64,000 nt of DNA, from the sequence record NC_042056.1. The stretch is one strand, 5' to 3'. Made by a program: the position numbers and the translations under genes. Below the pieces are notes generated by a model. That model saw nothing but the letters and a program-made list of their open reading frames with translations. It was not told where the DNA came from and made no database searches. How positions within the stretch are numbered: position 1 is the stretch's first letter; each line of letters begins with the position of its first letter. Positions 1-64,000 of this stretch are shown here, piece by piece.

Positions 1-542
1 GCCTGGAAGGTGTCAACCGGCATGATGGGCATCTGCACTTCAATTTCCCAGCCAAGATAATCTTGATCAAAATCAGCGTCTGAGAACCAAACCATAATTT
101 GGTTATCAACATCGGATGGACTTTCTACTTTGTCCACCGTGGTTTCGAATTTCCAGCTCACCCAGCGTGGGAACCAGTTACCGTTTGCCTGAATCATGGC
201 ACCCGTCTGCACATTGCTGATTGTGGTTTGGAATTGTCCCACTAACAAACGCTGAAACTCTGACTCGTCATTTTTCGTGTTGCCCAGAATCGCTTGGTTG
301 TAAATCCACTGGGTCAGCGCGAGGACATGGTCAGTAAAGAGTGCCGGTACTTTTATCTTCGTCTCATCGCGAAGATACGTGAACGCCACTAATTCAACCT
401 GAAGGTTAGCCTTAGCGAATTTTTGTTTATTCTTCGCAAAAGACCAACTTTGATCGGATAACTCACCTACTGGAGCAACTGCACCTTCAGGAGCGTTATC
501 GATTAGTGCCGGTATTTCGATGAAGCCTTGTAAATTGAACAT
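1..542 (-). CDS. Probable virion structural protein, 5' part only (runs off the left edge)
   Basis: Absent from the ORF track; translated by hand. ATG at 542 with GGAG RBS, open to position 1: MFNLQGFIEIPALIDNAPEGAVAPVGELSDQSWSFAKNKQ... The N-terminal pattern (GF..L.DN..G..AP.GELS) recalls a conserved phiKZ-like virion protein. Confidence 0.7.
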   Translation of the reverse strand, partial: MFNLQGFIEIPALIDNAPEGAVAPVGELSDQSWSFAKNKQKFAKANLQVELVAFTYLRDETKIKVPALFTDHVLALTQWIYNQAILGNTKNDESEFQRLLVGQFQTTISNVQTGAMIQANGNWFPRWVSWKFETTVDKVESPSDVDNQIMVWFSDADFDQDYLGWEIEVQMPIMPVDTFQ

Positions 543-564
543 AAAAATAAACTCCGAGGTGAGC

Positions 565-1053
565 ATGATAGCTGCAATTATTAAACTGCTTCCTTTTCTC
601 CAGTTGCTTCTAGAAGCATTCAAGCCGGGGGATGGAGAAAAGGTAACCCGAGCCAATAAAATCACAGCACTCGCAATCGTTTTACTTCTGACGTATTCAC
701 TCTTTGTGTCGTACGCCTACGTTGACCAGTTTCATAAATTGGTTCAGATTCGAGAACACGACCAGTACGTCGCTCGCCAGAACGACGAGCGTGGAGAGAC
801 CATCAAAACGCAGGCGGATGAGTTAAGAACGCTCTACAGCCGCATTTTCGAATGCTTGAGCAATCGACCATATGATGGCGCGAAGGGCGCAGCAAGTGTA
901 CCACCTCCTGCTCCAGTGGCGGTACCGCAAACACCGGTTCACACCGAAACCAAAACCGCCGACAACAAGCGCGAGGCTGCTGCTAAGCCGGTAGGTGTAG
1001 TAGATATGAGTCAGTTCCGTCAAGAACTGCTCAAGAACTTAAACGAGGAGTGA
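565..1053 (+). CDS. Inner-membrane spanin (i-spanin/Rz-like) candidate
   Basis: GAGGTG RBS supports ATG565. One TM helix (ITALAIVLLLTYSLFVSYAYV), then a coiled-coil-like stretch and a Pro-rich linker. Directly upstream of a lipoprotein gene. Confidence 0.7.
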   Translation: MIAAIIKLLPFLQLLLEAFKPGDGEKVTRANKITALAIVLLLTYSLFVSYAYVDQFHKLVQIREHDQYVARQNDERGETIKTQADELRTLYSRIFECLSNRPYDGAKGAASVPPPAPVAVPQTPVHTETKTADNKREAAAKPVGVVDMSQFRQELLKNLNEE

Positions 1054-1055
1054 AA

Positions 1056-1520
1056 ATGAGGGTCATGCTAATTTGCTTATCGCTGTTGCTCACAGCGTGT
1101 AGCAGCTGGGCACCCGTCAAGACGACCACTGCAAACACTGAGTGGTCGGTTCGTGAACTTGGACCACCCCCTGTTTATCCACAAGGGGTAGTAAATCTGG
1201 ATGACCCGCGATACCGTTCGTGGGTGGCAGATGTTAATGCGTATGCGTACTACGTGTTCGTGTACGCCCGTAATCTTAACGATTACGCCAGAGTTCATGG
1301 ATGGCGGCCACCGCAAGTTGCACCCATTTGTGAGAAGTTTGATTTGTGGGTGGTTCATCCCATTCCACAACGCATTACCTTGGACGAACGTGCTCGTCGT
1401 CCTGAGGACATCTCACGCGATTTGGCAACGCAACTCAAGCGCATTCTACTGAACTACCGTGAAGATCGTAAGTCTTTCCAGAAAGCATACGAAGCCCACC
1501 TTAGCACATGCCTTAACTAA
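1056..1520 (+). CDS. Outer-membrane lipoprotein spanin (o-spanin/Rz1-like) candidate
   Basis: GAGGAG RBS; signal peptide with lipobox LLTA-C, Ser at +2 (OM sorting), Pro-rich mature part; paired with the upstream TM protein. Confidence 0.72.
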   Translation: MRVMLICLSLLLTACSSWAPVKTTTANTEWSVRELGPPPVYPQGVVNLDDPRYRSWVADVNAYAYYVFVYARNLNDYARVHGWRPPQVAPICEKFDLWVVHPIPQRITLDERARRPEDISRDLATQLKRILLNYREDRKSFQKAYEAHLSTCLN

Positions 1521-1524
1521 AACA

Positions 1525-1564
1525 CGACACCTATTCCTTCGGGGGTAGGTGTCGCTTTATTTTT
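1525..1564 (+). terminator. Intrinsic terminator
   Basis: CGACACCTATTCC-TTCG-GGGGTAGGTGTCG followed by CTTTATTTTT. Confidence 0.8.
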
Positions 1565-1608
1565 ACACAACCAACCCATCTAATGTATACCCACAGGAGA
1601 GTTTAATC

Positions 1609-2364
1609 ATGACCGAAGTCACCCCAACCAAACGCACGCCGAATATCTTCGATGCACCCGATATCCATATCCCAACCATCGTCATCGGTATCGACGCCGA
1701 GACTAAGTCAACCCGCGCCGATGCGTATCCGGTTGCCATTGGGGCAGGGGCATGGGACATCGCTACGATGCGTCTTATCGCGACGCATTACCAGACCATC
1801 GACCCGAACGATGAGAAAGCAAAAGCCATCTTCCATGAAGACCCATACACCATGGCGTGGTGGCGTGGGGAAGGGGATAACCCAGACTATGCACCGTCGC
1901 GTGAAGCATACGCCGAAGCATTCTCCGGCACCATGCCGATGCCAGAAGCCTTATGGGGGATGTACAACTTCCTTGAGAAGTTCAAATCTCACAAGGTTGC
2001 ACTGACTATGCGTGGCCCAGAGTTCGATCAACCGATTCTGATGAACGCCTTTGCCCAGTGTGATGTCCCGACGAGTCTCCTGAAACGTTTCTCGATGCTG
2101 GACTCTGACCGGACGGCTGAGCGTATCATGCACGCATTCAACCTGACGCCGGACTACCGTGCGGAATCGCACAACTGGACGCGCGGTAAAGACGCTTATC
2201 TGCACCATGCCTGTTTTGATGCAGCGCGTGAAGGTTACATTACTGCCCGTATTTATCACTTAGCGCTGGTTGCGCGTCTGCACGGCTTTGACCGTATGCT
2301 GGAAGCGCACAACCAATTGATGACCGGTGAATATACGGCTATGGATTATCTGAGAGAGGAATAA
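1609..2364 (+). CDS. DEDDh 3'-5' exonuclease
   Basis: Exo I IGIDAET, Exo II RGPEFDQPIL, Exo III HHACFDA. Start placed at ATG1609 (AGGAG RBS) because the track start lies inside the terminator. Confidence 0.8.
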   Translation: MTEVTPTKRTPNIFDAPDIHIPTIVIGIDAETKSTRADAYPVAIGAGAWDIATMRLIATHYQTIDPNDEKAKAIFHEDPYTMAWWRGEGDNPDYAPSREAYAEAFSGTMPMPEALWGMYNFLEKFKSHKVALTMRGPEFDQPILMNAFAQCDVPTSLLKRFSMLDSDRTAERIMHAFNLTPDYRAESHNWTRGKDAYLHHACFDAAREGYITARIYHLALVARLHGFDRMLEAHNQLMTGEYTAMDYLREE

Positions 2365-3884
2365 TGGACGTTAAAGAGTACGATCATGTCGTCGTCTATA
2401 CGGACGGTAGTCGTGTAGGCCCTCCGAATGGTACGGGGGGCGGTATCCACGGGTACGCTTTCAACAGTGGGGTGTTAAATGAAAACACCCCGTACAGCCT
2501 GCCGGACGTAGAGGAGTGTGTCACGACCAACGGGTACAAGAAGTTCCCGAAGGACATTAAGAAGCCCACGGTACCTGAAACAGTTGATTTCTTCGACTGT
2601 GTAATTCCCGTTCCGGCGGAGTTCTGGTCGGACGTGGCAGAACTGATGGCATTTATCAGTCTCTTTGAAAACTCACCTATCCTTGCCAAGAACTACACCA
2701 TCTATATCGATGCGTCTTACGTGGTCAACGCGTGGAACGATTGGATGGATGGATGGCGTAAGCGCGGTTGGACGAAGGCAGACGGTACCCCGATTGCTAA
2801 CGTCAACCTTATCAAGAAGATTGATGAGATTAAGACCCGTTTGCGTCAAGAAGGCCGTTCTATCCGCGTGATCAAAATCAAAGGCCACGCAGGGTTCTAC
2901 GGTAACGAGCGTGCGGACATGATGGCGCGTAAAGCCTCATCAATGGTTGCTGCGGGTCAAGGGGTTGAGTACCGTCCGTTGTGGAGCGTCTCCGGTGAGC
3001 TGCCTGCGGAACCCGAAGCTGAGGTCATGGGCGGCGACGGCAGTTTACTCAACATGCCAAAAATCACCAACACGAAGTTCTGCTATCCGTTAGTGAATGA
3101 GGAACACCCAACCTTGTCCATTAACGGTGAAAGCTGGAAATACATGTTCGGTGGGAACCACGCAAAGAACAAGGAAGATATCGTGTTCATCGGTAAGATG
3201 ATACCCGATGCGCAGTTTGCGGTGTTCCTGAGTAAAGACGGTTGGGATAACATTTACCAGTTGGTCAACAAGCACAACGAATTGGCGTGGGATAATATCC
3301 CGCCGATGAAACGCTATGACCCAATTGCCATTGTGTACAACACGATGATTAAGCGCAAGAAGTTCCAAGACGCTGCAAAAGAAGGGTTGCCGGTTAATCT
3401 GATGAAATTCAGCGAAGACGGGAACCTGTGGATGTACGACGACCTTGCAATTACGCGTGTCGTGCGCCCAGCGCTGCTCTCTTACCGTGCGTTGGAAATC
3501 CGTGATGAACTGGCTGCCTTTTTACGCGACGGCGTAGAAGACCGCTCAAGCGTTGTGCTGAACGATATCACCCATCTGCTATTTGATGAGAAAGACAAGC
3601 CGGTGAAGACCTTCTACCGTAATGTCGATGTCAGTTTCAACGTGAAGGTCAACTACCCTGAAAGTGACAAGCAGATTCCGATTATCCTGACCCGTAATAT
3701 CGACATGCCGGATCGTACCGACATGAACCGTATCATGGAGCCAGGCGGTAAATGGTACGTGGCTTGTCGTCGTCCCCAGAAACGTTGCGTGGAGTTTGCT
3801 GTAGTCTACATTGGTAAGGAATACCATGGACTGTGGTGTGGCTATTATGCCAACAAACGCATCCTGAGAGAAGAGGAAGTGTAA
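2364..3884 (+). CDS. rnhA: Ribonuclease HI with long C-terminal extension
   Basis: YTDGS, AELMA, YIDASYV, W.K.GW, KGHAGFYGNERADMMA motifs in the first ~195 aa; ~300 further aa unassigned. Confidence 0.9.
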   Translation: MDVKEYDHVVVYTDGSRVGPPNGTGGGIHGYAFNSGVLNENTPYSLPDVEECVTTNGYKKFPKDIKKPTVPETVDFFDCVIPVPAEFWSDVAELMAFISLFENSPILAKNYTIYIDASYVVNAWNDWMDGWRKRGWTKADGTPIANVNLIKKIDEIKTRLRQEGRSIRVIKIKGHAGFYGNERADMMARKASSMVAAGQGVEYRPLWSVSGELPAEPEAEVMGGDGSLLNMPKITNTKFCYPLVNEEHPTLSINGESWKYMFGGNHAKNKEDIVFIGKMIPDAQFAVFLSKDGWDNIYQLVNKHNELAWDNIPPMKRYDPIAIVYNTMIKRKKFQDAAKEGLPVNLMKFSEDGNLWMYDDLAITRVVRPALLSYRALEIRDELAAFLRDGVEDRSSVVLNDITHLLFDEKDKPVKTFYRNVDVSFNVKVNYPESDKQIPIILTRNIDMPDRTDMNRIMEPGGKWYVACRRPQKRCVEFAVVYIGKEYHGLWCGYYANKRILREEEV

Positions 3885-4636
3885 TGCAGAAGTTGCACAG
3901 CCAAACGCTTGTGATGCACACCGCGCAGTTGGTGGAGTCGATGGCGGACTACGCGTTTCTCACGTATGTGAAAGACCGTGCACGGTGTCAGGTGGAAGGG
4001 ATTCCACCGTTTGATTGTCGTGAGATTGGGAAGCAGGCCATGGCGGAAGTCGTGGCTGAACTCCTGCTCGATGCGATCATGGGAATTAACGCTAACACCG
4101 GTTTCAGTTATCGCGGCGTCGTGAAGATGCCGGTTATCCACACTGAGAAGTATCAGAACTGGCGTGATTCAGGTAATTGTGGGATGTTCACCGTCGAAGA
4201 GATGTTTGACGCCCATTGTCGCGAGTTACCACTGGGGCCACTCATCGAAGGCGCTATCCGCTGGTACACCAGTGAGTTTGTCAACGAGATCATGGCACTG
4301 ATCAACAACGATTGGTACTGTGACCGAGAAAATGAACTCGTTATCTTTACCAGTCGTGAGTTGCTCGTGAAGCAGATTCTCAACGGGACGGTGGTGTTGC
4401 CATTGCTGGCGAAGGAAGATTACGAATTTGCCGCTGAGGCGGACAGCTTCGAAGCAATTCGTGACGAAGTCTTCCAATGGCCATACTCGTTTGTCACCCA
4501 AAACGAGATGAAGGTGTTGCACGAACGTATTCCGTCTTTCATCCTCTCGCCAGAAGACCAAGATTCCGATGAAGACCCTACGGTCGAACTCTACGTCTTG
4601 AAGCCAGAAGTGATTGATAGAATCAAAAAACTCTGA
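3884..4636 (+). CDS. Hypothetical protein
   Basis: 250-aa ORF, TAATG-coupled to RNase H. Confidence 0.75.
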   Translation: MQKLHSQTLVMHTAQLVESMADYAFLTYVKDRARCQVEGIPPFDCREIGKQAMAEVVAELLLDAIMGINANTGFSYRGVVKMPVIHTEKYQNWRDSGNCGMFTVEEMFDAHCRELPLGPLIEGAIRWYTSEFVNEIMALINNDWYCDRENELVIFTSRELLVKQILNGTVVLPLLAKEDYEFAAEADSFEAIRDEVFQWPYSFVTQNEMKVLHERIPSFILSPEDQDSDEDPTVELYVLKPEVIDRIKKL

Positions 4637-4657
4637 GATAGATATTATCTTGGTGAG
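4636..4657 (+). promoter_or_regulatory. Candidate early (virion RNAP) promoter, copy 1
   Basis: AGATAGATATTATCTTGGTGAG; one of five aligned intergenic copies, resembling the phiKZ early consensus TATATTAC. Confidence 0.65.
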
Positions 4658-4678
4658 CAGTCTATAAGGAGTATCAAA

Positions 4679-5413
4679 ATGCTTCGTGTCAACACCCCCG
4701 AACTCCTTCTCTTTAACCCCTCGCTTGTCGAGGGGTTGTTCGACAAGATGTGGGAGCGATACTTTAGAGAGGAGATGAATTCTGACCCGTGGTGGGAACG
4801 CTACCGTGGTGACTTCTTTCTGGACTCTTCGCAGATTACGCTGGATGTGTTCAGCCGCTGTGTCGAAGAAGTAGTACAAGCTGCAAACCTGCGTCGTCCG
4901 ATGGACTTCAATTACATCACGTTTGATTTTTCATGGTACATGGACAATTACAACTACGAATGTGATTTGGGGATAGACGACCAAGAGAAGATTGAAAACA
5001 AGATGTTTGATTTCTTCCACTTTGCAATTAACCAATTGGTTTCACAGGAGTTCTTAGATGCGGCATGCAAACGACTAACCCCGACATGGGAATCCTTAAC
5101 GGAACTCGTGGGGCAGCGTGGCATTGTGGGCTTCTGGTACGAACCCTGTCAAGGCCAGATGCACATGGACTCAGGACGTGACCACGTCTGGGCGGTGCAA
5201 GAAGGGGATTATGACGCTGAGCTGTATGCTGAGTGGCAAGGTGCGGTTGCAGGCACACTCTTTTACCACGCCACCATTGGCGATGGTAATGAGTTTTATT
5301 TATTTAATGGGTCGCTTATCCAAGACGGACAAACACTTGACCACATCCCACTTGGGGAGATGGTGACACTGTGTCGTCTGACTGAACAAGCACAAACTAT
5401 CATTGACCTTTAA
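4679..5413 (+). CDS. Hypothetical acidic protein
   Basis: 244-aa ORF, AAGGAG RBS. Confidence 0.8.
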   Translation: MLRVNTPELLLFNPSLVEGLFDKMWERYFREEMNSDPWWERYRGDFFLDSSQITLDVFSRCVEEVVQAANLRRPMDFNYITFDFSWYMDNYNYECDLGIDDQEKIENKMFDFFHFAINQLVSQEFLDAACKRLTPTWESLTELVGQRGIVGFWYEPCQGQMHMDSGRDHVWAVQEGDYDAELYAEWQGAVAGTLFYHATIGDGNEFYLFNGSLIQDGQTLDHIPLGEMVTLCRLTEQAQTIIDL

Positions 5414-5425
5414 GGAGTATCTACC

Positions 5426-5794
5426 ATGAAACTTGATCAAGCTATCCAACAGTATGTTACCCAATTCGACCGACACGGCCTGTTCCTGCTGCGCTTCACT
5501 AACGAAACCCAACTGCTGGAGCACAACCCAAAAACGTTTGCCGTGGTGTATGAAAACGACGGCATCGGTGAACCAGAGCGTATGACGCTGCGTAAGCTGC
5601 GTCAAGATGCCATTGAAGCCAAGGTCGTTCATGTTCAACCTGTCGTCTGTGCCCAAGGCTGGCCGGGTAAGCTCGATGTCGAAGCAGACGTGGTGTTAAC
5701 TGTCGTGCAGGACGGTGACGTGCGTCGACTGGTGCCTGTAAAATGGCGTACCCTTGACACCCTGCCAGACGGCGTTGAATTCACGGAGTTGTAA
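5426..5794 (+). CDS. Hypothetical protein
   Basis: 122-aa ORF, AAGGAG RBS. Confidence 0.78.
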   Translation: MKLDQAIQQYVTQFDRHGLFLLRFTNETQLLEHNPKTFAVVYENDGIGEPERMTLRKLRQDAIEAKVVHVQPVVCAQGWPGKLDVEADVVLTVVQDGDVRRLVPVKWRTLDTLPDGVEFTEL

Positions 5795-5796
5795 GT

Positions 5797-6534
5797 ATGG
5801 ATATGCGTCCCGTCAGGTTATACCTGCTGACGGCGCTTCACGATCATTTGATGCGTCTCGGTGAGGCGCGTCATATCGCGAAGACAGCGTATCTGATGAT
5901 TGCGCGAGAAATCGCGCGGTCTGACTTACGTGACCGTCACAAATGGCTGTTAACGGATGTGTGCGAGCGTTTGAAAGCACGCGTCTATTCGGATGAACTT
6001 ACCCGTGCCCTTTCCTACGTCTGGGTCTATGATGACATTCGGGACGAATCCTTTCTCGACAACAGCGCACGGGTGGTTAAGTTAATCGAACGGGTGACCA
6101 ACGATTACTACGCAACCACGGGTGGCCTCACAACCGAAGTGAATATCCAAAGCTCCATCTTGGATTCGCTTCGTGAGACTGCCAATCATCTCGATGCGCC
6201 CATTCTTTTTTCTACCGACTATGACCTGTTGCGTTTTCGCATCTGGTTTACTGGGGAAATGGATGACGTCGACATGCACGAGCTGTGGTGTCATGACGTG
6301 CACAGCATGGATGAATGGACGTCCCTGCTTACGACCTACCCATCGGAGAAATACTTGTGGCGTCAAGATCACGAGCCGCTGCTTCCAGAGAGATTAGATG
6401 AAGAAGGTTACGACATCGAAGCGTTCTGGAAAAACATCACGATTCTCAGTTTGGACAAGCTCTACGTCGAAGCGAAGGAGCGTCTGTGCTCCGAGGATGA
6501 AGACCGATGCGAACTGTACACAGCTATGCACTGA
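5797..6534 (+). CDS. Hypothetical acidic protein
   Basis: 245-aa ORF in a tightly packed operon. Confidence 0.75.
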   Translation: MDMRPVRLYLLTALHDHLMRLGEARHIAKTAYLMIAREIARSDLRDRHKWLLTDVCERLKARVYSDELTRALSYVWVYDDIRDESFLDNSARVVKLIERVTNDYYATTGGLTTEVNIQSSILDSLRETANHLDAPILFSTDYDLLRFRIWFTGEMDDVDMHELWCHDVHSMDEWTSLLTTYPSEKYLWRQDHEPLLPERLDEEGYDIEAFWKNITILSLDKLYVEAKERLCSEDEDRCELYTAMH

Positions 6535-6923
6535 TGATGTTCCAAGCGTGGTGGCCAAAGCTCACGGAAGGGATTATTGGCGTGTCGGGGTGGGAATATG
6601 TGCTGGTGACCTCGTACCTGATAGAGTGTGCGAAGAACGGCCTTATCCTGCCCAGTGAACGTCGTCAGGCGATGCTGATGGAGAAACTTGACTCCATGTA
6701 TCCCGCGGCGATGTTCCAACACCGTAAGCATTTGTTCCATGCTGCGCTTGTTGAGTTAGGTGATGAACGTACTGCGATTATCGTGAAGAAAATACGCGAT
6801 GAGATGGTTAATGTGTCACGCGAACTTAATCTGGTTTGGGTCGGTGTGTCGTACACACCGTTAGATGTTGTTCGTTGTCGTTACCAAGTTAATTTCGCAG
6901 CCACAACCCGAGGTGTTGCATGA
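6534..6923 (+). CDS. Hypothetical protein
   Basis: TGATG overlap supports ATG6534; 129 aa. Confidence 0.7.
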   Translation: MMFQAWWPKLTEGIIGVSGWEYVLVTSYLIECAKNGLILPSERRQAMLMEKLDSMYPAAMFQHRKHLFHAALVELGDERTAIIVKKIRDEMVNVSRELNLVWVGVSYTPLDVVRCRYQVNFAATTRGVA

Positions 6924-7459
6924 AAGTATTATTAGACTTCTCGTTATCAGAATCGCGGGCAAAGCTCGATGCGGTTTTGCTGGCGATGAAGAAGTCATTG
7001 GAGTTCGAAGTCCACAACGCGCTCGCGGAGTATGAGCGTACGTTAAAAGTGGAAACGGGCGATACCTATTGTCTGGTCGATGCCGAGGGGATTGTCAAAA
7101 CCACGGTCGATGGGATGATTGATAAAGTCCGTAACGTCCTCAGTACCCCACTGCCAGTTATGGTGGCACACTGGGACGATGGGGCCGATGTACTTGACCT
7201 GATTCGCGATGCCTTTGAGAAAGGTGCAGCGAACATGGAAAGTATGGCACTGGGTGATGCTACCGAAGTGTACGTGACCGTCCCGATGAAAGAGGGCGGT
7301 AACAACTTTGAGATGGTGTCTCTGCACGAGGTGCTGAACACGGCCAATTCGCAGGCGATTGATAAGATACTGAACGACGCGTGTGTTAAAGTGCGCGACA
7401 TCTGTATCAAAGAGATTGTCTACATTCAGGAAAAACTCTTGAAGGGAGCTACCTGGTGA
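6920..7459 (+). CDS. Hypothetical helical protein (possible paralog 1 of 3)
   Basis: 179 aa, ATGA overlap, GAGG RBS. Confidence 0.75.
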   Translation: MKVLLDFSLSESRAKLDAVLLAMKKSLEFEVHNALAEYERTLKVETGDTYCLVDAEGIVKTTVDGMIDKVRNVLSTPLPVMVAHWDDGADVLDLIRDAFEKGAANMESMALGDATEVYVTVPMKEGGNNFEMVSLHEVLNTANSQAIDKILNDACVKVRDICIKEIVYIQEKLLKGATW

Positions 7460-8058
7460 AACTCCACATTAACCTGACCCCCAGTAACTTTGAAAAGCAC
7501 TGGCCGGAAATGATGATGCAAATCCGTGAGTCGATGGATGCGTTCATGCATGAGTTTACCGGCTTGGCGGTAGAAGACAACAAACTTCTCACGCTGCCAC
7601 TCTGGTCTGTTTTGTTTGATCCGATATCGCGGTTGTCTAACTCCATGCTGACGTTTGAATTTGACAAGACAGACATCGAAGATAAACGTATTGAGAAGAA
7701 CATCGAGATTATCACCCTCGATACGAAACTCGACAGCGTGCTGGAAGACATTCGCGATGCGGTGAACTACGAGTTGAATGAGTTCAAGACATCCACCACT
7801 GCGAATGAAGCACTCAACGAATGGTTAAAAGAGATGTCTGACGAAACCCGTGGTAAGTTACGGGATGAGTTGGTTGGGTTGGTTCATCGACACATCTCGA
7901 CACTACTCGATATCCTGTTCGCGCAACTGACAGCGGAAATCATCGAAATCTCGTTCCGCTTTCGCCCGCGTCCGGTGTTAGTGTCAACGGATGGTGGTAC
8001 GAAGATGGTAGGACGTATATCGGATATGATTCAGGACGTCCCTGACGAACCGGCTTAA
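7456..8058 (+). CDS. Hypothetical helical protein (possible paralog 2 of 3)
   Basis: 200 aa, GTGA overlap, GGGAG RBS. Confidence 0.75.
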   Translation: MKLHINLTPSNFEKHWPEMMMQIRESMDAFMHEFTGLAVEDNKLLTLPLWSVLFDPISRLSNSMLTFEFDKTDIEDKRIEKNIEIITLDTKLDSVLEDIRDAVNYELNEFKTSTTANEALNEWLKEMSDETRGKLRDELVGLVHRHISTLLDILFAQLTAEIIEISFRFRPRPVLVSTDGGTKMVGRISDMIQDVPDEPA

Positions 8059-8060
8059 CC

Positions 8061-8540
8061 ATGAACGTGTATTTCGATTACGATGACTCGCATATCCGGC
8101 AGTTGTGGGTTGATGCGTTTGACAGTATTCGTATCGATTTGCAAGAGTATCTGCGAAATCAGATGCGTGAGTGCTCGCACACGGAATCGGTTGTTCTGGC
8201 GCAAACGTTGTTACAGCCCACCTATCAGGTGTTTTACAAACAACACGACACTGTGTTTCGGACGGTCGTGGAAAAGGAAGACTTAGACGCATCGGAGTAT
8301 TCGTTTGAGCTTGACGATGAAGCATACCGGAAACTCATCACCCAGAGTATCGAGGTGTCGGTTGTGGCAACGAAGAAGACGTGGAATGTCAGGACGTTGC
8401 CGGTGTTATTCGACCGGGATATCGTCTGCCAAAAAATCGAGGCCATTCTCTTCGAGCATTTGGATGAGTTTGTCATTGAGTTGGTTGGGTACATGGAAGC
8501 CTTTGTCAACGAACTGATAGAGCAACGTCGAAATAAATAA
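8061..8540 (+). CDS. Hypothetical helical protein (possible paralog 3 of 3)
   Basis: 159 aa, ends just before a bidirectional terminator. Confidence 0.75.
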   Translation: MNVYFDYDDSHIRQLWVDAFDSIRIDLQEYLRNQMRECSHTESVVLAQTLLQPTYQVFYKQHDTVFRTVVEKEDLDASEYSFELDDEAYRKLITQSIEVSVVATKKTWNVRTLPVLFDRDIVCQKIEAILFEHLDEFVIELVGYMEAFVNELIEQRRNK

Positions 8541-8582
8541 AAAGCCTACCTACTCCATCGGGAGTAGGTAGCTTTATTTTTT
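8541..8582. terminator. Bidirectional intrinsic terminator
   Basis: A-tract, CTACCTACTCC-ATCG-GGAGTAGGTAG (8546-8571), T-tract; between convergent genes. Confidence 0.88.
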
Positions 8583-9338
8583 TTATTTTGAATTGGCCTT
8601 TAAGGCTTTCAGTCTATCCCCGGTCTGGCTTAATGCTTGAATCAGCTCGTTGTTCTGTTTCATGAACAGACCAAACAGCTCAACCCAATCGGATGCCATG
8701 TCCAGCATCTTGACGATTTCAGCAGCGCACTGCGGATGTACCGGCGTTTCTGCTAACTCATCTGTGCTGGCACCGATGCTGGCAATCAGCTTATCGATAT
8801 TGCGCTTGAGCTTTTCAGTAACCTCTTTGCTCAGTGCTTTGCTGCGGTTGAACGCCACATCAATCTCACCGGCATTGTGGAAGACCTTCTCAATCGGACG
8901 TTGGTCGACCGACGTTGTGGTGTAAGACGCAGCCAATTTCTTGACGAGGTCTTTCGGGTCAACGTTTTTGAGCGGGTACTTCAAATCTTTGAAGCGGAAA
9001 CCGACAGGAACGGTAAGCATTCCTTTGTCATGGGTAAACGCAGCCAGTTGGCGGTTCACCGGTTCCAGCACGCCATCAATCAGGTTGTCCAGTACAGACC
9101 ACACCGATTCCAGACGCTGGATATGGTCAATCATGTACACGTTCAGACCCGGTGGTACGGTGACAAGCATCCCGGAGAAATGCAGGAACTTCTCTTGCTG
9201 CATCCATTTGGACATTGCCGACATGTCATCGTAGTTTGCCGGTTTGATTTCTTGTTCGCTTCCGTTGAACGTCTTAGGAAGCACAGCCGACACTTTCGAG
9301 GCAAAAGTAGAAAGCGCGGCAATCGGGTTCAGGTTCAT
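8583..9338 (-). CDS. Probable virion structural protein (phiKZ gp153-like by position)
   Basis: GAGGTG RBS supports ATG9338; 251-aa helical protein in the conserved position divergent from the RecA-like operon. Confidence 0.65.
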   Translation of the reverse strand: MNLNPIAALSTFASKVSAVLPKTFNGSEQEIKPANYDDMSAMSKWMQQEKFLHFSGMLVTVPPGLNVYMIDHIQRLESVWSVLDNLIDGVLEPVNRQLAAFTHDKGMLTVPVGFRFKDLKYPLKNVDPKDLVKKLAASYTTTSVDQRPIEKVFHNAGEIDVAFNRSKALSKEVTEKLKRNIDKLIASIGASTDELAETPVHPQCAAEIVKMLDMASDWVELFGLFMKQNNELIQALSQTGDRLKALKANSK

Positions 9339-9364
9339 TTTCACCTCGGTGGAAGGGTAGGCTA

Positions 9365-9373
9365 CATACTAAG
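9365..9373 (-). promoter_or_regulatory. Candidate late promoter (CTTAGTATG)
   Basis: TATG is the described phiKZ late element; the identical 9-mer lies upstream of the sheath gene (50799-50807). Confidence 0.4.
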
Positions 9374-9429
9374 TCTTTTTACGGTTAAGCCCTGTGTTAT
9401 GTAGACGACTAACCCCTGAGGAATTGAAG

Positions 9430-9705
9430 ATGCAAATCAAAATGTTTACGCGTGCCTTGTCCGCGAAATTCGAACCTGAAATCTATTTCACCCCGCTGCG
9501 TAAGGATAATGAAGGCAATCGTGTTGTGGTTGGTCGTATCCTGAAATCAGAAACGCTGGCTGATGGTAAGCGTCAGTTGACCATCGAAATCGACGATCGT
9601 AACAAAAACCGTTTCAAAGACTTGGGCGAAGAAGCCTGGGTTGAGCAACACTTCGAACTGAATAACAAGCGTCGCCTGATGCTGCCTACCAAAAAACGCG
9701 CTTAA
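9430..9705 (+). CDS. Hypothetical protein
   Basis: GAGG RBS supports ATG9430; 91 aa, basic C-terminus. Confidence 0.72.
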   Translation: MQIKMFTRALSAKFEPEIYFTPLRKDNEGNRVVVGRILKSETLADGKRQLTIEIDDRNKNRFKDLGEEAWVEQHFELNNKRRLMLPTKKRA

Positions 9706-9717
9706 CGGAGTTACGAC

Positions 9718-11217
9718 ATGGCAGGTCCAGCAAAACAAGTCATGGGTGAGGTGATTCGCCCACGCTTTAACGTCTACACCATTATGGATCATGCGCTTGG
9801 TACGTATGTGAAAGGTGAAGACGGCCTCTACTACCTGAACGGTGGTTTTGCCCACATCATGGGCTTTGCGGGTCGCGGTAACACCTTTAAGTCGACGCTG
9901 ATGGATTTCTGCATCTTCCAGATGCTTATCCGTTATCGTGCTGCGTGGGGGTCGAAGTTCGATACCGAAGTCTCAGCAGCACTCGACCGTCTGGAGCAGG
10001 GCTATATCTCTGCACAGAACGCCAACGGTATCCACGATGGGTCTTCTGTACTGAGCCTCATTGAAGAAGAACGTTATAACCTCGTGGGTTCTGACGTCAT
10101 GCCGGGCGAAGAGTATTACGCCAACTACATCCGTGATGAAGTGGAAGGCCGCTTTAAAGCGTACATGGGCGGCAAGGGTGTGCGTGAAACGCCGTTCCCT
10201 GATCCGGTACGCAAACGCAATAAGACCATGAACGACCCATGGTATTACTCCATCGACTCCCTGTCTGAGTGGCACTCGTCTAAAATTGAAGACAAGCACT
10301 CTGAAACCAAAGTCGGTGATTCAGAGCAGAACGCCCTGAACATGCGTGACTCACTGGAGAAATCCAACATGATGTCACGTTGGCCGTCAGCGCTGGCTCG
10401 TGGTGGCTTCTTCTTAGCCTTCGTTGCGCAGCTGGCTGATGACTCCGGTAAAGCAATGTCGCAGGGCGGCAAAGGCGCGAAGCCTGCTAACGCCAAACTG
10501 CTGGATGATGCGGGCGATGATCTGAAATTCGCGGGCATCCCACGTCGTCAAATTTCCTTCCTGACCAACTCCCTGCTGGTTGCGACCAAGTCGGGTGAGC
10601 TGAAACATGAAGGTAGCTACGACGCGAAGACCGGCGTCAACGAAGAGTTGTACCCGACCAAACGTTCGAAGGCGATGAACGCCTCGGTGAACGACCTGAA
10701 AGAAATCGTCTTCACACAGTATCGTGCGAAGGGCGGCCATACCGGTGTGAAATTCCGTATGGTGTTCTCTCAGGAGATGGGTCTGCTGTATCACCTCTCA
10801 CTGTGGCATTACCTCGATAAGGTACTGAAAACCGAATACGGTTACACCAGTGCTGGTTCAGGTGGCGCTATCAAAGAGCTGGCGATTCTGCCGGGTCTCA
10901 AGTTCGGCCGTACGACGATTCGTGACCTCTGCGATGAGAACGTGCGTCTGCGTCGTGCACTGGAAATTACCGCTGCGCTGGCGTACATGCAGAACAACTA
11001 CCACCGTCTGGAAATGAAGTATCACATCTCTCCTCAGGAATTGTATGAGAAGATCAACGAAAAGTGGGACTGGGACGAGATTCTGGATAACACCGTTGAG
11101 TATTGGATGTTCAAAGACCAGGAAGTCAAAGGTGGTAAACGCACACTGACAGCAATGAGTCTGCTGGCAATGGCGGTGGATGGTCTGGAACCGAAGTTCT
11201 TAACCAAGAAAAAGTAA
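9718..11217 (+). CDS. uvsX: RecA/UvsX-like recombinase
   Basis: Walker A-like GFAGRGNTFKST, Walker B-like YSIDSLS; ~500 aa, size and position typical of the phiKZ-like RecA homolog. Confidence 0.8.
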   Translation: MAGPAKQVMGEVIRPRFNVYTIMDHALGTYVKGEDGLYYLNGGFAHIMGFAGRGNTFKSTLMDFCIFQMLIRYRAAWGSKFDTEVSAALDRLEQGYISAQNANGIHDGSSVLSLIEEERYNLVGSDVMPGEEYYANYIRDEVEGRFKAYMGGKGVRETPFPDPVRKRNKTMNDPWYYSIDSLSEWHSSKIEDKHSETKVGDSEQNALNMRDSLEKSNMMSRWPSALARGGFFLAFVAQLADDSGKAMSQGGKGAKPANAKLLDDAGDDLKFAGIPRRQISFLTNSLLVATKSGELKHEGSYDAKTGVNEELYPTKRSKAMNASVNDLKEIVFTQYRAKGGHTGVKFRMVFSQEMGLLYHLSLWHYLDKVLKTEYGYTSAGSGGAIKELAILPGLKFGRTTIRDLCDENVRLRRALEITAALAYMQNNYHRLEMKYHISPQELYEKINEKWDWDEILDNTVEYWMFKDQEVKGGKRTLTAMSLLAMAVDGLEPKFLTKKK

Positions 11218-11223
11218 TCTGTT

Positions 11224-11243
11224 GTGGCGGGGCAACCCGCCAC
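11224..11243 (+). other. Intercistronic GNRA hairpin without U-tract
   Basis: GTGGCGGG-GCAA-CCCGCCAC immediately before the next RBS. Confidence 0.6.
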
Positions 11244-11257
11244 TTGAGGAGCAACCC

Positions 11258-11539
11258 ATGCGTTATCAAAATGATATTGTCGAGCGGTTGCGTCAAGGTA
11301 TTGCAGCAGTAAATCGTGAGGTGAGTGATCAGCTGGTTGTTGAGCTGAGTAAACCCCACCACAACCTCTCCGATTTTGCACAGTGTACGAATCAATTCTA
11401 CACCAAGCTGCTCGGTACAAACGGCGCTAACCAAAACACGTTCAGTATTCCTGAGAATACGGATGCTATCCCTTTCTGGATTGAAGATCTGGAATCCGCA
11501 GTCTTGCCTGTCCTGCGTGTCGCGGGGGCAATGCAATGA
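11258..11539 (+). CDS. Hypothetical protein
   Basis: GAGGAG RBS supports ATG11258; 93 aa. Confidence 0.72.
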   Translation: MRYQNDIVERLRQGIAAVNREVSDQLVVELSKPHHNLSDFAQCTNQFYTKLLGTNGANQNTFSIPENTDAIPFWIEDLESAVLPVLRVAGAMQ

Positions 11540-12204
11540 AATTAGATCCTGCGCGCCGCAAGAAAGCCGAAGCGTTTATCTATCAGCTGTTAACACTCAT
11601 CGACCCGTCAGGGATTAACACCGAAGCCGCGAAAGCGTCCCTACCGGGGTTAAGCGACGAAGACTTTAACAAGCTACGCCACGGCATTCCGATTTATAAC
11701 CCGGCGGGCAGTAAGGTGCAAATCGACCACATGCGCAACGTAGAAATCTGTCGTGCGTTGGGGTTAGAGTTGTGCCAGCGTCTGTACTTTACGGAACCGA
11801 AGACGGGCTTAGTGCACCGAACTCGTTGGCCGCATATTGTCGTACCCTTACCGGTGCGCCGACAGACGCAGATGCGAGAAAAGAAAATTGCTGTTGCGAA
11901 GAACGACCGTGTTCGCGACAAACTCTCTGGCCAAGTGGTCGGCCCATCCAAAGCGTCTGGGGTATCCTTCCCTGAGTCGTACATTATGTTCTCGGATGGT
12001 CTGGACAATAGCTTGGAAGAGTTCTTGCATGCGCGTGGAGGGAATGAAGCACTACAACGTGCGTTCTACCAATCCATCCGACAAACTGGCCAAGGCCGTA
12101 TCAAGATACCCGGTGCCGAACGCACCTCCAGTAAAGCCACTCGTACGTGGAGTGCCTATTACAAAGCCATGGGTATCGGTAACAACATAGGTTCCCCGCA
12201 ATGA
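11536..12204 (+). CDS. Virion RNA polymerase beta subunit, C-terminal fragment (phiKZ gp149-like)
   Basis: LSGQVVGPSKASGVSFPESYIMFSDGLDNSLEEFLHARGGN aligns by eye with RpoB [44 protein letters not shown]. Confidence 0.78.
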   Translation: MKLDPARRKKAEAFIYQLLTLIDPSGINTEAAKASLPGLSDEDFNKLRHGIPIYNPAGSKVQIDHMRNVEICRALGLELCQRLYFTEPKTGLVHRTRWPHIVVPLPVRRQTQMREKKIAVAKNDRVRDKLSGQVVGPSKASGVSFPESYIMFSDGLDNSLEEFLHARGGNEALQRAFYQSIRQTGQGRIKIPGAERTSSKATRTWSAYYKAMGIGNNIGSPQ

Positions 12205-12929
12205 GAACAGGACGTCGCTATCTGGTAGATATAGATACACTTTTCGACACCCGCTTAGGTTGGGCGAAGGTCATTGCACCCGAGGCGTTAGAGAAGCTCG
12301 AGTTAGATGCTTTTCGTAAACGTCACACCGATATCTGGGCAGAAGCGATTGGTATCCAAAACTGGTCCGAACAACTCAAACAACGTGACAAGCGCGCGTT
12401 GTTCCTGTCAGACCCGACAGAGTTTCTGTTAGGTTTGAAGAATCAGGTGCTCGTTGACTTGACCACATTAGTAATGTCGTCGCCTATTGACCGACCGACT
12501 GTTACGATTAACATGTGGCCTTACACCGACCTCACGGCTGAACAATCGGATGCGTTCTTGCAGAACTTCCGTCAGCTGTACAACGAGGTTAAGGTGGACA
12601 TGGTCTATATCGATCACAAAGATCTTTCACCTGGACGTCTCGACAGCATGTGGGACATCTGGTACATGTTCGACTGGTTTAATTGGGTCACTGTCCACGC
12701 GGGAAATTTTGCGAAAAAAATACCCCAGTTTAAAATCCACCCGCCAGCGTTGCTGACGGACGGACTTACGACTGAGGCGATTGAAGCGATAGAGCGCGAC
12801 GGGGTCAATCCGTTCAGTGCCTTGACACGGTTCATGGAAGAACTGGTCACTATCGATCCGGTGGATGCCCGGCTGTATTCTATTCTTCGTCCCCTGAATT
12901 CCCCGGACGAGCAAACGCCACAGCCATAA
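12201..12929 (+). CDS. Hypothetical protein with N-terminal HAD-like DxD motif
   Basis: YLVDIDTLFDTR at the N-terminus; ATGA overlap. Confidence 0.65.
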   Translation: MRTGRRYLVDIDTLFDTRLGWAKVIAPEALEKLELDAFRKRHTDIWAEAIGIQNWSEQLKQRDKRALFLSDPTEFLLGLKNQVLVDLTTLVMSSPIDRPTVTINMWPYTDLTAEQSDAFLQNFRQLYNEVKVDMVYIDHKDLSPGRLDSMWDIWYMFDWFNWVTVHAGNFAKKIPQFKIHPPALLTDGLTTEAIEAIERDGVNPFSALTRFMEELVTIDPVDARLYSILRPLNSPDEQTPQP

Positions 12930-13344
12930 TGGCATTCACGTCAATCTTTTCGCCAACGGGTGCCAGCTCGCCTTCTTTGTGTTCCTGTTTGGGGACGTTA
13001 GGAAGCGCGGGTTGGTACCCGGTGTTTTCTTCGCTGTTATCGTCGTGACGTTGGATACGCACACCCGGACGACCAAGCACGACCGAGTTCAGTGCATTGG
13101 CCACGTCTTGTGCAGCTCCGGCTGTTTTCTGGGCAGCGTCGGCACGACGTTTACCGAGGATTTGTCTGTCGACACCCGACAGCATTTTCTCAAGGGAGTT
13201 GACGAGGTCTTTGTCCTTGTGGACACTCTCGTCTTCCATGATGAGGTTAGCCACGCGAATACGGGCTTGACGGGTTTGGCGGAGAAGCGACTCTTCGTCA
13301 TCAACATCTCCGTCGAAGGCTTGGTACTTCACTTCTTCGCTCAT
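12880..13344 (-). CDS. Hypothetical protein
   Basis: 154 aa, GAGGA RBS; 3' end overlaps the convergent gene by 50 nt. Confidence 0.75.
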   Translation of the reverse strand: MSEEVKYQAFDGDVDDEESLLRQTRQARIRVANLIMEDESVHKDKDLVNSLEKMLSGVDRQILGKRRADAAQKTAGAAQDVANALNSVVLGRPGVRIQRHDDNSEENTGYQPALPNVPKQEHKEGELAPVGEKIDVNAIMAVAFARPGNSGDEE

Positions 13345-13372
13345 GGGTATTCCTCTTTTTAAAAAAGAACTC

Positions 13373-13394
13373 AGACAGATATTATCTTGATGAG
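13373..13394 (+). promoter_or_regulatory. Candidate early promoter, copy 2
   Basis: AGACAGATATTATCTTGATGAG. Confidence 0.65.
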
Positions 13395-13418
13395 ATTATC
13401 TCAACTAAGGATCAACTT

Positions 13419-13952
13419 ATGTTGTTCGAATGGCTCACGTTTCCTTTAAAGCGATACGCCCATAAGCGGCGTAGAAGCTATTTAGAGGCCGAGTTCCATA
13501 AGAATACCCAGAATACTTATCAGAGGGTCCTAATAGGCTTAGCGTTGCTTACAGAACCTCTGGAGTATAACGGTAATACTTACCGTAGTATTGACCTGAT
13601 GGGTAATCTGGAACTCCGGTGTAAAAGCTTCGATATTGTTCATCAGCGGTTTGCCTTTCTGCTGCGTGAATACGATCGGGTGCTAAACACCACTGGACGC
13701 AATCCAGACTGGAGTCCCTATCCTGCGGTGATTGACACCCAACAGGATAAACCGATGTTGCGTTGGTTCGATGAGTATTTCGGAACAAGCAGCACGGATG
13801 TCGTACGGCAGAAGTTACGTCGAACGTACGAATTGTTAGAGACTTATCGAGACGTATACAGCAGTAAAACCAATCCAGAACAAGATGTGCTGTTTAACCT
13901 GACGCGCCATCTCGTTCGTGAGTTAGAGACCATAGTGGAACACTACCTCTAA
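13419..13952 (+). CDS. Hypothetical protein
   Basis: 177 aa, AAGGA RBS. Confidence 0.78.
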   Translation: MLFEWLTFPLKRYAHKRRRSYLEAEFHKNTQNTYQRVLIGLALLTEPLEYNGNTYRSIDLMGNLELRCKSFDIVHQRFAFLLREYDRVLNTTGRNPDWSPYPAVIDTQQDKPMLRWFDEYFGTSSTDVVRQKLRRTYELLETYRDVYSSKTNPEQDVLFNLTRHLVRELETIVEHYL

Positions 13953-13983
13953 TCCGTTCATCTCCTTGGAACAAGGGCGAACT

Positions 13984-14826
13984 ATGAGTAAGAAAAATAG
14001 CAAGTTGAAAAAGTTGCTGGCAGAAGGCGTCCCAGACGATACCCCCATTGGGATATACCTTCGTACAGCATACTGGAATCTCGTGAAACACGAAATGCGT
14101 TTAGCTCCGGTGGACTGGATGGTGTTGTTGAAAGCGTACGTGGCGGATGAACGCTTCGTGGGTCGTTCAACAGCAGAGCCAAAGGAGCGTGAAAGTCGGC
14201 TGATTAACGCCTTAACCGGTGGCTCGGTAAGGGGTGTCAGTGTGGACTTCACTTGGGTGCGGTTCATTGAAAGTTTGGTGATGTTGCGCATCGAAACGTT
14301 AACGTTAACTGCGAAAGCAACCCGTGGTAAGTTTGGGGCAGCGAAGATCGTGCACGCTTCCTGTAATCCCAAACAAGAACTGCTGCGGATTGTGGACGGG
14401 GAAATGGACGAAGACCTGAAAGGGTCGGCGAGTCAAACGTTAAACGCGTTCTTCAAAGACCGGCAGCGTACAGCGTCGCAGGTCATGGAGCACATCTTAC
14501 TCAAAGTCTTATGGAGCTTCTTTGTTGAATACAACATCGACTCTGAGATGTGGCGCAAACTGTCAACGGCTTATGTTAATAACCCGAAGAACTGTCCGGC
14601 GCTGTCTAACCGGCGCAACGACAAACGACACAATCTGCAATCGGCTATTCGTTACACGAAGAAGATTTCTTGGAAGAAGTTCCTTGAAGCGCTGAAAGCG
14701 ATTGATGTTCGTGAGTTTCGTTGTGCGTTCTTGTGTACCAACGACAAGAACCAGTCCTTCGAGACAGAAATCGTCGTTGACCTAACCCAACTCGTTTTCT
14801 GGAGTAACCGCAATGAGTCTGAATAA
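13984..14826 (+). CDS. Hypothetical protein with an internal two-domain duplication
   Basis: Repeated W..L..AYV.[DN] and L..A[LI]....[FI][TS]W..F[IL]E[SA]L blocks. Confidence 0.75.
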   Translation: MSKKNSKLKKLLAEGVPDDTPIGIYLRTAYWNLVKHEMRLAPVDWMVLLKAYVADERFVGRSTAEPKERESRLINALTGGSVRGVSVDFTWVRFIESLVMLRIETLTLTAKATRGKFGAAKIVHASCNPKQELLRIVDGEMDEDLKGSASQTLNAFFKDRQRTASQVMEHILLKVLWSFFVEYNIDSEMWRKLSTAYVNNPKNCPALSNRRNDKRHNLQSAIRYTKKISWKKFLEALKAIDVREFRCAFLCTNDKNQSFETEIVVDLTQLVFWSNRNESE

Positions 14827-16141
14827 ACTGGGCGGGTTTTCTAACTCGCTTGAAAGCAAAGCGAGCGGTGCGATCGACCGGGTCAACAATGTCCAAAACG
14901 CGGCGGTGAATACTGTCAATAATGTACAGAACGGGGTGAACAACGCCGTTAACACTGTACAGAACACCGTAGACAGTGCAGAGCGGGGGATTCAATCCGC
15001 TCAGAACCTCTACAACGACAGTGTGGAAAAAGCCGGGAAAGCCTACGACAGTCTGACCAGTGGGGCCAGCACTATCAAGGAGAAACTCGGCAACCTGTTT
15101 GGAGGTAGCGACTTAGCCACTTCTAACGCGGTCAAGGCACCGGGATCGGCAGCATCGGGGACATCGCCCGGTAGCCGTATCGCAGGCTTTTCAACCGATC
15201 CGAAAGAAACGCTTCCGAGCATCAACCCATTAAACCGTGAAGTGGCTGAACCTTTCAAGCCTAAGAACGAAGCCGCTAACGGGGTGCTCGATTACCTGAA
15301 ACCCGGTAAGGCAGGCAGTCTGCTGTCACAAGGGTTCAGTAAGCTTACCGCGTTACGTGACAGTGCGCTGAGTGCGGTTGGTACCGACTATGCTTCCGTC
15401 AAGAAGCGCATTGAGTCGACCATGCAAGTCGCCGGTCAGTTAGCCCGTCTGCCGGGTGAGGTGCAGCAAGAGATTAACTCGTACGTCTCTGCGGTCAACC
15501 AAACCCGTAACGAAATCACCGCGGTAATTGATGGGGCAACCCAAACCTTTAAGTCCTTCAAAGACTTCGATGATTATCTGGCAATCGACAGTTTCATTGA
15601 AAGCTTCAAGGGCAGTAACAGTCTGGCCAATTTTGATATTGGTACAACCTCTGGTCTCATCTACGGCTTATCCAGCAAACTGTCTGAGTACGGTCTGCCG
15701 GGGAAAACCGTGTCCATGGTCGATGCCATTACTGACCCGGTTGCCAAACGCGCCATGTACGGCGAGTTACTGGTGCAAGCGGCAAGTGTCGGGAACATTG
15801 ACACCGTGGAGTTCTACCTGACCAAACTCGAACCCGGCCAAGGGTTGGAGCTGGCGAATGATGTTATCCAGAAATTGTTCGGGAGCCTGCAAGTCGACAC
15901 TGGCGTAGGATTGAAATCTTACGGCACCCGCTTGCTGAGCATCTGTAATTCACTCGATCCGAAATGGGACAAGACGAAAGTCGCCCCAGTGCGTACCGAA
16001 TTGCTGAATTACACGTACTGCAATATCAATGCATTGCAGGCACTGTTAACGACTGACAAACGCAAGTATGTTTGCGCGGCAGGTAGCCGTCGCCTACAAC
16101 GTGCAGATGTGTTGGTCAACCAGTTCTTCCCGGCAGCCTGA
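14813..16141 (+). CDS. Probable virion protein with N-terminal Asn/Val/Gln amphipathic repeats
   Basis: 442 aa; VNNVQNAAVNTVNNVQNGVNNAVNTVQNTV repeat. The virion role is inferred from position. Confidence 0.65.
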   Translation: MSLNKLGGFSNSLESKASGAIDRVNNVQNAAVNTVNNVQNGVNNAVNTVQNTVDSAERGIQSAQNLYNDSVEKAGKAYDSLTSGASTIKEKLGNLFGGSDLATSNAVKAPGSAASGTSPGSRIAGFSTDPKETLPSINPLNREVAEPFKPKNEAANGVLDYLKPGKAGSLLSQGFSKLTALRDSALSAVGTDYASVKKRIESTMQVAGQLARLPGEVQQEINSYVSAVNQTRNEITAVIDGATQTFKSFKDFDDYLAIDSFIESFKGSNSLANFDIGTTSGLIYGLSSKLSEYGLPGKTVSMVDAITDPVAKRAMYGELLVQAASVGNIDTVEFYLTKLEPGQGLELANDVIQKLFGSLQVDTGVGLKSYGTRLLSICNSLDPKWDKTKVAPVRTELLNYTYCNINALQALLTTDKRKYVCAAGSRRLQRADVLVNQFFPAA

Positions 16142-16153
16142 AGGTAAAAGATT

Positions 16154-17188
16154 ATGACAAACGTTGAAATGAGAGAACTGCGTGACCTGATTGCTCTGGT
16201 ACGCGGTTCGGACTGGGAACCCGAAGTACGCGATCGCATTGCTGCCCGGTTAATACTGGCTCAACTTCAGGGGCCAAACTGGACACATGCGTTCAACAAA
16301 TCACTGCCACTCGAACAACGGGTGATAGGGTTTGATTCATCCGCAATGGATAGAACGTTAGCGAGCAGACTGGCGACATCGCTGGGCTTGTCGTTGGTCG
16401 AGCAAATCGGCCAGTTCGATCCACGCTGGTTTGATGGGGAACTTTCCTACCTGTCTGCGAACCCCCAGTTCCGTGAGAAGATTGTGCGTCGTTTACGCTC
16501 GGTCGGTTACCGGAGTCTGGCCACAGACAAGATTCCGTCTACGGACGGACTCAACCATTACAACATTTATTCGCAGTCTCGCAACCCGGTAGGTCAATTG
16601 GCAAGTAACTTTGCCTCCAGTCCTGATGGGTCGTACTTCGACACGCCACATGGCCCGTATCGTACGCTGGAAGGGTATTACCATGTCCTGCGCGTACTGG
16701 ATTACTTTCTGTACATTGATGCTGAGGAGAAGATTTCTGATTACCCCCTCTATCAGTTCAATGGCAATCCTATCGAACGTGATCTGTTCATCCTCGAATG
16801 CTTCAGCATGAAGTTTCCTGAGATTGACAGAATGCGGGAGGTTGATGGGGCAGAAGGGATACGGACAGGGCGGGTGTTGAAGAAGGCTGTTTACGGTGGG
16901 TCACGTTACCGTCCGGGTGCATTCTCTGAGCACGTCGAGCGCTGTTTTATGAAGGCGGTCGTGCACAAGTTGCATAAACTTAAACTGGATGGCGTGTGTC
17001 TTGGGAATATCATGGCGGAGATTCATCAGCAGGGTATTCCGTTTGAGCACTACTACGTGATGAACGGGAAGATTCACATTCCAAACCATGCGGACTGGTT
17101 ACCCGGTCTGTATACGCGGATTGTGGAAAACATCGACCCGTATGCCGTGGACTTCGACCCAGAGGACGTCATCAAACAACTGGGGTAA
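16154..17188 (+). CDS. NADAR-superfamily (YbiA/T4 gp30.3-like) domain protein
   Basis: HYNIYS..NPVGQLASNFA...PHGPYRTLEGYY and C-terminal PFEHYYV resemble the phage NADAR LSNFA…F..LEGF pattern. Confidence 0.6.
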   Translation: MTNVEMRELRDLIALVRGSDWEPEVRDRIAARLILAQLQGPNWTHAFNKSLPLEQRVIGFDSSAMDRTLASRLATSLGLSLVEQIGQFDPRWFDGELSYLSANPQFREKIVRRLRSVGYRSLATDKIPSTDGLNHYNIYSQSRNPVGQLASNFASSPDGSYFDTPHGPYRTLEGYYHVLRVLDYFLYIDAEEKISDYPLYQFNGNPIERDLFILECFSMKFPEIDRMREVDGAEGIRTGRVLKKAVYGGSRYRPGAFSEHVERCFMKAVVHKLHKLKLDGVCLGNIMAEIHQQGIPFEHYYVMNGKIHIPNHADWLPGLYTRIVENIDPYAVDFDPEDVIKQLG

Positions 17189-17194
17189 ATCGAT

Positions 17195-17854
17195 ATGTCA
17201 TTTCTTGACACCATTGATGAACTGGAACGGGGTGAAGAAGAAGGTGTCATGAAAGTGGCACGGGAATCTATCTCGACCGAAACTGAGAAAGAGTATTGTC
17301 TTTGGGTGAAGCCCACTGCGGAAGGCTGGGAGTGGCTACGTGAGCAACAGGCGTCGATGTACGTTGACACCCTGATGCCCATTAACCGTGGCAAGCGCCG
17401 TGTGCGGTTAACCGAAGACCATAAAGCTGTGCTGACCGTGAAGCGTTTTGCTGACGAAGGGTGTATCGAAGAGAACTCCGATATCGGGTTTGATACGGCA
17501 CTTACCTTCTATCAGGACGACTTCGTGTCGCATTTGGTTAAACGCATCCATTTACCCGCGGGTGAGTTAGAAGCCAAAGGCGGTAAGCATTGGGACATTG
17601 ATGTGTTCTACCGTGCCGGTGGTCATCCACAACTGCTGAATGCAGACGACTACGACGCACTGCTCAACACCATGAAGCAGGGCAGCTCGTACGGCGAGTG
17701 GGTGAAGGTGGAATTGGAAGTAGAGCGGTTTGAAATGGAATCGATTCGCGAACACATTCCGTTTGCGGTTGAAGACGTCATTCCGTCGCGCCCAACCAAG
17801 CCCGAAGACCAGGAGTTCATTCGCAACTACTGGGACGTGGACACACGGCTGTAA
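17195..17854 (+). CDS. CYTH/triphosphate-tunnel-like protein with putative propeptide
   Basis: ETEKEY (ExExK-like), RVRLT..LTVK, IEE, VKR, WDIDVF, KVELEVE. Confidence 0.65.
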   Translation: MSFLDTIDELERGEEEGVMKVARESISTETEKEYCLWVKPTAEGWEWLREQQASMYVDTLMPINRGKRRVRLTEDHKAVLTVKRFADEGCIEENSDIGFDTALTFYQDDFVSHLVKRIHLPAGELEAKGGKHWDIDVFYRAGGHPQLLNADDYDALLNTMKQGSSYGEWVKVELEVERFEMESIREHIPFAVEDVIPSRPTKPEDQEFIRNYWDVDTRL

Positions 17855-17860
17855 CAGATG

Positions 17861-17890
17861 ACCACTCCTTCGGGAGTGGTTTTCTTTTTT
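17861..17890 (+). terminator. Intrinsic terminator
   Basis: ACCACTCC-TTCG-GGAGTGGT followed by a T-tract. Confidence 0.88.
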
Positions 17891-17941
17891 CTTTTTACAC
17901 CATGTTGGCTAACTATGTAGAAATCCTAGGGAATAACTAAA

Positions 17942-18370
17942 ATGAATACACTGTCTTTCGAAGCGGGTAAAGGGTTAAGCGTTAACGGACATCTGGTACC
18001 GGACACCAACAACCACCATTTTGAAAAGCTCTACCGTCGTATCGGGGTAGGGCGTAAGGTCAACCTGAAAATCACCAACGAGATTGCCCTCAATGGCAAC
18101 GTGGCGGCTTTAGGTCCGATGTATGGCTTCCGTCCAAGCCAAGATGCAGCAGCTGCCCTGTTGCAGCACGGTGAGTTTAGCAGCGGTGTGTACGCGTTCC
18201 GTTTACTCGGTTCGCTGCGTCGGGTGTCGAACAAACACGTTGGTCAGGGCATGACACCGACCGTCTTACAGAGCGGTGAGATTATTGTCCTCGTACATTC
18301 CAATCACGAATATAAGTCGGGTTTGGATTTCATGATTAGCTATTCCGAAGTGGAGAGTGCAGATGTCTGA
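17942..18370 (+). CDS. Hypothetical protein
   Basis: 142 aa, AGGGA RBS. Confidence 0.72.
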   Translation: MNTLSFEAGKGLSVNGHLVPDTNNHHFEKLYRRIGVGRKVNLKITNEIALNGNVAALGPMYGFRPSQDAAAALLQHGEFSSGVYAFRLLGSLRRVSNKHVGQGMTPTVLQSGEIIVLVHSNHEYKSGLDFMISYSEVESADV

Positions 18371-19247
18371 TAAAGCTTACCCCGTCTTAAAGAACTTTGA
18401 ACGTGTCGATGCGTGGAACAACGATTCCGACATTTATCGTCACGGTAATGTCCATCAGCAGTCTCTGAAAATGTATCGCCATCTTGGTGAGCTGTGTGAG
18501 GGTGTCCAGAAAATGAAACAGCTGGACGTGGCCTCCGCAATGGGCAAGTTTGTGGTGGCATTGGTCGGCGTGGCGTCCTTTGCAGGGGTTGACGCAGAGG
18601 AGCTGGATGAGCTTTACAGCTACGCGGGCAGAAAAGCTACTCCGTGTACCCCAGCGCAAGCTGCGTGCAATCTGGTGCGTTCTACGACCTCTATGGTTAA
18701 CGATATCAACCAGTGGTTGTCTCCTGCTGGTACTCAGATGGCCAGAGCGATTGCAACGTCCTCTATCTGCGAAGTTTTCTGTTTACTGAAACAGAACGCA
18801 TCCCTCAATGCTATCGTGTTAGACCGCACCATTGAGAACGCCACGAACGTGCTCTGCGCGAAGAAAGGCAAGATGGATGAGTTCGGTTTGTTCCATGCAG
18901 AAGAAACCACCATTGCCACCTCCAGAACCGGTTTTGTCCATCGCGGTGTGGGCGAGTGGATTAAATTGGCCATCAATCGAGATTTGGAAGGTCGCTTCGC
19001 AGAGCTGACCTCGCAGTTGCAGTTCGAATCGAACAGCGGTGAAGTCAGGCTGCGGGTTGAGGAGTCGATGAACAGCCATCTTGAGTTTTCTTTGACCAAA
19101 CACGTTCGCATGAAGCCTACCGTTAAGCACCTTCTTAATGGTCTTACCCCGGCAGTCGTGGTGACGCAAGAAGGTAACCGTCTTGATGTTACGTCTAACA
19201 GCGATCTGCAAACGTTGTTCACTGAATTGGAAAAGGTAACCGAATAA
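18363..19247 (+). CDS. Degenerate MazG-like (all-alpha NTP-PPase fold) protein with extra C-terminal domain
   Basis: Gapless by-eye alignment with 22390-23223, but EEDGE reads RHLGE and DGIGD reads SAMGK. GGAG RBS supports ATG18363. Confidence 0.7.
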
Positions 19248-20308
19248 TGAAACAGTATTTGGAATTGATGCACACCGTGTTGAACGAAGGGCACGAGAAA
19301 GCTGACCGTACCGGCACGGGCACCATCTCTATTTTCGGGCATCAGATGCGTTTTGACCTGCGCAAAGGGTTCCCGCTGGTCACCACCAAAAAGCTGCATC
19401 TGCGCTCTATCATTCATGAGCTATTGTGGTTCCTGAACGGGGATACCAACATTCAGTATCTGAAGGATAACAACGTCAGTATCTGGAATGAATGGTCGGA
19501 TGAAAATGGCGACCTTGGCCCTGTGTACGGACACCAGTGGCGCGAATGGGCAGATGTCAAACTCGTCAGTCACTGGGACGAAGCGTCCAAGAAAGTGTTG
19601 TACGATCGTGGTTATCAGTTCAGCGGGGCTATCAATCGTGATGACCCATCTAAAACGCTGGCGGTGCTTACTAAGCGCTTTGACCAAATCCAAACGGTTA
19701 TTGACCAGTTGAGAAACGACCCGGACAACCGTCGCATCATTGTCAGTGCATGGAACGTGGGGGATTTGGACGACATGGCGCTAGCGCCGTGCCATTCCTT
19801 CTTCCAGTTCTACTCCCGCCCGATGATGGGCAAAGAGCTGGACGTGTATCTGGCGGAGTACCTTAAAACCGATGCGCGTTTGGCAGCGAAACACGCCGAA
19901 CAGGTTGCCCTTTGTGAAGCTGACCCGCAAGGGGATCACGTTAGCTCGCACATGTTCTGCCTGACCAACGATATACCGACGCGTGTACTGTCCTGTCAGC
20001 TTTACCAGCGCAGCGCAGACGTCTTCCTCGGCGTCCCGTTCAACATCGCATCTTACGCGCTGCTGGTTCACATGGTGGCACAACAAGTCAATATGGTGGC
20101 GGGTGATTTCGTCTGGACCGGTGGTGATACCCATCTGTACTCGAACCATCTGGAACAAGCCACGTTGCAGCTCTCCCGTGTGCCGCATGACCTGCCCAAG
20201 CTCGTCATCAAACGTAAGCCCGATTCTATCTTCGACTATAAGTTCGAAGATTTTGAAATCGTCGGTTATGAATCGCATCCAGCGATTAAGGCCCCGGTTG
20301 CTATTTAA
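19247..20308 (+). CDS. thyA: Thymidylate synthase
   Basis: [60 protein letters not shown]. coli-like, with two in-frame insertions. Confidence 0.97.
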
Positions 20309-20317
20309 GGAGCGTGT

Positions 20318-20818
20318 ATGTCTGACAACATACTGAAGTTTCCCGGTAAGCCTAATCCTAACCCTATCACCGTGACGCCCTATGAACACCGCGCCCATTT
20401 CCCCATTCACAGCCGTGACGGGAAGGTGGGTTCGTTTACAGTACCGGTGGGTGATATGTATTGGTGGGCGGCGATTTACGAACAAGTGGCTGCGGCCAAT
20501 CCGTTTTTCGAGAACGTCTTTTACTTTTACTCCGAACCTTACGGCTGGCAAAATCAATCCTACACGAAACGTAAAACATCGTGTGAATTGACAATTGACC
20601 GCCGAACCCTGATAGAGATATTGAAAGTGGTGTCTTATACGCACATTCTGTCTCTTGACGGTTACCTGAACGATGACGATTACGAGATAGTCCATGACAA
20701 TGCCATGATGGTGTTGGCTGACGATTTGGAAATCGATTATGCGATGGGGATCTTCATGTCCCCGACAACGAACCCTGACCGGTTCATCATTAATTTCGTG
20801 GAATGCCATAATGACTGA
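20318..20818 (+). CDS. Hypothetical protein
   Basis: 166 aa, AAGGAG RBS. Confidence 0.78.
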   Translation: MSDNILKFPGKPNPNPITVTPYEHRAHFPIHSRDGKVGSFTVPVGDMYWWAAIYEQVAAANPFFENVFYFYSEPYGWQNQSYTKRKTSCELTIDRRTLIEILKVVSYTHILSLDGYLNDDDYEIVHDNAMMVLADDLEIDYAMGIFMSPTTNPDRFIINFVECHND

Positions 20819-21686
20819 CAAACTCAATAACCTGTATTTCTTCTCTGACCGTTTCTACACCATGCCGGGTGACAACTACTCCTTCGGTATCGTTGCAGCA
20901 AAAGACACGGCCGAAGCCAAGTTGATGCTGGGCACCGAACTGGTTGATGGTCTGCCGCTGGGCACCACTAACGCATCGGGTCAGATTCTGTGTGCGGAAG
21001 AAATCCGTCACATCGATCCGCGCGCTGACAGTGTCGCCAAGACCGTGACCGCTGAGCTGTGGAAACTGAACGACGGTGTGGATGTTTCCGAGCGCGTGAA
21101 GTATCTGCGTGAAACCATTTCGAAAATGCAGGGTATTGACTGTAGCGCACTGGAAGTTGACTTCACCCGCTGTCTGCGTATTCCTGGCGGCTGCACCAGC
21201 ACCGGCAGTGACCTGTGGCGCATCATGGTGAAGCACCCAGACTTCCCACAAACTGTACCGATCATGCTGTCCGCACACGGCGACGGTTCAATCACCGGTA
21301 ACGATGATGTGAACTTCACCAAACTCGGTGAAACCGAAGAGTACACCTACCACGAAAACGTGGATCGTGTGCTGACGCCTGAATGGCTCCTGCTGGACTT
21401 GTTGGAACAGCATGGCCTGACCCCAGAAGACTGGTACGTGATTGCCGGTACGGCGCGTGCAGCAGCCTATAGCGCTACCCCGGTAGACGGCTGGGAAGAA
21501 GTGAACGAAGTGTATGGTCAGAATGAAAGTGCGCACGTCATCCGTTTCTGGCTGAACCCAGACTGGCAGAACCTGATTGTGGCGGCTGTGGCGAAAGTGG
21601 TTGAGTCCATGCCAAAAGAGCCGCTGCCAGAAAACCTCGCCGACGAACTGGCGGGTTCCGAATCTGCGGACGAAGCCGCAGAGTAA
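20811..21686 (+). CDS. Hypothetical protein
   Basis: ATG20811 overlaps the previous stop; 291 aa, acidic tail. Confidence 0.78.
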   Translation: MTDKLNNLYFFSDRFYTMPGDNYSFGIVAAKDTAEAKLMLGTELVDGLPLGTTNASGQILCAEEIRHIDPRADSVAKTVTAELWKLNDGVDVSERVKYLRETISKMQGIDCSALEVDFTRCLRIPGGCTSTGSDLWRIMVKHPDFPQTVPIMLSAHGDGSITGNDDVNFTKLGETEEYTYHENVDRVLTPEWLLLDLLEQHGLTPEDWYVIAGTARAAAYSATPVDGWEEVNEVYGQNESAHVIRFWLNPDWQNLIVAAVAKVVESMPKEPLPENLADELAGSESADEAAE

Positions 21687-21708
21687 CTTAACTGAAAAGG
21701 TGAATAAA

Positions 21709-22161
21709 GTGTCTACGACTCTAATCAATTACGATTTAGTAGTGCAAGAACTTTCCAAGGGGTTGGTTGCCCTCGACAGCGAAACGGCGTTGCGTTGCAA
21801 TATGCTTCCCCATATCGCGCTCAGTGAGTTCCGCACCATTCGTTATGGTGCCGGACGCCAGAACGGGGTAACCGAACATGCTTCAAAATTAGCTGCGGAG
21901 CATAATGGCCCAGCACTGGTTCTTACGCATGCGGTGTCGTTACGGGACGATTTCATGTTTCGTGTCGAAGGTAACTTTCCGGGTAAGGGCAACATCACTT
22001 CGTTATGTGGGTACTTCCCCGACAATTGGCGAGTTGAGAAGTTCAGTCTCGTTATTGTTGATGAAGCCGGTTTCTTCTTTAAGAAATTTGGCTACGATAA
22101 AATCTATCGCAGTCTGGCAACACAAACGACTGACGATGTTGTGATTCACCTGATTAACTGA
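21709..22161 (+). CDS. Small degenerate P-loop-like protein
   Basis: GAGRQNGVT (Walker A-like, lacking Lys) and LVIVDEA (Walker B); AAGGTG RBS supports GTG21709. Confidence 0.6.
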   Translation: MSTTLINYDLVVQELSKGLVALDSETALRCNMLPHIALSEFRTIRYGAGRQNGVTEHASKLAAEHNGPALVLTHAVSLRDDFMFRVEGNFPGKGNITSLCGYFPDNWRVEKFSLVIVDEAGFFFKKFGYDKIYRSLATQTTDDVVIHLIN

Positions 22162-22169
22162 GGTTTGTA

Positions 22170-22334
22170 ATGTCCCAAGTAGAAAAAGAAGTCATCGCAC
22201 AAGCAGATACCACCACACTGGACGATTTGTTCGGGGGTGATATTCCGGGCGTGGATGAGAATGCAGTAGTTGAAGGTGGTGTTGATGCGGCCGCTGAAGA
22301 CGACAACTGCGCAGGCGGTGCCTGCAAAATTTAA
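22170..22334 (+). CDS. 54-aa acidic peptide ending in an NrdA-like redox tail (CAGGACKI)
   Basis: Translated by hand: MSQVEKEVIAQADTTTLDDLFGGDIPGVDENAVVEGGVDAAAEDDNCAGGACKI*. GAGG RBS at 22160-22163 and its own downstream hairpin; fills the gap between two genes. Confidence 0.85.
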   Translation: MSQVEKEVIAQADTTTLDDLFGGDIPGVDENAVVEGGVDAAAEDDNCAGGACKI

Positions 22335-22341
22335 CAAGAGC

Positions 22342-22375
22342 GGGTGTCCTTATGGACACCCCTATTTCATTTTTT
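22342..22375 (+). terminator. Probable intrinsic terminator
   Basis: GGGTGTCC-TTAT-GGACACCC then CTATTTCATTTTTT. Confidence 0.7.
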
Positions 22376-22389
22376 AAGGACTATCAGAA

Positions 22390-23223
22390 ATGCAACAGAC
22401 TTTTGAGTTACCGATTGAACACAAAGCCATCATCCTGAATAGCGCTATCTTAGATTTCGTCATGCCTCAGTTGGCGGCTGCCGGTAAACGGATGTCTCGC
22501 ATTACGCGTCTGGCACTCAGCAGTGAAGGCCCACAGACGCTGGTTAACGGTTTTACCTTTGAAGGTGAACCGGCAGAATTCCACGCGATGTTGCGTTATC
22601 ACACCGCGCTCGACTTCCACAAAGAGCCGGTCTACCATAACCGCATCGTCCCGCTGTACCGTGTGTCACAATGTGTGGCCAAAGTCATTGGCTGGTCAAC
22701 TGACCGCGGTATTCTGGAAAACGGCCGTTGGGACTCACAGGGTACGAAGCTGTATGAAGAAGACGGTGAAGCCGCAACTGGCGTGGGTAAAAACAAAAAG
22801 CGTCTGATCATCGACGGTATCGGTGATGCGCTGGTTGTACTCGTTAACGTACTGGAACTGACCAGTATTGATGCCGCAGAAATTGCGCACATTTATCAGC
22901 TGGTACGTGACACCAAAACCGTGGTGGATAACCCGCACTACCATTTCCACAAAATGCGTAAGAACCTGACCGAAGTGGTCGATGTGGTTTATGAATGTGA
23001 AGCCATCGATTCACCGAAGAAAGTGGAAATCGGTCGCTTAACGCACGATGAGCGTCAGCAGATGTTGGGTCATGCGCAGCAGGCAATCCATCATGCCAAC
23101 CAACTGGCACGCCATTACGATTACTCGCTGGATGAGTGCTTCTCTCTGGCGTGGGATGAAATCAAAGACCGTAAAGGTTTCCTGAACGCTGACGGTGTGT
23201 TCATCAAAGAAGCCGACGCTTAA
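22390..23223 (+). CDS. mazG: MazG-like nucleotide pyrophosphohydrolase
   Basis: W.TDRG, Q.TKLYEEDGE, IIDGIGDALVVL, LDECFSLAWDEIKDRKG..GVFIKE; acidic motif intact; ~90-aa N-terminal extension. Confidence 0.85.
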   Translation: MQQTFELPIEHKAIILNSAILDFVMPQLAAAGKRMSRITRLALSSEGPQTLVNGFTFEGEPAEFHAMLRYHTALDFHKEPVYHNRIVPLYRVSQCVAKVIGWSTDRGILENGRWDSQGTKLYEEDGEAATGVGKNKKRLIIDGIGDALVVLVNVLELTSIDAAEIAHIYQLVRDTKTVVDNPHYHFHKMRKNLTEVVDVVYECEAIDSPKKVEIGRLTHDERQQMLGHAQQAIHHANQLARHYDYSLDECFSLAWDEIKDRKGFLNADGVFIKEADA

Positions 23224-23255
23224 TTCACGTCCACTAACAATGCAGGAGTAGGACA

Positions 23256-24110
23256 ATGGAATACCAATTATTTCTCATCACGAACGACTTTACCAAATCC
23301 TTTGTGGACGAGTCGTTTCATGCCACGGTAGTTGCGCCGACAGAGGCCGCTGCTCGTTGGATTGTTGCCCAGCAATGTACTGACCTTCCGATGAATGAAG
23401 TGCAGGCTGCGGTAGCTTTTGCAGTGGGTAAGATTGACGCCCCTGCCGAGGGAATAATTTCTTTTGAGTTCGGGAAACGTAATCGCTTCCCACTCGTTAA
23501 CCTCGACGCCTACAAGCGCCGTGAAGAGTTCGTTGAAGTTGAGCTACACGGCGGGATACAACCGACGCACGATATTCATCCGCCGGTGCCGGGTGCGGTG
23601 GTCAAATGTTTCGCGAGCAAAGAGCATCCGCGAATCGTGTTGATCCGCAGCACACTCAAAACCAGCACGCCGACCCTCATTGAAGAAGTGGGTGTGACGA
23701 ACGAAGCCACATCGGTTCAGCTTTACACTGTTCATTCGCCGTCGGCGTATGCCGAGGTGGCAAAAGGTGAAGTCTTCACCACTGAGTACATCAATCTGTT
23801 TGGTTGTGAAGATGTCCTGCTGTTCCGCACGCTCATCATTCGCAACACCGAGCTGGCGTATCAGGACAAGCGCACGGAAGGGTTATTGCAGGAACTGCAA
23901 TCATTCTTCACCGAAGGGGGCGATCGTAACAGCATGGATGTGGGTATCAGCTACTATCCGGGCCAGAAGTTGACCATTGCTGATCCCACCAAGGTGGTGC
24001 TGTGGGTCATGTCGTTACCGCAGGTCATCACCCTCGACCGGACGATTACGGAAGAGAGCCTCAAGCCGATTGCAGGCACTAACTGCCACACCCTGAACGC
24101 GGGAGAGTAA
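23256..24110 (+). CDS. Hypothetical protein
   Basis: 284 aa, AGGA RBS. Confidence 0.78.
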   Translation: MEYQLFLITNDFTKSFVDESFHATVVAPTEAAARWIVAQQCTDLPMNEVQAAVAFAVGKIDAPAEGIISFEFGKRNRFPLVNLDAYKRREEFVEVELHGGIQPTHDIHPPVPGAVVKCFASKEHPRIVLIRSTLKTSTPTLIEEVGVTNEATSVQLYTVHSPSAYAEVAKGEVFTTEYINLFGCEDVLLFRTLIIRNTELAYQDKRTEGLLQELQSFFTEGGDRNSMDVGISYYPGQKLTIADPTKVVLWVMSLPQVITLDRTITEESLKPIAGTNCHTLNAGE

Positions 24111-24111
24111 T

Positions 24112-24612
24112 ATGTTTGATGTGGACGTCGTCCCCCAAGGGGACGAGTTCGCAGTACAGATAAACGGCGTCACCATCTGTGTCTGCGACGAACAACGGGC
24201 TAACTTCTGGCGTTGCTGTACGGGCGCAGATAAAGTCTTCGTCAGCTGTGACGTCGGTGTGTCGTTTGGTGAAGAACCACTGCGGTTGTGTAAGTTCCGT
24301 ATCACTGAAACGGAAATGCGCACGTTCCTCGGACAGGTAGTCTACACCTACGACCATCTCGACCATGAGAACCGTGTGGGTTGGGTAGAAATTGACCCGA
24401 CTATCATGCGGACGTTACGTCAGGACGCTGAGGAGATTGTTGAGTCACAAAGCATGTGGCTTGATGAGGATGACGTGTACCCGAAAGGGGTACCGTTTAT
24501 CCTTATCCATCCCGAACGCAACAGCCGTACTGGGGAAGCCTTTATTGAGCTGATGTTTATCGAAATGCCGGAGAACGATGATGTCGAAGAAAAAGAACCA
24601 GCTGACTTTTAA
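24112..24612 (+). CDS. Hypothetical acidic protein
   Basis: 166 aa, GGAG RBS. Confidence 0.75.
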   Translation: MFDVDVVPQGDEFAVQINGVTICVCDEQRANFWRCCTGADKVFVSCDVGVSFGEEPLRLCKFRITETEMRTFLGQVVYTYDHLDHENRVGWVEIDPTIMRTLRQDAEEIVESQSMWLDEDDVYPKGVPFILIHPERNSRTGEAFIELMFIEMPENDDVEEKEPADF

Positions 24613-25024
24613 TGCTGATAGTCAGACCATCAGCGTAAACGGAAAGAACTGGGGTAACCTCGGATTGGCAGCATGGGTGCTGGAACGTCTGGCGAACCGC
24701 TCTACCCGTTTCGGGGGTCTCGACTTTGTCATCATCGACGAACCGCTCAAGTACGAACCGTGGCAGAATTTTCATGCCGTCGAAATGTACAGTGCGATTC
24801 CGAACATGGTAATCTCAAAGGTGCTGGCAGAACAGAACTACCGTGGTGGTTTTACCAACCCGCATTGGGCACTGACCTCGAGTCAGAAGTACGGCATTGA
24901 AGTGCCGTTGCTGAACAAAGTCCCACCGGACATTGGTGAAGATGCATTGGTGTTCTTCTTCTCCTACGACCACGCTGAACCAAACAGCGAGTTCCAGTGG
25001 ACGATGCTACATCAGATGCGTTAA
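24581..25024 (+). CDS. Hypothetical protein
   Basis: GGAGA RBS; start 24578 or 24581; overlaps the previous gene's end. Confidence 0.7.
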   Translation: MSKKKNQLTFNADSQTISVNGKNWGNLGLAAWVLERLANRSTRFGGLDFVIIDEPLKYEPWQNFHAVEMYSAIPNMVISKVLAEQNYRGGFTNPHWALTSSQKYGIEVPLLNKVPPDIGEDALVFFFSYDHAEPNSEFQWTMLHQMR

Positions 25025-25072
25025 ATAAAAAGACTACCTACTCCCGAAGGAGTAGGTAGCTTTATTTTTTTT
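25025..25072. terminator. Bidirectional intrinsic terminator
   Basis: CTACCTACTCC-CGAA-GGAGTAGGTAG (25034-25059), same stem as 8546-8571, flanked by A and T tracts. Confidence 0.9.
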
Positions 25073-25074
25073 GC

Positions 25075-27264
25075 TTACAGGTCACCACGCGCCGTACCGG
25101 TGAACGCCGTGAAGACGTTGGCCACCATACGGGCAGGAGGGAGGTCGAAGAACTTGTTCATAATCGCACCCTGCGAGAAGGCAGATTTCCATGACTGGAA
25201 CTGCACGTTCGCATTCTGCGTGGCTTTCGCCCAACCACTGGTACGTTGGTGTAAGGTTGCGGAACCCAGCACCGCCATGAAGTCGGAGAACTTGTTATCG
25301 TCATCCCACACGCCGGTATCGGTTACGATAGGCATGTACATGGTGCGCGACATGTCACGGATGGTCACGTTGATGTCACAAGACAGTGGCACACCGTCAG
25401 TACGCCAGCCCAGACCACCGACACCGAAGTTCAGACTCACGTTCGTCACCATGGCGTTACGCATCGAGTAGCGACCTCGAGAGTAGGCTTCCAGATAGAA
25501 CGGGTGTGTGAACGACTGCTTACCGGTGGCTAACGGGCAGACTGCGGCTAACCAGAAGGCCACGGGGAGAATCAGGTCTTGGAAGACGTCTAAGTCCCCG
25601 CCCGACCAACAGCGACACGGAATGGTAAAGGAGATGTCATCACCGGACGTGTCTGATGAATCCCACACTTCAGGGAAGTCAATCACCGACGAGTTATAGA
25701 GTGACATAATCCCCGACAGGTGGAGGAAGTCCAACGCCCCTGCAAAGGCTGACTTCAATCCGGTGATTAAACCGTCCACACCGTCAATACCGGTTTTCCC
25801 GCCTGCCAGACTCACTTCCAGCGAACGGGCCTTTTGGGTGGCAGAGTTGACCGTACCGGAAATCTCTGGCTCTTTGGTGGAGTTGCTGAACGTGCGGGTC
25901 GTGGTGTCACGTCCGTTAATCTTCCAAGTTACCCACTGTGAACCGTTACTGAGTTCGTCCCCAGCCTGTTGCACAATCCCGTCGGTAATCTTCGAGAACT
26001 CCCCGAACATGGTACCGAAGGTACTCTTCTCCCCTTCGCGCATCCAGTTCTCAATTTTACCGGTGTCTTTTGCCAACGCTTCGCCATTGTCGTCCGCCCC
26101 ATTGTTGTTCGCCATGGTTTGGGCTTGGAGTTGCTGTTGGGCAACGTCTGCCGATTTTAAGAACTGCTGCTCACCACCACCGGCGTTATCCGCGTCTGCA
26201 AACTTCGCGGTCATGTTATCCAACACTTGGTCTTCATTCATGTCCGGGTTCTCAACACCTTTATAACCGGCACTGGTACGTGCAAGTTGTTCAAGGGTTG
26301 ACAGCGAGACTTCAAACGAAGCAGCCTTGTCCAGATACTGGCGACTGTACGTCATGGTCTTGTAGAACGACTGAATCTTCGTGGCCATCTCTGCTTCGGT
26401 TTTGGAGGTGGCTTTGATTTCTTCAATCGTCTTCGCTTGGAAGTTTGCAAGCGTCTGGTAACGGTTAATCATTCGATAGATGTCGAACTCCCCGTTAGAC
26501 TTCCAGATATCCGGCAGGCCCGCGTAGATGTCTTCCTTGTTCGCGGTGAAGTTTTTGTTTTTGTCCTCATCGTTCTTGGCAAGCCCGAATGAGGAGAGTA
26601 TCCCCGTTGGCACCAGACGACGATAAAGCAACTGCGTGTTGACGATGTTCTGCACAGCACGTAAGTACAGGTGCATGGTCGGCTTCACGTAGTAATACTT
26701 CGAAGACTGTTTATCGAGGACGGCTTTCATGATTCGTGGGGTAATCAGGATAAGCGCGAACGCGACCGTACCCACGGTGGCCCAGATAGCAGCCGCAGCG
26801 GTGTACGAGGCCAGTGAACGAATGACACCCGGATAGTCACCCGTACGGGCGAGATACGCGAGCTTCGAGTCGTACATGTTGGCAAAGAAGGCAGCAACAC
26901 CGAGATAGCGTGGCTTACCAAAACGACAGTGCAGATAGAAGGCGTTCTGCTCAATGGATTCGTAATAGTACGCACCTAAGCGATACGACCCTTGGGCGGA
27001 GAACGACTCAAACCACCGGCGGTTACTCTGCGGGCCGGGGGCTTCTTTGGGTACCGCTAACGCCCCGGTAATCGGAGGGTCAGCAAAGAACGTAAATTGG
27101 GGTGGTGCATTTAACGCGGCGTTACCGCCCACTGTGGTGTCACTGAATGACAGCAGAGCATCGGAGTACGTGCGTGTGTTGTAGAAACGGGTATCCCGTG
27201 GCAACTTCATACTGCCAAACAATCCGTTCACCCACGTTGTGTCGTTGAGCGATCGTGTATCCAC
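25075..27264 (-). CDS. Tail/baseplate structural protein (phiKZ gp182-like by position)
   Basis: 729 aa directly downstream of the tape measure; C-terminal beta-rich tube-initiator-like domain (ISFTIPCR…AMVTNVSLNFG…PLSCDINVTIRD). Confidence 0.68.
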   Translation of the reverse strand: MDTRSLNDTTWVNGLFGSMKLPRDTRFYNTRTYSDALLSFSDTTVGGNAALNAPPQFTFFADPPITGALAVPKEAPGPQSNRRWFESFSAQGSYRLGAYYYESIEQNAFYLHCRFGKPRYLGVAAFFANMYDSKLAYLARTGDYPGVIRSLASYTAAAAIWATVGTVAFALILITPRIMKAVLDKQSSKYYYVKPTMHLYLRAVQNIVNTQLLYRRLVPTGILSSFGLAKNDEDKNKNFTANKEDIYAGLPDIWKSNGEFDIYRMINRYQTLANFQAKTIEEIKATSKTEAEMATKIQSFYKTMTYSRQYLDKAASFEVSLSTLEQLARTSAGYKGVENPDMNEDQVLDNMTAKFADADNAGGGEQQFLKSADVAQQQLQAQTMANNNGADDNGEALAKDTGKIENWMREGEKSTFGTMFGEFSKITDGIVQQAGDELSNGSQWVTWKINGRDTTTRTFSNSTKEPEISGTVNSATQKARSLEVSLAGGKTGIDGVDGLITGLKSAFAGALDFLHLSGIMSLYNSSVIDFPEVWDSSDTSGDDISFTIPCRCWSGGDLDVFQDLILPVAFWLAAVCPLATGKQSFTHPFYLEAYSRGRYSMRNAMVTNVSLNFGVGGLGWRTDGVPLSCDINVTIRDMSRTMYMPIVTDTGVWDDDNKFSDFMAVLGSATLHQRTSGWAKATQNANVQFQSWKSAFSQGAIMNKFFDLPPARMVANVFTAFTGTARGDL

Positions 27265-27285
27265 GTTAACCTCACTTATGGAAAT

Positions 27286-27305
27286 GGGGGAGGTTTCCCT
27301 CCCCC
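27286..27305 (-). other. Intercistronic GAAA-loop hairpin
   Basis: On the minus strand GGGGGAGG-GAAA-CCTCCCCC, between the tape measure stop and the next RBS. Confidence 0.6.
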
Positions 27306-27309
27306 GTTG

Positions 27310-30300
27310 TTAGCCCGTCTTACGTGAGACGTTCAGACTTGGGGCTGGTTGTGGGTATGTCTGCGTTGACTTCGGTGCAGGGCCACTCGGTGGACTGGAT
27401 GGCCCCATCGGTGCACCCGACTGCATCAGTTTCCGCATGTCCTCCAGAATCGCTTTGATATCCTTCGTGACTTGCAGTTGCTGATCCGCAACCGTGGCGT
27501 TCGAGAACCCACCAGCGGCTGGAGACATATCTGAAGACAGTGGTGCTTGACCTCCGCCTCCAGTCTGTGCAGCGCGTTGTGCCGCGCCTGCTTTGACCTT
27601 CTCCACATCCTTCGGAGAGAGACCATCCGCAGCCGCTTGTTTCGCAACCTCGTCGGCAACGTTTGACATATCGGAACTGCCTGACGCCGTACCACCCGGC
27701 AGTGCGGGGCCGCTCGACATAGTGGCGACTGCATTGTCTGCGGCCATTGCCCCTTTTGTCTCCATTGCCCCGTCTCGGCGGTTTTCGTTATCGGCGGGCA
27801 GGTTTTGGCCTGCACCGGCCGCAGTACCTTCCATGGACGGGTCGTTTGCAGCAGCACCCGAGGAAACCGCAGGACTTGATGACGTTGGCGCGCCCGGAGA
27901 CAACCCATTAATAGCTTGTTTTGTCTTCGACGGATCAGCCGTCATTTCGTTCGCAGTTACCGCACCCATACGGCCATTCAATTCACGAATGACCTCATCC
28001 AACGTACGAAGTCTTCCTTGTTTGGTGTAGAACACACTCTGGTTCCCTGCCAACACTTTGCGGGTAACCGGCGGTGCCGCAGTGGCTGGCGCGTTCGGGT
28101 TCTTCGCCCATGCTTGCATGAACTGACGCCCACCACCCGGACCTAAGAAGTGGTAGAGGTATGCCACCGCAGGCGGTGGTGCCTTACCACCCAAGTCTTT
28201 CTGGGCTTTCATGATGTTATCACGAATGAACTGCACACCCAGAATGGTGTTCGCGTGTGGGTCGAATTGCCCCCCTGAACTGGCCATCAGCTGTCCAGGA
28301 ATACCAAACTGTCGTCCATATTGCCCCAGTTGTGAATCCCAAGTGGAGTTAATGAACTGGAAGAGACCAGCGGCAGACGCATACGGGTTTTTCGCCTTGT
28401 AGTTAAACTTCGACTCGGCGTACGCCATCCCCAATGCCACACTCGGTGGTACCCCCATGGAACGCGCAACATCGGATATCATCTGTTTGATGCGCTCCTC
28501 ACTGTTCAGTGAGCCAACCGGGTACTTCTCTGCCAACTGCTTATAACTACCCGGTTCCACATCCCCGAGCTTGATACCGACACTGCCCGTGGAAATAGCC
28601 GCATAGTTCTTCGCACCCCCCATCGCATCCACAGCTTGATTGATGTCCGTTGGTGTACCGGTGAAAGTACCGCCCCCGAACCCACCTGCTGCTTTTGCGG
28701 CCTTCTGGTCTTCTGCCGTAAAGAACGTCGACTCACCGTCGTCCTTGGTCTGGTAGAAGCTCGTGTTGGTGTTCTTGTCTGCCCACTTCGCACGTTTGCC
28801 CATCGGCTTTTTGTCGTTGAGTAAGTTGCGCACCGCAAGGTCAGCCTCTTTCGAGAGCACCTTCAAGGTTTCCAGTTCTTTCGAGACCGAACCGGGGTCC
28901 ATGTTCGGGTCTTGACCAAACGGGTTAATCGCCACTTCCCAGACTGACTGTCGGATATCCGCTTTCATGTTGTAAGCACGGCTGGTCAGTAAGCCCAGCT
29001 CAAACAGATAACCCCCGGTCAGTTTCACATTCAACGGATCACCCGTTGGCACGAACCGATGGTAACCACAGACGTAGAACATAAAGGTCGGCAGGAAACG
29101 ACTGGTGAACCACAGACGCAACTTCTCAGACCGGTTCGGGTCTTTCCACCCTTGCGGTTCGATAACGTCCATCGCTTCTGTCCATTTCCCTTTGTACGAT
29201 GCGTTCTTGATGTCGATGTTCGGCAACACGAAGCGTTCCAGCATTTTCAGCTGACCTACAATCGCAGGGTCGAGTTCCTTCAAACCGTACGTTTTGAAAC
29301 GAATCGATTCAAGGGCATCCACATCTTTCTGATTCAAGACCGCGAACTGATCGACCTGAATCTGAATTTGCTCCGTACCGTCCTCCCACCCGTTTGGACG
29401 TGGGGCGTTCTCGCGGGTTTCTTTGTCAGTGGCGGCAAGTGCGCTGAAGGCTTCTTTCACACCGGACTCTTCAATGCCTCGGGCTTCCAGTGCGCCTTTG
29501 TTGAACTTCCGGTTCTTCTTGTCTTCCATACGGCGGTTAATGCCACGGAGCACGTCTTCCTGCACGTCCATGACATCATCGGCGTCGAGTAAGTCAGGCG
29601 AGGTGAAGGTCACCGCGTCCTTAAACTTCTGCCACAAACTCCGGTCAACATTCCGAGGGTCAGTCAGCGCACGCAGATGTGGGGCATCTTTGGTGAGCTG
29701 GACTTTGTTGAAGATAGACTTCATCTCGGACTTGCTGACTTTGTTTGCGTTCCCGACATCCGCTAACTGGATATCACGCTCTTGGGCATAGAGCGCAGAC
29801 AACCAACGCAGATAAATCGGAATGAAACGCTGGAGCATCATCGCTTGGAAGGCGAGCATCCCGGACTTGTCATCCTCGGCCACACCAAACCCAACGGCTA
29901 ACTCCTGCACTTCTTTCGCGCCTAAACCACGACAAGTGGCTTGTCCCGTTTCATTGAAGCTCACGTACTGCTTCAACTGTTTCTCGAGGTAGCGGGCTTT
30001 AGCACCGTCGTCCGACGACCACTTATCGTAGTCTTGGAAACCGTACTGTGCCAGACGTAAAGTATCGAGGTATTCGGTGTAAGTCGTGGTCGCAATCTTA
30101 AAGGCAGCCCATGTCAGGCCAACCACTGCACCCACGGCCAGAATCACCGGCCAACCGACCGCGGTGACTACCGCACCCGCCGCTGTCGCAACTGGCATGA
30201 TAAGCCCACGCATCGCGGCACCCCCGAGCATACGTGCACCCCCGCTCGCCAACCACCATGCACCTTGGCCTAACAGTTTTGCCGGTTTCAGGATGCCCCA

Positions 30301-33300
30301 TTTTGCAATGGTTCCCATGACTGACGCAACCGTACCCAAAATGCTCACCAATGGCCCAATGACCGGGATGGACTTGAACATGTCCATAATCCCTTTGGCC
30401 TTTCCACCGGAACGACCACCAGAGCCCGCAGAGGCCCCTTCGTGGTCAGCACGCTTACGGCGGAAGAATTGGAGGTAGTCGCGTTTTTCACCCCCCTCTT
30501 TGAACTTCATACGTCGCGAGAACTTGGCATACATGCCGCGGATGAACCCTTCCTGAGCACCGTTCTCTTCCAACGACGAACGCATGGTGTTAAACCAGCT
30601 CACTTCTTGCAGGTTCACCATCCGGTTCATACGGTCTAAGAGTTTCGACCCGATAGACTGGGCTTTCCCTTTGGCCGCATTGATCGCTTCTGAACCGGCT
30701 TCACCGGCTGCGGTGATATCGTCGTGGATCGCATCTTTGAACTTGTTCCGGCTGAACTTGCCTTTACGGTGAAGTCGACTGCGATAGAAATCGGCGGTCT
30801 CATCATCACGGCCCGCTAAGCGGCGTTCCACATCGTAGCGTGTACCGATGTCAAATTCAGACTCGCGCATGGAATCGCTGAAGTTGTTAAAGCGGTCACG
30901 AACACCACCTGCCCAACCCATGAGGCCGTCACGTTTGCCCCGGAACCAATCGGACACACCGGCACGGCCGTTACGGAAACGACGACCCCAACGACGGTTC
31001 AGACGGGCTCTTACCCCACGACCAAAACGCTGCGCGGATTTGAATGCATCCTTCACACCCTTTCCACCCCCGGCACCCTTTTCCATTTCCTCAGTCCAAC
31101 CTTCATCCTCTGGTTCCCCCGGCATACGGCGGTTCAGGAGTTTGTAGATACGGATAAGGATGTGGTTGGTTTTCTTGCCGGTGGTGTTCAGGCCACCGAA
31201 CAGGGAGTTGTTGCTGAAGAAGTCGCCTCCTCCTTTCCCTTTAAACCAGTTGGCAATCGGGTTGTTGGTTGCCAGATGCTTGAGTCGCCCGGCCCCTTTA
31301 CGGAGCATATCCGGGATACCCATCACAAGGTCTTTGCCGCGAGACAACAGACTACCTACCCGACCGATGATACGCTGAAGCGGTGACTTGATATCACGTC
31401 CCCATTTGTCCACCAGTTTGAAGTCCGGGTTCTGCATCTCTTGTGCGGTAATAATGTCGTTACCGGCATCGTCCACGATTGGCCCGGTGATGTCCTTCAC
31501 AGAGAAGACCGGGGTCTTCGTGGCTTTGAGCAGGTACTTGCCTTGTCGCATCAGCATAGACGTCATACGCGGGAAGGTTTCCCCTTTCACGTAGATATCC
31601 GGTGCCGTGGTGAACCACTCTTTGATGCTCTTGGCTTTCGGGGATAAGCGGTCGAGTACCTTCTTCGGTGCCTCGATGACTTTCCGCAGGAAGCTGCCGG
31701 ATTTGTGGGATATCGCTTTGAACAACGACTGGAGTTTCCCGCCTTTGTAGTAACTGAGTTTACCCGCTGCCGCTAAATCAGCCGCAGAGAGAATCACGTT
31801 ACCGGCGTTGTCAAGGATGTCCATCCCCAACTGAATCTCATCCAACGTCTTCGGATTGTGAAGGTGGTTGCCGTCTTCGCTCAGCTGCCAGTATTCCCCA
31901 GCTTCTAAACGTTTCCCTTGCAAGACCACTTTGCCCCGCTCGTCGTACACATCACGTACGCCAAGCAAACCCTTCCCGAATTCCAGCGCGGAACCAAAGG
32001 CACCCGAGATGCTACCGGACGCTAAGCCTTTGAGTTTGGAGAAGATACCCGGACCGTCGCCCGCGGAAAACTTGCCCCTTGCCCAACTGCCGAACTTCCC
32101 TAAGCGGTCTTTGGCACCCAAGACACCGCGCTTGGCCAGATTGAACCCGCTGCCAGCCGTATCGAACAGAATACCGCCCCAGCGACGCAGCAATCCTGAC
32201 TCACCGAGTATGATACGTCGACGACGTGGACCACCCCCGCGTGGGGCCGGGCCATCACCATCACCACCGCCAGTACCGGCACCGTCAGGACCACTACCAC
32301 CTTCCAATGATGCTAATAGCACACCCTCTTCATCCATGTTCTTCACATGTTTGAGGATTTCCTGGACGTAGGTGGTTACGTTCGTTGCACGGATAGCCTC
32401 TATAAGCCTGTCAGTCTCTCCTGACGCGTTTTTACGGTCTTGACCACCTAACAGGTCGACTAAGTTCGTCTCGGTCTCTCCGTAGAGCACACGCGCCATT
32501 TGACGGGCTGTAATGCCACCACCGTAACGTCCCTTACCTCCAGCCACATCATTCAATGCGGAACCGGCTGATAAGGTGTCTTCGATCCCAGCATCTTCCC
32601 CGAACTTACGACGGATGTAATCCGCAGTAGCAGAACCGTTTTGCAATTTGCGTTGCAGTTCTTGCTCGCGGGTCAATGCACGGCCGGTACGGGTCTTACC
32701 CATGCGGGTGTCATTGAACATCGTGTACGGGTCAACGAAATCTTTATCTGCGGCAAAGACGTTGTTCTTCTTGTCGTAGTTAAAGATACCGGCGTCACGG
32801 AGGATACGTTCCCCGTAAATGGTCGCGGCTTGGTCAACAGCTTCCTGACGGCGTTTGTAATGCACCTGCACCGACGAGATACGATCGTGCAACTCGTTTG
32901 ACAGGCCCCAGTTCTCACCCGCAGTTCCGGCTGCCACATGTTTCAGGGCATCGACAACCTTACGGGCTGTGTTACCGCCCATGTAACGGAAGAGTTGGGT
33001 TTGGTCTTTGATGATGGCATCGACGTCCATGGACTTGCCGGTCGCAGCACGCGACTCGATATAGTCCGCCAGTTGTTGACGCTCTTTCGGTTCAAGCGTT
33101 TTCTTCTGGTCGATGTAATCAACGACACCGTTAATAGACTCCTGCGTCTTCTGACGCCCTTTATCATCCGCCAGTCCTTTACGGACACGGTCAGCTAAAT
33201 CGCGGCGACTGGTGATGCCGCGGGTTGTCATGTCGTATTCAACGTCAGCGTGTTCGCCGTAACCACGACGAATCGATTTGTTGATTTCAGACAGCAACGC

Positions 33301-34701
33301 AGGAAGTGATTCGACCACGGTGAGATAGAACTTGCGGTCAAACTTCGCCGCACGGTTTAGGTTCTCGACGTTACGCTCATCGAGGAACACGTTCTCCCGT
33401 TTCATGGGATCGACGATACCGAGGGTGTTTCCCATGCGGAACAGGTTAGCTAAGAACCCTTCGCTTTCTCCCGCAATCGCGGAGTTGGAAATTGTCCCGT
33501 CGGTGGCACCACGCGCAAGGAACTTTGCACGCTCAATCGCGGACATCGCCTGCGGGTTATCTTCTAACCACGCCTTGGATTTCCCTTGGCCTTTTTCAAC
33601 CAGTGGCCCCAACAGCTTCTTGGCAAGAAACTTGGTGGCCCAACCGGTGGCTTTGTCTCGACCGTTCTTCTTACGGGCATCCGGTGACAGGGAGGAACTG
33701 TCTTCCATCCCAAAGTCATCTTCAACGCCCATCCCCATTATTGTCTCAAGAATCCCACGACCATCAGAGAAGGCACCCGAGATTTTCTTCGTGGCTTTCT
33801 GACGAATGGAGTCCATGAACCCTTCGGCGTATTTCAGGGGGTTCATCCACTCAGCTGCTTGACGACGAACGTGTGCCCAGCGAACTTCTGAGAAGTCCTC
33901 TTTGGCATAGTCCGGCAACGCGGTGTTTTTGACGATGGCTTCCAGTGCCGGGGTGTTACGGTCAAACTCGGTCTGTTTGAGTTTGGATAAATCTTGCAAC
34001 GCAAACAAGGTACGGTAACCCAGTTCGAGTTGCTTACGTTCAACGTTGAGCAACACCCCACGGGTTAAGGCTGCTGTGGAGTTCGTGTCACGGGCAATAC
34101 TCAGTACGGCATTGAGCATCGCATCGGACTTCATGTCCTTCACGCCATCACGAATACGATTTTCGGTGGCTTGTTGCTGCGCATCGCGTTGTTCTTGCGC
34201 GCTCATCGGGGCTTCACTGCCCCCACCACCCTGACCGTTAAAGACTTCCGCCATCATGCGGTCTAAGCCAGCCTGTTCAGGATCGTATTTACCGCCCTGA
34301 ATCTCGTCACTGCGCGCCCATTTATCTACACGACGCGTAATCGCATCGGGTAAATATTTTTTCATTGTTGGGCCAAGCTGACGGGCTTGGTTCTTAATTA
34401 CACGCTCTGTCTTGACCAGCTCGTCTTTGGTATGAGCGTAAACATCTTTTGCGACCGATTTGGCGTCTTGGTAGCCCTTGTACGCATCGGTGGCAGAATC
34501 AGGCATACCCTTTAAAATGACCTGGTCGCGTTTGCCTTCTGGCCAAATTGCTGACAGCGCGGAACGCTTAATCGTGCGACCGGTCTCCATGATTGGGTTA
34601 CGTTTTTTGTCTTTGTTCCGAGGCGGCTCGTCAAAGTCATTCCAATCAAGATCAAGGTTGTCGAAGTTAAAATCATCGACACCATTTTTCTTTTTTGCCA
34701 T
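27310..34701 (-). CDS. Tail tape measure protein with C-terminal lytic transglycosylase domain (phiKZ gp181-like)
   Basis: ~2463 aa, helical, with a TM-like segment. SLT motifs AYAESKFN, SAAGLFQFI..TW, DPHAN, YLYHFLGPGG. GGAAG RBS supports ATG34701. Confidence 0.9.
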   Translation of the reverse strand: MAKKKNGVDDFNFDNLDLDWNDFDEPPRNKDKKRNPIMETGRTIKRSALSAIWPEGKRDQVILKGMPDSATDAYKGYQDAKSVAKDVYAHTKDELVKTERVIKNQARQLGPTMKKYLPDAITRRVDKWARSDEIQGGKYDPEQAGLDRMMAEVFNGQGGGGSEAPMSAQEQRDAQQQATENRIRDGVKDMKSDAMLNAVLSIARDTNSTAALTRGVLLNVERKQLELGYRTLFALQDLSKLKQTEFDRNTPALEAIVKNTALPDYAKEDFSEVRWAHVRRQAAEWMNPLKYAEGFMDSIRQKATKKISGAFSDGRGILETIMGMGVEDDFGMEDSSSLSPDARKKNGRDKATGWATKFLAKKLLGPLVEKGQGKSKAWLEDNPQAMSAIERAKFLARGATDGTISNSAIAGESEGFLANLFRMGNTLGIVDPMKRENVFLDERNVENLNRAAKFDRKFYLTVVESLPALLSEINKSIRRGYGEHADVEYDMTTRGITSRRDLADRVRKGLADDKGRQKTQESINGVVDYIDQKKTLEPKERQQLADYIESRAATGKSMDVDAIIKDQTQLFRYMGGNTARKVVDALKHVAAGTAGENWGLSNELHDRISSVQVHYKRRQEAVDQAATIYGERILRDAGIFNYDKKNNVFAADKDFVDPYTMFNDTRMGKTRTGRALTREQELQRKLQNGSATADYIRRKFGEDAGIEDTLSAGSALNDVAGGKGRYGGGITARQMARVLYGETETNLVDLLGGQDRKNASGETDRLIEAIRATNVTTYVQEILKHVKNMDEEGVLLASLEGGSGPDGAGTGGGDGDGPAPRGGGPRRRRIILGESGLLRRWGGILFDTAGSGFNLAKRGVLGAKDRLGKFGSWARGKFSAGDGPGIFSKLKGLASGSISGAFGSALEFGKGLLGVRDVYDERGKVVLQGKRLEAGEYWQLSEDGNHLHNPKTLDEIQLGMDILDNAGNVILSAADLAAAGKLSYYKGGKLQSLFKAISHKSGSFLRKVIEAPKKVLDRLSPKAKSIKEWFTTAPDIYVKGETFPRMTSMLMRQGKYLLKATKTPVFSVKDITGPIVDDAGNDIITAQEMQNPDFKLVDKWGRDIKSPLQRIIGRVGSLLSRGKDLVMGIPDMLRKGAGRLKHLATNNPIANWFKGKGGGDFFSNNSLFGGLNTTGKKTNHILIRIYKLLNRRMPGEPEDEGWTEEMEKGAGGGKGVKDAFKSAQRFGRGVRARLNRRWGRRFRNGRAGVSDWFRGKRDGLMGWAGGVRDRFNNFSDSMRESEFDIGTRYDVERRLAGRDDETADFYRSRLHRKGKFSRNKFKDAIHDDITAAGEAGSEAINAAKGKAQSIGSKLLDRMNRMVNLQEVSWFNTMRSSLEENGAQEGFIRGMYAKFSRRMKFKEGGEKRDYLQFFRRKRADHEGASAGSGGRSGGKAKGIMDMFKSIPVIGPLVSILGTVASVMGTIAKWGILKPAKLLGQGAWWLASGGARMLGGAAMRGLIMPVATAAGAVVTAVGWPVILAVGAVVGLTWAAFKIATTTYTEYLDTLRLAQYGFQDYDKWSSDDGAKARYLEKQLKQYVSFNETGQATCRGLGAKEVQELAVGFGVAEDDKSGMLAFQAMMLQRFIPIYLRWLSALYAQERDIQLADVGNANKVSKSEMKSIFNKVQLTKDAPHLRALTDPRNVDRSLWQKFKDAVTFTSPDLLDADDVMDVQEDVLRGINRRMEDKKNRKFNKGALEARGIEESGVKEAFSALAATDKETRENAPRPNGWEDGTEQIQIQVDQFAVLNQKDVDALESIRFKTYGLKELDPAIVGQLKMLERFVLPNIDIKNASYKGKWTEAMDVIEPQGWKDPNRSEKLRLWFTSRFLPTFMFYVCGYHRFVPTGDPLNVKLTGGYLFELGLLTSRAYNMKADIRQSVWEVAINPFGQDPNMDPGSVSKELETLKVLSKEADLAVRNLLNDKKPMGKRAKWADKNTNTSFYQTKDDGESTFFTAEDQKAAKAAGGFGGGTFTGTPTDINQAVDAMGGAKNYAAISTGSVGIKLGDVEPGSYKQLAEKYPVGSLNSEERIKQMISDVARSMGVPPSVALGMAYAESKFNYKAKNPYASAAGLFQFINSTWDSQLGQYGRQFGIPGQLMASSGGQFDPHANTILGVQFIRDNIMKAQKDLGGKAPPPAVAYLYHFLGPGGGRQFMQAWAKNPNAPATAAPPVTRKVLAGNQSVFYTKQGRLRTLDEVIRELNGRMGAVTANEMTADPSKTKQAINGLSPGAPTSSSPAVSSGAAANDPSMEGTAAGAGQNLPADNENRRDGAMETKGAMAADNAVATMSSGPALPGGTASGSSDMSNVADEVAKQAAADGLSPKDVEKVKAGAAQRAAQTGGGGQAPLSSDMSPAAGGFSNATVADQQLQVTKDIKAILEDMRKLMQSGAPMGPSSPPSGPAPKSTQTYPQPAPSLNVSRKTG

Positions 34702-34730
34702 TGTATTTACTTCCAATTCAGGAGCTTAAC

Positions 34731-36344
34731 GTGAAGAAGCTAAACTGGGTTGACATTTACTTGTTAAACGTCAACAAGTCCCTGGTGTCTCAGCTAAGAC
34801 AAATTACTACTACCGACACGTTCCAGGGCATGACGAAAAACTTCCACCCGGAAGGACTTTACTCAACCGAAATCTTCGGCCTGACAGGTAGCGAGCAACG
34901 TGACGCAAGCTGGGCATACATCGATGTTAAATTAGACATCATTTCTCCAACGGTTTGCTTAGGGCTGTTTGGCCTAAAGAAACTTTATGAGGACATTTGC
35001 GCAGGCAAACGCTTTGCGGTGTGGAATGAGAAAGAAAAAGATTTTGAACCGGCCCTGCCCAGTGATAAAGGCGCAGACACCGGTTATAATTTCTTCTTGT
35101 CCCATTATAAGGAACTGGCCCCCGCCCGTAACGATTCGTTACGCCGTGATGACTCACTCGACTTCTTCTTCAAATTCCGCGACGTCAGCCTCAGCCGCTA
35201 TGTGCTGGTTCTGCCCGCAGGTCTGCGTGACCTGATTGTGCGCGAAGACGGCCGTGACCAAGAAGAAGAAATTGGGGGGATGTATCGCCGACTCATTTCG
35301 TTGGCGCGTGCAGTGCCTGACCGCAACGTCCGTACCGAATTGACTGACCCGGTTCGCTGGAAACTCCAGCAAGCGTACAACGACATCTGGATGTACTTCT
35401 TTAACATCCTCGATGGGAAAGGCGGCTTTGCACGACGCAAGGTCACCTCTCGTAAGTTGCAGAACGGCACACGTAACGTGTTGTCCTCGTTCTCGACCGG
35501 GTCGAAGGTCATGGGTCGTGAAGACCAAGTGCGTGCCACAGACACCCGTATCGGTTTATACCAAGGTTTGAAATCACTCTTGCCGGTGGCGCAGTATAAC
35601 ATTCGCGAACGTTATCTGTCCCAAATCCGTGCCGGTGATGGCAACCTCTATGGTATCAACACCAAAACGCTCAAACGCGAACTCCTCGAAGTACGCGGGA
35701 AGGTCTATGACCTGTTTACCACCGATGACGGTATTGAGCGGTTGATTAACCGTTTGGAAGTTACTGAGGCGCGCCACCAACCGTTGATGATTGACAAAGA
35801 CCACTTCGTTGCGCTGATTTATCAGGACAACAAACATTTTAAAGTGTTCTTCGACATCGACGATTTGCCAGAAGCCTTCGACCGTAAAAACGTTCGGGGC
35901 ATCAGTTTAGGTGAACTGCTATACCTGTCAGGGTATGACCTCTGGAATGACTACTTCATGTTCGTGACGCGCTATCCGATTATCGGGCGCGGTTCGACGT
36001 ACTCCTCGACCATAAGATTGGAGACCACCATCTCTTCCCTCTATATTCACGAGCTGGAAGATGACTGGTTAACGCCCAAGAAGAAAGGGGCGATCTCCTT
36101 CCCCGACAACCGCGTTGCGACGTGGGTCGAATCTATGGCACCGCACCCTTCACGACTGAAAGGGTTGAACGGGGACTACGACGGCGATATGGGTTCAGGC
36201 AACGTGCCGTTCTCAATTGAAGCATTAGAGGAAAACCGTCGTTGGGTAAACTCCAAGAACTACTGGTTCACGACGGATGGCAGTTTCAAAGTGCAGCCTA
36301 TAAATGACGTGATAGAACGGTCGATTAACGCGCTGTTATTGTAA
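34731..36344 (+). CDS. Virion RNA polymerase beta' subunit, N-terminal part with catalytic loop (phiKZ gp180-like)
   Basis: GLYSTEIFG, RYPIIGRGS, NGDYDGD (NADFDGD equivalent); GGAG RBS supports GTG34731. Confidence 0.9.
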   Translation: MKKLNWVDIYLLNVNKSLVSQLRQITTTDTFQGMTKNFHPEGLYSTEIFGLTGSEQRDASWAYIDVKLDIISPTVCLGLFGLKKLYEDICAGKRFAVWNEKEKDFEPALPSDKGADTGYNFFLSHYKELAPARNDSLRRDDSLDFFFKFRDVSLSRYVLVLPAGLRDLIVREDGRDQEEEIGGMYRRLISLARAVPDRNVRTELTDPVRWKLQQAYNDIWMYFFNILDGKGGFARRKVTSRKLQNGTRNVLSSFSTGSKVMGREDQVRATDTRIGLYQGLKSLLPVAQYNIRERYLSQIRAGDGNLYGINTKTLKRELLEVRGKVYDLFTTDDGIERLINRLEVTEARHQPLMIDKDHFVALIYQDNKHFKVFFDIDDLPEAFDRKNVRGISLGELLYLSGYDLWNDYFMFVTRYPIIGRGSTYSSTIRLETTISSLYIHELEDDWLTPKKKGAISFPDNRVATWVESMAPHPSRLKGLNGDYDGDMGSGNVPFSIEALEENRRWVNSKNYWFTTDGSFKVQPINDVIERSINALLL

Positions 36345-36364
36345 CGTCTCTTTAAGGACTACCA

Positions 36365-39300
36365 ATGCTTCTCATTAAACAATTCAACCAGCGTTTCTCA
36401 GTGCGGCGCACAGATGAGTTCGGGAAACCGCGCATCATCCCGCTTGAGAAACTCCAGATCCCGCGTGGTTCTGTTTTCCACATGGTCGATCTTGACCAAG
36501 TGGTGCTGGCTCCGCCGGTGACCACACCGTATTTCCAAGAGCTGGAGAAGCCCGCTCAGATTCGTCACCATTATCGTCTGCCGGAAGATGGGATTTCGGG
36601 TAAGCCGATTCCGGTACCGGTACAAGGTCAGGAACGTCAGATTCTGGCCTACCATCGTGCGAACCGTCGCTTCCGTCGTCTGACGGATGACACCTTAGTC
36701 CGCCGCGATCCGAAAGTGCTGCTCATCGAGAACTACACCCCGATGCTGCCGCACTACCGTTATCCTGACACGTTGATGTCATGGTACGATCGCCTGCGTA
36801 ACATTCAGGTGTTAATCGCGAACCAATTTAAGTACGACACCGCGGAGTATCTGCGTCAGAACTACATCATCGTTAACCTCGGTTCCACCCTGCCGTCGTT
36901 TGATAAGTTCAAAACCACCTACAACAACCGTATCAAGAACAAACTGGAACACTTCCAGTCTATCGAGCTGCTGTGGCTGCTCGACCTGTTCGGTTGGGCG
37001 CGTGGCGACCAGAAGGACACTCTGTTTGCAGGCATGGACATGACCCAACTGTCCCGCATGAACTTCATCTTCACCCACAACAGCGGCTTCACGTCGATGA
37101 ACATGGGTGTGGTGGAGCGTATGCGTAAATCTGCCGGTGGCCGTTTAACCGATGATGTCATGTCACGTCACTTCTATCGTACTCTGATTCAAGTGATGAC
37201 CACCCAACCGTCTGACAAGTTCGAAACCGAATTTGTGACACCGGAAGGGGAAGAACAGACTGTCATGCACGATGTTGAAAACGACGACATCGTTGAAGGC
37301 TCTGATGACATCACCGATGAAGATATCGTCAATGACGAACCGGTTGTGAATGACGACGACGTGGACTTTGACACCAACGAAGACTTGGTGATTGAAGCGC
37401 CGAAAGAAGACGTCAAGCCGACCACCATCGTTGTTGAGAAAACTATTGATCACGCGGCAGTGATTAAGCAAGAAGTCGAGAAGTTGGCCGAGGCCGGACG
37501 TGTCACTGCGAAAGCATACAAGTTCCTGAACGAATCCAACCAACGCTTCAACCAATTGCCGAACCCGTACAATCCAAAAGAGACGTACGAGCAAGCGTTA
37601 ACCTATTCGGTGAAAGACATTGAAGTCAAGCCGAAGAAAACGCTGGTTAAACCCCTTGTCACAACCGAAGACTGGACGCAGTCAACTGTTGATGCCATGG
37701 ACAAGCAGTACAACAGCGTCGTGTTGCCGAAAGACATCCTGTCTGCTGTTGCGTCGTCCCAGCGTTTGGGGATGGCGATTCATGACCACAAAGTGGAGAA
37801 AGAGATTTCCGTTACCGGGAATATCGAACACCACACGCTTCGTCTTCAACCAATCGGCGGGGAGCCAGTAACGGTCCGTTTCCAGACTCCTGCATTGACC
37901 GAAGATGGAACGTGGATGGCAAATGGTACTGAGTACACCATGCGTCGTCAGCGTGTTGATTTACCGATTCGTAAAGTCGATTTCGACACGGTCGCTTTAA
38001 CCACTGCCTACGGTAAAAACTTTGTAAGGCGCAGCGATAAGGTAGCGAACGACTACGGTCGTTGGTTAACGAACGCAATTATCGTGCAGGCGGTTGACCC
38101 GAAGAACACCAACGTCACCGATGCCAAACTGGCAAACGTGTTCGACCCACTCAATACCCTACCGCGGCAATACACCATGGTGGCGCGTCGAGTATCAGGC
38201 TTCAACGCCATGGGTTATCAGTGGAACTTTGATTCGAAGAAACTCAACGAGTTCTTCGGTGAAGAGGGCGTGAAGAACCTTGAAGCGAAAGAGCTGTTGC
38301 CGGTTGCGAAAATGCGTGGGAACAAGTTCATCGGGATGGATGAAAACTCGCAAATCTATAAAGTCGACGGTGACAAAATGGAACCGCAGGGCGACCTGGC
38401 CGACTTCTTGGGTGTGGATGCTACCAAGTCTCCACGCGAGATGACCGAGCTGTCATTGATGGGCACATCGCTGACGCTGGGCTTCATTTTCTCCTATTAC
38501 CTCGGCCTTACCGGGATGCTCAAACACTTCGGGATTCGCTACGAGGTGTTGCCACCGGGTAACCGCATCGATAAAACGCTGTACGATTCTGTTATTCGTT
38601 TAGCAGACTCGAAAATTGTAGTGATTTGTGACAACGACAAACAACGGATGATTGTCAACGGTCTGGATAAGTATCTGAAACTCCTGACCACTTACACGGA
38701 ATCGGAAGTCGATCGTGAAGACATTTACCTGAACCTGATTCGGGATGCAGATGGCCTGACACCACGGTACATCAATGAGCTTCGATTAATGCGGACCGCG
38801 TTCGTCGATGACATGCACGCTCGTATCCTCAGGAAGATGGGGGAACCGGAAACCTTTATCGGGTTGTTAGAACGCGCGAACGAAATGCTGCTGACCGACT
38901 ACACGAAACCGGAAATCAACGGCGATGAAATGATGTTCGTCGGCAACCAACGTATTGCGTATCACGTCTACACGGCGATGGTGCGTGCAATGCGTAACTA
39001 TCAAAACGCACCGGGCAGTAACCGTCGCTTTGAATTGAGTCAGGATATGGTGTGGGGCGCTATTAACTCTGACCCAAGTGTGCTGCTGGCACCGGGTGCA
39101 AACCCGATTCAGTGCACCAAAGAAAAAGACGTGATTACCATGGGCGGGACGGGCGGTCGTAACCGTAAGACAATGGTGTACCATACGCGTGAGTTCCAGG
39201 AATCTGACCTGGGTATCGTGTCGGGTAACACGGTCGATAACGGGGACGTAGGTATTACTGCCTTCCTGACCAACAACCCACGTTTTGATACGGTTGACGG

Positions 39301-40552
39301 CACCACCTTCATTCGCAGTAAAGAAGGTGAGGAGCACAAGCCGGGTGAAGTGCTGTCGTTTATCGACGGACTGGTACCGGACACGCTGATGGACGATGCG
39401 AAGCGTCAAAACTTCGTGGGTATCCAGTACGGTTCGACCACAACGGTCGTAGGGGCAATGGTACCGCCTTATCGGACTGAGTTAGAGAAGAGCGTTGCAC
39501 ATCGCACGTCGGTGAAACACGCACGCGGTATCGATAAGCCGGGCAAAATCGTCATGAAGACGGATGAGTTTATCCGTATCAAGTACGACGACGGTGAAGA
39601 AGAAACGTTTGAACTGGGGCGCTGGTACGGAGCACACGAGGGGACGTATTACCCACACACCGTTATCAGTAAATGGAAGCAGGGTGACAAACTGCCCGCG
39701 GGGTCTATCATCACCTTTAACGGTGATCACTTCGAACCGGATCTCTACGATCCAACACAGGTTTGCTTGAAAGAATCCATTCTGGCTAATGTCGCGTTGA
39801 TTGAAGCGGAAGAGGTTATTGAAGACTCGAATGCAATTAGTGAGCGGTTCGCTGCGAAAGCACAGTCTGATGTGACCAAAATCAAAGAAGTCACGATTGG
39901 CTTTAACCAGAACATGTTGGAAATGGTGAAAGAAGGAGACCATGTAGATGTGGAGTCAATTCTATGCACCTTCAGCGACAACCTGAACGACGATATGAGC
40001 GGCTTCAGTAAAGAAGCAGCCCAAACCCTGTACGAACTCAGTTCGTTCTCACCGCAAGCCGGTGTGCGGGGACATGTCGATAAAATCGAAGTGGTTTACC
40101 ATGGTGACCCAGAAGACCTGACTCCATCGCTGAAAACGTTGGTGAATGGGAAAGACCGTCAACGTCGTAAACTGGCAAACGCGCTGGGCAAGGACATTCC
40201 AACGTCCGGCAGCGTAAACGGGGATTACCGTGTAGACGGTGTGCCGCTGGCGTACAACACGATGTGTGTGAAGTTCTATATCACGCACCGTGTGGACATG
40301 GCGGCTGCTGACAAAATGGTTATCGCTAACCAGTTGAAAACCACGGTACAAGAATTGATGCGTGGCGAGAACTACACTGAACGTGGAGAGGAGCTGGACA
40401 TCATCTTTGGCCGTAACTCGGTGGATGCCCGTATCGTAGGTTCACTGATGCGTATCGGAACATGTAATGCCGCCGGTTTCCATGGCGGTCTTTGTGTCGG
40501 GAAGATTTTAGACGGTGAGGCCGTTCCTGAACTCCCTGCTAAAATCAAATAA
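36365..40552 (+). CDS. Virion RNA polymerase beta subunit, N-terminal/major part (phiKZ gp178-like)
   Basis: PDTLMDDAKRQNF, EDSNAISERF, ADKMVIANQLKT, LDIIFG…ARIVG match RpoB DDANR, EDS, GDK..G..GNK and DIVLNP..SRM motifs. Confidence 0.9.
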   Translation: MLLIKQFNQRFSVRRTDEFGKPRIIPLEKLQIPRGSVFHMVDLDQVVLAPPVTTPYFQELEKPAQIRHHYRLPEDGISGKPIPVPVQGQERQILAYHRANRRFRRLTDDTLVRRDPKVLLIENYTPMLPHYRYPDTLMSWYDRLRNIQVLIANQFKYDTAEYLRQNYIIVNLGSTLPSFDKFKTTYNNRIKNKLEHFQSIELLWLLDLFGWARGDQKDTLFAGMDMTQLSRMNFIFTHNSGFTSMNMGVVERMRKSAGGRLTDDVMSRHFYRTLIQVMTTQPSDKFETEFVTPEGEEQTVMHDVENDDIVEGSDDITDEDIVNDEPVVNDDDVDFDTNEDLVIEAPKEDVKPTTIVVEKTIDHAAVIKQEVEKLAEAGRVTAKAYKFLNESNQRFNQLPNPYNPKETYEQALTYSVKDIEVKPKKTLVKPLVTTEDWTQSTVDAMDKQYNSVVLPKDILSAVASSQRLGMAIHDHKVEKEISVTGNIEHHTLRLQPIGGEPVTVRFQTPALTEDGTWMANGTEYTMRRQRVDLPIRKVDFDTVALTTAYGKNFVRRSDKVANDYGRWLTNAIIVQAVDPKNTNVTDAKLANVFDPLNTLPRQYTMVARRVSGFNAMGYQWNFDSKKLNEFFGEEGVKNLEAKELLPVAKMRGNKFIGMDENSQIYKVDGDKMEPQGDLADFLGVDATKSPREMTELSLMGTSLTLGFIFSYYLGLTGMLKHFGIRYEVLPPGNRIDKTLYDSVIRLADSKIVVICDNDKQRMIVNGLDKYLKLLTTYTESEVDREDIYLNLIRDADGLTPRYINELRLMRTAFVDDMHARILRKMGEPETFIGLLERANEMLLTDYTKPEINGDEMMFVGNQRIAYHVYTAMVRAMRNYQNAPGSNRRFELSQDMVWGAINSDPSVLLAPGANPIQCTKEKDVITMGGTGGRNRKTMVYHTREFQESDLGIVSGNTVDNGDVGITAFLTNNPRFDTVDGTTFIRSKEGEEHKPGEVLSFIDGLVPDTLMDDAKRQNFVGIQYGSTTTVVGAMVPPYRTELEKSVAHRTSVKHARGIDKPGKIVMKTDEFIRIKYDDGEEETFELGRWYGAHEGTYYPHTVISKWKQGDKLPAGSIITFNGDHFEPDLYDPTQVCLKESILANVALIEAEEVIEDSNAISERFAAKAQSDVTKIKEVTIGFNQNMLEMVKEGDHVDVESILCTFSDNLNDDMSGFSKEAAQTLYELSSFSPQAGVRGHVDKIEVVYHGDPEDLTPSLKTLVNGKDRQRRKLANALGKDIPTSGSVNGDYRVDGVPLAYNTMCVKFYITHRVDMAAADKMVIANQLKTTVQELMRGENYTERGEELDIIFGRNSVDARIVGSLMRIGTCNAAGFHGGLCVGKILDGEAVPELPAKIK

Positions 40553-40557
40553 CACTC

Positions 40558-40580
40558 TGGGCGGGTCGCTACCGCCCAGT
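40558..40580 (+). other. Intercistronic hairpin
   Basis: CTGGGCGG-GTCGCTA-CCGCCCAG, no U-tract. Confidence 0.5.
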
Positions 40581-40598
40581 CAAACTCCGGAGTAAGGT

Positions 40599-40892
40599 AT
40601 GTCAATTTTAGAACAAATCCGTATGCGCCACAATTTGCCGGTCGCCGACAATGTGCAGTCGCAAGAGACGGACAGCTTTTCACCGGTGCAACGCATGAAT
40701 GCGATTACACTGGCAAATGCCGTGGAACTGACCACGGAAGTTATCCACGGGTTAATGCGTGGGAATAACGGCCTCGATGGTCGCATGGGTGAACAGCGTT
40801 TGCTCAAGCGTGATATTGCCGACATGGTCGGTGGTCGTCTGGCAGGTCGTGTGCAGGATGTTATCAGCACCGTGAAGGGGAACAACCAATGA
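40599..40892 (+). CDS. Hypothetical (probable virion) protein
   Basis: 97 aa within the RNAP-protease head operon. Confidence 0.7.
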   Translation: MSILEQIRMRHNLPVADNVQSQETDSFSPVQRMNAITLANAVELTTEVIHGLMRGNNGLDGRMGEQRLLKRDIADMVGGRLAGRVQDVISTVKGNNQ

Positions 40893-42352
40893 TCAATCTG
40901 TACTCTGTTAACGCTACTACGAATGCCATGCGTTTGCTGAAACAGGCAAGCCTGCGTTTAAGTGCGGATGAAGGTTCTCCGATTGCGCTGCTGAACAAAG
41001 CCACAAACCAAGGGTCTGTGTTTGACTCTGCCATCACTGATGAGCAGTTCTTCCAAACCCTGCCGCAAATCACGGCACTGCGCCAGCCTGCGCATGGTAC
41101 TGGCGAAGACAACGTGATTGTTGATACGGCTGCCGGTGCAGAGTCCATTCGTGTGGAAGACCACGAACCGACCCTGTATGAACTGAAGCGTATGATCAGC
41201 CAGCGTTGTGCGGGGATGCTGGACTTCTCCCGTAACGTGATTCAGCCGTTCGTGCAGGACGTGTTGAAGAACAACCAGATTGCCCCGGTGCAGGAAGTCA
41301 AAGAAGATTGGCAACTGGTTCCAGTGGATACCGATCCGTGTATCAACGAACCGATTGTACAAGCGCTGATTAACAAACTCGACAACCCGACCGGCATGGG
41401 CTTCTCCCACGAAGCGCTGGACGTGAGTGTGCCGGATGTTATCGATGTGCCGGAAACCGGCCGTAAGACCTTTGACCAGTTGGTGAACAAACTGCTGACT
41501 GAACTGGGTCTGTCCATGTCCGAAGCGATGCGTACGCTGTGCGCGGGTAACGCGGTTGTGCCGAACTCTACACAGGCTCCGCATTACATGAAGCAGAACG
41601 TACTGTTCCTGCTGCTCAGTGCGTACTTCCTGGAGAACCCGTGGGCAAACTCTGGCGTCAGTGTTGACCGTTGGAAAGCCCAGTTCACCAAAGCCCACTA
41701 CAGCTATTGTGGTTGGGTGTACCTGTACGCCGAAGCTGTCGTGGTGCGCACCAAACTCGGCAACATCGTTTACTCTTACGATGCCAACGACAAGAAAGTG
41801 TACATCTGTCAGGAAGCGCTGGACAGCTACCTGAACGACAATGGCACGGTTGAAGCCCTGCTGGGTGCTCTCTATCTGCTGGACGACGGTGACACCACTG
41901 CGTCAACCAACAAGCAATCGCTGTTGGATAAGCAAGATGCGTACGTGGCCGCGTGGGATCGTCGCAGTTCCATTCGCCGTATGGCAGCCGATACCGATTG
42001 GCTGACCACGAACCGTCAGGCGCTGAAGACGGCATTTAATCTGTCCATCGATACCCTCGATCCGGATTACCTGTCCACTGTCGGCGAAAACAAAAAGCTG
42101 ACCCCGGCGGAAGCGAAACTGGCATGTGCGTCGTCCATCGACCACCTGTTCAACCGCAGCACCACCGACATCACCGCATTCATTATTCGTACTGCGTGCT
42201 GTGAAGTGTTTGGCGAGTATGAGCTGTCCAATCTGATGCTTTCTATCCATGAAGGTATGATTGAAGGTCAGAAGCCGGATGCCGTTGCCTCAACGTGGAT
42301 CACCAACTACGTTCTGGATTGGCTGTTGCAGGGTGTGCTGATCGAAGAATAA
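40889..42352 (+). CDS. Probable head protein (phiKZ gp177-like by position)
   Basis: 487 aa between vRNAP beta and the beta'-C/protease genes. Confidence 0.7.
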   Translation: MINLYSVNATTNAMRLLKQASLRLSADEGSPIALLNKATNQGSVFDSAITDEQFFQTLPQITALRQPAHGTGEDNVIVDTAAGAESIRVEDHEPTLYELKRMISQRCAGMLDFSRNVIQPFVQDVLKNNQIAPVQEVKEDWQLVPVDTDPCINEPIVQALINKLDNPTGMGFSHEALDVSVPDVIDVPETGRKTFDQLVNKLLTELGLSMSEAMRTLCAGNAVVPNSTQAPHYMKQNVLFLLLSAYFLENPWANSGVSVDRWKAQFTKAHYSYCGWVYLYAEAVVVRTKLGNIVYSYDANDKKVYICQEALDSYLNDNGTVEALLGALYLLDDGDTTASTNKQSLLDKQDAYVAAWDRRSSIRRMAADTDWLTTNRQALKTAFNLSIDTLDPDYLSTVGENKKLTPAEAKLACASSIDHLFNRSTTDITAFIIRTACCEVFGEYELSNLMLSIHEGMIEGQKPDAVASTWITNYVLDWLLQGVLIEE

Positions 42353-42365
42353 CGGAGGGTGTGGC

Positions 42366-43088
42366 ATGAGTGCCATTGAAACCGCACGCCGCGATCCGCG
42401 AAAGATCCATGCTGACTTGGTCGACGAGGGCACTGCCACTATTACCAAAGGGGGGTGTTACCTTTACATCCCTGTTGGGTATACCTCGAAAGAACTGGCG
42501 TTCATTTCTTCAACGATTGAAATCGTGGGGATGTTCGCCATTTCGACTGACCGTAAGACGTACGGTGTCTCGAACGTCACGACGTTTATTGAGATTACAC
42601 CGTCTTCGTTTGAAGAGGTGGATGTTGCAGGCGAGCCTTACTACGAGTTCCGCTTTGACCCCGGTACGGTTGTGTTCCCGAACCGTATGTTACAAGTGGT
42701 TTCCAACCCGGTGTATAACATCGCCTCCTACGTGTACGACTTTGGTAACCGACCGTTTTGGTTTACCATCGTAGACGATGCTGAGCTGTTGTCCGAAGCA
42801 CCGTTGTGGAATGGTTTTCGGGTCTTTGCTGACCAGATTACCGCAGACTGTTACGCGGCACACACCCAACGCAAGAAAGGTGACCCACGTACGTTCTTCC
42901 GTTACACGCTGAAAAAAGACAGCGATATGTTTGGTCCCGTCCAGTACATCCCTCTTCGAGATGGTTCGCTTAACAAAACCTCTCGACTGGCGAAGCTTGC
43001 TGACGTCGAGCTGAAACGCGGGATTCGTTCTGCGCTCAGTGTCGATCCGATTCGTGCTGAACCGCTTGAGGATCTCTTCATGAGATAA
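42366..43088 (+). CDS. Probable virion RNA polymerase beta' C-terminal fragment (phiKZ gp176-like)
   Basis: C-terminal GSLNKTSRLAKLADVELKRGIRSAL…EPLEDL resembles RpoC [25 protein letters not shown]…ELRGLKEN; conserved position. Confidence 0.62.
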   Translation: MSAIETARRDPRKIHADLVDEGTATITKGGCYLYIPVGYTSKELAFISSTIEIVGMFAISTDRKTYGVSNVTTFIEITPSSFEEVDVAGEPYYEFRFDPGTVVFPNRMLQVVSNPVYNIASYVYDFGNRPFWFTIVDDAELLSEAPLWNGFRVFADQITADCYAAHTQRKKGDPRTFFRYTLKKDSDMFGPVQYIPLRDGSLNKTSRLAKLADVELKRGIRSALSVDPIRAEPLEDLFMR

Positions 43089-43145
43089 TGGGTAGCGGCA
43101 TCGTCGCCGGTGCCGTTATTCACTGACAATTAACTGGGGTAAACA

Positions 43146-43952
43146 ATGGATTCGAATTTAACCATGCGTTACAACTGCGTAGCGCTTGCGGGGATAAACA
43201 AAGGGCAGACGCTCCAGAAGGACGCGGACGGATACTACTACGTTCTGCTGGGTGCGTTGAACATTTTCAACTCGGAAGGTATCTTCTACGCGTTTAATGA
43301 ATCGAAGCATGTCTTCGACCGTTCAAGCGTGTTCATGCGCAAGGTACAGGCCGGTAACCTGTTTGGTGAAGAAGACCACCCGCCGTTTGAGCCGGGTATG
43401 TCAGAAGCCCAATGGATTGAACGCAACGAATGGATTGAAACCAAGAACGTTGCCATGCACATTCGTGAAGTCGAATTAAAACCGACTGACCAAGTGTGTA
43501 ACGGTATGCCAGTGGTGGAAATCTGGGGCTGGATTAAACCGAACCGCGATCGTGGTCCGTATCTGGCTGAGGCATTAGAGAACCCACATCAAAACGTGTG
43601 CTTCTCTCTGCGTGCCATCGTTCGCGAAGGCCGTATCGGTGGTACCCTGTGTCGTCGTATTGACCGTATGGTCACTTTCGACTGGGTTATCGAAGACGGC
43701 TTGCAAATCTGCAACAAATACTCTGCGATTGAACGCGGCAGTAAAGTTGCCCGTGAAAGTACCCGTACGTTTGTTGACCGTCCTATCCACCGTCGCACGT
43801 TGGAAGAGATGGCCTTCAACCCGCAAGCGACGTCTAAGATTGCGACAGAGTCACGTCGCGGCGCAGCACGTCAGATTGCACGCGAGTACCTGAACTATTC
43901 CGAGGCCCGTCCTCATACGCGTGTTGTGGGGTTAGGGAAGGGGAGCTGGTAA
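43146..43952 (+). CDS. Prohead (head maturation) protease (phiKZ gp175-like)
   Basis: GEEDHP (catalytic His), CFSLRA (catalytic Ser), TFDWV; C-terminal A-x-E candidate self-cleavage sites (ARE, ATE). Confidence 0.85.
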   Translation: MDSNLTMRYNCVALAGINKGQTLQKDADGYYYVLLGALNIFNSEGIFYAFNESKHVFDRSSVFMRKVQAGNLFGEEDHPPFEPGMSEAQWIERNEWIETKNVAMHIREVELKPTDQVCNGMPVVEIWGWIKPNRDRGPYLAEALENPHQNVCFSLRAIVREGRIGGTLCRRIDRMVTFDWVIEDGLQICNKYSAIERGSKVARESTRTFVDRPIHRRTLEEMAFNPQATSKIATESRRGAARQIAREYLNYSEARPHTRVVGLGKGSW

Positions 43953-44567
43953 ATGGCTGAATACGATGCTTCCTTAGATAAGTGGTTTGAAAACCAACTA
44001 CCTCGTGTCGCGAAGAAACTCACGATAAAAGGGATAGAGGTGCCACCTTTACACATCGGCGGTAAGGTGCGTGTCTTTACACCGCGGTTGCCCAACAGCC
44101 CGGCACCTGGGGAAGATCAGACCATTCCACGCGTTTGCTGCTCATTAACAATCAAGAACTGTTGTGTGGGTGCACGCCACAACTTTCAGTTCGCAAACGA
44201 GAACCCACGGTTGTTCATCTATGCGTTCGATGAACGCAGCGTTGTGCAACCCTCCGTTGAGGTCACAAAGGAACCGAACCGGGCGGGGGAAGTTTGGATT
44301 GTTCCACACCGTATGGCTAACTGGGAAATCAAGCCTCGTGTGATTGGTGAGATGCGCCTGGCCAATATGGCGAAGGATTACACCGAATTGGACTATGTCC
44401 TGTTGGTGTCCGAACCCACGGTATGGGAAAACGGCACAACGTTGAAACCCGACACGGCCTATCACTTCAAAGTGACGTGGTCGCCAGAGTTTCGTTTCAC
44501 GGAACCTAAAGTGGTGCCAGTTGATGTCTATCACGATGCCCTGAATGCGTATACCGTCACCCGTTAA
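43953..44567 (+). CDS. Hypothetical (probable virion) protein, possible ADP-ribosyltransferase-like fold
   Basis: LHIG…FTPRLP…EDQTIPRVCCSLTI…GEVWI. ORF confident, fold speculative. Confidence 0.6.
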   Translation: MAEYDASLDKWFENQLPRVAKKLTIKGIEVPPLHIGGKVRVFTPRLPNSPAPGEDQTIPRVCCSLTIKNCCVGARHNFQFANENPRLFIYAFDERSVVQPSVEVTKEPNRAGEVWIVPHRMANWEIKPRVIGEMRLANMAKDYTELDYVLLVSEPTVWENGTTLKPDTAYHFKVTWSPEFRFTEPKVVPVDVYHDALNAYTVTR

Positions 44568-44615
44568 GTAAGTTCGTGGTCTGCAAATCACACTTACTAC
44601 ACTGGAGGCAGTAAC

Positions 44616-44912
44616 ATGAAAGCGGTAAACATTGTGATACCTCCTAGCCTTAACATGTTTTCCCCAGAAGAGTTGAAAGCCGTTGGTTTTCATGCGATTC
44701 AGGGAAGGGTGGGTAAAAACGTCTTAGCCGAAGTGTTGTCTGAACGGTTGGATACAAAGCGAAAGATCAATAATGTCATCGCGGCGATTCCACAGCAAGA
44801 CCTCACGAAATTCTATCTCGACCTGCAAGCAGCCGGTGCGACGATTGACTATAGCCGGACGTTCTTCTTACAAACCGAGCTATACCGCCGTATTGTTACT
44901 GTGAAGCAGTAA
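44616..44912 (+). CDS. Hypothetical protein
   Basis: 98 aa, GGAGG RBS. Confidence 0.75.
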   Translation: MKAVNIVIPPSLNMFSPEELKAVGFHAIQGRVGKNVLAEVLSERLDTKRKINNVIAAIPQQDLTKFYLDLQAAGATIDYSRTFFLQTELYRRIVTVKQ

Positions 44913-44968
44913 TAAAAAAATACAGCATTACATGTTTTTGTGCGGGGACTTTTTAAGGATAACATGAA

Positions 44969-45526
44969 ATGATTTATTTGGATAGCGATGGCGTGTTCGC
45001 CGGTTGGCGATTGTACGCACTGCCCAAATACTTTCCGACGATGACTTCACACGAGTTTAACAAACTACCAGAACTGAAGCGCCGGGGGTTGATGCGGGAC
45101 ATGTATCAACAGGAGCCTAACCTCTTCTATAACCTTCCACCCAATAACGCAATGATTCAAGTTCTTGAATTCATTGAGAAAGAATGCTTACCGTGGTCTA
45201 TTCTTACCTCCGGGTCAGAAGATCACTATGATCATGATTTGGTGGTAGATTGCAAAGAGCGCTGGTTTGATAAACACTTTGGTGTTCCAGCAGACAAAAT
45301 CATCGTGACTGAAAACTCAGGAGCGAAGGCGGCGTATGCGGGACGAGGGAAACTGCTTGTTGACGATTTCGGTCGCAATTGTCGCGAGTGGGCACTCAAA
45401 GGTGGTACCGCCTATTGGGTTCACACAGATGAGCCAAACGTGCGGGATCTTATTCGCCATATTGGTGCTTTTGCAGAAGATCCTAATATGCTCTGTGGGT
45501 CTATCCTACAGATACAAGCAGGTTAG
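44969..45526 (+). CDS. HAD-family 5'(3')-deoxyribonucleotidase-like protein
   Basis: IYLDSDGV, ILTS, K..W...HF, K..YA, LLVDDFGRN..EW...GG. Confidence 0.82.
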   Translation: MIYLDSDGVFAGWRLYALPKYFPTMTSHEFNKLPELKRRGLMRDMYQQEPNLFYNLPPNNAMIQVLEFIEKECLPWSILTSGSEDHYDHDLVVDCKERWFDKHFGVPADKIIVTENSGAKAAYAGRGKLLVDDFGRNCREWALKGGTAYWVHTDEPNVRDLIRHIGAFAEDPNMLCGSILQIQAG

Positions 45527-45534
45527 GTGTTAAG

Positions 45535-45577
45535 GTGGCCATCCCTCAAAAGGTGGCCACGTATTCTATATTTTTTT
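45535..45577 (+). terminator. Probable intrinsic terminator
   Basis: GTGGCCATC…GGTGGCCAC hairpin followed by a T-rich tract. Confidence 0.55.
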
Positions 45578-45599
45578 GGATATATATTACCTAGGTGAA
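45578..45599 (+). promoter_or_regulatory. Candidate early promoter, copy 3
   Basis: GGATATATATTACCTAGGTGAA; contains the exact TATATTAC. Confidence 0.72.
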
Positions 45600-45642
45600 C
45601 TTGCATCTGTAAGTTTTTCAATCGACTATCGAGGAGTAAACA

Positions 45643-45834
45643 ATGAGCGAATTATTACGCAGCTTTCTGAAACTGCACGACGGTTCTAAAGACGCCTGCA
45701 AAGCATTTGAAGCGCAGTCCACGATGGATGAGCGTGCGGTACTGGTCAGGAAACTGGCCGTCGCTGTCAATGACAAAGACACTGTACGTGAAGCTGAAAT
45801 CCGTAAACAACTTTTTGGGACTGTAAACAAATGA
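45643..45834 (+). CDS. Small hypothetical protein
   Basis: 63 aa, GAGGAG RBS. Confidence 0.72.
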   Translation: MSELLRSFLKLHDGSKDACKAFEAQSTMDERAVLVRKLAVAVNDKDTVREAEIRKQLFGTVNK

Positions 45835-46508
45835 ATCCACAAGACGTCCGTAAACTGACCGAGCAAGTTATCCGCCACTTCTACGACTTCTATCGTTACA
45901 CAGACAGTGCGCACCGTATCGACCACATCCGTTCCGTTATCAGTAACGTGATTCGCATCTGCTACACCAACGGCTGGCAGGAACATCTGAAGCTGGCCAT
46001 TATCGCAGCGGGCGCTCACGACATCTTCTCAACCAAAGAGCTGAGAGCAGAACACCACATCAAAGGTTTTACGTGGGTGCTTGATAATAAGCCCCTACTG
46101 ATGCGTAAATACAAACTCACCTCCGACGAGTGCTACACCATCGCGTATGCGGTGATGGAACACCGGGGCAGTTTCAAAGGGAACTACAACAGCATCGTCT
46201 CCGAAATTGTGGCAGCGGCTGACCGTGGGATTCCGTCTAAGGATGATGTGACCAACTACATCGGCCGCAGCTACTTGTATGCGCGTGACAACTTAGAGAA
46301 AAGTATTTCGAATGCGAAGTTCCACGCTGTGGCTCACATTCAGGATAAGTTTGGACGCAACGCTTATGCGAAGGTTCCAGACTGGTACCACGAAATGTTC
46401 GCCAGAGAACTGGCTGAACGACGTGACATTATCGACATGCTCGATACCGACTTCTTTACACCAGACTTGGTGGAAGATTTAGAACGTAAACTCAATAACA
46501 ACCCGTAA
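45831..46508 (+). CDS. HD-domain phosphohydrolase
   Basis: AHRIDHI, AAGAHDI, MEHRGS, VAAADRG (H…HD…H…D). Confidence 0.82.
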   Translation: MNPQDVRKLTEQVIRHFYDFYRYTDSAHRIDHIRSVISNVIRICYTNGWQEHLKLAIIAAGAHDIFSTKELRAEHHIKGFTWVLDNKPLLMRKYKLTSDECYTIAYAVMEHRGSFKGNYNSIVSEIVAAADRGIPSKDDVTNYIGRSYLYARDNLEKSISNAKFHAVAHIQDKFGRNAYAKVPDWYHEMFARELAERRDIIDMLDTDFFTPDLVEDLERKLNNNP

Positions 46509-46520
46509 GGATTATCAAAG

Positions 46521-47021
46521 ATGGCCAAAATGACTTCTGTTAAAGACCTGATCGCTGACCTGAACGCTGGCGCTACCACCACACTGGCTGAGCGTCGCCT
46601 GACTGAAGAGTCCGTTACCAATCTGGTACGTGGCTTCGAAGCCGGTACACCGACCATCAAAGTCACCCCGAACGAAAAGGGTGAGCATAAGCTGACCATC
46701 GCGGACATGGACACCATGGACCAATACCGCGCCAACTTCCACGAAGCGTTCAGCAGCATCACCAAAGATCTGATTGGTGAAGAAGCGCGTAAAGACCCAG
46801 AGCTGGGTGCGATGGAAGTGACGCTGGATGTCGGTAAGACCACCTTCTCCACTGCGTTCGCCCGCCCGACTGGCGACAACCCATCTCAGAAAGAGTGGGC
46901 TGCTTCCATCGGCTTCGGCTACAGCACCATCAAGAATAAGTCACTGGAAGGCGCGCTGCGTCGTGACTTCGCCAAGGGCTTCCTCGAAGTTGAAGAGGAA
47001 GACGAAGAAGACGAAGAGTAA
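46521..47021 (+). CDS. Hypothetical protein with acidic tail
   Basis: 166 aa, AAGGA RBS, ends EVEEEDEEDEE. Confidence 0.8.
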   Translation: MAKMTSVKDLIADLNAGATTTLAERRLTEESVTNLVRGFEAGTPTIKVTPNEKGEHKLTIADMDTMDQYRANFHEAFSSITKDLIGEEARKDPELGAMEVTLDVGKTTFSTAFARPTGDNPSQKEWAASIGFGYSTIKNKSLEGALRRDFAKGFLEVEEEDEEDEE

Positions 47022-47194
47022 TGGTCAAGATAGTCATCGACCATCACCCTGATGTTATTCCGTTCACGGCGATTCGAAAGGACGGCACGATTGCACCACC
47101 CGAGCAGTTGGGTATGACAATCCGTGTTGTTCCGTCTCTAACGCCTAAGCCACTGGACGGGGTAGCAAAACTCTATCACCGGAAACGGCGGTAG
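47021..47194 (+). CDS. Possible 57-aa small protein
   Basis: TAATG-coupled ORF MVKIVIDHHPDVIPF…LYHRKRR*, ending just before a terminator; below the track's length cutoff. Confidence 0.5.
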   Translation: MVKIVIDHHPDVIPFTAIRKDGTIAPPEQLGMTIRVVPSLTPKPLDGVAKLYHRKRR

Positions 47195-47203
47195 GGTTAC
47201 AGA

Positions 47204-47236
47204 AGAGAGCTGTCTTATGACAGCTTTCTTTTTTTT
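47204..47236 (+). terminator. Intrinsic terminator
   Basis: AGAGAGCTGTC-TTAT-GACAGCTTTCT followed by a T-tract. Confidence 0.8.
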
Positions 47237-47253
47237 GATCTTGAGAGAACATT

Positions 47254-47790
47254 ATGAACGAAATGATGGGTACGATTACCAACGGGATGTTACCGTGCAG
47301 ATTGTCTCGCGAAGAGATTATTGCCCGTATCGGTTTACTGGCCGATATCCATATCCGAGGTTTGCTTTCCTCGCTGACGTTGCAGGAGTTCACGGAGATT
47401 GCCGAGTACCCCGTGGAAATCATGACCTGTACCGCCAACGGCTACCAACGTTTTCTGTCCGAAACGACCCCTACCATTATCCAGAAAACGGCCGGGTTTA
47501 TTCTGCGTTATAAATCTGCGCTGATTTACGAGCTGGGCAAAGAAGTGTTGAATGTGCTTGAAAAAGAACACATCACGCTGAATGCTTCAGATGTGGCCAA
47601 ACTGGAAGGGGGTGACAAAAACCTATTGACGCTCTGGACGGTTGCGAACCCAACGTTGTCTGACGTTGCACCCACTTCCCGGTACGACATCTTTGCCACC
47701 TACCTGTTTATCAGCCACATCAAATGGTTGGTCATCCGCTTAGAAGCGGAAGGTGAGAAACCGGCTGCTGCGGCTGAACAGAAAAAATAA
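47254..47790 (+). CDS. Hypothetical protein
   Basis: 178 aa. Confidence 0.75.
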   Translation: MNEMMGTITNGMLPCRLSREEIIARIGLLADIHIRGLLSSLTLQEFTEIAEYPVEIMTCTANGYQRFLSETTPTIIQKTAGFILRYKSALIYELGKEVLNVLEKEHITLNASDVAKLEGGDKNLLTLWTVANPTLSDVAPTSRYDIFATYLFISHIKWLVIRLEAEGEKPAAAAEQKK

Positions 47791-47834
47791 AAAGCCACCC
47801 ACTCCCGAAGGAGTGGGTAAGCTTATCTTTTTTT
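47791..47834. terminator. Bidirectional intrinsic terminator
   Basis: ACCCACTCC-CGAA-GGAGTGGGT (47797-47818), flanked by A and T tracts. Confidence 0.85.
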
Positions 47835-47837
47835 GCC

Positions 47838-48713
47838 TTAGGCCAGCTGGTTCGCTTTCTGTTCTTCGGAAACAGAGTTGAAACCACCCGCAGTCGCTTG
47901 GACATCCGGGTTGATACCATCGTACTGCTGAGACGGAGTCAGCCACAGCTTACGCGTCATAGGACGCAGGCCGTAGAGCTTCATACGTTCCAGTTCAGAC
48001 TGAGCAGCCTGCATCGGACCCCAACCCGTCCATTGCTGGCTGGTGAAGGTGATGGACAGTTCGTTCGTCTGAGGACCGGCGTTCGGATCACGCTCACCGG
48101 TATCCTGACCCGCAGTTTCAGGAATCATGTTGGTCAACCACCAAGCGTTCTGCGCTTTACGCTGATACGCATCCGGCTCAATGTACAGCACAGTGAGGCT
48201 ATACATATCCGGCAGGTGGTCTGGCACGTTCGGGTTGATTGCCACAATACCCGGATGGCCGGTTTGTGGGTCACAGATCCCGTAGACCAGCCACGCGGCC
48301 AGCATGTTCTGGAACACTTTACCGTACTTATCAGGACTGGTGTGGGTCACAGAGGACTGTGCTTCCGTTACCAGACCGGCTTCGTACTGAATACGGTTGT
48401 TACGACCCTGTTGGGTCTGAACCGCTTCGTGGCTCAGTGTTTTATCCAGACCGGTGATGGTGGTGTGGACTTCGATGAAGGACTTAATAGCCTGACGCCA
48501 CAGGGACGGGTTAGGCATGTAGTCCACCCAGCGCGGGAATTCCATGACGCGCGCGATAACGTTACGACGCAGGCGGTGGGCGTTCGTGACGAACTTACCG
48601 ACCTGTCCGACCGGGCCGTTCTGGCCCGATGCGAATGGGTTAACCATGTCGTAAGTACCACCGTCAAAGTGGAACCCCTGGTTGGGTTGAATCAAACGAT
48701 CTTTGATAGCCAT
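47838..48713 (-). CDS. Tail tube protein (phiKZ gp30-like)
   Basis: 291 aa immediately downstream of the sheath; LTVLYIEPD…AWWLTNMIP…ELSITFT pattern. Confidence 0.82.
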   Translation of the reverse strand: MAIKDRLIQPNQGFHFDGGTYDMVNPFASGQNGPVGQVGKFVTNAHRLRRNVIARVMEFPRWVDYMPNPSLWRQAIKSFIEVHTTITGLDKTLSHEAVQTQQGRNNRIQYEAGLVTEAQSSVTHTSPDKYGKVFQNMLAAWLVYGICDPQTGHPGIVAINPNVPDHLPDMYSLTVLYIEPDAYQRKAQNAWWLTNMIPETAGQDTGERDPNAGPQTNELSITFTSQQWTGWGPMQAAQSELERMKLYGLRPMTRKLWLTPSQQYDGINPDVQATAGGFNSVSEEQKANQLA

Positions 48714-48716
48714 TTA

Positions 48717-50759
48717 TCAGCTCTCCCGACGGTAGACTTTGATAGTGGTGTTGACCTGAGTCAGCAGCACGCCACCGTAAGCAAGCAGATCCAGCGTTAC
48801 AGAGTAACCGTTCGATTTGTCTTCTGCGGTGAAGTACGCTTTCGGTACAATATCCGCGATACCGTCCAGACGACCTTCCAGCGCTTCGATAATCTTATCT
48901 TCCAGCATCTTCGCGCGTTCCGCATCAGTCATGCGGTCTTCACCCGACATTGCCGCCCACACACGGTCAGAGACACGGTAGACGTAAGCCATGATGAAGT
49001 TGAACATCGCGTTGTTCAGGACAGATCGTTCTTCGTTGTAGATGGACTGAATCGCCGGGATGAAGTCACGGTAGTAGTCGTAGCTACGCGCAGTGATCAG
49101 GGACACGTCCCAGTCAGAAGCGTACACGTCCATACCTTTCCACGGCATACTCAGGTCAGTCAGGTCGGTGATAATGGTGAGTTCGCCACGACCGAAACGT
49201 TTCTCCGGTTTAGCAAAACCATTGCCTGCACCCAGATATTGCGAGAACATGTTCGCCAGGGTGTAGTTCATCGGCACCGGCTTCTTGTAAGAGGAGCCGC
49301 GGATGAATGCAGATTGACCGGTGACCATACCACGCGCTGCTGGGGTACCGTATTTCACGGACTCCGGCACGGAGGTGATCATCTCAATCAGGGCCACCTT
49401 CGCACTCTCCTCCGTTTGGAGGTCGTTGCGGCCTTCGTTATAAACGTGGGTCGCCAGAGTGAGGAAGGTATTGCGTGACTTACCGATAAAGTTCACACAA
49501 GCCGATTTGGTGTCGAAGCTGAAACCGGAGTCCCAGAAACAACCCAGTGAGTATTTCAGTTCGTTGTCGTAACGAACTTGGCCACGGTCTGGGAACAGCA
49601 GCATTTCGCGACGAACGAGTTCATCGAATGCATCGTTACCCATGGTGCCATCGGAGCCGCCTTGCAGGAAGTGAATGTTGCTGCTGCCGAAGACCGCTTT
49701 ACCGGTTTCCGTTGCAGGGTTCACTTGCAGGCCGTCGTACGGCTGACCAATCAGATCCAGACCACCGAAGATATCGATGAGATATTTGTCGGTAGGTGCG
49801 TTGATCATGTTACCCGCAGCCAGGTCGAGCACGGCTTCAAGTTGGTCATGATAAACGTGGAACGTTTTGAACGGGCCGTAGTTTGGCAGCTCGCCAACAT
49901 CCGGGCTAACCTTACGGTAAGCATCGGCAACAACCACTTCGAAGTCCAGCTGCGTTCTCATCGGCTGATAGTATGCGTCAGGTAAGAAACTAAAGTTCAC
50001 ACTTGACATACTGTTCAGGGTCTTCCAGATTACCGCAGACGAGACACCCGCCAGAGTTTCAAACCACTGGAGGTTGTAAACACGTCCACCGACTTTCGTC
50101 TGGTAGGCCGAACCCAGTGCCGGTGAGGATTTCTCGCTCAACGGTACCAGTTTGAAACCGAAGCCGTTCGCATCAGCACCCGCGTAAGGCGCTTCAATAT
50201 CGAACAGTGGGTACATCTTCGACTTCGCGCCGCCTTCACCGGTCAGTGTACCGTCGATAGGTACCGCAGCGCCGATGGCCGGACTGTTGCTGTCAATAAC
50301 CACGCTGCGCAGTACGATGAGCAGGCCATCAACCTGTGTCTCGATCTTCGCTTTACCGGTGTTATCGTACTGCACGGTGCCGCCAGCATCACGCACATAC
50401 TTCGGCACTTTCGTGGCGAGTACGTCAGCGTAGAAGCGGATGGACGCCGTTTTCGCGTCATCAGGGATAAGGCGCTGATACATCCCCTCGTTGGCGTTGG
50501 CATTGAACATCGCCTGGTACGGTGTGTTGAACGTCGCGTATGGGCCGCGGAGATCGAAGATGCCTCGGCCCATTAAGTCGAGGGCGTTGTCGCCACTCAA
50601 CGGGAACGCTTCGTCACCAACGCCGCGTGCGCCAAAGGTGAAGATCAGCGGCTTATGAATCGGGTCACCCGTAGGTGCCCTCACAAGGGCGGGTACGGAA
50701 TTGTCTTCCATCCCTTCCTTGTAGTTCACGGGCGCGCCGTTACGTGGAATATAGCTCAT
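48717..50759 (-). CDS. Contractile tail sheath protein (phiKZ gp29-like)
   Basis: 680 aa, sheath-tube tandem divergent from the terminase operon as in phiKZ. Confidence 0.85.
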   Translation of the reverse strand: MSYIPRNGAPVNYKEGMEDNSVPALVRAPTGDPIHKPLIFTFGARGVGDEAFPLSGDNALDLMGRGIFDLRGPYATFNTPYQAMFNANANEGMYQRLIPDDAKTASIRFYADVLATKVPKYVRDAGGTVQYDNTGKAKIETQVDGLLIVLRSVVIDSNSPAIGAAVPIDGTLTGEGGAKSKMYPLFDIEAPYAGADANGFGFKLVPLSEKSSPALGSAYQTKVGGRVYNLQWFETLAGVSSAVIWKTLNSMSSVNFSFLPDAYYQPMRTQLDFEVVVADAYRKVSPDVGELPNYGPFKTFHVYHDQLEAVLDLAAGNMINAPTDKYLIDIFGGLDLIGQPYDGLQVNPATETGKAVFGSSNIHFLQGGSDGTMGNDAFDELVRREMLLFPDRGQVRYDNELKYSLGCFWDSGFSFDTKSACVNFIGKSRNTFLTLATHVYNEGRNDLQTEESAKVALIEMITSVPESVKYGTPAARGMVTGQSAFIRGSSYKKPVPMNYTLANMFSQYLGAGNGFAKPEKRFGRGELTIITDLTDLSMPWKGMDVYASDWDVSLITARSYDYYRDFIPAIQSIYNEERSVLNNAMFNFIMAYVYRVSDRVWAAMSGEDRMTDAERAKMLEDKIIEALEGRLDGIADIVPKAYFTAEDKSNGYSVTLDLLAYGGVLLTQVNTTIKVYRRES

Positions 50760-50798
50760 GGAACATCTCCATAAATTCGTCTTTTAAGACCAAACGGT

Positions 50799-50807
50799 CA
50801 TACTAAG
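50799..50807 (-). promoter_or_regulatory. Candidate late promoter (CTTAGTATG)
   Basis: Identical to the 9-mer at 9365-9373; 40 nt upstream of the sheath start. Confidence 0.45.
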
Positions 50808-50817
50808 GTATCAACTC

Positions 50818-51726
50818 ATGGCACTTGAAAACGCTTACACAGGCAACGTCTTCCGTAGCTTTGACCTGAATTCACTCGCAGCCAGTATTGAACTGGCACG
50901 TAAACTCAACCAAACAGTCGCTCAATCTGACGAGGTTCACTACGTTGTTGAGACAGCCGATGTAAAATCGTTTCCTTTACCGATTGTTATCGGCGACGAC
51001 GTGTATGTAGATGCACGCACGTTTACCTCATTGGACAGAAACAATGAGCTAAAAATTCGAAACCCAATCGAACACGCATTGCGTCTCGATCAGGCTCGTT
51101 GGGAATTAGTGTGGAAACGAAACAATAGTCGGCTCGGTGCTTTGATGGCACAGCTTCCATACCACCATGAGATTTATAGCAAGTGGGTAGGCGATGCGAT
51201 TACGCATGCGTACGCACTCACTCCATATCAAAGCGGGCAAATCCGCGCAGCGGCCGCTTTGTTCTCTGTGGGTCAGTTCTACAACAACTTCGAAGACGAG
51301 ATGAAGATGCTGCGTTTGCAGCAGGAATTGTCCCGTCAGCTGGGTACGCCGTTTGAGATGTTCGAGGCCATTACCGGCCACACCGACTACCTCTTCCCGC
51401 GCAATGTCGAAGAGTTTGTGGAGATGGTGAAGCTTGCCGACATCACCCCACGCCTGAACGACTTTAGCGTGCTGGCATTGCAGCAGATGCTGAACACCAG
51501 TTTCTTCGGGGTTAGCTATGAGAAGCAGTTGTGTACCAGTGCGCTGGAATACCCACCTTCTCTGCTGGTCATGATCCGTGCTTCACTTGAGAACAATATG
51601 TTCAACCGTTCTCGTCTGGGTGGCACGATTAAGAAGTCTGACACTGCGAAGAAGAAAGACAAGTTCTTGTTCACGTACGAACTCATCATGAACCAGAACA
51701 CCAAACCCACTAACATCAAAGGTTAA
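50818..51726 (+). CDS. Probable virion structural protein (phiKZ gp28-like by position)
   Basis: 302 aa, first gene of the terminase operon. Confidence 0.7.
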   Translation: MALENAYTGNVFRSFDLNSLAASIELARKLNQTVAQSDEVHYVVETADVKSFPLPIVIGDDVYVDARTFTSLDRNNELKIRNPIEHALRLDQARWELVWKRNNSRLGALMAQLPYHHEIYSKWVGDAITHAYALTPYQSGQIRAAAALFSVGQFYNNFEDEMKMLRLQQELSRQLGTPFEMFEAITGHTDYLFPRNVEEFVEMVKLADITPRLNDFSVLALQQMLNTSFFGVSYEKQLCTSALEYPPSLLVMIRASLENNMFNRSRLGGTIKKSDTAKKKDKFLFTYELIMNQNTKPTNIKG

Positions 51727-51737
51727 GAGGTTCCATT

Positions 51738-54263
51738 ATGGAGAACTGGCTGGTCGCCCACGCGGTTGACAACGCTTGGCAGCGTCCGAACCTTGATCGG
51801 GCACTGATTATTGAACCGTATCGTATCACGCCAAAAACCGGCGCGACCGGCTTTGTCCGTAACGGGCCTGTGTCTGTATCTTTACCCGACGCAGGTTGGT
51901 GGCACGCATACGTGGTGGATAAACTCCACATGAACTGGGGGAACCTCAATATTCCTCCGAACCGTTGGAAGCGAGTATCTGCCTGTGTGAATGCGTTCAG
52001 TACCTTCATGCAGCTGTACAACGAGAATGGAAGAACATTCCCGGTGACGAATGCTTTTGTCATGCGTCGCGATACCGGGGAAATCCTGTTAGCGATTCCG
52101 CAGACCGACCGTTACAAATGGCTGGATACCGACGACATTTACTGGCGTATCTTCCCCGGTTACACTGGTACGGTGGTGGCGAAACAAGTACACCCGACGT
52201 TTGTCGAATTCTTTGAAACGCCGAATGCCAACAAAATCAAAGATGCAATAGACCGCTACAACTCACTGGTCGGCCAGAACAACGGCTATGTGAGTTTCTG
52301 GGTCAACGGCTCGCTGATTATCAACCCGACTCCGGCCGACATTTCGACGTGGGACGATGTTGAGATTGTGGTAGATGGGCGTGGGATTCGCACGGTAGAT
52401 TTCCGTTGTGGGGATTTACCGACGTTCCAGTCGTCGTTGGATGGGAAACGTAAATACCTGCTCCACTTCCCGAAAACAGCGGACATGGTGTGGATTTTCA
52501 ACAACGACGTTGAGATTCAGATCCTGAACGGACGCGAGGGTCGTTACTACCACCGTCATCGTCATCTGGCCATTCGTCAGGTTACCTTCAACGACATCAG
52601 TATTCCAACAGAACGGCTGAGCCAGTTGCGTAACGCCTTCAGCAAACCGATTAGCGATTTGGATGACGTGGTTATCCGTGTGGTTATCCGTGAAGACTAC
52701 CTTGCAGTGGCACCGCTGTTCAACGCCAGCCATATCCACGACCTGTATAAGATGCCAGACAGTGACATCGTTGCAGCGATGGTTGGGGCTAACGCTACCG
52801 TTCCTGAGTGGACAGCGAAGGTGTTGGAAAATGCCGCCTTTAACAAGGTGGCCGCAGCGAAGATGTCAAACATCACTCGCGATTTGACCACGGAAGCTTA
52901 CGGGTATAATGCAGTAACGCGTTACGCCGCTGACACGCCACAGAAGTTGATGTTGGATAACGGGAAATGGACAGCAACACTACCTGACCTGTTAGCGTCA
53001 CGGTCAGTGGTTTACGAATACGACTCGACTGGAAAGCTGCTCGGTTGTTACCCGAACCGTAACGCGGCAGTCTACACGGCGAAGAACGTCACTGCACGTT
53101 ACATCGAAGGGATTGCAGGCGATGTCGATACGGCGATGAACATCATGGACAACGCGCCCGATTTCTCCATCTCAGAAGGGGAGAACGTTGCGCTATGGGT
53201 TCGTAAGGTGGTCAGTGGTGTCGGCACCAATGAATACACCGAAGCGGTAGAAGGGACGGACTACAAGCGGGAGGGTAACGCCATCCGGTGGAGCGTTGAC
53301 CGTGCACGCCGTTGGCCAACCGTCGTTCGTGATGACCGTCATTTGTTCTTCAGCCAGACCGTGAACGTCAAAGAAGGACAACTGCGTATCCCGATTCTGG
53401 GACGTTCGAACAGCGAACCGATTCGTACGTTGTGGACACCGATGGAAACCGTGGAGGTCTGGTTAAACAAACGACCATTGGTCTTTGGGATTGACTACGT
53501 CGTTATCTGGCCAGAGATTGTCATCGTGTGTAAAGTCTGGGCCAGTGACGCTGACGAAAACGTAGTGGATGTCCGTGCGCGTGGCGTAACCGGTAAACTG
53601 CATGTGCCGAAGACCGGGTTTGTTTCGAGCGGATTACTGTCTAACAACAGCCACTTCGATGTGCGTGATGACAAGGTCATTCGTATCGTTGCCGGGGGAC
53701 GTATCCTGACCCGCAATGAGGTGGTCTTCCGTGAAGACAACACGGTGGGTACCGATGTAGTGCCGGACGGCTTCCCCTTCTCAGTGGATGACCCGACGGT
53801 GCCACTACGGTCACTTATCACCGGGGACACGTATGCGTTACGCGATGTATCTCGTGACATCGATGCGCGTACCGAGGATTATCTGTCGGCTTGGTATCCA
53901 ACCCCGCCACCGGTCAATCCGGTACCGTTGAAAAGCTGGTATCATCTCTACAGCCCACTGTTGAACAAAGTGCTGTGGGATTACAAGCAAGGGTACCTCC
54001 ATTTGGTAGAAGACGATCCTGAATACCGGATTTCGACTTCACAGCTGGACATCGTCATGGAGGGTTATCTTGACCTGCTGAACTTTGACCCGGCATTCAT
54101 TGGCTATGATAAAGCCTTTGTGCGTGTGCATCCGCATTCGCAATACCAGGTTGTAGAGGTTGATGAATTGGGCTTTGCTTTCATGGACCGTGTGAATCAG
54201 CGGTATCTGAAAGGTGAGGTGCAACTTAACCAGTATCTGAAAATCAAAGGTTCTAAAGCATGA
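51738..54263 (+). CDS. Probable virion structural protein (phiKZ gp27-like by position)
   Basis: 841 aa, GAGG RBS. Confidence 0.72.
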   Translation: MENWLVAHAVDNAWQRPNLDRALIIEPYRITPKTGATGFVRNGPVSVSLPDAGWWHAYVVDKLHMNWGNLNIPPNRWKRVSACVNAFSTFMQLYNENGRTFPVTNAFVMRRDTGEILLAIPQTDRYKWLDTDDIYWRIFPGYTGTVVAKQVHPTFVEFFETPNANKIKDAIDRYNSLVGQNNGYVSFWVNGSLIINPTPADISTWDDVEIVVDGRGIRTVDFRCGDLPTFQSSLDGKRKYLLHFPKTADMVWIFNNDVEIQILNGREGRYYHRHRHLAIRQVTFNDISIPTERLSQLRNAFSKPISDLDDVVIRVVIREDYLAVAPLFNASHIHDLYKMPDSDIVAAMVGANATVPEWTAKVLENAAFNKVAAAKMSNITRDLTTEAYGYNAVTRYAADTPQKLMLDNGKWTATLPDLLASRSVVYEYDSTGKLLGCYPNRNAAVYTAKNVTARYIEGIAGDVDTAMNIMDNAPDFSISEGENVALWVRKVVSGVGTNEYTEAVEGTDYKREGNAIRWSVDRARRWPTVVRDDRHLFFSQTVNVKEGQLRIPILGRSNSEPIRTLWTPMETVEVWLNKRPLVFGIDYVVIWPEIVIVCKVWASDADENVVDVRARGVTGKLHVPKTGFVSSGLLSNNSHFDVRDDKVIRIVAGGRILTRNEVVFREDNTVGTDVVPDGFPFSVDDPTVPLRSLITGDTYALRDVSRDIDARTEDYLSAWYPTPPPVNPVPLKSWYHLYSPLLNKVLWDYKQGYLHLVEDDPEYRISTSQLDIVMEGYLDLLNFDPAFIGYDKAFVRVHPHSQYQVVEVDELGFAFMDRVNQRYLKGEVQLNQYLKIKGSKA

Positions 54264-55900
54264 CCACTTTATTGACTGATCTTATCGACAGAGACCGCGG
54301 CTTTCGCGTCTGGGGGGAAGGTGACCTCTATGACGAGAAGAAAGGCACCGGCTTTGTCCCCAATCCAAAAGACTGGATTGTGCACGACAACAACATTGTT
54401 GAGCGTGTCTTAACGGTGAACTACGCGACCCCGTCATGGACGGTGGAAGTGATAAACGCCATCCCGGTGAAGAACACGGACAAGATTAACGGGGGTCACT
54501 ACCCGCTGCGTTCGGACAAATACCGTGTCTATTTCGACACCACGAAAAACCCGGCGACCATGGTGGTGGATAACAACATCACTTTCAACGGGCCGGACGT
54601 GGACGGGATTCGTATATTCCGTGGGACGGACATTTCGGACAACGGGGAAATTCTGTCAGGCTTCTACAAAAACGGCCGCCTTGACAAGAACTACCTGCCG
54701 ATGCAGACCATCTCCAAAGACGGTGTCGAGACCGTGGTCAAATCACCCCTACCGGGCAGTCTGTTAGCGCCGGTGGAACACGGTGAGCAGTTCAGCTACG
54801 TCGTCTATGCCGATTCCGGGGACATCATCGAAATCGGTACCGGGTACTTCATCAAGACCAACCTCGTCATGCCGCAAGACACGGCGAGCCGTCAGATTCT
54901 GGACATCAAACTGGTGTCGCCGTTCATCGTGGATGACAACGGTACCGTGTTAACGTTGCCAATTAACATCCCGCTGGATTCTATCCCGCTGTCGGTTGTG
55001 GTGAAATACTCCGACGGTGAGAAGAAGATGAACATCGACGGTTCCCGTGTCATTCTGAACGGGATTCGTAATGCCGGTTCCCACGATACGTATTACCTCT
55101 CGACCAATGCCGGTAACGAGCTGCCACTGACGCTCAGTTATCTGTTGGCTAAAGGGGAAACGTACTTTGGGGACAACCTCATCAACGGGACAATCTTCAA
55201 AGATTATACCGCGGTGACGGAAACGGTGGACGGGGCGTACTCGATGAAACTGTTTGTGGTACCGAAGTGGCTGAACGCCAACCAAGGTTATCGCCTCCAG
55301 TATTACCTGTACAACCTGACCCGCGGACAGGTTTACGACGCCACGGCGGCGTGTACGCTGACGGGCGGACAAGCGTTTGACCCAATGTTGTACGGTGTCA
55401 AGCAGCGTCTGAATGTCCAGTGTGACATTTCCAAAGTGGATGCGAAGTTCCGTGCGTTTATTCAGGCACAGTCCTTCTCCATCACGCTGGTCAATCCGGG
55501 TACCGAACTGAACACCAACTACTTCCTCGAATATCTGCCTGATGGGCTGAAATACGGTGAAGGCATTTGGGCCACGTTCAAATACTCGAACGTCAACTAC
55601 TCGGAAATCGATGTGCGTTGTGGTAAAGCGACAAAAGCCGAATGGCTGGCCGCGCTCTACGACCCATCCTACCCGCTGTACGACCGCCGTAACGAATCCG
55701 GCCCGCTGGAGCCGACCCACTTCGAAATCCACGTCGGTGGACAAGTGGTGACAGCATCAGTCGATGACTGGATGAGTGTCAAGGTTGTGAACTACAAAGT
55801 GGCGCTGGACGATACGCTGGTGATTCGCTGGTTACGCCGTACTCCAACGGACACCCTGCAACTCGCTTGCTCCCCGATGTTGGCACACAACATCAGCTAA
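54260..55900 (+). CDS. Probable virion structural protein (phiKZ gp26-like by position)
   Basis: 546 aa, beta-rich; ATGA overlap. Confidence 0.72.
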   Translation: MTTLLTDLIDRDRGFRVWGEGDLYDEKKGTGFVPNPKDWIVHDNNIVERVLTVNYATPSWTVEVINAIPVKNTDKINGGHYPLRSDKYRVYFDTTKNPATMVVDNNITFNGPDVDGIRIFRGTDISDNGEILSGFYKNGRLDKNYLPMQTISKDGVETVVKSPLPGSLLAPVEHGEQFSYVVYADSGDIIEIGTGYFIKTNLVMPQDTASRQILDIKLVSPFIVDDNGTVLTLPINIPLDSIPLSVVVKYSDGEKKMNIDGSRVILNGIRNAGSHDTYYLSTNAGNELPLTLSYLLAKGETYFGDNLINGTIFKDYTAVTETVDGAYSMKLFVVPKWLNANQGYRLQYYLYNLTRGQVYDATAACTLTGGQAFDPMLYGVKQRLNVQCDISKVDAKFRAFIQAQSFSITLVNPGTELNTNYFLEYLPDGLKYGEGIWATFKYSNVNYSEIDVRCGKATKAEWLAALYDPSYPLYDRRNESGPLEPTHFEIHVGGQVVTASVDDWMSVKVVNYKVALDDTLVIRWLRRTPTDTLQLACSPMLAHNIS

Positions 55901-55906
55901 TACCTT

Positions 55907-55930
55907 CCTCCTCCCCGGTCGGGGAGGAGG
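55907..55930 (+). other. Hairpin abutting the terminase RBS
   Basis: CCTCCTCCCC-GGTC-GGGGAGGAGG. Confidence 0.65.
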
Positions 55931-55942
55931 CTAGGAGGAACC

Positions 55943-58054
55943 ATGATATTACGTGAACGTGATTGGGGTTTCTATCCGGGCGCTTTAGCGGATGACACCA
56001 CCAAGAACAAACACTTTATGTATTTCGCCGACACCCTCAAAGGGCTCGGTGTAAAGCACTGGTATTTGCATCTTGCACTTCTCGACCCGGAACTGCAAGG
56101 TGTTGATCCGCACGACCCACACCTGACTGTTGAGCAACAGGCGCGTGTGATTGCAGAATGTGCACGTAACCCATGGTACTACATCCGTGAATGCCTGCGC
56201 GTTCCTGCGGATGGTACTGACGGTGTACCCTTTAAGATTGACCGCGGTAACTTTGCGATGTTTTGGATTTTCTTCAATAACATCGACGTGGCCATCGAGT
56301 TCCTTCGTCAGCACGGTAAGACCGTCGGGATGTGTTCGCTCCTGAGTTGGCTGCTGCGTTTCCTTGAGAAGTCGCGTACAATTCTGGTCACCAAAGGACC
56401 GGTACTGCGTGAGGAAACCATCACCAAACTGAAAGAGCTGCGCAACTGCCTGCCGAAATACCTGTGGCCTATCCACCCGGATGACCCTGACAACAAAGAA
56501 GCCTTTGCGTGTATGGCGCAGGGCAACAAACTGATTACCGCGATTGGTCAGAACGACGAACAATCTGCAAACGGTGTGGGCCGTGGTCTAACCGCCGGTC
56601 GTCTGTTCTCGGATGAGGGCCCCTTCACCAACAACATCCACATCATTCTTCCGGCCGCGCTGGCATCCGGTACGGCTGCCCGTAACATCAACGAAGAATC
56701 CGGTGTGCCTTACGGTAACGTGTTCGCAACAACGCCCGGCGATCTGGCCACCCCAGAAGGTCAGTACATGTACGAACTGATGACTTCGGGGATTAACTGG
56801 GACGAGCGTTATGTCGATATCCCAACCCGTCAGCAGTTGATTGACATGATTCGACACAACTCCACGTCGAAGATGCCACGTATCATGTTCTACGCGAAGT
56901 TCAACCACCGTCAACTGGGTACCTCCGATGCGAAACTCGCAGATATGATTGCGAACGCCACGGGTAGCCCAGACCAAATCCGCCGTGACTTCGGTGGCGA
57001 ATGGACTACCGGTGGTTTCAACAAACCGTTCTCCGGTGACGATGCTCGCCGTATGAACGGGTCGCGTATGCGTGCCACGTACAAGGACATCAGTCCAGCC
57101 AACTACATCACCGATTGGTATTACGGTGAAATGGAAATGGCAACGAAACTCCATGACCGCCACATCATCGGTCTGGATACGTCGGAAGCGGTAGGTCGGG
57201 ATGCGATTGCCATGTCGATTGTCAACTCGGTGACCGCAGAGTACGCCGGGAAGATGACCGTGAACGAAACCAACGTCATTGGCTTTGCCATTCACTTGGC
57301 GGACTTCATGGAGCGGTTCCCGAATACGGTACTTATTCTCGAACGTAAGTCGACCGGTTCATCGGTTGCAGATGCAATCATCCTTCAATTGCAGTCTCGC
57401 GTCCGTGACTTGCACCGTCGTCTGTATGTCAGGATAACGGACACCAACAGCCGTAACGACGATTTGTATAAGGAGTATGCTCGCGGGCCAGCAGGCGGAA
57501 ACGCTGAACGGTTCTGGGACAAATTCCGTAAGTACATCGGCTTCACTACGGATGGTGATAAACGTCGGAAATTATATGGTGAGGTCTTCACCATGGCTCT
57601 CCGTTTATCAGCCCACTTGTTACGCAGTGGTGAACTCATCGACCAAATCCTTGGTTTGGTGGAGCGCAGCGGACGTATTGACCACCAGAAATCCGGTCAT
57701 GATGACTTGGTCATTTCTTGGCTACTGGCAATGTGGCTGCTCTTGTTTGGTAAGAACCTGAATCACTACGGGATTACCAACAACCGACTAATGATTCGAA
57801 ATCGCAATATCCTTGTAGGTGGAGATGTTACTGGAGACGAGGACGCGATGGTTGAAGAGGAGGAGAAGCAACAGCAACTGATGGGTGAGATTGAAGAAGT
57901 GATGAAGCAAAGTGTGGGCGTGACTTGTCCTGTACGCCAAATGACCTTGCGTAATCGCCTCCAGTCCCTCATCGCACAACTTAACACTGATATGCGCAAC
58001 GTCGCATCGATGGAAAGCTTGAAAGAGCTTATCCAGCGCCAGAGGATGAAGTAA
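55943..58054 (+). CDS. terL: Terminase large subunit
   Basis: Walker A RQHGKT, Walker B LFSDEG, ATTPG coupling motif, nuclease IGLDTSE…D and HDDLVISW. Confidence 0.93.
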   Translation: MILRERDWGFYPGALADDTTKNKHFMYFADTLKGLGVKHWYLHLALLDPELQGVDPHDPHLTVEQQARVIAECARNPWYYIRECLRVPADGTDGVPFKIDRGNFAMFWIFFNNIDVAIEFLRQHGKTVGMCSLLSWLLRFLEKSRTILVTKGPVLREETITKLKELRNCLPKYLWPIHPDDPDNKEAFACMAQGNKLITAIGQNDEQSANGVGRGLTAGRLFSDEGPFTNNIHIILPAALASGTAARNINEESGVPYGNVFATTPGDLATPEGQYMYELMTSGINWDERYVDIPTRQQLIDMIRHNSTSKMPRIMFYAKFNHRQLGTSDAKLADMIANATGSPDQIRRDFGGEWTTGGFNKPFSGDDARRMNGSRMRATYKDISPANYITDWYYGEMEMATKLHDRHIIGLDTSEAVGRDAIAMSIVNSVTAEYAGKMTVNETNVIGFAIHLADFMERFPNTVLILERKSTGSSVADAIILQLQSRVRDLHRRLYVRITDTNSRNDDLYKEYARGPAGGNAERFWDKFRKYIGFTTDGDKRRKLYGEVFTMALRLSAHLLRSGELIDQILGLVERSGRIDHQKSGHDDLVISWLLAMWLLLFGKNLNHYGITNNRLMIRNRNILVGGDVTGDEDAMVEEEEKQQQLMGEIEEVMKQSVGVTCPVRQMTLRNRLQSLIAQLNTDMRNVASMESLKELIQRQRMK

Positions 58055-58281
58055 TGACTCAACTCTTTTATTTAGCGGTAGCAATAGTTTGGATCGCCAT
58101 GTTTGTGTCCATACACCACATTCACGGCGTTGTTAAACAACATGCCATTCAGAACAATCTCTCCACGATGGTCTTGCTTCGATCGCAAGCCTTTGCGATT
58201 ACCGGGATGATTGTGCTGGGTGCCATCGCGACATCAGGGATGCATTACGTTTATACGCTGCACCAACTCTCGGTTCTGTAA
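58054..58281 (+). CDS. Small two-TM membrane protein
   Basis: 75 aa, two hydrophobic helices, TAATG-coupled to terL. Confidence 0.65.
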   Translation: MTQLFYLAVAIVWIAMFVSIHHIHGVVKQHAIQNNLSTMVLLRSQAFAITGMIVLGAIATSGMHYVYTLHQLSVL

Positions 58282-58300
58282 GTCCGTCTGCTGGCAAGAT

Positions 58301-58353
58301 AAAAAAGAATAGGCACCTACCCCCAAAAGGAGTAGGTGCCGTTCTTTTATTTT
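58301..58353. terminator. Bidirectional intrinsic terminator
   Basis: GGCACCTACCC…GGAGTAGGTGCC (58312-58340) flanked by A and T tracts. Confidence 0.8.
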
Positions 58354-59733
58354 TTAGCTTGCGATTGCGCGCACGAGGAAGTAAAGCAGTAACGCATTAC
58401 GCACGGCAGCCAGTGCCGCGGTATGGGTCAGGTGGGTCTCCTTCTTCACCAGTTTCTCTAAGCGGTCACGCAACGACAGGACGTATTCGTTGGTGGACTT
58501 TGAGGACTGGTAGAGCGCGCGCATCCGGTTCAACAAGAACGCCACGTCTTTGAAGTTGATGCGGTTGGTCACAATCAAATCAAAGGCATGGGCCAGCGCA
58601 TCGTTCATGATACTTTCGACTTCACTGCGCTGCTTCCCAAGAGGCAGAGAGGCAATGTAGAACAGCACCGTCTTCATGGCCACCGGGGAGGCTTTCGGCA
58701 CCATCTCGAGGGCCACGCGTGCTAACTCTTCTTTGTAGAAGTTGTTGATGTCGTACGAGGAGTCAATCAACGTTTGCTTGGCGGTGTTCAGTGCGGTGAC
58801 TTTGTCGCGGATAATCGACTCGCCATCCAAATCAATACGGGACGATTGACTCAGCACACGGGCGTTAGAGCGGCGTACCGCATCCAGTACCGCGTAGTAG
58901 TCCTTCACCGTCTGTTTGGTACGGGTGTTCAAGTCCGTGATAAAACGGATGAGCAGATCGGGGTGGTTGAACGCCTTCACTTCGTTGTAGTGCGGGCACT
59001 CCTTCGACACGAAGTATTCCGCACGATCGGTCATGTGCAGCCCCCAGTTCCCCATGCGACGAATATCGAATTTCAACGACAGCATGGAGTACGCCGCTTC
59101 GGCGGCCGGAAGGTCAACCGGCTTCGGGAAGAAGTGGTAGTAGATACTCGAGTAGAATTTGAACTGGAGCAACTTCACCAAATCCACCGCTGCGCCGTAA
59201 ATCTCTTTGTCGGAGAATTTCGGGTACATGGCGTGAATCATGTAGGCGATGGTCAAGTTGAAGGTGTTACCCGCAACAGCCCAATCCGCGTTAATGGTTT
59301 TGGTTTGGGCAATCTCGGCTTCCAGTAAGTCTTCGTCCACCTCAAGCACTTCATCGAACAGGCGATTACGGTCACTGTCGTAGAAACGGATGGTGTGCAC
59401 CCCAAGGAGGTTGGAGCCAAACCATTCCACGTTCCCCTCGCGGTTGAACACACCGGAAACGTACAGGCGAATTTTGGTGGCCAAACGACGGTCAATGGTC
59501 ACGTTCTTAAACACGCCATCGAACGCCTTGCGCAGGGCTTCGGTCTTGACGGCCTCTGAGGCCACAAGCTGGCCAGCGGGGATATACCCGCCTAAACCGT
59601 AGTCGTAAATCAACCCGTTATCCAGAGGAATGTCCCACTCATCTGGAATGCGATTACGAGACGATTCGCCGACCGCTAACTCTTTTCCATCACGATAGCA
59701 ACCCGTCGTGAAGTCAAAAACAAGCTCGGACAT
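58354..59733 (-). CDS. Probable virion structural protein
   Basis: 459-aa helical ORF convergent on terL, GAGG RBS; the virion role is inferred from position. Confidence 0.72.
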   Translation of the reverse strand: MSELVFDFTTGCYRDGKELAVGESSRNRIPDEWDIPLDNGLIYDYGLGGYIPAGQLVASEAVKTEALRKAFDGVFKNVTIDRRLATKIRLYVSGVFNREGNVEWFGSNLLGVHTIRFYDSDRNRLFDEVLEVDEDLLEAEIAQTKTINADWAVAGNTFNLTIAYMIHAMYPKFSDKEIYGAAVDLVKLLQFKFYSSIYYHFFPKPVDLPAAEAAYSMLSLKFDIRRMGNWGLHMTDRAEYFVSKECPHYNEVKAFNHPDLLIRFITDLNTRTKQTVKDYYAVLDAVRRSNARVLSQSSRIDLDGESIIRDKVTALNTAKQTLIDSSYDINNFYKEELARVALEMVPKASPVAMKTVLFYIASLPLGKQRSEVESIMNDALAHAFDLIVTNRINFKDVAFLLNRMRALYQSSKSTNEYVLSLRDRLEKLVKKETHLTHTAALAAVRNALLLYFLVRAIAS

Positions 59734-59755
59734 AACGATTCCTCTAAATTTTTAC

Positions 59756-59777
59756 GGATAGATATTATCATTTTGAT
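59756..59777 (+). promoter_or_regulatory. Candidate early promoter, copy 4
   Basis: GGATAGATATTATCATTTTGAT. Confidence 0.58.
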
Positions 59778-59801
59778 AATACCATAAGGAGTTTTTAAAC
59801 C

Positions 59802-60932
59802 ATGAAGAAATTACTCAGAAAACAAGACTGGAATCATAAGTACCATTCCCCGGAGTTCGACAAGTCCACACCAGTGGTTGTCTGGAAACTCGACCACGGT
59901 TGTCTGTGCACCTTGCGCAACGTGGGTGGGATGGTCGTAATTGAAAATGGCACCTATTCTGCCGCCAACACCCTACTGGCTCGCTTGCTGGCCGAAGCGG
60001 GTATCACTGGGGACATCACCATTCATACCACGGCACTGATTCCACAGAACGTGTCTCGTTGGTTGACGTGGTGGTTGTCAACGGAGCCGGAAGAGGATGA
60101 CCCGCATCTGCGGACACTCACCGTTTCAACAATGGGGCAGATTCCCACAAAGAAACTGCCATTCCAAGTAAACGTAATTAAACCCGCGACAATGGCAGCC
60201 TACGAAGTCCTCGACTACGTACGCCAAAGTTCTCGCAACCCCTCTGTCTCACAATTCCTTGTGGAACACGGGGAACAGGTATACCGTCTGGAACCAGAAC
60301 GTCGGACGGAGGCAAAGATTGTAGACTGTACGTCACGCGGATATGTTTTACGTACCCAGTCCAATCACGTCTTCTTAACGAATATGGTCTCGAGACGGAT
60401 ACAGGCGCAACTCAAGGCTAAGAACTTGAGGCCCGAAAACCTCATCGGTGCCACCGTGAGGGTAGAGTACACAATGTTTACCGACGGGAACCGTCTGTGT
60501 AACTATAAGTCACCCATTGTGTATCGCTGTACCGATTTGGACACATTGTGTCCAGATGCCATCCCCCCATACGATGGTCCCTTCATGTTCATTAGTAACC
60601 AGCCATCCAACAACGCGCTGTTAACAGCCACCAGATGTGGACGGGCGAGGATTACACAAAACGGGGATTCTATCATTGGGTGCGATGGGGAGTCCGAACT
60701 GCAACTGTTCCGCTTCACCAGGGGCGTCGAGGACGGCTGCTATGCAGCTACCCTTGAGCGACAAGGGCAGTCGGAGGATTGGCGCTTTGAATCTGATTTG
60801 GCTACAGACGCACTCGATCCGGATGCGTTCGTACGTTGTGTGGAAAACCACCTTTACCACACAACAGGGTATCGCCTACAGGGAATCAGACTCAAATACG
60901 TTGATAGGACAAACACCCCAACGATGACATAG
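59802..60932 (+). CDS. Hypothetical protein, possibly a degenerate ATP-dependent DNA ligase fold
   Basis: VVWKLDHG (KxDG-like) and OB-fold-like RLEPERRTEAKIV…LIGATVRVEY..FT.G. ORF confident, fold tentative. Confidence 0.6.
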   Translation: MKKLLRKQDWNHKYHSPEFDKSTPVVVWKLDHGCLCTLRNVGGMVVIENGTYSAANTLLARLLAEAGITGDITIHTTALIPQNVSRWLTWWLSTEPEEDDPHLRTLTVSTMGQIPTKKLPFQVNVIKPATMAAYEVLDYVRQSSRNPSVSQFLVEHGEQVYRLEPERRTEAKIVDCTSRGYVLRTQSNHVFLTNMVSRRIQAQLKAKNLRPENLIGATVRVEYTMFTDGNRLCNYKSPIVYRCTDLDTLCPDAIPPYDGPFMFISNQPSNNALLTATRCGRARITQNGDSIIGCDGESELQLFRFTRGVEDGCYAATLERQGQSEDWRFESDLATDALDPDAFVRCVENHLYHTTGYRLQGIRLKYVDRTNTPTMT

Positions 60933-60943
60933 GAGTAAACGCT

Positions 60944-61465
60944 ATGCTTGCTACACCTACCTGTACTGCCCAAAACGTAAACGGTCTGCGTGTAGTTTGC
61001 CAGGATAATAGACTGGCAAATCTGTGTGATGAAGGTATCATCACCGCCATGATTAACTACAACCCATTGGGAGACTACGGTCGCCGCAACCCCACCGAAC
61101 TGCTGTCTATCGCAGCGGTAATTAAGCGCATCTTCGGGAGCCTCACGGTTGCTGAATTTAGTCGTTTCATCGACAGCCGAGAAGACATCTCGGTCGGTTT
61201 CTTAGCCCTGCTGCAAGACGGTGCAGCCTCATTTGAAATGGGCTTAGGTAACTTCCTTGACTTTGAGTCAGGATTCGAAAACGGGGTGTTCTTCGTAAGT
61301 CGAGACCGCTACAATGGCGTTTGGAACTATCTGGCTAGATCAGGCGTCAACGTTCCGCCCAGTATCCGCAATATGCAGCTGTATGATGTCAACATCTTCG
61401 GAGAACCGGGGTTGTGGATCAAACCTGTCTATCTAGGAACTGACGGTTCTAGTATCCGTTCGTAA
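60944..61465 (+). CDS. Hypothetical protein
   Basis: 173 aa, AGGAG RBS. Confidence 0.78.
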   Translation: MLATPTCTAQNVNGLRVVCQDNRLANLCDEGIITAMINYNPLGDYGRRNPTELLSIAAVIKRIFGSLTVAEFSRFIDSREDISVGFLALLQDGAASFEMGLGNFLDFESGFENGVFFVSRDRYNGVWNYLARSGVNVPPSIRNMQLYDVNIFGEPGLWIKPVYLGTDGSSIRS

Positions 61466-61470
61466 CGTGT

Positions 61471-61507
61471 GACTGTGCTGCCTTCGGGTGGCACAGTCAA
61501 TTTTTTG
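61471..61507 (+). terminator. Intrinsic terminator
   Basis: GACTGTGCTGCC-TTCG-GGTGGCACAGTC followed by a T-tract. Confidence 0.85.
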
Positions 61508-61530
61508 TTTGTTTGATTAAAAAATATTTC

Positions 61531-61552
61531 AGATATATATTACCTTAGTGAG
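61531..61552 (+). promoter_or_regulatory. Candidate early promoter, copy 5
   Basis: AGATATATATTACCTTAGTGAG; contains the exact TATATTAC. Confidence 0.72.
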
Positions 61553-61601
61553 ATTGGCCTATCAATCTTAACTCAACCTATTGACTATCGAGGAATTAAC
61601 T

Positions 61602-62225
61602 ATGTTCAACTTCACTAAAGTAGCCGCCCTGTCTTCTCAGAACCTGAACCTGTCCGTTGAAGAGAATGAAATGATTCGCTTCATCGAGCAAACCGCGAAG
61701 AGTGTTCCGGTATTCGATTTCTACGTGTCTGGCGAGACCGCTATCGCGTTAACGGTAGAAAACAATACCGTGACCTTGGTCTGGGGTAAAGAGTTCACTC
61801 TGGAGCTTCTGGAGGACTTTGTGCGCCATACCTACCCAAGCATGAAAAACTTCTTGGTGTACCTGAAACAAGAAATCCCATGCCCGACCGGTTGGAAACA
61901 AACTTCCGTGTGCTTCACGCTGGTCAATCCCGCAGGCCACATCGGCGATTACACCGCTACTGATTTGGGTAACGGTTTCATGAACATCCAAACACGCTAC
62001 GGTGCAGCAGTCATCGGAGTAGCCGGTGCGGCGGGTACGCTGATTCTGTCTGATGAGCCATGCAGTGCACAGACGTGGGGCTTGATGTATGACATCGCTG
62101 GGAACTTTGCGAAAGAGGGTCGCCCGTTTACCGTACAGTCTACCACGCCGAAGTGGAATGAGTCCCTGTATCAAAACAGCGACTTCGAATTCCGTTCGCA
62201 GTCGATTTCAAAAACGTATGCCTAA
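61602..62225 (+). CDS. Hypothetical protein
   Basis: GAGGA RBS supports ATG61602; 207 aa. Confidence 0.78.
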   Translation: MFNFTKVAALSSQNLNLSVEENEMIRFIEQTAKSVPVFDFYVSGETAIALTVENNTVTLVWGKEFTLELLEDFVRHTYPSMKNFLVYLKQEIPCPTGWKQTSVCFTLVNPAGHIGDYTATDLGNGFMNIQTRYGAAVIGVAGAAGTLILSDEPCSAQTWGLMYDIAGNFAKEGRPFTVQSTTPKWNESLYQNSDFEFRSQSISKTYA

Positions 62226-62234
62226 TCAAAAACG

Positions 62235-62260
62235 GGGAGCTTCGGCTCCCTATTTTTTTT
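62235..62260 (+). terminator. Intrinsic terminator
   Basis: GGGAGC-TTCG-GCTCCC followed by a long T-tract. Confidence 0.88.
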
Positions 62261-63360
62261 GTTTTTTTGTGGCCCCATGCTGATACCCAATGCAAAATTG
62301 TACACTTTTTAACCATGGGGTAAATTCGCTCTGAATGCGTTTCTGAGATGGGGTGCATCTGACCCAGTACACTTGGGTTCCCAATACCCCATTCGTGCAG
62401 CAGGGAATCGTACAGCGCGAAATTGGGCGGGTTGCAAACCGGTTTCCGGGTGTGGGGTCGGCTGCGCGACCGCCGATGCCGATCACACGTTGGGGTGCGC
62501 TTGCGCGTTTTCAGGATCTAATTCAGGAATTCAGGACAAACGAATCTTCGTGAGTTTGGCTGAATTTGGTTGTTTTTTAACCGCTTACTCTCCCCGGCCT
62601 TTAGCCGGGATCGAGATTAGTTCAATTTAAAAATTTTTGTTTTAAAAACAAGCACTTGGGTTATATCCTACCCCCGATCCTGAACCCCCTCTGGGGTTCA
62701 GTTAAAAAGTCCTTTCATTATACGCGTGCACGCGCACGCCATTTCCTACAGGATCTTTTAAAAGAATTAATAATATTATTAAATATATATATCCCGTAGG
62801 GATAATATTAATAATTTAAATATATATAAACCCTACGGGTTTTAAATAACTAACGCGCGTGATCCTTATTACGAGATCTAATCCGGGAACCGGGGATCGG
62901 GGGAAAGTCGATTTACAAGTTTTCCCAGTTCTATGCACGACGAACCAAACGCTTGCCCAGACATCCCTGGGCCTTTTTCGAGAATCCACGATGCGGGTTC
63001 TGGACAAAGCCAGCGGGACAGCCTAACACTTCCCAACGCGTTTCAGGTTTCGGTCAGAGACTCGGACTTCGCATTCCGACGAGACCGGTACCGTGGTAGC
63101 CCCACGGGAGACTCACCGCTTTCGGGCCGTCACCCGATACGATGCCATGGAACTTACCCGTGGTCTGCGCGTGAACTCTCCCTGGGGTGTGGCCAAATTC
63201 GAATTCGGCTTGCGGCCGATACCCGTACACGGTTTAGCCCCGTGTACACCGGAGAACCTTCCGACAGGAGTGTGATCCAAATCTTGGCGGCTCGGAAAGA
63301 CGAGAGGGGGATGCCCCCACGCTGTGAAGCGCCGGGGCGTCGCTGAATTAAATTCTAACC
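62261..63360. other. Long gene-poor region with AT-rich core, palindromes and GATC cluster (origin-like)
   Basis: No ORF with a convincing RBS in an otherwise densely coding genome; near-pure A/T core at ~62756-62850; 8 GATC in 62481-62898. Confidence 0.5.
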
Positions 63361-63372
63361 AGGAGTGTGACC

Positions 63373-63753
63373 ATGACCGACGTAACGTTCGAAAGTCTTG
63401 CCCCAACCCGGATGCCTGACCCGGTGACCTTCCCCCGCGATGGGTCGATGGTACCAGCTGCCGATGTGGTGGCTTGGTTACGCACCGGTTGTCCGACCAC
63501 GCACTGCCTGACTGCTGCTCTGCTCGAAAAACATTTCGAGTCGATTGCGTTTCAGCCGTTCCCCAACTCGCTGGCCATGGCTGCGGTTGGTAAACTCAAA
63601 CCGGAGAGCGGTGGTTATCACCTGCCGGTCTGTGTGAACACGCCGTACTCCCACGCAGAACTTGCGGTGGTCGGTGAGTTAGTCCGTACCGAAGCCCGAC
63701 TGCGTCACCCGAACTTCGGTAACTTCTCCACGGTACCCGGTTGGGAAAAATAA
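63373..63753 (+). CDS. Hypothetical protein
   Basis: AGGAG RBS supports ATG63373; 126 aa. Confidence 0.72.
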   Translation: MTDVTFESLAPTRMPDPVTFPRDGSMVPAADVVAWLRTGCPTTHCLTAALLEKHFESIAFQPFPNSLAMAAVGKLKPESGGYHLPVCVNTPYSHAELAVVGELVRTEARLRHPNFGNFSTVPGWEK

Positions 63754-63809
63754 TATTTTTTACAAACTTGGGTGTTCCTGTGTTCAGACCACAGCACCGG
63801 AGAAAAACC

Positions 63810-63989
63810 ATGACACCAGAACAACGTCGTCGTCGTGACGAGGAAGAACGCCGCCGTCGCCAATCTGCACAGCGCGGTAGCACGCCGGGTTACATTCCGG
63901 TCGATGATTCGCCGTACTACGGCGGAAACGATTCGCCATCGGGTTGCGATACCGGCTCAGACAGTGGCGGCTCTTGCGGCTGTGACTAA
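63810..63989 (+). CDS. Small Arg-rich / Gly-Ser-Cys-tailed protein
   Basis: GGAGA RBS supports ATG63810; MTPEQRRRRDEEERRRRQ…SGCDTGSDSGGSCGCD. Confidence 0.65.
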   Translation: MTPEQRRRRDEEERRRRQSAQRGSTPGYIPVDDSPYYGGNDSPSGCDTGSDSGGSCGCD

Positions 63990-64000
63990 GCGAGGTTAGC

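Follow-up and report, generated by a model that had tools for sequence, protein, structure and literature searches.

A predicted MazG-like pseudoenzyme conserved beside thyA in SPN3US-like jumbo phages, with a possible accessory role in dTMP synthesis

The gp241 gene of the Erwinia jumbo phage Machina (NC_042056), annotated as a hypothetical protein, appears to encode a pseudoenzyme in the operational sense of the term: its product is homologous to MazG-like pyrophosphatases, their catalytic residues are gone, and the gene is under purifying selection. In each of the 19 loci examined it lies directly 5′ of thyA. We tentatively favour a reading in which gp241 is a non-catalytic accessory of phage dTMP synthesis, serving as an adaptor, sensor or regulator, and one that we infer to bind a phosphate or nucleotide ligand without cleaving it. 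The window analysed is a 64,000-nucleotide stretch of the phage genome, whose relevant features are collected in Table 1. A sequence-only reading of this window had proposed a catalytically stripped MazG-like homologue, a view upheld here by the predicted fold, the family-wide loss of metal ligands and the selection data.

Table 1. Features of the gp241 locus, with positions in the window
Feature	Position	Strand	Remarks
gp240, 142 aa	17942..18370	+	phrog_9744; function unknown
gp241, pseudo-MazG, 294 aa	18363..19247	+	member of phrog_10269
N-terminal all-alpha NTP-pyrophosphohydrolase-like domain (predicted), residues 1-182	18363..18908	+	AF2 model and PHROG MazG matches
RHLGE, residues 39-43	18477..18491	+	in place of the EExGE metal-binding motif
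SAMGK, residues 58-62	18534..18548	+	in place of the DxxGD metal-binding motif
R155...N159, family-specific invariant residues	18825..18839	+	helix with AW(D/N)EI in active relatives
Hypervariable cassette, linker and C-domain	18842..19200	+	~50% nt identity among phages with flanks 90-99% identical
Beta-hairpin motif, residues 167-177	18861..18893	+	shared with active MazG-like proteins
C-terminal module, ~residues 195-294	18945..19244	+	two long helices, beta-hairpin, final helix; separately folded
TAATG overlap, gp241 stop/thyA start	19243..19249	+	read from sequence
thyA (gp242), thymidylate synthase	19247..20308	+	two lineage-specific insertions
gp247, MazG-like pyrophosphatase	22390..23223	+	acidic motifs all intact: EEDGE, DGIGD, WDEIKDRKG

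gp241 is a real gene, with an ATG at 18363, a GGAG 7 nt 5′ of it and a TAA at 19245-19247, and pseudo-MazG reading frames are free of frameshifts and stops in 19/19 loci. Its start shares 8 nt (ATGTCTGA) with the stop of gp240, a gene with a dN/dS of 0.01-0.07 that is kept 5′ of pseudo-MazG in most loci, not all. At the other end, the junction sequence bears out the TAATG coupling to thyA that had been described earlier, and a 1-nt stop/start overlap of this form is found in 11 of the 19 loci. The neighbouring gp242 is a true thymidylate synthase, matching Pfam at E 4.8e-116 and an NCBIfam equivalog model above its cut-off, and the region as a whole is a nucleotide-metabolism cluster that includes thyA and an active MazG. 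A search of RNA sequencing runs for this stretch gave none that contains it. A search of the genome of the near-identical phage Huxley returned no dUTPase of either Pfam type. Paralogy among the small neighbours gp240, gp249 and gp250 was considered and rejected, as they share no mutual BLASTP similarity.

The loci span Machinavirus, Seoulvirus, Erskinevirus and Wellingtonvirus together with metagenomic relatives, and the tie to thyA, which holds even where upstream genes differ, is stronger than had been claimed. The active MazG lies 2-4 kb 3′ of pseudo-MazG, and the two are present together in every locus long enough to show both. A word-based protein search gave only 5 close relatives, so a full HMM search was used; in IMG/VR, a single-protein query returned 0 loci and an alignment query 7. 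One informative genome is that of Cronobacter phage CR5, which has a MazG and a 62%-identical ThyA with the same insertions, and in which pseudo-MazG is absent; ThyA therefore does not need pseudo-MazG. The ThyA insertions were accordingly discarded as a sign of gp241 dependence, since the CR5 enzyme carries them in the absence of pseudo-MazG.

The homology of gp241 to MazG-like proteins, which covers its first 180 residues, is visible in pairwise alignment, where gp241 and gp247 match over 80 residues with 25 identities (~31%) and, as previously described, no gap (BLASTP E 2e-6). The profile evidence appears stronger: gp241 matches the PHROG MazG families phrog_7855 (E 1.4e-12), phrog_715 and phrog_1992 (1.3e-8 and 3.1e-8), and its own family, phrog_10269, which it matches full-length (E 1.7e-132; residues 3-295 on profile positions 1-298 of 299), is in turn matched by gp247 at 6e-12. 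A gp241 profile search moreover recovered canonical MazG-like proteins, ~75 of them, at E values from 1e-10 to 1e-3. The profile of these active relatives in turn finds MazG proteins of known structure (1vmg at 3e-5, E. coli MazG at 4e-4), and in the alignment the EExGE and DxxGD motifs of the relatives fall opposite EEVGE and (E)LxD of the solved proteins. Searches of Pfam (PF03819 included; read to E<=1) and NCBIfam with gp241 gave no match, a PDB sequence search with the gp241 family profile returned no MazG, only a designed helical repeat, and one with gp247 alone returned nothing useful. The description of gp247 as an intact MazG paralog holds for its motifs and PHROG matches, on which we call it intact, but not for Pfam, where its match to MazG is weak (E 0.022) and under the gathering score. 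Residues common to the gp241 family and its MazG-like relatives comprise W18, Q33, K36, G42, K50 and G61, with further shared scaffold positions at A160, K/R167, G169, G175 and F177. The last four, conserved in all groups of the profile alignment, lie within the 11-residue beta-hairpin segment, whose proposed match to RKGFLNADGVF of gp247 is thereby substantiated.

The N-terminal domain of gp241 is predicted to adopt the all-alpha NTP pyrophosphohydrolase fold of MazG, HisE and the dimeric dUTPases (AF2 model, pLDDT 80). Among 48,161 chains compared by VIA-align, the top three were dimeric dUTPases from C. jejuni (1w2y), an S. aureus phage (5myd) and Leishmania (2yay), with Z scores of 10.1, 10.0 and 9.0, although values of 9-10 (below 13) are for helical bundles indecisive by themselves. 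Lower matches comprised MazG 1vmg (Z 7.2), MazG 2yxh (Z 5.8) and 7yh5, and HisE (1yvw/3c90). Foldseek with the full gp241 model found nothing in the PDB at E<=0.001, and weak dimeric-dUTPase rows with probability 0.7-0.9. The protein does not itself belong to the dimeric dUTPases (dUTPase_2, PF08761): this Pfam family has no match at E<=1 in gp241, nor any in the Huxley genome, and the 141-154 residues aligned with these enzymes are 6-11% identical.

Within this fold, gp241 lacks the EExxE ... (E/D)xxD Mg2+-binding carboxylate motif of MazG enzymes. The replacements noted earlier, EEDGE by RHLGE and DGIGD by SAMGK, recur as exact pairs in the BLASTP alignment with gp247. To place them in context, 18 representatives of the pseudo-MazG family (<=50% identity) were compared with 80 active relatives, comprising 72 distant ones and 8 jumbo-phage MazGs. 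Position 40 is a glutamate in every one of the 72 distant relatives and the 8 jumbo-phage MazGs, position 58 an aspartate in 70/72 active relatives and position 62 an aspartate in 72/72, and none of these is retained in any of the 18 pseudo-family representatives; all 8 jumbo-phage enzymes keep E40, D58 and D62. In the pseudo family, E39 has become R, E40 has become H, Y or T, D58 A or S, D62 N, K or R, and E163 V, A or S, and W161 is lost. New conserved residues have appeared at R39, E46, Q49, L54, R155 and N159: R39 is found in 16 and E46 in 17 of the 18 representatives, and R155, N159 and L54 are, with G42 and G61, invariant in 27/27 family sequences. R155 and N159 survive even in the most degenerate form, a split version in L017 from which most other motifs are gone. 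The old active-site face keeps Q33, K36, K50 and K/R167 of the active relatives and has gained R39 and R155 where those have acidic or polar residues. The new arginines could, however, do no more than occupy the former metal site with salt bridges, so that no pocket is left.

Phylogenetic analysis recovers the pseudo-MazG family as monophyletic (SH-aLRT 100) on a long stem branch. gp241 and gp247 fall within the same phage MazG-like clade, and the tree does not show gp247 to be the direct duplication partner of gp241. As judged from dN/dS, the gp241 N-domain is under strong purifying selection (0.035-0.11), roughly equal to that on thyA (0.036-0.14). The sequence-only reading had named two outcomes that would count against it, a fold unlike that of MazG and a lack of selection on the substituted pocket; neither is the case, because the predicted fold matches and selection is strong on the old active-site face.

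The extra C-terminal domain that had been pointed out proves to be an independent module. Modelled alone it folds confidently (pLDDT 92, pTM 0.84), and across relatives it is fused, split off, duplicated or absent, with stand-alone genes among them. Comparison of this module with the PDB gave a best Z of 6.0 in a flat list and no recognised solved fold, BFVD returned only its own family, and the ESM Atlas yielded no usable lead; the ~100 residues would thus form a novel domain that is well folded and for which no relative of known structure is recognised. The C-domain evolves at a dN/dS of ~0.2 and is swapped among near-identical phages. Co-variation of this domain with the ThyA insertion was considered and dismissed, as cassette types do not match among close relatives.

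These data are consistent with a model in which the gp241 N-domain arose within the phage MazG-like branch of all-alpha NTP pyrophosphohydrolases, and in which the whole family may have lost its Mg2+-binding carboxylates in one ancient event. The residue losses predict that gp241 is incapable of metal-dependent NTP hydrolysis; its N-domain would still bind a ligand that bears phosphate, most likely a deoxynucleotide, and leave it uncleaved. gp240, gp241 and thyA would form a translationally coupled unit in which gp241 is made together with thymidylate synthase, and the swappable C-terminal module may be an optional interaction domain. We infer that gp241 may associate physically with ThyA and may have a regulatory effect, although the mere fact that two genes are neighbours says little about whether their products bind. 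A more ambitious version, which we regard as speculative and rather unlikely, casts the dead MazG domain as a metal-independent deoxynucleotide sensor docked on ThyA, an allosteric or channelling subunit whose C-terminal module retargets the complex, or else as a sponge for immune or stress nucleotides. Thymidylate synthase is among the best-studied of enzymes and is normally unregulated, and to our knowledge no dedicated accessory subunit of it has been described in bacteria or phages. Our literature search found no paper that mentions gp241 or a MazG pseudoenzyme.

The retention of Q33, K36, K50 and K/R167 on the old active-site face, together with the gain of arginines there, would also suit a sponge or decoy for (p)ppGpp, (p)ppApp, cyclic oligonucleotides or dNTPs, acting in anti-defence or host takeover, with adjacency to thyA reflecting only shared early or middle expression. 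Exchange of the C-domain as a mosaic cassette among near-identical phages, a pattern frequent at phage-host conflict interfaces, and the dispensability of the gene in a related jumbo phage (CR5) point the same way. However, PADLOC and other defence-related matches are absent for gp241, no defence or anti-defence genes are recognised around it, the dN/dS of the C-domain gives no sign of positive selection, and strict thyA adjacency in 19/19 loci with frequent translational coupling is left unexplained. The earlier suggestion of an alarmone or cyclic-nucleotide sponge thus finds no support in these data, and we consider a sponge role improbable. We give a similarly low probability to a regulatory or dominant-negative partnership with the active gp247 or with a host MazG-type enzyme. 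MazG-type enzymes are dimers or tetramers, and all-alpha NTP pyrophosphatases in general are obligate oligomers; a dead subunit could therefore form mixed oligomers that tune or block hydrolysis. Such a partnership would accord with the co-occurrence of both genes in every sufficiently long locus, and with the helical-hairpin core and C-terminal beta-hairpin motif that the two proteins share. Against it, the genes are 3 kb apart and uncoupled, gp241 being coupled to thyA instead, identity is only ~31% over 80 residues, and the long stem branch implies extensive surface divergence.

Slightly less probable again is that gp241 is an enzyme of changed, metal-independent chemistry, converting a nucleotide before or after the ThyA step in a pocket of R39, E46, Q49, R155 and N159. 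Conservation of R155 and N159 (27/27), R39 (16/18) and E46 (17/18) resembles that of typical catalytic residues, selection holds the N-domain to a dN/dS no higher than that of ThyA, and neofunctionalization would account for a long stem branch that then gives way to stasis. Nevertheless, we know of no all-alpha NTP pyrophosphatase that works without an acidic metal site, some family members have lost R39 and some E46, and the L017 split form keeps little beyond R155 and N159. Least credible of all, to the point of being very improbable, is a structural relic, a decaying and functionless duplicate kept for the translational coupling signals of thyA. The dispensable and variable C-domain, the very degenerate N-domains of some lineages and the missing gene in CR5 would all be expected of a relic, yet the data on selection already contradict this explanation: the N-domain dN/dS is 0.035-0.11, invariant residues are kept over 18 clusters (<=50% identity) and four phage genera, and 19/19 loci are free of frameshift or stop.

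That a conserved and strongly selected pseudoenzyme is tied so firmly to thyA in no fewer than four genera of SPN3US-like jumbo phages suggests that phage dNTP synthesis is controlled or organised at a level that has gone unrecognised. The family would also offer a clean natural case of an NTP pyrophosphatase pocket rebuilt after the loss of catalysis, with arginines in place of carboxylates. Genetic tools exist for SPN3US-type phages.

The closest comparison is with the phage MazG-like proteins of phrog_7855, phrog_715 and phrog_1992, gp247 included, which are homologous to the gp241 N-domain and share its helical hairpin and C-terminal beta-hairpin; the gp241 family differs in its replaced carboxylates, the loss of W161, the gain of R155 and N159, the added C-terminal module and its fixed place 5′ of thyA. 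The solved MazGs of S. solfataricus (1vmg), E. coli (3cra) and T. maritima (2yxh), and B. subtilis YpjD (2gta), share the core helical-hairpin fold with gp241, which in contrast carries three extra helices in an insertion of ~70 residues and has no catalytic motif. The dimeric dUTPases, the best structural match to the whole N-domain, are active and keep acidic metal ligands that the gp241 family lacks. The dUMP that ThyA uses would naturally come from a dUTPase, and staphylococcal phage dUTPases (cf. the title of 5myd) also act in signalling by binding proteins. In the T4 dNTP-synthetase complex, the gp56 dCTPase/dUTPase, a pyrophosphatase-type protein, is physically associated with thymidylate synthase and dCMP hydroxymethylase and channels precursors; gp56 is active, whereas gp241 is predicted to be dead and an arrangement of this kind would be hypothetical for it. 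In Z-genome phages such as cyanophage S-2L, the MazG-like gene mazZ lies beside that of PurZ, the enzyme that uses its monophosphate product. MazZ-PurZ is thus a precedent for a functional pairing of a MazG-like protein with a nucleoside-monophosphate enzyme, as pseudo-MazG with ThyA may be, except that MazZ is catalytically active, whereas in Machina it is the copy predicted to be dead that adjoins thyA, the active one being 3 kb distant.

The gp241 ORF lies in a 7-kb stretch whose sequence matches Erwinia phage Machina (NC_042056, 241.6 kb, Machinavirus) at 100% identity. It resembles the MazG-like protein gp247 far beyond chance. As the sequence-only reading had proposed, the two align without gaps by BLASTP (25 identities over 80 residues, E 2e-6), with RHLGE opposite EEDGE and SAMGK opposite DGIGD. 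gp241 is a member of phrog_10269, a family of unknown function (E 1.7e-132), and also matches three PHROG MazG families (1.4e-12, 1.3e-8 and 3.1e-8); reciprocally, gp247 matches phrog_10269 (6e-12). gp241 has no Pfam or NCBIfam match, and a literature search found no paper on it.

An AlphaFold2 model of gp241, built from 11 family sequences (mean pLDDT 80), comprises a helical N-domain (8-166) ending in a small β-hairpin (169-179), a disordered linker (181-193) and the separate C-terminal domain that had been claimed. Foldseek returned weak rows with this model. In an independent structure search of 48,161 PDB chains, the top three matches were dimeric dUTPases: 1w2y (Z 10.1, 154 residues aligned), 5myd (Z 10.0) and 2yay (Z 9.0). 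The MazG 1vmg came next (Z 7.2), with HisE (1yvw, 3c90) and the MazGs 2yxh and 7yh5 lower down among unrelated helical chains. The dUTPases, MazGs and HisE are all members of the all-α NTP-pyrophosphohydrolase superfamily. Z scores of 7-10 are not decisive alone for helical proteins, but the modeled fold agrees with the sequence evidence.

A profile search over 1.84 billion representatives recovered the gp241 family as 17 clusters at E<=1e-29, followed after a sharp gap by ~75 canonical phage MazG-like proteins with PHROG and Pfam MazG signatures (E 1e-10 to 1e-3). Motif residues were then counted on a family-HMM alignment.

Residues at motif positions (gp241 numbering) in active relatives and in the gp241 family
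Position	Distant active relatives (72)	Jumbo-phage MazGs (8)	gp241-family representatives (18)
39	mostly E or S	E 8/8	R 16/18
40	E 72/72	E 8/8	E 0/18 (H/Y/T/S/C/M)
43	E 71/72	E 8/8	E 7/18
58	D 70/72	D 8/8	D 0/18 (A/S/K)
62	D 72/72	D 8/8	D 0/18 (N/K/R/Q/E/G)
161	W or Y	W 8/8	variable
163	mostly E	E 8/8	V/A/S and others

The profile of active relatives matches solved MazGs (1vmg, 3e-5; E. coli MazG, 4e-4) and aligns the counted positions with their EEVGE / (E)LxD motifs, the established Mg2+ ligands of MazG enzymes. The proposed catalytic stripping therefore holds family-wide, E40, D58 and D62 being absent from every representative. The gp241 family is monophyletic in a maximum-likelihood tree (SH-aLRT 100) and sits on a long stem (0.95), which indicates that the catalytic site was lost in a single, ancient, family-wide event, with stasis thereafter. 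Whether gp247's lineage is its direct duplication partner is not decided by this tree. In the operational sense, then, gp241 is established as a pseudoenzyme, predicted to be inactive: a MazG-like domain that lacks the catalytic carboxylates and has long been conserved.

The former active-site face is nevertheless under strong selection. The family keeps W18, Q33, K36, G42, K50, G61, A160, K/R167, G169, G175 and F177 of active enzymes, and adds residues of its own (R39 16/18, E46 17/18, Q49 15/18). L54, R155 and N159 occur in all 18 representatives and are invariant in a 27-sequence alignment. Conserved helix 2 positions (32/33, 36, 39, 43, 46, 50) follow helical periodicity, on the same face that bears the catalytic residues in active relatives. 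Across four close Machinavirus genomes, N-domain dN/dS (0.035-0.11) is as low as that of thyA (0.036-0.14), which speaks against a substituted pocket free of selection. The former metal site shows a net change from acidic to basic, from which we read that it would bind phosphate directly, without metal; alternatively, the new arginines may simply salt-bridge and close the old site. In a metagenomic contig with a split arrangement (L017:4454-4999), a 181-aa N-domain protein lacks W18, Q33, K36 and the KKGxMxExGxF hairpin. The DRVxxN (R155/N159) helix is the sole motif left there, which suggests that it is the functionally essential part.

Features of the gp241 region
Feature	Coordinates	Strand	Description
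gp239	17195-17854		219 aa; two genes 5' of gp241
gp241	18363-19247	+	annotated hypothetical protein
gp242 (thyA)	19247-20308	+	thymidylate synthase; next gene 3' of gp241
thyA hypervariable segment	19562-19730		residues ~106-160
thyA hypervariable segment, SNUABM_43	~20181-20259		
gp246	22170-22334		54 aa; just 5' of gp247; C-terminal end ...CAGGACKI
gp247	22390-23223	+	annotated 'mazG nucleotide pyrophosphohydrolase'; 3.1 kb downstream

A GGAG lies 7 nt before the gp241 ATG, which itself overlaps the gp240 TGA (ATGTCTGA), and the gp241 TAA shares a TAATG overlap with the thyA ATG, confirming the suspected coupling. gp241 is predicted to belong to a gp240-gp241-thyA expression unit. thyA encodes a true thymidylate synthase, recognized by Pfam (E 4.8e-116) and by NCBIfam equivalogs that score above cut-off, and the core with its catalytic Cys/Arg motifs is invariant across orthologues. 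The gene also carries hypervariable insertion segments, in which Machina is 28-38% identical to close relatives with flanks 85-99% identical; Huxley and SNUABM_10 are 84% identical to each other there. Nearby, gp239 is very strongly conserved (dN/dS 0.02-0.06) and spans 219 aa, 218-220 in a few, across every related locus; its one family match is phrog_7768 (unknown function), and Pfam gave no CYTH hit at E<=1. An ORF of 51-69 aa is kept at the gp246 position in most related loci examined.

Linkage to thyA was examined in 19 loci: Machinavirus (Machina, Huxley, SNUABM_43, SNUABM_10, ChrisDB, Caitlin), the Seoulvirus/SPN3US group (EC001, SPAsTU, SNUABM_29), Asesino (Erskinevirus), Kwan and Wellington (Wellingtonvirus), and seven metagenomic or IMG/VR contigs. 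In all 19, the N-domain gene is the immediate 5' neighbor of thyA, with a 1-nt stop/start overlap in 11; a further contig has the same order in its called-gene table. Adjacency persists in a contig with different upstream genes, and every locus reaching that far has an active MazG 2-4 kb further downstream.

The C-terminal module (residues ~195-294), modeled alone from nine sequences (pLDDT 92, pTM 0.84), is predicted to fold as two long helices, a short helix, a β-hairpin and a final helix. It matched no PDB chain above Z 6.0 (the list was flat) and only its own family in BFVD; Pfam, PHROG and ESM Atlas added nothing. Its distribution is that of a mobile unit. The Wellingtonvirus and Caitlin proteins lack it, and in two contigs it has a gene of its own, placed after the N-domain gene and before thyA. 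In an SPN3US-like metagenomic contig (L016) it occurs twice, fused to pseudo-MazG (4141-5001) and as a stand-alone 112-aa gene (5001-5339) before thyA. In phages with 90-99% identity in the flanks, linker and C-domain DNA is only ~50% identical (dN ~0.55 vs 0.05 for the N-domain), a divergence that indicates cassette exchange. C-domain types showed no co-variation with a further hypervariable segment, which lies inside thyA. The Wellingtonvirus active MazG (L007:7437-8819, Kwan gp261; L012:7745-9127) is 460 aa long, with a ~170-aa C-terminal extension absent in other genera; these phages carry the pseudo-MazG without its C-domain.

We tentatively favor a helper role for gp241 in phage dTMP synthesis, in which it would associate with ThyA and, without catalysis, probably bind nucleotide. 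Among the earlier functional guesses, the ThyA link has strong genomic support. The idea of a sponge or decoy for an alarmone or other signaling nucleotide, by contrast, lacks supporting context, PADLOC was negative, and we consider it unlikely; equally so a putative mixed-oligomer regulator of gp247 or host MazG. A neofunctionalized, metal-independent enzyme seems slightly less probable still, and the selection data contradict a functionless relic, which we regard as very improbable.

The favored accessory may be left over from an ancestral dUTPase-ThyA pair, with gp247 having since taken over catalysis. Huxley belongs to the same species, Machinavirus machina, and contains ~90% of the 31-letter words sampled from the window. 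It encodes DHFR (60672-61193) and neither trimeric (PF00692) nor dimeric (PF08761) dUTPase by Pfam, so gp247 may be the phage's only dUTP/dCTP-cleaving, or dUMP-supplying, enzyme. In the Cronobacter jumbo phage CR5, which has a MazG but no gp241 homologue, ThyA is 62% identical and carries both insertions (after W101 and Y189); ThyA of this type can therefore do without gp241. Overall, the comparisons support the gp241 family as a domain-fused, predicted catalytically dead subfamily of phage MazG-like proteins, confined, as far as seen, to SPN3US-like jumbo phages.

What the first reader, a model, noticed from the sequence alone, without database searches (positions are those of the whole stretch)
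22170..22334. Stand-alone mini-gene copying the redox-active C-terminal tail of ribonucleotide reductase NrdA
Seen: a 54-aa acidic ORF, missed by the track, with its own GAGG RBS and downstream hairpin, ending AAAEDDNCAGGACKI*. Established: E. coli NrdA ends QDDGCESGACKI, and its Cys754/Cys759 pair on a flexible acidic tail shuttles electrons from thioredoxin/glutaredoxin to the active site. Genetic work on yeast Rnr1 indicates this tail can act across protomers. The C-x4-C spacing, the terminal GACKI and the acidic linker all match, yet no other NrdA sequence flanks it. Inference: a free tail peptide could boost re-reduction of host NrdA in trans to raise dNTP supply, or act as a decoy for Trx/Grx or for NrdA-tail binders. 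Its place among thyA and two MazG genes fits a dNTP role. I know of no described function for such a gene.
Basis: partly seen in the sequence, partly recalled or inferred. Interest (0 to 1): 0.85.

Follow-up and report, generated by a model that had tools for sequence, protein, structure and literature searches.

The report
Phage mini-protein copying RNR redox tail
A real, conserved 54-residue phage protein ends in a near-exact copy of the electron-carrying tail of bacterial ribonucleotide reductase. It belongs to a large, unstudied family in phages and some bacteria and probably plugs into the host's DNA-precursor enzyme, though whether it helps or blocks that enzyme is unknown.

Summary
Window 22170-22334(+) is a 54-aa acidic ORF with a GAGG ribosome-binding site and a terminator-like hairpin. 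It is gp246 of Erwinia phage Machina, annotated 'hypothetical protein'.

Its last 13 residues match the extreme C-terminus of a class Ia NrdA at 11 of 13 positions, and it shares E. coli NrdA's C-x4-C-x2-end register.

It is not a remnant:
- It belongs to a family of at least 321 protein clusters, all unnamed.
- Synonymous sites are near saturation while the tail is fixed.
- AlphaFold predicts disorder.

Members occur throughout SPN3US-like jumbo phages, in several uncultured phage lineages beside thymidylate synthase, dNMP kinase or DNA polymerase genes, and in bacterial chromosomes. In Neisseria the gene sits inside the isc operon.

Both complete carrier phage genomes checked lack class Ia NrdA/NrdB, and no viral contig carries both a tailed NrdA and a mini-gene.

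The tail is modular, fused to unrelated domains. Some members also begin with an exact copy of the NrdB C-terminal motif that binds NrdA; Machina's does not.

Best reading: a trans-acting mimic of the NrdA tail working on the host RNR and thioredoxin/glutaredoxin relay. Whether it stimulates or inhibits is unresolved. No literature describes it.

The parts
22160..22163 (+). GAGG ribosome-binding site, 6 nt upstream of the ATG. It overlaps the TGA stop of gp245, which suggests translational coupling.
   Evidence: Sequence read directly; gp245 ends at 22161.
22170..22334 (+). CDS of the 54-aa mini-protein (Machina gp246, YP_009617163.1). It has 13 acidic and 2 basic residues and is predicted to be disordered.
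   Evidence: AlphaFold2 mean pLDDT 55, pTM 0.15. phrog_14561, E 4e-31.
22218..22256 (+). Residues 17-29, an acidic/hydrophobic segment ending in I25-P26-G27-x-D29. These are invariant in 12 of 12 SPN3US-clade orthologs. It is the only predicted helical turn (17-21) and a candidate second binding motif.
   Evidence: Alignment A1; AF2. The NrdB-tail likeness is not significant here, p 0.56.
22269..22286 (+). Residues 34-39 (V-E-G-G-V-D). G37 and D39 are invariant in 28 of 28 sequences, phage and Neisseriaceae/Moraxellaceae. This marks homology beyond the tail.
   Evidence: Alignment A3.
22296..22331 (+). Residues 43-54, the NrdA-type redox tail: an acidic run, then Cys47, four residues, Cys52, then K-I and the end.
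   Evidence: C47, G49, G50, A51, C52, K53 and I54 are invariant in 32 of 32. Matches NrdA ends. pN 0-0.12 against pS 0.3-1.0.
22342..22377 (+). Terminator-like hairpin (22342-22361) plus a T-rich run. It closes the thyA-to-gp246 gene string.
19247..20308 (+). Context: thymidylate synthase ThyA.
   Evidence: Pfam PF00303, E 5e-116.
18357..19247 (+). Context: MazG-like protein (phrog_10269, with weaker hits to MazG families).
20811..21686 (+). Context: gp244 (phrog_10453, unknown function). Its homolog is fused in frame to a mini-protein in locus L063.
21709..22161 (+). Context: gp245 (phrog_2586, unknown function), directly upstream.
22390..23223 (+). Context: MazG nucleotide pyrophosphohydrolase-like protein (phrog_7855).

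Best explanation
**What it is (well supported).** gp246 is a genuine small, intrinsically disordered, strongly acidic protein. Its C-terminal dozen residues are a functional-grade copy of the flexible redox tail of class Ia ribonucleotide reductase alpha (NrdA) of the E. coli/Neisseria type: an acidic run, C-x4-C, then two residues and the end.

**How it works (inferred).** The only known partners of that tail are thioredoxin/glutaredoxin, which reduce it, and the NrdA active-site cysteine pair, which it reduces. The phage has no RNR of its own but carries thyA, DHFR, dTMP kinase and MazG-like genes.

I therefore propose that the protein enters the host's Trx/Grx -> tail -> active-site relay as an extra, untethered dithiol arm. 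It would be recharged by host Trx/Grx and delivered to host NrdA, with the conserved upstream acidic/hydrophobic segment supplying extra affinity. The likely net effect is support of re-reduction, and so of dNDP output, during phage DNA synthesis.

**Shown:** the sequence mimicry, purifying selection, the wide family, absence of phage NrdA/NrdB, the nucleotide-metabolism neighbourhood, and predicted disorder.

**Inferred:** translation, binding partners, and above all the sign of the effect.
For: **Tail identity.**
- 11 of 13 residues match the end of a solved NrdA chain.
- The register is the same as E. coli Cys754/Cys759.
- 108 of 120 bacterial genome matches to the tail pattern are NrdA ends. 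They include Erwiniaceae (Rosenbergiella...EDDGCAGGACKI), Pectobacterium, Yersinia and Proteus.
- C-x4-C is a minority tail type among class I RNRs (PMC9669993). The likeness is therefore specific to the host-type enzyme.

**Selection.**
- The tail columns are invariant in 32 of 32 diverse members, and both Cys are present in 45 of 45 database homologs.
- Over the last 30 codons, Caitlin against CR5 shows 20 synonymous and 2 non-synonymous differences.

**Carriers lack RNR.**
- Machina and Alcaligenes phage CASP1 have no class Ia NrdA/NrdB.
- 0 of 89 IMG/VR contigs carry both a tailed NrdA and a mini-gene.

**Context in three phage lineages.**
- thyA plus MazG.
- dNMP kinase plus ThyX plus RdgC.
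- DNA polymerase A plus 5'-3' exonuclease.

**Precedents.**
- A separately encoded subunit, NrdJb, 'mediates efficient reductive dithiol exchange' for a split class II RNR (PMC4520616).
- Tail electron transfer can occur between subunits (PMC5704485).
- A second reductant acting while the tail is away raises RNR activity (PMC4078304).

**No phage reductant.** A crude regex scan found no Trx/Grx-like CxxC motif in small Machina ORFs, so any recharging would rely on host reductants.
Against: - Host NrdA already has tethered tails at high local concentration. A free peptide needs real affinity to matter, and none has been measured.
- In several subfamilies the N-terminus is an exact copy of the NrdB C-terminal end that docks on NrdA. 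That would compete with NrdB and argues for inhibition. For Machina itself this likeness is not significant (p 0.56).
- Neisseriaceae homologs, homologous beyond the tail, lie inside the isc Fe-S operon. This hints at a different client.
- The tail is fused to unrelated domains. That fits a tethering or recruiting tag as well as a shuttle.
- The phiR1-37 homolog g117 has near-zero RNA-seq counts.
- There is no expression data for Machina.
- E. coli and Salmonella host tails differ from the phage tails at one of the four positions between the two Cys.
- The Erwinia amylovora NrdA itself was not retrieved.
Confidence: 0.38

Rival explanations
1. Inhibitor of class Ia RNR. The protein occupies the sites on NrdA that normally receive NrdA's own tail and, in members with an NrdB-tail copy, the NrdB tail. 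It would block re-reduction and/or holoenzyme assembly, as a bivalent, Sml1-like small disordered inhibitor used for host shut-off or dNTP-pool control.
For: - L020 starts with M followed by SDFDDFDL, identical to the last eight residues of the NrdB in L183.
- L014 carries DFDDFEL, identical to the NrdB ends in L206 and L122.
- In a position-weight test against composition-preserving shuffles, 6 of 158 family members reach p<0.01 and 20 reach p<0.05.
- With an earlier, smaller matrix, 6 of about 22 subfamilies reached p<=0.012.
- Free NrdB C-terminal peptides are classical competitive inhibitors of RNR assembly (established knowledge).
- Small disordered RNR inhibitors exist in yeast; Sml1 binds R1 (PMC11941123).
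- Chromosomal copies in Neisseria would suit a regulator.
Against: - Machina and CASP1 have no RNR of their own, so blocking the host enzyme would cut their dNTP supply.
- The NrdB-like motif is not significant in the Machina clade (p 0.56) or the 60-kb group (p about 0.7-0.8).
- The motif is internal, whereas NrdB tails end with a free carboxylate.
- Strict retention of both Cys and of all flanking tail residues suggests redox competence rather than mere occupancy.
Confidence: 0.25
2. A generic portable dithiol arm rechargeable by Trx/Grx. The tail is the module recognised by Trx/Grx, and the N-terminal part or fused domain selects the client. The client need not be RNR: it could be IscS/IscU persulfide chemistry in Neisseria, or another phage or host protein in Machina.
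For: - Modularity: the tail is fused to an N4 gp49/Sf6 gp66-family domain (L086), a zinc ribbon (L070, phrog_20277), a gp244 homolog (L063) and unknown domains (L024, L043, L066).
- The Neisseria gene lies between iscS and iscU.
- IscU(1-47)+mini fusions exist, P0084 and P0103.
Against: - The tail is copied from NrdA down to the last residue. Phage contexts are nucleotide or replication modules, not Fe-S or redox modules.
- NrdB-tail copies in some members point back to NrdA as the client.
- The Neisseria and Machina proteins share the upstream region, so a single common client is more economical, and both hosts have class Ia RNR.
Confidence: 0.15
3. Decoy for thioredoxin/glutaredoxin. As a pseudo-substrate, it would draw off or occupy host Trx/Grx and so change the host redox state or the supply of reductant to host enzymes.
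For: The tail and its acidic approach are what Trx/Grx recognise on NrdA (established knowledge). The protein is small, cheap to make and disordered.
Against: - A substrate that is turned over catalytically does not sequester its reductase.
- This does not explain the conserved upstream motifs, the fusions, or the nucleotide-metabolism context.
Confidence: 0.07
4. A non-functional leftover of a lost phage nrdA gene, or a spurious ORF.
For: - Some phage nrdA genes are split into pieces (L015, L027, L031, L050, L062).
- The phiR1-37 homolog is hardly transcribed.
Against: - The gene has its own start and RBS, and there is no NrdA-like sequence upstream.
- It is conserved across at least 46 GenBank phage records and at least 321 protein clusters.
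- pN is far below pS.
- It has conserved non-NrdA motifs and chromosomal homologs in operons.
Confidence: 0.02

Closest known systems
C-terminal redox tail of class Ia RNR alpha (NrdA; E. coli Cys754/Cys759)
   Same: The last 11-13 residues share an acidic run, C-x4-C, a two-residue end and a flexible character. They are 11 of 13 identical to the 7mdi_A end and 8 of 11 identical to E. coli.
   Different: No catalytic barrel and no ATP cone. It is a free 54-aa polypeptide with its own conserved upstream motifs, encoded by a genome without any RNR.
NrdJb, the separately encoded tail subunit of split class II RNR (Pseudomonas aeruginosa)
   Same: The redox Cys-pair module of an RNR is supplied as a separate polypeptide that mediates dithiol exchange (PMC4520616; PMC9669993).
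   Different: NrdJb is a folded protein (IscU-like plus zinc-finger domains). It is encoded next to a tail-less NrdJa and is essential to it. Here the protein is disordered, class Ia-type, viral, and the presumed target already has its own tail.
Sml1 (and Spd1/Hug1/Dif1), small disordered RNR regulators of fungi
   Same: Small, disordered, and acting on the large subunit. By established knowledge, Sml1 interferes with the function of the R1 C-terminal tail. Sml1 binding to R1 is cited in PMC11941123.
   Different: No sequence relationship: there is no Pfam hit at E<=0.1. The fungal proteins do not copy the tail. Nothing of this kind has been described for bacteria or phages in the literature searched.
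NrdB C-terminal tail and the inhibitory peptides derived from it
   Same: Some family members (L014, L020, also L012/L076 and L073) begin with a stretch identical or very similar to NrdB ends.
   Different: In the mini-proteins the motif is N-terminal or internal, not a free C-terminus. In Machina's own protein the likeness is not above chance.
PHROG families phrog_14561, phrog_24014, phrog_38753, phrog_20277
   Same: gp246 matches phrog_14561 end to end (E 4e-31) and matches the others through the tail.
   Different: All four are listed as 'unknown function'. They were not linked to one another or to NrdA.

Membership tests
Class Ia RNR alpha subunit (NrdA) | Ten-stranded catalytic barrel (Pfam Ribonuc_red_lgC/lgN), with or without an ATP cone | tested here: not met
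   No Pfam family at E<=0.1. The protein is 54 aa. tblastn with 756-aa and 761-aa NrdA proteins aligns only the last ~20 residues.
Class Ia RNR alpha subunit (NrdA) | C-terminal flexible tail with a redox Cys pair (C-x4-C in the E. coli type) at the extreme end | tested here: met
Split-RNR tail subunit (NrdJb type) | Encoded beside a tail-less catalytic subunit in the same genome | tested here: not met
   No NrdA/NrdB anywhere in Machina or CASP1. No NrdA body lies in the flanks of any mini-gene locus.
Split-RNR tail subunit (NrdJb type) | [quoted passage not shown] | tested here: not met
   AF2 predicts disorder. Only distant members have a zinc ribbon (L070) or an IscU fragment (P0084, P0103).
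Sml1-type RNR inhibitors | Sequence membership of the Sml1 family | tested here: not met
   No Pfam hit.
Sml1-type RNR inhibitors | Binds the RNR large subunit and inhibits it | not testable with these tools
   No multimer modelling or binding data were available.
Thioredoxin/glutaredoxin superfamily | Thioredoxin fold with a CxxC active site | tested here: not met
   The spacing is C-x4-C, no fold is predicted and there is no Pfam hit.
phrog_14561 (phage proteins of unknown function) | Full-length match to the family profile | tested here: met
   E 4.2e-31, profile positions 1-51 of 51.
RiPP precursor peptide | Adjacent modifying enzyme(s), plus a core peptide that varies under a conserved leader | tested here: not met
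   Neighbours are thyA, MazG-like and unknown proteins. Here the C-terminus is the invariant part and the N-terminus varies. The phage's radical SAM genes lie about 58 kb away.
Acidic Fe-S assembly accessory proteins (IscX/CyaY-like) | Family membership or fold | tested here: not met
   No Pfam hit and no predicted fold. The only link is operon position in Neisseria.

The most novel reading that the evidence does not exclude
Phages, and independently Neisseriaceae, Moraxellaceae and some Alteromonadales, encode a family of disordered mimics of RNR subunit tails. Each always carries the NrdA redox tail and sometimes also the NrdB docking tail. These proteins would bind class Ia NrdA and control its re-reduction or assembly. 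That would be the first protein-level RNR regulator described for bacteria and the first viral mimic of an RNR tail. Its portable tail module could also tether other proteins to RNR or to Trx/Grx.
Probability: 0.3. Interest if true: 0.9.

Novelty: new variant of a known kind. Interest (0 to 1): 0.8.

Why it matters
RNR sets the dNTP supply for both host and phage, and recent work shows that bacterial immunity senses phage-driven dNTP changes (PMC12265719). No phage protein is known to act on host RNR through its flexible tails, and no bacterial protein-level RNR regulator of this sort is known.

A short, portable motif that addresses the NrdA active site or its reductants would have three consequences:
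- It would explain how RNR-less jumbo phages secure or steer dNTP synthesis.
- It would give the RNR field a natural trans-acting tail, and in some members a natural two-tail chimera, with which to study how the tail reaches the active site.
- It would assign a testable role to hundreds of 'hypothetical' small proteins, including one inside the Neisseria isc operon.

Tried and rejected
**Searches that found little**
- Full-length phmmer against PDB gave no hit. Only the last 25 residues recover NrdA.
- A single-sequence search of 5.8 billion proteins found 2 hits, and of 1.84 billion representatives 12 hits. The family became visible only with the DNA tail pattern and a profile.
- The E. coli genome DNA search did not hit nrdA, so there is no recent DNA transfer from nrdA. 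It hit a jumbo-phage-like 'plasmid' instead.
- A tail-independent search for relatives (alignment A1, tail removed) confirmed only 7 loci. All 7 carry the tail. It is a weak but unbiased check.
- tblastn of two uncultured subfamilies against GenBank phages gave nothing, or only weak cross-hits to Asesino.
- Literature searches for the motif string and for phage/RNR-tail terms found nothing relevant.

**The NrdB-tail likeness for Machina**
- It was suggestive with a 12-tail matrix (p about 0.09).
- It disappeared with an 80-tail matrix (p 0.56). I rejected it for this gene and kept it for other subfamilies.

**gp244, the fusion partner in L063**
- No PDB sequence hit and only 3 homologs.
- The AF2 model was moderate, pLDDT 62.
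- No fold match at E<=0.001. This was a dead end.

**Readings rejected**
- nrdA remnant, RiPP precursor, Trx/Grx family member and DNA mimic. The last does not explain an exact NrdA tail.

- Slips: while thinking I recalled three short peptide strings from memory: a mammalian R2-derived inhibitory heptapeptide, the tip of the E. coli SSB C-terminus, and the end of E. coli NrdB. The NrdB end was later obtained from a tool.
- In one search the five fetched pieces of the deposited phage record were read end to end in memory for an ORF scan. Nothing was altered or saved.

Full report
**Identity of the window and the ORF**

Window 21000-24000 is 100% identical to Erwinia phage Machina (NC_042056.1, 241,654 bp, genus Machinavirus), an SPN3US-like jumbo phage. 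The ORF at 22170-22334(+) is present as described. It is annotated in RefSeq as gp246, YP_009617163.1, hypothetical protein, so it is not unannotated in the public record.

- GAGG sits 6 nt before the ATG and overlaps the stop of gp245.
- An 8-bp hairpin followed by a T-rich run lies just downstream.
- The protein has 13 acidic and 2 basic residues.
- It has no Pfam family.
- AlphaFold2, run with a 28-sequence alignment, predicts disorder: mean pLDDT 55, pTM 0.15, one helical turn at residues 17-21.

**The tail likeness is real and specific**

- The last 25 residues find, as best PDB match, the extreme C-terminus of a 773-aa NrdA chain (7mdi_A), 11 of 13 identical. The E-value of 0.96 is weak on its own. 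The same ending occurs in the Neisseria gonorrhoeae NrdA in L168.
- I fetched E. coli nrdA with tools. It ends DDGCESGACKI with Cys754 and Cys759, the same C-x4-C-x2-end register as Cys47/Cys52 here.
- The back-translated pattern for C-x-G-G-A-C-K-I-stop occurs once in the window and in none of 100 shuffles.
They include Erwiniaceae (Rosenbergiella), Pectobacterium, Yersinia, Proteus, Xenorhabdus and Photorhabdus.
- Burnim et al. report that most class I RNRs have CXXC and only a minority have CXXXXC, as E. coli does (PMC9669993). The copy is therefore of the host-type tail.

**It belongs to a large family**

The 89 IMG/VR matches to the pattern divide as follows:

| Class | Loci |
|---|---|
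| Small acidic ORFs of 36-86 aa | 49 |
| Tail attached to other N-terminal parts | 8 |
| NrdA genes or pieces of split NrdA genes | 30 |
| Probable chance matches | 2 |

- A profile of 32 diverse members retrieves 321 clusters (90% identity) of 30-95-aa proteins from 5.8 billion. Every source name is 'hypothetical' or 'uncharacterized'.
- PHROGs holds the family as phrog_14561, 24014, 38753 and 20277, all 'unknown function'.
- Cultured carriers include the whole SPN3US-like clade, 46 GenBank records on Salmonella, Erwinia, Cronobacter, Escherichia, Pectobacterium and Proteus. In SPN3US the gene is ACQ60_gp032 in the same thyA...mazG synteny.
- Further cultured carriers are Klebsiella jumbo phages (FBKp24, Centimanus), Yersinia phage phiR1-37, a Stenotrophomonas phage and Alcaligenes phage CASP1.

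**Selection**

- In alignment A2 the columns C47, G49, G50, A51, C52, K53 and I54 are invariant in 32 of 32. That set was ascertained through the motif.
- In the 45 homologs I read out from the profile search, where the first Cys was not forced by the word index, both Cys are present in all 45. One ends in L instead of I.
- More distant members show single changes that keep the Cys pair: CASP1 ends C-D-G-G-A-C-I-I and phiR1-37 g117 ends C-D-G-G-G-C-K-I.
- Among SPN3US-clade orthologs, synonymous sites of the last 30 codons are near saturation (pS 0.5-0.9) while pN is 0.03-0.25. Caitlin against CR5 shows 20 synonymous and 2 non-synonymous differences.
- Upstream of the tail, the clade keeps I25-P26-G27-x-D29 and G37/D39 invariant.
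- A search with the tail removed found only loci that carry the tail, 7 of 7.

**Carriers and context**

- Machina has no annotated RNR, and tblastn finds no NrdA or NrdB body. It does encode thyA, DHFR, dTMP kinase and two MazG-like proteins.
- CASP1 (47 kb, complete) likewise lacks NrdA/NrdB and has ThyX.
- No IMG/VR contig appears twice among the 89. So none carries both a tailed NrdA and a mini-gene, although 24 mini-gene or fusion contigs and 8 NrdA contigs are 180 kb or longer.
- Neighbours of mini-genes in other phage lineages are a dNMP kinase, ThyX and RdgC in a group of roughly 60-kb contigs, and DNA polymerase A with a 5'-3' exonuclease in another group.
- A crude motif scan finds no Trx/Grx-like CxxC protein among small Machina ORFs.

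**Modularity and a second mimicry**

The tail is appended to unrelated parts:
- an N4 gp49/Sf6 gp66-family domain (L086);
- a zinc ribbon (L070);
- unknown domains (L024/L040, L043, L066/L080);
- a homolog of Machina gp244 (L063).

Many members begin with an acidic/aromatic stretch. I extracted 85 NrdB C-terminal ends from the fetched loci.
- L020 begins, after its Met, with the same eight residues that end the NrdB of L183.
- L014 contains the seven residues that end the NrdB of L206 and L122.
- In a position-weight test against composition-preserving shuffles, 6 of 158 members reach p<0.01 and 20 reach p<0.05.
- Machina (p 0.56), SPN3US and the 60-kb group do not.

The NrdB-tail copy is therefore real in some subfamilies and unsupported for this gene. 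It still matters, because NrdB's tail and NrdA's tail share one partner: NrdA.

**Bacterial copies**

- Twelve of the 120 bacterial matches are stand-alone small ORFs.
- In Neisseria the gene lies between iscS and iscU and runs in the same direction as the operon: iscR-iscS-mini-iscU-iscA-hscB in L030, with an extra ORF in L108.
- Two metagenomic clusters are IscU(1-47)+mini fusions.
- Neisseriaceae and Moraxellaceae proteins align with the phage proteins beyond the tail.
- In Alishewanella the gene lies next to a gene for an amidohydrolase-family protein, which I suspect is dihydroorotase.
[quoted passage not shown] This is a recurring association that I cannot explain.

**Mechanism**

The known partners of the NrdA tail are Trx/Grx and the NrdA active site (established knowledge; PMC4078304; PMC5704485). 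Several facts make a trans-acting extra tail plausible:
- NrdJb is a separately encoded tail subunit (PMC4520616).
- Tail electron transfer can occur between subunits.
- A second reductant acting while the tail is away adds to activity.

For an RNR-less phage whose mini-gene sits in a dNTP-synthesis module, I rank the readings as follows.

| Reading | Confidence |
|---|---|
| Auxiliary dithiol arm for host NrdA | 0.38 |
| Sml1-like or bivalent inhibitor | 0.25 |
| Generic Trx/Grx-rechargeable arm for another client | 0.15 |
| Trx/Grx decoy | 0.07 |
| Remnant or spurious ORF | 0.02 |

Points against my first choice:
- the competition from NrdA's own tethered tails;
- the NrdB-tail copies;
- the isc context;
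- the near-zero RNA-seq counts of phiR1-37 g117 (3.9, 1.5 and 1.2, against hundreds to thousands for its neighbours; PMC4848604 supplement);
- the lack of any expression data for Machina.

**Novelty**

I found no paper describing such a protein. The closest known things are the NrdA tail itself, NrdJb, and the fungal Sml1-type disordered inhibitors. I file it as a new variant of a known kind (a separately encoded RNR tail module, or a small disordered RNR effector), not as a member of any of them.

In one search the five fetched pieces of the deposited phage record were scanned end to end in memory. Nothing was changed or saved.

Noticed in passing
L002 (NZ_CP173450.1, 185237-197277): A 221,873-bp circular 'plasmid' of a clinical E. 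coli urine isolate has SPN3US-like jumbo-phage gene order: thyA, a 47-aa mini-gene, a MazG-like gene and a giant transglycosylase-domain protein. It looks like a jumbo phage genome recorded as a plasmid.
   Followed up: partly
L030:1411-4914; L108; L132: In Neisseria the mini-gene sits inside the Fe-S assembly operon (iscR-iscS-mini-iscU-iscA-hscB). L030 is catalogued as a viral contig in IMG/VR, although this stretch is plainly chromosomal.
   Followed up: partly
P0084, P0103 (metagenomic proteins, 89 aa): These are in-frame fusions of the first 47 residues of IscU with a mini-protein. They echo the IscU-like domains reported ahead of the Cys pair in class II RNR tails (PMC9669993).
   Followed up: no
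L020:4278-4424(-); L014:2181-2345(+); NrdB ends in L183, L206, L122: Some mini-proteins start with a stretch identical to the last 7-8 residues of NrdB. These members combine copies of both RNR subunit tails in one roughly 50-aa protein.
   Followed up: partly
L063:79-1146(+): In a 237-kb SPN3US-like contig, the homolog of Machina gp244 (phrog_10453) is fused in frame to the mini-protein, and the gp245 homolog is missing. gp244 has no recognisable fold.
   Followed up: partly
L094:42464-43255(-), i.e. Machina record 142464-143255, outside the window: Two adjacent ~130-aa proteins (gp176, gp177) end in Cys-rich repeats and lie close to two radical SAM proteins (gp172, gp173). The arrangement resembles a peptide-modification cluster.
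   Followed up: no
L227:5010-5165(+) (phiR1-37 g117): This distant family member has a variant tail (C-D-G-G-G-C-K-I), its own RBS and a terminator. Published RNA-seq gives it almost no reads. phiR1-37 DNA carries deoxyuridine in place of thymidine.
   Followed up: partly
window 25033-25060: A strong two-way terminator-like hairpin (11-12 bp) lies between the convergent gene blocks that end at 25024(+) and 25075(-).
   Followed up: no
L179 (JYOE01000079.1, labelled Terrabacter sp. 28): This 778-bp contig carries a Neisseria-type IscU fragment and a mini-gene. It is probably contamination of that assembly.
   Followed up: no
L015, L027, L031, L046, L050, L052, L055, L062, L088: Many phage nrdA genes with this tail are interrupted: tblastn aligns them in two or three separated pieces. 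This is consistent with introns, inteins or inserted endonuclease genes.
   Followed up: no
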